From a virus: a DNA stretch of 5,999 nt. Positions 1-5,999 of the stretch are shown here, piece after piece (within the stretch, counting starts at the first letter, position 1; each line of letters opens with the position of its first letter). The notes below the pieces were generated by a model. The model saw nothing but the letters and a program-made list of their open reading frames with translations. It was not told where the DNA came from and made no database searches. The stretch lies in IMG/VR virus record IMGVR_UViG_3300029904_000133, positions 1 to 5,999 of that record; one strand, given 5' to 3'. The translations under genes and the position numbers were made by a program.

Positions 1-99
1 TTTTTCGTGATGTACCACATGCAGAGCAAGTTGCAGACGATCGGATAGCCAATATTTGAGATTGCCGTGACGATACTATCCATTCATTTCCCTCCTTTC
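1..99. repeat. Terminal direct repeat, copy 1 (identical to 5901..5999). It marks a circular molecule of 5900 nt.
   Basis: Base-by-base comparison shows 1..99 equals 5901..5999. Position 100 continues into unique sequence. On the minus strand, 1..83 duplicates the first 27 codons plus 2 nt of the gene at 5798..5983, and 84..99 duplicates its RBS. Confidence 0.95.
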
Positions 100-103
100 T
101 TTG

Positions 104-137
104 ATTATATTGTAACGCAAAATTTGTAGAAAAAACA
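104..137 (-). promoter_or_regulatory. Putative sigma70/sigA-type promoter for the leftward operon that starts with the 61-aa gene
   Basis: The minus strand reads ...GACTGTTTTTTCTACAAATTTTGCGTTACAATATAATCAAAGAAAGGAGGGAAATGAATG. There is a perfect TATAAT (109..104) and an overlapping TACAAT (114..109). The -35 candidates are weak (TTTCTA 132..127). The upstream region is A/T-rich, and the RBS and ATG of the first gene follow directly. Confidence 0.35.
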
Positions 138-211
138 GTCTTGTCTTTTTCTCCCGGATGTGTGAAAATTGTTCTTTCGGTGATTGTGTTGATTGTCAGC
201 GTCCTGAAAGG

Positions 212-258
212 CCCGGCGAGCGGCGGTGTACCTAACAGGGCGGCGGGCCGTCGCCGGG
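212..258. other. GC-rich long-loop inverted repeat in the large intergenic region
   Basis: CCCGGCGA (212..219) is complementary to TCGCCGGG (251..258). An alternative pairing is GGCCCG (210..215) with CGGGCC (244..249). This part of the intergenic spacer is strongly GC-rich. Confidence 0.4.
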
Positions 259-290
259 AGCGTCCGGTCTGAGTAGCTTTTATTTTTTAC

Positions 291-338
291 AAATAAGTAA
301 AACACCCCTCCTCTTGCCCCGCAGGGGCAAGGGAGGGG
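291..338 (-). terminator. Rho-independent terminator candidate downstream of the Rep gene
   Basis: The hairpin spans 305..338. It has 8 bp plus 7 bp of mostly G:C pairs with one bulged T (312) and a 3-nt loop (321..323). On the minus strand it is followed directly by TGTTTTACTTATTTGT (304..). It lies about 90 nt after the Rep stop codon at 426. Confidence 0.6.
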
Positions 339-342
339 GTTT

Positions 343-363
343 GGGGGAGGGTGTCCCGCCCCC
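343..363. other. Second GC-rich hairpin, in tandem with the terminator hairpin
   Basis: GGGGGAGGG (343..351), loop TGT, then CCCGCCCCC (355..363). This gives 8 of 9 pairs with one A/G mismatch. Confidence 0.5.
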
Positions 364-425
364 ATCCAGGTCTACCGATTTGAGTTATGTTTATCTTGTC
401 GTTAAATTTCTCTAGCCGCGACTTG

Positions 426-1484
426 CTATAATTCGTACTGTCTTTTAGTAACTTTAAATTGTTGATGCTTTACAAACTCATCATAATACATCTCTTCCTT
501 TTCTTCTAACTCATTTATTCTTTCTTTCTGTTTTCTTATATTTTCATTTTTTAAATTCTTAACCCATTGAGAGTATCCATTTTTATCTAGCCAGTTTATG
601 TAATATTTTGGTAAACTCACTCCTTTTGTTCCCGGTAGCTGAAGTGTTGGCTTTTGTAGAATTTCTGTTAAGTGCTCTTGCAAATATCTCTTTCCTATAC
701 CTGGAGTTGAAGAAATGAATTCTTCCTGATATCCTAGGACTTGTTTTCTCTCCTTATCTTTGTCTCCTTTGTAAGACTTTTTTAGCGTGTACCTTGCCGT
801 GTATGCCATACAAGCCGTACTTGCATTTGACAATTTTATTAACCCTTTGCCCCAGATCTGGTCAAGTGCTGTTGATCCATACAGGTTATATCCTGTATGG
901 GTTCTTCCTGCCTCATACAGTGTTTGGTGAATTTCTGGATCATCTGTTAATAATATCATGTGGTAGTGAGGTCTGCCGTTTTTCTCTCCGTATTCTCCTG
1001 ATAACATATATTCAATATTTTGAAATCCTCTTTTTCTCGCTCTATCTCTTAAAACTTCTTTAAATTCCTTTATTTCTTTTCTATTTAATACTGGAACCTT
1101 TTCAATGGTTCCATCTTCTCCGCAGAAGTCCATGAAAGTTAAGTATTCATCCTCATATGTTATCGTAATAAAATAGCTGTATGTAAAATATCTTGCGTCT
1201 GCCCATGCCTGTTTTGCTCTATCGTAAGCTTTTCTTAATCTACAATAATGGCATTTGCCGCAAGGCACTGCGATTCCCTCTATTAGTTTATATCTTTTTC
1301 TTAAATTATTAATATCTTCTTCGCTTTCTCTATTTGTTACGTTTAACCATTGTCCGCCGTTGAAGTAAACATATTTTGTATTAAACCCTCTGTATAAAAT
1401 TTTATCTCCTATACTTCCGTCTTTCTTTTTCATCTTGCCTATTTTAAAAATTCTTTTGGGCATCAAACATTCTTGTATCGCCAT
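426..1484 (-). CDS. VP4: Rolling-circle replication initiator protein (Microviridae VP4 / phiX174 protein A-like HUH endonuclease), 352 aa
   Basis: Motif I is YFITITYEDE. The HUH motif is GRPHYHMILL, with HYH encoded at 960..968. The two-tyrosine active site is MAYTARYTLKK (Tyr codons at 801..803 and 789..791), comparable to phiX174 A protein YVAKYVNKK. There is a Cys-rich element, PCGKCHYCRLRK. The RBS is AAGGGAG, 5 nt before the ATG at 1484. Confidence 0.93.
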   Translation of the reverse strand: MAIQECLMPKRIFKIGKMKKKDGSIGDKILYRGFNTKYVYFNGGQWLNVTNRESEEDINNLRKRYKLIEGIAVPCGKCHYCRLRKAYDRAKQAWADARYFTYSYFITITYEDEYLTFMDFCGEDGTIEKVPVLNRKEIKEFKEVLRDRARKRGFQNIEYMLSGEYGEKNGRPHYHMILLTDDPEIHQTLYEAGRTHTGYNLYGSTALDQIWGKGLIKLSNASTACMAYTARYTLKKSYKGDKDKERKQVLGYQEEFISSTPGIGKRYLQEHLTEILQKPTLQLPGTKGVSLPKYYINWLDKNGYSQWVKNLKNENIRKQKERINELEEKEEMYYDEFVKHQQFKVTKRQYEL

Positions 1485-1512
1485 AAAAACTCCCTTTTTG
1501 TAGACCGGGGGT

Positions 1513-1533
1513 CAAGGGGGCGGAGCCCCCTTG
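1513..1533. promoter_or_regulatory. Perfect 9-bp GC-rich hairpin immediately upstream of the Rep RBS
   Basis: CAAGGGGGC (1513..1521), loop GGA, then GCCCCCTTG (1525..1533). On the coding strand it is preceded by an AT-rich run (TTTTTATTAATTA) and followed by ACCCCCGGTCTACAAAAAGGGAG and the ATG of Rep. Confidence 0.7.
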
Positions 1534-1542
1534 TAATTAATA
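1526..1542. repeat. Iteron-like direct repeat, copy A (cccccttgtaattaata)
   Basis: It shares the 9-mer CCCCCTTGT plus an adjacent TAATA-type AT run with copy B at 1597..1612. On the coding strand the two read TATTAATTACAAGGGGG and TATTATAACAAGGGGG. Confidence 0.6.
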
Positions 1543-1584
1543 AAAATCTTCGAACGTCTGTTCGATTTCTAGACCTTCTGGTAA

Positions 1585-1621
1585 CGAAAACGCTACCCCC
1601 CTTGTTATAATAGCGTTTTCG
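1585..1621. promoter_or_regulatory. Perfect 11-bp stem-loop just downstream of the VP2 stop. It may be a weak terminator or attenuator ahead of Rep.
   Basis: CGAAAACGCTA (1585..1595) pairs with TAGCGTTTTCG (1611..1621) around a 15-nt loop. On the minus strand the 3' arm ends in UUUUCG followed by UUACC. The loop carries the ACAAGGGGG repeat unit. Confidence 0.6.
1597..1612. repeat. Iteron-like direct repeat, copy B (cccccttgttataata)
   Basis: See copy A. The two copies start 71 nt apart. This copy lies in the loop of the 1585..1621 hairpin, while copy A forms one arm of the 1513..1533 hairpin. Confidence 0.6.
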
Positions 1622-1632
1622 TGGGAATTATG

Positions 1633-2268
1633 CTACCAGAGGCCATCCATGAAGCCCTCTATCCCGTCTACTATGTAGTTTAGACCGTTGTTGATTAATC
1701 CGTTGATTCCGGCATTAGCATATAATGCACCTAGCGCGTTTACGCCTTTCGTTTCCAGGTTATTTTTCCATGTTCCCTGAGATATCTTGTATTGATTATC
1801 AGCTGAATATTTCTGTGCGGCGTAGCTTCTATCCGCACCGTATCTGCTTGCCGCCGCCGCCGCATTAGCCGCCGCTATTGTTGCATTAGCCGCGATCTGA
1901 GCCGCTTGCAGTTGAGCTTGCATCTGCTTTTCAGCGATTTCTTTTTGACTTCTGATTTGCTCTATCGTGTTAGTATACGATGTCATGGCGTTTATGATAT
2001 CTGTTGCTTGCTTTGGAGAATCTGCTGTTGCGGAATTACCAGCAGGTGTGCTCGCCCCCTCTGCGTTGACCGCAAAAATTGGATTCAGTCCTGCTTTTTC
2101 GGCATCTGTCATCTTCCGTTGAAGTGCGGTATTCGAGAGACGCTCTTGAAAGTCTCTATTCTTCTGCGCTTCTGCGGCGTTGAAGGCATTTGTCTTTTCA
2201 GTTTGCGCGGCGTTAAAAGCGTTCTGCTTATCCGCCTGGTTTGTAAGCCATGTAGCGTAGTCTGTCAT
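1633..2268 (-). CDS. VP2: DNA pilot / minor capsid protein (Microviridae VP2-like), 211 aa
   Basis: It contains FQERLSNTALQRKMTDAEKAGLNPIFA, matching my recollection of the conserved VP2 pilot-protein core (SNTAYQR...AGLNP). The middle section is Ala/Gln-rich and coiled-coil-like. I moved the start from 2289 to the ATG at 2268, because AAGGAGGG lies 6 nt upstream of 2268 and would sit inside the longer ORF. Confidence 0.85.
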   Translation of the reverse strand: MTDYATWLTNQADKQNAFNAAQTEKTNAFNAAEAQKNRDFQERLSNTALQRKMTDAEKAGLNPIFAVNAEGASTPAGNSATADSPKQATDIINAMTSYTNTIEQIRSQKEIAEKQMQAQLQAAQIAANATIAAANAAAAASRYGADRSYAAQKYSADNQYKISQGTWKNNLETKGVNALGALYANAGINGLINNGLNYIVDGIEGFMDGLW

Positions 2269-2305
2269 GTCTATCCCTCCTTTGTGCAATTTGTATATTT
2301 TAATG

Positions 2306-2340
2306 CCCTCAGCTGACGCCGATCGGACGCTAGCTGAGGG
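2306..2340. promoter_or_regulatory. Intergenic stem-loop between VP1 and VP2
   Basis: CCCTCAGCT (2306..2314) pairs perfectly with AGCTGAGGG (2332..2340). The interior contains the palindrome CCGATCGG. No clear U-tract follows on the coding strand (CAUUAAAAUAUAC), so at most it is a weak terminator or an mRNA-stabilising element. Confidence 0.55.
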
Positions 2341-2370
2341 TTATCATTGCTCGAGATTTGTGCAATATCA

Positions 2371-4188
2371 CTATACTCTTTCGAGTCCTGGAATGCTGTG
2401 AACTGGCATCATTCTCGTATGGTTATTTCCGAAAAAGAAATTTCCGAAAATCTGCGGCACTTTTGCGGTCGGTTCGATTGCAAGTGATCTGCTGACATTT
2501 GTTGGATCTTCTTTCAGCCATTCTGCTGACATAGTCGGTTCCTCAGTGTAGTTGTCTGACCACGTCCATGGTGAAAGCCCTCCTTGAATGTTCGGTCTGA
2601 TCGCTCCTGTGATTTGATTCGGTACATATTTGTATTCTGCCCCATACTCCTGATATCCCCAGATTGGATAGTTCTCTCCGTATGCATCTCGGAGCGGCAC
2701 AACTGTTGTTTCATCAGCATACAGCTCATATTTGTACACCGGCACGTCTCCGATATTTGCGTATTGCGGCATATAGAAATCGTCGAGAACTTTCCGCGTC
2801 CACTGACGCCGGATGCCCTGCGAATAGCTGTGATTGTATCTTGCTACGCCTACTGCCATCAGCCATCCATGCTCGAGAAAACTCTTTGTGAACGCGTGTG
2901 GTTTATCGATATTAGTGAGCGATCGTCCCGCAATGTTTCCCTGCGGTGTTGTCCCCTCTGCTGACCCTGATGTCTGCACGACTTCCGCAATTCTGATTGT
3001 AGTGTGCTGGATTCCGAGAAGTTCAGATCTTCCCGTTTCGATGTCCGGCCCGTCTACTCCAAAAAATCCTAAAAGGAAGTTCTGATATCGGTTCCCGCAC
3101 CTTGCGCTAACTTCTGCGATCTGCTGCTTTGCGATTGACTTTCTTAAGTTTGCAATCGTAAAACTGTTAATGAATCCCGGGTTCGCTTTTTTCGTTTCTC
3201 CTGAGAGATCAACGACAAGGTTTGATGGAACTAGTGCTTTAGTCCCCGCCATGTTTTCTGTAGTGCTGGTTATCCATGGACCCTCTGCTATTTTACCGTT
3301 TAACGGATCAGGTGAAATATCTCTGACTCCGAATGCCGCTCTGTATGCCTGTCCGATTGTTCCGACACTTTCACCATCTTTGTCCTGCCATTCGACTGGA
3401 TAATCTGCTGGCAGTGCATTTTTTCCTGCATTTGTTGTGTTGACATTGAGCACAAGTCCGCGCAGCCCATCAAGAAGATTGATGTCATCTGCTCTTTGCG
3501 GCTGAGGTAATACGCTTGTGAAATAGTCATGCTTTTTGTTCGCTTTGAGCGGTCTTCCTCCCTTGACCGGATCTTCAGCGTCGTAGTTGACGTCTCCGTT
3601 CCCGAAATCTACAAGAATTTCGTTGTCATAATTAACGTCCCTGAACCAGTCATTGTAGACTTTTCCGTACATACGGAACGGCAGTGCGTTGATCGCGATC
3701 TGCTGAGATCCGAGTTCCTGTTCTGTGCTTAATGGTAATCCGAAGTAATCCCAGATCGTATTAAGTCCGTCATCTCTTTTTGCGAATCCCCGCATCCTGA
3801 GTTCCGGCAGTCTGACCGGTGTTTTATCGAGCCATGCGCTTGCTGTTTCTCCGCAGAATGCTTTCCATCCGTCCCACAGAAGTCGGTTCGGACAGTAGAA
3901 CCAGTAGATATCGAACTCAAGGCTATCGTATGGTACTACTGCTAATGTCTGCATTCTCAACGCGAAATTACAGTTCATGTCTACCGTGTCGTTCGGAAGG
4001 ATTTCCTCGATATAGATTGGGACGATGTCTCCGACTTGAAACCCTGTCGCCAGTGTGCTATTTCTCGCGAACCTGGATCTCTTCATCAGACTTGGGTCCG
4101 TGCCGCGAGTCTCACTGAAATTATAGTTACTATTCCTGATCTCCTGACTCTGCGCTCTGCTCCGGCTTTCTGATTTCTTTGCGCTCAT
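2371..4188 (-). CDS. VP1: Major capsid protein (Microviridae VP1 / F-like), 605 aa
   Basis: It is the largest ORF. The N-terminal signature is NFSE...KRSRFARNSTLATGFQVGDIVPIYIEEILPNDTV, matching the conserved microvirus MCP pattern (RS.F...T.F..G.L.PI...EVLPGDT). The RBS AAGGAG lies 8 nt before the ATG at 4188. The gene overlaps the upstream gene by 59 nt. Confidence 0.92.
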   Translation of the reverse strand: MSAKKSESRSRAQSQEIRNSNYNFSETRGTDPSLMKRSRFARNSTLATGFQVGDIVPIYIEEILPNDTVDMNCNFALRMQTLAVVPYDSLEFDIYWFYCPNRLLWDGWKAFCGETASAWLDKTPVRLPELRMRGFAKRDDGLNTIWDYFGLPLSTEQELGSQQIAINALPFRMYGKVYNDWFRDVNYDNEILVDFGNGDVNYDAEDPVKGGRPLKANKKHDYFTSVLPQPQRADDINLLDGLRGLVLNVNTTNAGKNALPADYPVEWQDKDGESVGTIGQAYRAAFGVRDISPDPLNGKIAEGPWITSTTENMAGTKALVPSNLVVDLSGETKKANPGFINSFTIANLRKSIAKQQIAEVSARCGNRYQNFLLGFFGVDGPDIETGRSELLGIQHTTIRIAEVVQTSGSAEGTTPQGNIAGRSLTNIDKPHAFTKSFLEHGWLMAVGVARYNHSYSQGIRRQWTRKVLDDFYMPQYANIGDVPVYKYELYADETTVVPLRDAYGENYPIWGYQEYGAEYKYVPNQITGAIRPNIQGGLSPWTWSDNYTEEPTMSAEWLKEDPTNVSRSLAIEPTAKVPQIFGNFFFGNNHTRMMPVHSIPGLERV

Positions 4189-4558
4189 GCTCCATTCTCC
4201 TTTCTCTTATATATCTCTCGATCTGTGACGTCCTCATTCTTGTAAGCCTTTCGACTTGATCCCCGATGAATTCTGGTACCTCATGAAGCTCCTGCGGAAG
4301 CTGCGTAGTGTCGATCGTGTCCTCCCCGTTCCATGGATTGATTTCCCCGAGTCGTACTCTTTGCATCATTGCGACCGGGTTCGCCTGTTCTGCGTAACTG
4401 TCTGTCAGCTCCTGAATGTCGTATGTTTCCGATACTTCGAGGCTTGCCTCTCCGGTTATTTTGTCTCTTTTGACTTTGTAAACCGGCTGCATTCGCTTTC
4501 CCGGTTCTGATGCTTCTGTTCTCAGTGGTCTTGTGATCTGCCATGGCATTAACTGCAT
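4130..4558 (-). CDS. Probable internal scaffolding protein (VP3-like), 142 aa
   Basis: The call rests on its position directly upstream of and overlapping the capsid gene, its size, and an acidic, helix-rich sequence with a charged C-terminus. I moved the start from 4594 (no RBS) to the ATG at 4558, which is preceded by AAAGGAGAG with a 7-nt spacer. The functional call is based on position and size, not on a diagnostic motif. Confidence 0.5.
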   Translation of the reverse strand: MQLMPWQITRPLRTEASEPGKRMQPVYKVKRDKITGEASLEVSETYDIQELTDSYAEQANPVAMMQRVRLGEINPWNGEDTIDTTQLPQELHEVPEFIGDQVERLTRMRTSQIERYIRERRMEHERKEIRKPEQSAESGDQE

Positions 4559-4583
4559 ATCGTCTCTCCTTTCTATAGTTTGA

Positions 4584-4606
4584 TTCCCGGACATTGCATC
4601 CGGGAA
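4584..4606. promoter_or_regulatory. Perfect 8-bp hairpin between the accessory block and the structural genes
   Basis: TTCCCGGA (4584..4591), loop CATTGCA, then TCCGGGAA (4599..4606). It sits between the stop codon at 4610..4612 and the RBS of the 4558 gene. Confidence 0.6.
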
Positions 4607-4609
4607 GAA

Positions 4610-4852
4610 TTACATGATTTCTATGAGGTCCGTATCTGTCATTACGTCAAGCGGATTGTACCCATCCACTGTTGCCAGTCTGTATAGGTTGACTTCATCT
4701 GCTGTGATCCCCGCCTGTTCCATCTGCTTCTTGACGTTCAGTACTGCCGTCTGATCGTTTGTGTAGCTCATAATTGTGATAACCTTCATTGCTGTCCTGT
4801 CGTACAGCGCATAGATGTTGATAGGGTCGTATTTCTTTCTCTGTTCGTTCAT
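4610..4852 (-). CDS. Small non-structural protein, possibly VP5-like, 80 aa
   Basis: The start was moved from 4900 to 4852. The ATG at 4852..4850 overlaps the TGA at 4851..4849 of the upstream gene (ATGA coupling), and GGAGG lies 10 nt upstream. The segments IYALYDRTA...NDQTA...ADEVNLYRLATVDGYN resemble my recollection of gokushovirus VP5/ORF5 (vFsvyD.k...A.R.F...pEDy.LyeiG.yD). The family assignment is tentative. Confidence 0.6.
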   Translation of the reverse strand: MNEQRKKYDPINIYALYDRTAMKVITIMSYTNDQTAVLNVKKQMEQAGITADEVNLYRLATVDGYNPLDVMTDTDLIEIM

Positions 4853-5145
4853 AATATTGTTACCTCCGTTACCTTGTTTCTTTTGAGTTTTTTGAAACAT
4901 TTGTTGAATGCTTCCGACGCCTGCAGCCAGATATACCTCTCGGCTACATTAGTTGATAATTCATAATATCGTGCGGCTTCGTCCCAGTTGTAAGCTACAT
5001 GATCGCGTTTGAGTCCGCTCTGGTCGATAAGTCTTACATTTGTAATGTCTGTCCAGTCATAGCCTTTAACAGCTTCTGCGAGGTCTGACACCTGTCTGCT
5101 GACTTCTGTTCCGTCCCATAATGTTAATACCCACCTTACTGCCAT
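4849..5145 (-). CDS. Hypothetical protein, 98 aa
   Basis: An intact ORF on the coding strand. It overlaps the upstream gene by 10 nt and is ATGA-coupled to the downstream gene. There is a weak RBS (AGAAAGG) 8 nt upstream. I recognise no motif. Confidence 0.6.
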   Translation of the reverse strand: MAVRWVLTLWDGTEVSRQVSDLAEAVKGYDWTDITNVRLIDQSGLKRDHVAYNWDEAARYYELSTNVAERYIWLQASEAFNKCFKKLKRNKVTEVTIL

Positions 5146-5480
5146 GATCGCCGCCTTTCTTCCGTCCAGATCACGACGGATGTGACTTCTTCTCCGATCT
5201 TAGCCGCTTCATAGGCTGCTCGGATTTGTCCTGCACAGTATCCCGCGTATGCTTGATTATGGCGTCTTGCCAGATTTCCCTCTCTTGCCGATTTTTCATA
5301 CCAGGCTTTCAGCTCCGTGCTATCGATCGGAAACGTTCTCTGCACTTCGATCTGGTTAATCTCTGCGGCGGTACATCCTGCTTCTTTCAGAATCTTGAGC
5401 GGAGTCAGCAGCTTCTCCCTGTCCGCCTTGTGAATTTTTATGGTTGGCAGGTTTGACCGCCATAGCAGATAGCGTGTCAT
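5136..5480 (-). CDS. Hypothetical protein, 114 aa
   Basis: GGAGGG lies 9 nt upstream of the ATG at 5480. That ATG overlaps the TGA of the 38-aa ORF (ATGA). The segment LKILKEAGCTAAEINQIE loosely resembles a helix-turn-helix, but this is not diagnostic. Confidence 0.65.
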   Translation of the reverse strand: MTRYLLWRSNLPTIKIHKADREKLLTPLKILKEAGCTAAEINQIEVQRTFPIDSTELKAWYEKSAREGNLARRHNQAYAGYCAGQIRAAYEAAKIGEEVTSVVIWTEERRRSWQ

Positions 5481-5593
5481 AATCTTGTCCCTCCTCTGCT
5501 CACCAGGGACGCTCCGTTTGCTTTGCGCTGACGGTTCGCCGTCTTTTTAAAGATTGCCTTGTCGCGCCTTTTGTTGGTTTTCTTTCCTTTCAT
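5477..5593 (-). CDS. Small, highly basic DNA-binding/packaging protein candidate (phiX174 J / gokushovirus VP8-like), 38 aa. It is not in the supplied ORF track.
   Basis: My hand translation of the minus strand is MKGKKTNKRRDKAIFKKTANRQRKANGASLVSRGGTRL*. It has 14 Lys/Arg and 1 acidic residue. The segment DKAIFKKTANRQRKAN resembles the (R/K)LF.KTA...K.N pattern I recall from small basic microvirus proteins. The start lies 2 nt after the upstream stop, with AGGAGGAAAAG upstream. The stop overlaps the next ATG (ATGA). Confidence 0.6.
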   Translation of the reverse strand: MKGKKTNKRRDKAIFKKTANRQRKANGASLVSRGGTRL

Positions 5594-5595
5594 GA

Positions 5596-5805
5596 TTACA
5601 CTTTTCCTCCTGTGATCTTGATTTCATAGTACTCAAGCGGGTAATAGTGACCAAATCCGTCCGTGGTTCTTACTCTCAGATACGGCAGGTTTCCATCGAT
5701 ATTGTCGGTGTTTTCAAATGCCGCCTCTTCGTAGTCTCCCGGGAGATAAATAACTTCCTCGTCTCTTCTTCTTAACTCGATTGTCATTCCCTTTAATTCA
5801 ACCAT
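5596..5805 (-). CDS. Hypothetical acidic protein, 69 aa
   Basis: The start was moved from 5853 (no RBS, 56-nt overlap with the upstream gene) to the ATG at 5805, which has AAAGGA 9 nt upstream and an 8-nt overlap with the upstream stop. I recognise no motif. The Met six codons further downstream cannot be excluded as the start. Confidence 0.55.
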   Translation of the reverse strand: MVELKGMTIELRRRDEEVIYLPGDYEEAAFENTDNIDGNLPYLRVRTTDGFGHYYPLEYYEIKITGGKV

Positions 5806-5983
5806 CGTTTTCCATCCTTTCTCGCAGATTATCAACTGCGTTCGTAACTCCATCCAGTGCGGACTGGAGTCTTGTTAATGTGTTGTTCATCTGATCGTCT
5901 TTTTTCGTGATGTACCACATGCAGAGCAAGTTGCAGACGATCGGATAGCCAATATTTGAGATTGCCGTGACGATACTATCCAT
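5798..5983 (-). CDS. Small N-terminal single-pass membrane protein, YvrJ-family-like, 61 aa. It is a candidate lysis or holin-like protein.
   Basis: It has the best RBS in the genome (GAAAGGAGGG, 6-nt spacer) and is the first gene after the putative promoter. Residues about 4-25 (IVTAISNIGYPIVCNLLCMWYI) form a hydrophobic helix followed by KKDD and an amphipathic, coiled-coil-like tail. The N-terminal pattern (..I.NIGYPIV....L) resembles the YvrJ small membrane proteins of Bacillota and their phages as I recall them. Confidence 0.7.
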   Translation of the reverse strand: MDSIVTAISNIGYPIVCNLLCMWYITKKDDQMNNTLTRLQSALDGVTNAVDNLRERMENDG

Positions 5984-5999
5984 TCATTTCCCTCCTTTC
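5901..5999. repeat. Terminal direct repeat, copy 2 (identical to 1..99)
   Basis: Exact 99-nt identity with the window start. This fits a fixed k-mer overlap left by an assembler on a circular contig. Confidence 0.95.

What the first reader, a model, noticed from the sequence alone, without database searches (positions are those of the whole stretch)
5798..5983. First gene of the operon encodes a YvrJ-like single-pass membrane protein, a candidate microvirus lysis gene
As far as I know, outside the phiX174 group (protein E) most microviruses have no identified lysis function. This 61-aa protein has one N-terminal transmembrane helix, a charged juxtamembrane KKDD and an amphipathic tail. That architecture is shared by small holins and by single-gene lysis proteins. 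It carries the strongest RBS in the genome. Its N-terminus resembles YvrJ-family proteins, which I recall being common in Bacillota and in their phages near lysis cassettes.
Basis: partly seen in the sequence, partly recalled or inferred. Interest (0 to 1): 0.65.

Follow-up and report, generated by a model that had tools for sequence, protein, structure and literature searches.

The report
Holin-like membrane gene in a microvirus
This small single-stranded-DNA phage carries a conserved 61-residue membrane protein from a family that, in small tailed phages and in a few other microviruses, sits directly next to cell-wall-degrading enzymes, so it is very probably the phage's host-killing (holin-type) lysis gene, here without any enzyme partner.

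Summary
The window is a circular 5,900-nt microvirus genome. ORF 5983..5798 (minus strand) is a real 61-aa gene under purifying selection (dN/dS 0.07-0.16). It has one N-terminal hydrophobic helix, KKDD, and a heptad-repeat tail. It has the strongest Shine-Dalgarno site in the genome and is the first gene after the Rep terminator.

It does not reach Pfam YvrJ (no hit at E<=1; cut-off 29.5 bits). Profile-profile comparison still shows remote homology (91.5-97.9%). Its real family is a very large phage clade (more than 7,800 clusters) that matches phrog_4898 "holin".

In 37 non-redundant small podovirus loci, the next gene gave 24 hits to 10 different peptidoglycan-hydrolase families. Three other microviruses (MG945503, MG945658, capybara Cap3_SP_389) have an unannotated family member directly upstream of an Amidase_3 or GH25 lysin.

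The window clade, L144 and phi-CA82 have the gene but no detectable lysin. Bona fide bacterial YvrJ genes sit next to sigma factors instead.

Best reading (0.6): a holin-type lysis protein acquired from podoviruses, probably lysing through membrane collapse and host autolysins. No member has been tested experimentally.

The parts
5798..5983 (-). ORF61 coding sequence (61 aa plus TGA stop at 5798-5800): the holin-like single-pass membrane protein
   Evidence: ORF list and translation; 10 close homologs; dN/dS 0.07-0.16; phrog_4898 'holin' E=4.8e-6; 87 bits against the non-microvirus family HMM.
5906..5974 (-). Residues 4-26 (IVTAISNIGYPIVCNLLCMWYIT): predicted transmembrane helix containing the family's G-[FY]-P-I motif
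   Evidence: KD19 maximum 1.63; residues 12-28 invariant in the close clade; G12, P14 and I15 nearly invariant across 80 family members; dN about 0-0.03 in this half.
5894..5905 (-). Residues 27-30, KKDD: charged juxtamembrane segment. With the acidic N-terminus (M-D-S), the positive-inside rule predicts an N-out/C-in topology
   Evidence: Sequence; K27, K28 and D29 invariant in the clade; K is the majority residue at position 27 in the family. The topology is an inference.
5801..5893 (-). Residues 31-61: helical tail with a 4-3-4-3 heptad pattern (M32 L36 L39 L43 V46 V50 L53 M57), a putative cytoplasmic coiled-coil oligomerisation domain
   Evidence: Heptad positions and muH 0.39-0.44; heptad positions invariant while other tail positions vary; the family profile's tail matches only coiled-coil heptad repeats in the PDB; AlphaFold models it as helix.
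5991..5998 (-). Shine-Dalgarno AAAGGAGG, 7 nt upstream of the ATG (same bases as 91-98 in the terminal overlap)
   Evidence: Strongest anti-SD duplex in the genome, -16.8 kcal/mol; SD and 7-nt spacing conserved in L004 and L005.
104..109 (-). TATAAT (-10-like) box 5 nt upstream of the AAAGGAGG SD (21 nt upstream of the ATG); no good -35 hexamer
   Evidence: Sequence; TATAATATAAT conserved in L004 and L005. The sigma-70 scan did not call a full promoter here, so promoter function is inferred only.
300..342 (-). GC-rich hairpin followed by a U-rich run (288-299), downstream of Rep: terminator-like element that separates the Rep end of the transcription unit from the ORF61 start
   Evidence: MFE -33.8 kcal/mol, z = -5.15 against shuffles.
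5596..5805 (-). Next gene (69 aa from ATG 5805; unknown function). Its start overlaps the ORF61 stop (ATGGTTGA), suggesting translational coupling
   Evidence: SD duplex -12.6 kcal/mol at ATG 5805 versus -0.9 at ATG 5853; the same junction is conserved in L004; no Pfam, PHROG, NCBIfam or PDB match.

Best explanation
ORF61 is a genuine, highly expressed gene. It encodes a 61-residue bitopic membrane protein with a short acidic N-terminus outside, one TM helix carrying the G-[FY]-P-I motif, a KK anchor inside, and a cytoplasmic heptad-repeat helix. It belongs to a very large family of small phage membrane proteins (PHROG 4898, annotated 'holin') that is a remote homolog of the bacterial YvrJ family. 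The most likely function is the holin, or membrane-lesion, step of lysis. In this model the protein accumulates in the cytoplasmic membrane and oligomerises through its TM helix and coiled-coil tail. At a critical level it permeabilises or depolarises the membrane. In small podoviruses and in at least three other microvirus lineages, that step would release the cytoplasmic, signal-less endolysin encoded immediately downstream. This genome and its closest relatives have no recognisable endolysin. Lysis here is therefore inferred to depend on membrane collapse plus host autolysins, which in Gram-positive bacteria are unleashed by loss of proton-motive force. What is shown: gene reality, architecture, family membership, and the family's genomic association with lysins, including inside microviruses. 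What is inferred: topology, oligomerisation, holin activity, autolysin dependence, and a Gram-positive host.
For: The gene is real and constrained. It is the only TM-capable product on the coding strand. Family membership: phrog_4898 at E=4.8e-6 full-length, with 79/80 relatives also matching; 126 cluster representatives of 46-108 aa and more than 7,857 clusters; 87 bits against the non-microvirus HMM. Association with lysins: in 37 non-redundant podovirus loci the +1 gene gave 24 catalytic-domain hits in 10 PG-hydrolase families (Amidase_2/3/5, GH25, M15_3, Phage_lysozyme, CHAP, glucosaminidase, NlpC/P60, ELLD), plus 11 CW_7 and 5 SPOR hits. CpV1 gp14 'holin' abuts the amidase gp15. Inside microviruses, the order is family ORF then Amidase_3 in MG945503 and MG945658, and family ORF then a 74-aa ORF then GH25 in Cap3_SP_389. 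Those lysins start without a hydrophobic signal, so they would need a holin. The architecture matches the single-TM-plus-amphipathic-helix BhlA/TpeE holins, whose TM alone is bactericidal (PMC9527704). Volozhantsev et al. singled out the equivalent single-TM peptide as the only holin-like product of C. perfringens podoviruses (PMC3362512).
Against: No member of this family has been tested experimentally, and all 'holin' labels are computational. The window genome, L004, L005, L144 and phi-CA82 encode no detectable PG hydrolase. In some podoviruses the gene sits between the packaging ATPase and the capsid or connector genes with no adjacent lysin. Being the first gene, with the strongest RBS in a genome that has no known temporal control, is the opposite of the weakly expressed phiX174 E and could trigger lysis prematurely. 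Hydrophobicity of the TM segment is marginal (1.63). The bona fide YvrJ relatives are linked to sigma factors rather than lysins. The host is unknown: the VP1 search of reference genomes found nothing, and the family also occurs in Salmonella podoviruses.
Confidence: 0.6

Rival explanations
1. ORF61 is a membrane protein with a non-lytic role. Candidates include superinfection exclusion, anchoring of replication or assembly to the membrane (as phi29 p16.7 does with an N-terminal TM plus a coiled coil), or non-lytic export. Under this reading, lysis of this microvirus is caused by something else.
For: Strong, early, first-in-operon expression suits a stoichiometric or early-acting membrane factor better than a lysis timer. 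There is no endolysin in this genome. Some podoviruses have the gene away from any lysin, next to packaging or capsid genes. Bacterial YvrJ genes sit beside sigma factors. The coiled-coil tail is replaceable between close relatives (L144).
Against: The +1 gene is a cell-wall hydrolase of many unrelated folds in most non-redundant podovirus loci and in three microvirus lineages. This pattern is typical of holin-endolysin cassettes and is not expected for a replication anchor. No other TM candidate for lysis exists on the coding strand.
Confidence: 0.2
2. ORF61 is a canonical holin that works with a phage-encoded but unrecognised cell-wall-active partner among the small unassigned ORFs: the translationally coupled 69-aa product, the 114-aa product or the 98-aa product.
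For: The ORF61 stop overlaps the start of the 69-aa gene (ATGGTTGA), and that junction is conserved in L004. In other family contexts a lysin occupies that position. Three ORFs have no assignable function.
Against: None of these ORFs matches any PG-hydrolase profile or solved structure, even at E<=1. At 69-114 aa they are smaller than almost all known lysin catalytic domains. L005 has a different sequence at the +1 position.
Confidence: 0.12
3. ORF61 is an orthologous YvrJ protein doing whatever bacterial YvrJ does. That function is unknown but is genomically tied to YvrI/TcdR-like sigma factors, so ORF61 could be a regulatory or stress-response membrane peptide hijacked by the virus.
For: hhalign gives 91.5-97.9% against bona fide YvrJ, with a shared N-x-G-F-P-I motif and a following heptad helix. 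62 of 80 relatives give sub-threshold Pfam YvrJ hits.
Against: It fails Pfam's gathering score: no hit for the window protein, and 12-23 bits against 29.5 for relatives. There is no sigma factor gene in the genome. The phage clade has its own motifs (W-Y-I-x-K, NNT) and its own lysin-linked context.
Confidence: 0.05
4. The ORF is a chance open frame or an assembly artefact, not a gene.
For: It is short (61 codons) and its hydrophobicity is marginal.
Against: Synonymous changes far outnumber non-synonymous ones (dN/dS 0.07-0.16). The SD and its spacing are conserved. The same gene is found in independent samples and in thousands of related clusters.
Confidence: 0.01

Closest known systems
PHROG 4898 ('holin'): small single-TM proteins of phi29-like and Guelinviridae podoviruses, e.g. 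Clostridium phage CpV1 gp14 (YP_009829940)
   Same: Full-length profile match (E=4.8e-6; 79/80 relatives match). Same size (about 55-85 aa), same G-F/Y-P-I TM helix, basic juxtamembrane residues and heptad tail. Usually the first gene of a rightward block.
   Different: The host genome is an ssDNA microvirus, not a dsDNA podovirus. No endolysin follows it here. The window clade has Y for F in the motif and G-V-T in place of the family's N-N-T. The 'holin' label of the PHROG is itself untested.
Holin-like gene plus lysin cassettes in other microviruses: MG945503.1 and MG945658.1 (Amidase_3), capybara microvirus Cap3_SP_389 MK496778.1 (GH25)
   Same: Same protein family (49-83 bits against the non-microvirus HMM). 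In MG945503 and MG945658 it occupies the same slot just after the Rep/VP4 gene.
   Different: Those genomes carry a lysin directly downstream; the window does not. Their VP1 proteins are only 34-36% identical to the window's. Their family proteins are 26-32% identical to ORF61 and closer to podoviral copies, up to 63%. The family ORFs are unannotated in all three records.
Pfam YvrJ (PF12841), e.g. Priestia megaterium WP_013060117, Clostridium felsineum WP_077851517
   Same: Remote homology by profile-profile comparison (91.5% and 97.9%). Shared I-x-x-I-x-N-x-G-F-P-I start of the helix and a following L-x-x-L heptad helix. Similar length.
   Different: It does not reach the Pfam cut-off. YvrJ has Y-L-L-V-R-x-E where the phage clade has W-Y-I-x-K-x-D/E. 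The bacterial genes abut sigma-70-family sigma factors, not lysins. The function of YvrJ is unknown; I found no functional paper among 6 hits.
BhlA/UviB/TpeE holin-like peptides (Pfam PF10960, TCDB 1.E.27)
   Same: Same architecture: about 70 aa, one N-terminal TM helix, then an amphipathic or coiled helix. Adjacent to endolysins in Bacillus, Brevibacillus, Paenibacillus and Clostridium phages. Holin or bactericidal activity has been shown for BhlA (PMC9527704). It is the best experimentally grounded mechanistic analogue.
   Different: No convincing sequence relationship: hhalign gives 5% for the microvirus clade and 50% for the wider family. Only 11/80 relatives give weak Pfam hits. This is a resemblance in how the protein would work, not membership.
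phiX174 protein E (single-gene lysis, MraY inhibitor)
   Same: A small microvirus protein with an N-terminal TM helix, proposed to cause lysis without a phage muralytic enzyme.
   Different: E is overprinted inside gene D, weakly expressed, and acts by inhibiting MraY (established knowledge). ORF61 is a free-standing, strongly expressed gene with no Pfam match to the E family, and it belongs to a holin-context family.

Membership tests
Pfam YvrJ (PF12841) | Whole-protein score at or above Pfam's gathering cut-off (29.5 bits) | tested here: not met
   No YvrJ hit for ORF61 even at E<=1, and none for phi-CA82 p5. Other family members score 12.2-23.1 bits, often over only model positions 1-15. 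None of the 120 best relatives has a precomputed Pfam domain.
Pfam YvrJ (PF12841) | Homology detectable by profile-profile comparison with bona fide (PGAP/Pfam-labelled) YvrJ proteins | tested here: met
   hhalign of A1 versus A6: 91.5%, E=8.7e-7. A2 versus A6: 97.9%, E=3.6e-13. With the intermediate Lysinibacillus protein included: 96.3% and 98.9%. The YvrJ alignment is small (6 sequences).
Pfam YvrJ (PF12841) | Genomic context of the bacterial family: adjacent to a sigma-70-family (YvrI-type) sigma factor gene | tested here: not met
   The three retrieved YvrJ loci and the Lysinibacillus intermediate all abut a sigma factor gene. The window encodes none.
PHROG 4898 ('holin') / small-podovirus membrane protein clade | Full-length significant match to the family profile | tested here: met
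   phrog_4898 E=4.8e-6, residues 1-52 on profile positions 1-53 of 62. 87.1 bits, E=1.3e-26, against an HMM built from 74 non-microvirus-clade members.
PHROG 4898 ('holin') / small-podovirus membrane protein clade | Conserved motif G-[FY]-P-I, then 7 residues, then W-Y-I-x-K, in a 55-85 aa protein | tested here: met
   ORF61 has G12-Y-P-I15 ... W23-Y-I-T-K27. The back-translated motif retrieved 117 true members out of 120 viral loci.
Holins (functional class) | Small protein with at least one TM helix and a charged hydrophilic C-terminal domain | tested here: met
   KD19 1.63 over residues 4-22. KKDD and a tail with net charge -2. AlphaFold models it as all-helical. No dedicated TM predictor was available.
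Holins (functional class) | Gene adjacent to an endolysin gene | tested here: not met
   No PG hydrolase anywhere in the window by Pfam, PHROGs, NCBIfam or PDB sequence search. The feature is met for homologs in podoviruses and in three other microviruses.
Holins (functional class) | Expression permeabilises the cytoplasmic membrane, is lethal, and releases endolysin | not testable with these tools
   This requires expression experiments. I found no published test of any family member.
BhlA/UviB holin-like family (PF10960) | Significant profile match to BhlA | tested here: not met
   No Pfam hit for ORF61. hhalign of A1 versus BhlA alignment A7 gives 5%, and A2 versus A7 gives 50%. 11/80 relatives give weak hits, best 3.5e-5.
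phiX174 E-type single-gene lysis protein | Overprinted reading frame within another gene, and a match to the microvirus lysis protein E family | tested here: not met
   ORF61 is free-standing in its own slot and overlaps only 8 nt with the next gene. No Pfam hit to an E-type family at E<=1. No other coding-strand ORF has a TM-grade segment.

The most novel reading that the evidence does not exclude
A clade of gut microviruses (the window, L004, L005, L144, phi-CA82) lyses its host with an orphan holin. This is a podovirus-derived single-TM, coiled-coil protein that acts without any phage muralytic enzyme, by collapsing the membrane and letting host autolysins destroy the wall. That would be a third microvirus lysis strategy, alongside phiX174 E and the acquired-peptidase or endolysin route. 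More broadly, the holin(-endolysin) module would have moved repeatedly between dsDNA podoviruses (Duplodnaviria) and ssDNA microviruses (Monodnaviria). That contradicts the view that microviruses are genetically isolated, and it marks these microviruses as probable phages of Gram-positive Clostridia.
Probability: 0.35. Interest if true: 0.72.

Novelty: new member of a known kind. Interest (0 to 1): 0.55.

Why it matters
How microviruses outside the phiX174 group lyse their hosts is largely unknown. The literature I could search names only acquired peptidases as candidates (PMC3394797, PMC9239249) and describes microviruses as genetically isolated from the wider gene pool. In this work a conserved, strongly expressed gene of one microvirus clade is placed in a large phage membrane-protein family. 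That family's genomic behaviour is that of a holin. The same family, unannotated, forms complete holin-endolysin cassettes (Amidase_3, GH25) in three other deposited microviruses. This gives a concrete, clonable candidate for testing microvirus lysis. It indicates repeated gene flow between small podoviruses and microviruses. It hints at Gram-positive (Clostridia) hosts for these gut microviruses. It also raises the question of how a holin works alone. As a by-product it offers a functional lead for the uncharacterised bacterial YvrJ family, as a holin-like device under a dedicated sigma factor.

Tried and rejected
1. Direct Pfam and NCBIfam assignment of ORF61 found no YvrJ, no holin family and no NCBIfam hit. 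The family link had to be built through PHROGs and iterative profiles.

2. The search for related loci with the 80-sequence alignment failed because the alignment was too diverse. I replaced it with a back-translated motif scan.

3. Host inference was inconclusive. A VP1 search of 185,579 reference genomes found no relative. The motif scan of those genomes found 9 true members, all on short MAG contigs. Most were labelled Clostridia, but some were binned with Bacteroidales or Chlamydiaceae. Members also occur in Salmonella and Enterobacter podoviruses, so 'Gram-positive host' remains an inference.

4. The third large homology search, seeded with Priestia YvrJ, returned only 4 proteins. The YvrJ reference alignment is therefore small.

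5. I considered BhlA as the parent family and rejected it on hhalign.

6. The sigma-70 promoter scan found no full promoter upstream of ORF61. Only a conserved TATAAT box is present.

7. I searched for a hidden lysin or a second TM lysis protein. All coding-strand ORFs were screened by hydropathy, and the small ORFs were compared with profiles and PDB sequences. Nothing was found. Hydrophobic ORFs on the plus strand were disregarded as antisense artefacts.

8. PDB matches of the family profile to coronavirus spike HR1 and designed coiled coils were treated as heptad-repeat convergence, not homology.

9. The RefSeq label 'putative cell lysis protein' for phi-CA82 p9 was checked. The protein looks scaffold-like (weak Chlamy_scaf hit), and the original paper calls it hypothetical.

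10. The upstream out-of-frame ATG (mini-ORF MNG*) was considered as a regulatory feature and dropped, because it is absent from L004 and L005.

11. I did not run a fold search on the single-helix model, because it would be uninformative.
Full report
**1. What the window is.** The 5,999-nt window is a complete circular microvirus genome of 5,900 nt with a 99-nt assembly overlap, so 1-99 equals 5901-5999. All genes lie on the minus strand. In order they are:
- ORF61 (5983..5798)
- a 69-aa ORF (5805..5596)
- a 38-aa basic protein
- ORFs of 114, 98 and 96 aa
- a VP3-like scaffold protein
- VP1 (Phage_F, E=2.7e-99)
- VP2 (pilot protein)
- Rep (REP_ORF2-G2P)

The closest deposited genome is the turkey-gut microvirus phi-CA82, with VP1 58% and Rep 70% identical.

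**2. The observation.** It is correct at the stated coordinates.
- The ORF encodes MDSIVTAISNIGYPIVCNLLCMWYITKKDDQMNNTLTRLQSALDGVTNAVDNLRERMENDG.
- Hydropathy peaks at 1.63 over residues 4-22. That only just reaches the TM threshold, but no other coding-strand ORF of at least 30 aa comes close; the next best is 1.12.
- KKDD occupies residues 27-30.
- The tail is amphipathic (muH about 0.4). More precisely it is a heptad repeat, with hydrophobic residues at 32/36/39/43/46/50/53/57. These positions are invariant among close relatives while the other tail positions vary.
- AlphaFold, given an 80-sequence alignment, models one helix over residues 2-60 (pLDDT 73.7).
- The SD AAAGGAGG lies 7 nt before the ATG and gives the strongest anti-SD pairing in the genome: -16.8 kcal/mol versus -13.5 for VP1.
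- The gene follows a 342-nt intergenic region. That region holds a terminator-like hairpin after Rep (-33.8 kcal/mol, z=-5.2) and a conserved TATAAT box. No full sigma-70 promoter was called there.
- The next gene's ATG overlaps the ORF61 stop (ATGGTTGA), which suggests translational coupling.

**3. It is a real gene.**
- Ten homologs at 75-100% identity exist, with residues 12-28 invariant.
- Two of these are on independent microvirus contigs with the same gene order (L004 and L005).
- Pairwise dN/dS is 0.07-0.16 at dS 0.4-0.8, and the TM half is almost frozen.
- L144 is a further close genomic relative (Rep 93%, VP1 75-82%). It keeps the gene in the same slot, but the protein is only 45% identical. 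The TM half is conserved and the tail is replaced.

**4. Which family it belongs to.**
- ORF61 has no Pfam or NCBIfam hit, including no YvrJ hit at E<=1.
- It does match PHROG 4898 ('holin') over its full length (E=4.8e-6).
- A profile of the close clade, searched against 1.84 billion representatives, found 126 proteins. All are 46-108 aa and match end to end. They share the consensus ...IS-x-VGFPIV-x-C-x-x-LFWYI-x-K-x-DE...NNT...L.
- A second search with 80 of these sequences saturated at 7,857 clusters. None of the top 120 carries a Pfam label or an informative name.
- Of the 80 sequences, 79 match phrog_4898. 62 give sub-threshold YvrJ hits (best 1.8e-6), and 11 give weak BhlA hits.
- An HMM built only from the 74 members outside the microvirus clade scores ORF61 at 87 bits.

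**5. The YvrJ question.**
- Pfam's YvrJ cut-off is 29.5 bits. Phage-clade members score 12-23 bits, often only over the GFPI start of the model. ORF61 and phi-CA82 p5 score nothing.
- I retrieved bona fide PGAP-named YvrJ proteins from Priestia and Clostridium plasmids, for example MNSSDIVSLIGNVGFPIAVSIYLLVRIEGKIEALTTSINSL....
- Profile-profile comparison with these gives 91.5% (E=8.7e-7) for the microvirus clade and 97.9% (E=3.6e-13) for the wider family.
- So 'YvrJ-like' is right as remote homology, but ORF61 is not a YvrJ family member by the curated definition.
- The bacterial YvrJ genes lie beside sigma-70-family sigma factor genes, not beside lysins.
- BhlA/UviB is the experimentally supported single-TM holin-like family. 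It shares the architecture, but the sequence relationship is not convincing: 5% for the microvirus clade and 50% for the wider family.

**6. What the family does, judged from genomic context.**
Of these, 117 were true members, nearly all on 13-18-kb contigs. None had microvirus genes.
- In 37 non-redundant loci the usual layout is a phi29-type packaging ATPase gene on the opposite strand, then the family gene opening a rightward block.
- The gene immediately downstream gave 24 hits to 10 different peptidoglycan-hydrolase families: Amidase_2, Amidase_3, Amidase_5, GH25, M15_3, Phage_lysozyme, CHAP, glucosaminidase, NlpC/P60 and ELLD. It also gave 11 CW_7 and 5 SPOR wall-binding hits (two-gene window).
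- CpV1 gp14, labelled 'holin' in RefSeq, abuts the amidase gp15.
- A conserved small membrane protein next to interchangeable lysins is the standard signature of a holin.
- Volozhantsev et al. noted that the equivalent single-TM peptide is the only holin-like product of C. perfringens podoviruses. They did not test it (PMC3362512).
- There are exceptions. In some podoviruses, including Salmonella astrithr-like phages, the gene lies between the ATPase and the capsid or connector genes, with no adjacent lysin.

**7. The same module inside other microviruses.** This is the strongest new evidence.
- tblastn and the family HMM found unannotated members in several deposited microviruses.
- In MG945503 the family ORF (1049-1228) is followed at 1230 by an Amidase_3 (55.7 bits).
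- In MG945658 the family ORF (3223-3414) overlaps the start of an Amidase_3 (49.4 bits) that the depositor labelled 'similar to VP3'.
- In capybara microvirus Cap3_SP_389 the family ORF (2144-2332) is followed by a 74-aa ORF and then a GH25 muramidase (59.2 bits).
- These lysins have no N-terminal hydrophobic signal, so they need a holin.
- The microvirus copies are not monophyletic. MG945503's copy is 63% identical to podoviral copies. phi-CA82 p5 is closer to podoviral copies (48%) than to ORF61 (29%). The microvirus amidases are 38-40% identical to podoviral amidases in the same cassette position.
- Only about six of roughly 3,300 deposited microvirus records carry a detectable member.
- Together this indicates repeated transfer of the module between small podoviruses and microviruses.

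**8. What is unusual about the window clade.** The window, L004, L005, L144 and phi-CA82 have the holin-like gene but no recognisable peptidoglycan hydrolase. The RefSeq label 'putative cell lysis protein' on phi-CA82 p9 is unsupported. The protein is scaffold-like, and the original paper lists it as hypothetical.

**9. Mechanism.**
- What is shown: a conserved, strongly translated, single-helix membrane-type protein of a lysin-associated family.
- What is inferred: an N-out/C-in topology, from the acidic N-terminus and the KK after the helix. Also inferred are oligomerisation through the TM helix and the heptad tail, followed by membrane permeabilisation at a critical concentration.
- Without a phage lysin, the wall would be degraded by host autolysins released from proton-motive-force control. 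Two precedents are known to me and were not retrieved here: energised-membrane control of autolysis in Bacillus subtilis, and holin-triggered LytA in pneumococcal phages.
- BhlA's TM segment alone is bactericidal (PMC9527704).
- I put 0.6 on this reading.
- The main rival (0.2) is a non-lytic membrane role. Its support is the very strong, first-in-operon expression, the podoviral loci without adjacent lysins, and the sigma-factor context of true YvrJ.
- A hidden partner lysin among the small ORFs gets 0.12.

**10. Novelty and literature.**
- I found no paper that describes holin-like genes in microviruses.
- Roux et al. (PMC3394797) and Kirchberger et al. (PMC9239249) discuss only peptidases as lysis-associated accessory genes. 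Kirchberger et al. stress the genetic isolation of microviruses.
- The protein family itself is already catalogued, computationally, as a holin. So this is a new member of a known kind, found in an unexpected virus group, with an unusual orphan arrangement.
- Interest is moderate (0.55). It makes the long-standing question of non-phiX174 microvirus lysis directly testable for this clade. However, the function is still inferred and the host is unknown.

Noticed in passing
L126:2498-2668, L127:2501-2659, L130:1501-1659, L129:5307-5486: Every bona fide bacterial YvrJ gene retrieved (Priestia pBM500 and two Clostridium felsineum plasmids), plus an intermediate Lysinibacillus plasmid protein, sits directly beside a sigma-70-family sigma factor gene. 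This parallels the UviA (sigma factor) and UviB (BhlA holin) pairing described in PMC9527704. It suggests that YvrJ proper may be a holin-like export or lysis device under a dedicated sigma factor.
   Followed up: partly
L141:3411-3992 (MG945658.1) and L002:4969-5322 (phi-CA82 p9): Two likely misannotations in public records. The MG945658 feature 'similar to VP3' is an Amidase_3 lysin (49.4 bits). RefSeq's phi-CA82 p9 'putative cell lysis protein' gives only a weak Chlamy_scaf (scaffold) hit, and the original paper calls it hypothetical.
   Followed up: yes
L144:2676-2849 compared with window 5798-5983: L144 is a close genomic relative of the window (Rep 93%, VP1 75-82%), but its ORF61 homolog is only 45% identical. 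The TM half is conserved and the cytoplasmic tail is entirely different. This looks like tail replacement or very fast tail evolution at this locus.
   Followed up: partly
L128:4001-4207 (B. thuringiensis pBTHD789-4, 14.9 kb) and L142:2980-3168 (Salmonella phage astrithr): Family members also occur on ~15-kb B. thuringiensis plasmids (56 bits; a glucosaminidase-domain gene lies 1.7 kb downstream). They also occur in 11.5-kb Salmonella and Enterobacter podoviruses (61 bits; between the terminase and connector genes, with no adjacent lysin). The family is therefore not restricted to Clostridia phages or to Gram-positive hosts.
   Followed up: partly
window 1-99 and 5901-5999: The two ends of the window are an exact 99-nt direct repeat. 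This is the assembly overlap of a circular 5,900-nt genome, so the first 83 nt of the window duplicate the 5' part of ORF61.
   Followed up: yes
window 200-342, minus strand: The Rep-to-ORF61 intergenic region is strikingly GC-rich. It holds a very stable hairpin (300-342, -33.8 kcal/mol, z=-5.2) followed by a U-run, and a second GC-rich stretch (about 200-260) that I did not analyse. That stretch could be a replication-origin or complementary-strand-origin structure.
   Followed up: partly
alignment A2, profile positions 26-62: The family's tail profile matches coronavirus spike HR1 heptad repeats (E=1.5e-11 to an engineered 5-helix bundle) and designed coiled-coil barrels in the PDB. I interpret this as coiled-coil convergence. 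It does hint that the tail may form a multi-helix bundle.
   Followed up: no
window 5477-5593, minus strand: The 38-aa, very basic ORF (MKGKKTNKRRDKAIFKKTANRQRK...) matches phrog_10695 (E=2.6e-4). It corresponds in position to phi-CA82 p6 ('putative DNA binding protein') and is probably the J/VP8-like DNA-packaging protein.
   Followed up: no
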